Sequence record: AF056278.1
Origin: a phage
Length of the DNA: 784 nt
Reading direction: 5' to 3' (one strand)
Part shown: in pieces, positions 1-784 of the stretch
Layout of the letters: each line of letters begins with the position of its first letter
How positions within the stretch are numbered: the stretch's first letter is position 1
Made by a program: the position numbers and the translations under genes
Notes under the pieces: generated by a model
Database searches by the model: none
The model's input: only the letters and a program-made list of their open reading frames with translations
Told to the model about the DNA's origin: nothing

Positions 1-21
1 CANGTCNACTCTANAGGATCC
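1..21. other. Cloning-vector polylinker (pUC18/19-type MCS: PstI-SalI-XbaI-BamHI), not native sequence
   Basis: With N resolved as G at 3, 7 and 14, positions 1-21 read CAGGTCGACTCTAGAGGATCC, the contiguous PstI(partial)-SalI-XbaI-BamHI block of the pUC polylinker. Sequence diverges from vector immediately after GGATCC (vector would continue CCGGGTACC), so the insert starts at about 22. Ns at the read start and end fit a raw sequencing read. Confidence 0.65.
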
Positions 22-195
22 CTTGAAACTATGGACGAAAGCGGCGTTTTTTACGATCTGAATGTTTGCGCTACTCCCGCCGGATGCTATGAAACAACGG
101 GGCACGTTTTAGGTTTACAATATGGCGACGTCCACGCTGAAAAACTGGATGATGATTGCGCCGCTGCGTCATGGGCTGGCGAAAATAGCCGTTAG
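22..195 (+). CDS. 3' end of an unidentified ORF, 5'-truncated at the clone boundary; product unknown
   Basis: Frame open from insert start to TAG at 193-195; translation LETMDESGVFYDLNVCATPAGCYETTGHVLGLQYGDVHAEKLDDDCAAASWAGENSR has ordinary protein-like composition. Codon choice (GCG, CTG, GGC, CCC) and GC of about 50% by my hand count are higher than the adjacent 196-307 segment (about 37%). No ribosome-binding site precedes the ATG at 31, so if real it is the C-terminal end of a longer gene. Only 58 codons, so weak. Confidence 0.3.
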   Translation, partial: LETMDESGVFYDLNVCATPAGCYETTGHVLGLQYGDVHAEKLDDDCAAASWAGENSR

Positions 196-307
196 GTGTA
201 ATACCCTCTTGTGCTAATATTCCAGAAACAGGTAGACGGAAGAAACGTTTGTCTATTCCGAAATCAATAACGTCTACTGTATTAACATAGGGTCTTGATA
301 CTTCCAT
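71..307 (-). CDS. 5' portion of a gene translationally coupled to the terS-like gene (position suggests terminase large subunit, not demonstrated); probably truncated or disrupted near position 200
   Basis: ATG at 307..305 overlaps the upstream TAA (309..307) as TAATG, with a GGAGGT Shine-Dalgarno 9 nt upstream. The first ~35 codons ([35 protein letters not shown], about 203-307) are protein-like. The rest of the ORF (about 71-200) is Arg/His/Gln-rich (FRQPMTQRRNHHPVFQRGRR...), typical of a non-coding or antisense frame, and overlaps the plus-strand ORF. The other two minus frames have stops at 192-194 and 214-216. The 78-aa extent is what the ORF track gives, not a confident gene model. Confidence 0.35.
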   Translation of the reverse strand: MEVSRPYVNTVDVIDFGIDKRFFRLPVSGILAQEGITPNGYFRQPMTQRRNHHPVFQRGRRHIVNLKRAPLFHSIRRE

Positions 308-777
308 TACTTTTTACCTCCAGTAGCTAGGGAAGTAATTAAGTCCATGTAGTTTTGGTCCCCAGCTCCAGCAATAATGTTATTNTGAATATTGGTCNGA
401 TTAGCAGGAGCACGGACAGCAGCTTTAGCTTTTTCTAACTCCACCATCATTTTCATCTCTTCCATCTTCATTNGGTGTGCTTTCCAGAGAATATCCATAA
501 TATCCTGGTCAGAACCCATGCCAGTTTNTTCTAGCTCCTCTAGTTNACGTTTAATAACTTCATCTAGAACACCAAACAAACGATCCCTATTACGGAATCC
601 ACTTTCCATAAAAATATCATTTAAGTAGTTCTTAACTTCACTACGATTCATAATATCTCGGAAAGCAATTTCGGACATTCCAAGACTCCGTGCGGCAGAA
701 GGCACATCACTGCCGCACTGTAAATAAGCTTCAATCACATCCATCCCTTCAGGGACATAAGATCTNTAGCTCNCCAA
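307..777 (-). CDS. terS: Phage terminase small subunit-like protein (TerS) with N-terminal helix-turn-helix DNA-binding region; 5' end uncertain
   Basis: Continuous 156-codon minus-strand frame ending TAA at 309..307. The N-terminal segment [37 protein letters not shown] resembles, from memory, the conserved HTH pattern of the Terminase_2 (PF03592) small-subunit family. A Met/Glu/Lys-rich helical segment ([19 protein letters not shown]) follows, consistent with an oligomerisation helix. Size (~150 aa), low-GC codon usage and coupling to a downstream gene fit a phage packaging module. The first codon in the track is TTG at 777, and codon 768..766 is TAN, which could be a stop. Alternative starts are ATG 744..742 or GTG 738..736. 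Five residues are X because of Ns. Confidence 0.55.
316..321 (-). promoter_or_regulatory. Shine-Dalgarno sequence (GGAGGT) for the gene starting at 307, embedded in the terS-like 3' end
   Basis: Minus-strand reading of 325..305 is TACTGGAGGTAAAAAGTAATG: a perfect GGAGG core with 9-nt spacing to the ATG, and the terS TAA stop overlapping that ATG. A canonical strong Gram-positive-style ribosome-binding site. Confidence 0.6.
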
Positions 778-784
778 NNAACNC

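Follow-up and report, generated by a model that had tools for sequence, protein, structure and literature searches.

Record AF056278.1 is very probably a chimeric shotgun clone of two unrelated restriction fragments of bacteriophage BF23

The genome of the lytic Tequintavirus BF23 has been described, with terminal repeats of ~9.7 kb and two-step DNA injection (PMC10644984). In T5, second-step transfer is reported to require A1 and A2 (bioRxiv 10.1101/866236). In the BF23 genome sequence (OR083247.1), the terminase large subunit gene, terL, lies directly after the small subunit gene, terS, and is intact, encoding a TerL of 438 aa with matches to Terminase_6N (E = 9e-15) and Terminase_6C (E = 3e-11). 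The same order, terL directly following terS, is shared by BF23 and the listed relatives with an annotated gene under the match, 17 of 17. On the laboratory side, a classical way to build libraries is to digest DNA with AluI plus HaeIII, which yields blunt fragments that are quasi-random. Here, we compare the 784 nucleotides of sequence record AF056278.1 (the whole stretch analysed, referred to as the window) with BF23, with co-ligation chimeras of such shotgun libraries, and with TerS-only modules of the kind associated with phage-inducible chromosomal island (PICI)-like satellites.

A blastn search of bases 22 to 784 against 50,697 phage records returned 553 matching records, all of them T5-like phages. 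The best of them, BF23, matched at 98.8% over window positions 188 to 765 (record positions 101167 to 101745, annotated as terminase small subunit and terminase large subunit). When bases 22 to 200 alone were searched by blastn against the phage records, BF23 matched at 100% over positions 2090 to 2257 on the opposite strand (runner-up phage, 95.8%), in a region annotated as left terminal repeat and DNA transfer protein A1. The initial annotation of this DNA had proposed mapping the two segments separately, and doing so placed them noncontiguously and inverted in one genome, the signature of a junction. In BF23, the A1 and terL pieces lie on the same strand and ~99 kb apart, or ~5.6 kb apart counting the right terminal-repeat copy (a distance derived from the 9743-bp repeat annotation), whereas the window has them side by side and in opposite orientations. 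Because each side matches a different, nonadjacent part of one genome at ~100%, the discontinuity is not due to chance, and because the pieces are mutually inverted, a simple deletion cannot make the join. The earlier suspicion of a truncation or junction was thus well founded: a junction lies at 188/189 (slashes mark the point of a join or cut). The features of the window are as follows.

Positions 1 to 21, no strand assigned: vector polylinker, CA(G)GTC(G)ACTCTA(G)AGGATCC, with SalI, XbaI, and BamHI sites.
Positions 22 to 188, plus strand: piece from inside A1, the BF23 gene for a DNA transfer protein, with 167/167 identity to OR083247.1 from 2257 to 2091.
Positions 188 to 189, no strand assigned: junction AG/CC, an AluI half-site next to a HaeIII half-site, very probably an artificial blunt-end ligation.
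Positions 189 to 307, minus strand: first 119 nt of terL (codons 1 to 39 and 2 nt of codon 40), matching BF23 terL without a difference from the annotated start onward.
Positions 321 to 316 (316 to 321), minus strand: terL Shine-Dalgarno sequence GGAGGT, 8 nt before the start codon ATG (307 to 305).
Positions 307 to 784, minus strand: terS, encoding the terminase small subunit (a 160-aa protein in BF23), matching phrog_3802 (E = 1.3e-78).
Positions 754 to 784, no strand assigned: degraded read tail, with 5 N among the last 19 bases.

To the right of the junction, the window is BF23 sequence almost letter for letter. Positions 189 to ~753 equal BF23 from 101168 on its plus strand, the sole differences being 5 Ns and one G/T call beside an N. 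The gene start that had been recognized at 307 from a Shine-Dalgarno sequence and a TAATG overlap is genuine: GGAGGT stands at 321 to 316, the terL ATG (307 to 305) overlaps the terS stop TAA (309 to 307) as TAATG at 309 to 305 on the minus strand, and in the annotated BF23 genome both the Shine-Dalgarno sequence and the 1-nt terS-terL overlap are identical. The terS gene is translationally coupled to terL. The terS match covers positions 13 to 159 of the 159 of the phrog_3802 profile, and its first few codons are missing at the read end and in the degraded tail. With this full-length profile match and its place directly upstream of terL, the gene can be assigned by sequence to the T5-like small terminases. 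Pfam searches of three window open reading frames (ORFs) gave nothing significant, the fragments being too short or the family absent from Pfam. BF23 terS itself (positions 3120 to 3602 of the extracted locus L001) and BF23 A1 (positions 697 to 2361 of locus L002) likewise match no Pfam family at an E value of ≤0.01 and are recognized by PHROG only.

The minus-strand frame that starts at 307 translates into BF23 TerL residues 1 to 40 and then into Arg/His-rich nonsense (YFRQPMTQRRNHH...; YFRQPMTQRRNHHPVFQRGRRH...), where genuine TerL goes on from residue 41 as PQIAIINALEDPRH... (PQIAIINALEDP...). The initial annotation had described this frame as protein-like to about position 203. The loss of sense that it noted is real; the position is not, since the TerL frame is authentic for 39 codons plus 2 nt and the break falls at 188/189, just outside the 190 to 310 interval in which it had been sought. 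The TerL fragment in the window matches no Pfam or PHROG family and comprises residues 1 to 40 only, ahead of the N-terminal ATPase domain, whose Pfam match in the whole protein begins at residue 62; intact BF23 TerL has both this domain and the C-terminal RNaseH-like nuclease domain. The terL piece is therefore part of a bona fide terL gene and not a functional TerL. Nothing is truncated in the phage; terL is cut at a HaeIII site in the clone.

To the left of the junction lies part of A1. By exact string search, window positions 22 to 188 are A1 codons 269 to 323 plus 2 nt of codon 324 (frame offset 0 at codon 269), in frame with the plus-strand ORF at 31 to 195, so that 56 of the 554 codons of A1 are present. 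The fragment matches phrog_1745, "DNA transfer protein" (E = 4.5e-13; profile positions 257 to 308 of 542), and this profile match, together with a location within the part of the terminal repeat that is transferred in the first step, puts it in the T5 A1 family. The ORF at 31 to 195 encodes A1 residues 269 to 324 (LETMDESGVF...WAGENS) and stops at TAG 193 to 195; after residue 324, genuine A1 runs on as LLDILKPK..., where the window gives R and a stop. The fragment therefore has neither its native start nor a real stop in the window, and TAG 193 to 195 arises by chance from antisense terL, 5 nt after the join. The Arg/His-rich stretch had been seen to run antisense to this ORF, and it is present as described. 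Each frame loses sense because, past the join, it reads the other gene in antisense: the terL frame crosses AG/CC into antisense A1 and gives Arg/His-rich nonsense, and the A1 frame crosses into antisense terL and meets a chance TAG.

Across the join, the window reads GCGAAAATAG/CCGTTAGGTG, where BF23 A1 has ...AATAG/CTTGC and BF23 terL has ...GAGGG/CCGTTAGG. In BF23, the A1 piece is bounded on its left by ...GCGCCAG/CTTGAAACT (CCAG/CTTGAA) and on its right by ...GAAAATAG/CTTGCTTG (AATAG/CTTGCT), and the terL break lies in ...TTTGAGGG/CCGTTAGG; the window has the hybrid ...GAAAATAG/CCGTTAGG. All three visible fragment ends are exact cleavage points of blunt-cutting four-base enzymes in BF23 (AG/CT, AG/CT, and GG/CC). 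The A1 piece is a complete 167-bp AluI-AluI fragment, with AG/CT at both ends and no internal AluI or HaeIII site, and the terL-terS piece starts exactly at the HaeIII half-site GG/CC, with no internal HaeIII site within the read. At a density of 58 AluI and HaeIII sites in 9747 nt at these BF23 loci, the chance that three independent random ends would all fall on AluI or HaeIII cuts is ~2e-7 (~1.6e-6 if any of four blunt four-cutters is allowed). Since the A1 piece ends at AG/CT and the terL-terS piece starts at GG/CC, AG/CC is the hybrid that a blunt-end ligation would give. Microhomology at the join amounts to a single shared G at 188, and there is no linker. A chimera made with Sau3AI or BamHI was considered and rejected, as the junction and its vicinity lack GATC (present at 17, 55, 582, and 761 only); other blunt cutters (RsaI, SmaI, HincII, EcoRV, DraI, and SspI) were also rejected, having no site there.

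These data point, with high confidence, to two unrelated BF23 restriction fragments that were co-ligated in vitro, that is, to a cloning artifact and not to a biological feature. BF23 DNA would have been digested with the blunt-cutting four-base enzymes AluI and HaeIII. The 167-bp AluI fragment of A1 would then have been joined blunt to blunt to one end of a HaeIII fragment, which is predicted from the next HaeIII site in BF23 (OR083247.1 ~102522, within the receptor-binding-protein gene) to be 1355 bp long and to hold 119 nt of terL, the whole of terS, and a portion of that third gene. The joined pair would have entered a pUC/M13-type vector next to its BamHI site, at the SmaI position. Six uncut AluI sites (AGCT at 325, 364, 421, 427, 533, and 727) were found in the reliably read part of the HaeIII-ended fragment, and we infer from them that the AluI and HaeIII digests were either separate (and pooled) or partial.

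The window resembles AluI/HaeIII shotgun co-ligation chimeras closely: vector stands at the read start, noncontiguous segments are joined at half-sites, the small fragment is a complete digestion product, and neither linker nor microhomology is present. Nothing substantial sets it apart from them, the sole irregularity being three instead of five Cs at the vector-insert join. A chimeric clone was among the explanations first offered, and it is the one favored by the mapping, the half-sites, and the vector flank.

The junction was also sought beyond BF23. None of the 553 matching records covered bases 22 to 784 or spanned the join in one piece. A 161-nt probe centered on the junction matched 448 phage records, 0 of which covered ≥80% of it in one place, and neither the IMG/VR viral contigs nor the GTDB species-representative genomes contained an exact match to a junction 28-mer. 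The parts of the window are thus noncontiguous and inverted in the source, end on enzyme cuts, and are flanked by vector, and their junction is absent from the records searched, as in a chimeric clone.

The join might instead have existed before cloning, through a genuine rearrangement in the cloned BF23 stock, such as an inversion or illegitimate recombination between A1 and terL in a defective genome. Both segments do come from the same phage, and the right-repeat A1 would be only ~5.6 kb from terS if the repeat arithmetic holds. We consider this very unlikely, however, because both breakpoints and the other A1 end lie exactly on AluI or HaeIII cuts (P ~ 2e-7) and the junction is in no record or contig searched. 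Furthermore, a phage without TerL beyond residue 40 could not package DNA, and a genome lacking terL past codon 40 could not self-package. The narrower form of this idea, that AG/CC pre-existed in a BF23 subpopulation carrying an A1-terL inversion and that the three half-site coincidences are accidental, is more improbable still. Rearrangement after cloning in E. coli, or template switching during library preparation, does yield chimeric inserts, and with a vector-insert join 2 C short of the ideal SmaI join the clone is not wholly textbook. Such events have no reason to hit restriction half-sites at three ends, though, and they would have operated here on no microhomology except the shared G at 188; we regard them as highly improbable, on a par with a rearranged stock.

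The remaining explanations have a probability close to nil. One holds that the window represents a TerS-only packaging module that has lost TerL by deletion, whether in a phage satellite, a PICI-like element, or a defective prophage, as had been raised initially. Just 39 authentic terL codons stand behind terS in the window, and a terS without a complete terL behind it is a likeness to PICI-like modules, if a superficial one. The window differs from them in being ~100% identical to a lytic T5-like phage, the Tequintavirus BF23, that has terL intact at the same spot, and in containing neither satellite genes nor host flanks: its flanks are vector and an internal A1 fragment. The search for a full-length terL downstream of terS in the source genome, suggested as a check in the initial annotation, found the intact 438-aa TerL of BF23 directly after terS, which contradicts a TerS-only origin. 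An equally negligible probability attaches to a native small ORF followed by a convergent gene after terS, or to a single-base indel that breaks a long TerL frame. In favor of this, the ORF at 31 to 195 resembles a protein, and its end nearly coincides with the point at which the minus-strand frame decays. Yet the supposed small ORF consists of TerL codons 1 to 39, and the supposed convergent gene is an internal A1 fragment (codons 269 to 324) lacking both the A1 start and its true continuation. Nor does an indel account for the break, as no frameshift restores TerL: no frame of window 22 to 188 encodes TerL residues 41 onward, and the sequence 5' of 189 belongs to a different locus. Co-ligation in vitro therefore remains our strongly preferred explanation.

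The A1, terL, and terS genes of BF23 were all already sequenced and annotated, and the feature is not biological. AF056278.1 provides no evidence for a TerL-less or satellite-like packaging module, or for a new small ORF after terS, in T5-like phages. Its value is mainly practical: wherever assemblies or databases make use of the record, it deserves a flag as vector contaminated and chimeric.

Base composition agrees with the mapping but was set aside as junction evidence. The reported rise in GC content from about 37% (196 to 307) to about 50% (22 to 195) was reproduced at 37.5% and 50.0%. At the true boundary, the shift is modest (49.7% for 22 to 188 versus 39.9% for 189 to 765; Fisher P = 0.026), in keeping with the initial caution that composition alone is weak evidence. 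The step reflects GC-richer A1 (45.6%) versus terS (39.8%) and terL, which together lie at ~40 to 42%. Within the A1 locus, ~15% of all 167-nt segments are as GC-rich as the A1 piece.

The scattered Ns and the first letters of the window (CANGTCNACTCTANAGGATCC) suggest its laboratory origin. Positions 1 to 22 differ from the pUC polylinker string by 3 Ns only, and we take positions 1 to 21 to be a polylinker like that of pUC18/19 or M13mp18/19. Insert sequence starts at about base 22, directly after the BamHI site and at the position of the SmaI site. The window is thus, in our judgment, very likely a single-pass, Sanger-type read of a plasmid or M13 clone with a chimeric BF23 shotgun insert. 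A literature search for the library of origin and its published method identified none and returned the BF23 genome paper. Vector polylinker remained in the deposited sequence (positions 1 to 23), and the vector-insert join reads GGATCCCTTG, with three Cs. A perfect join of SmaI (GGATCCCC/) to AluI (/CTTG) would give five Cs, and a filled-in BamHI end joined to AluI would give two. The shortfall is likely, though not proven, to reflect homopolymer compression or under-calling, or nibbling of the ends. Under-calling is plausible because the read also drops one G from the BF23 GGGG run at ~751 to 754.

That missing G shifts the terS frame and accounts for a spurious TTG "start" at 777 in the ORF list. 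Alignment to BF23 ends after AGATCT (760 to 765), and BF23 has an RsaI site (GTAC) exactly where the read ceases to align. The last ~20 bases gave no convincing alignment to the BF23 continuation or to the pUC polylinker, the best being the 5-nt AGCTC of the pUC SacI region. Read-end decay is a more likely explanation of the tail past 765 than a second junction. Elsewhere in the read, window positions 473 and 474 are NG where BF23 has TT, within a terS Lys codon (...WKAHKMKM...). The G at 474 is the only called base in 189 to 753 that differs from BF23, and since it stands beside an N, an error in base calling is the probable cause, rather than a true difference between strains.
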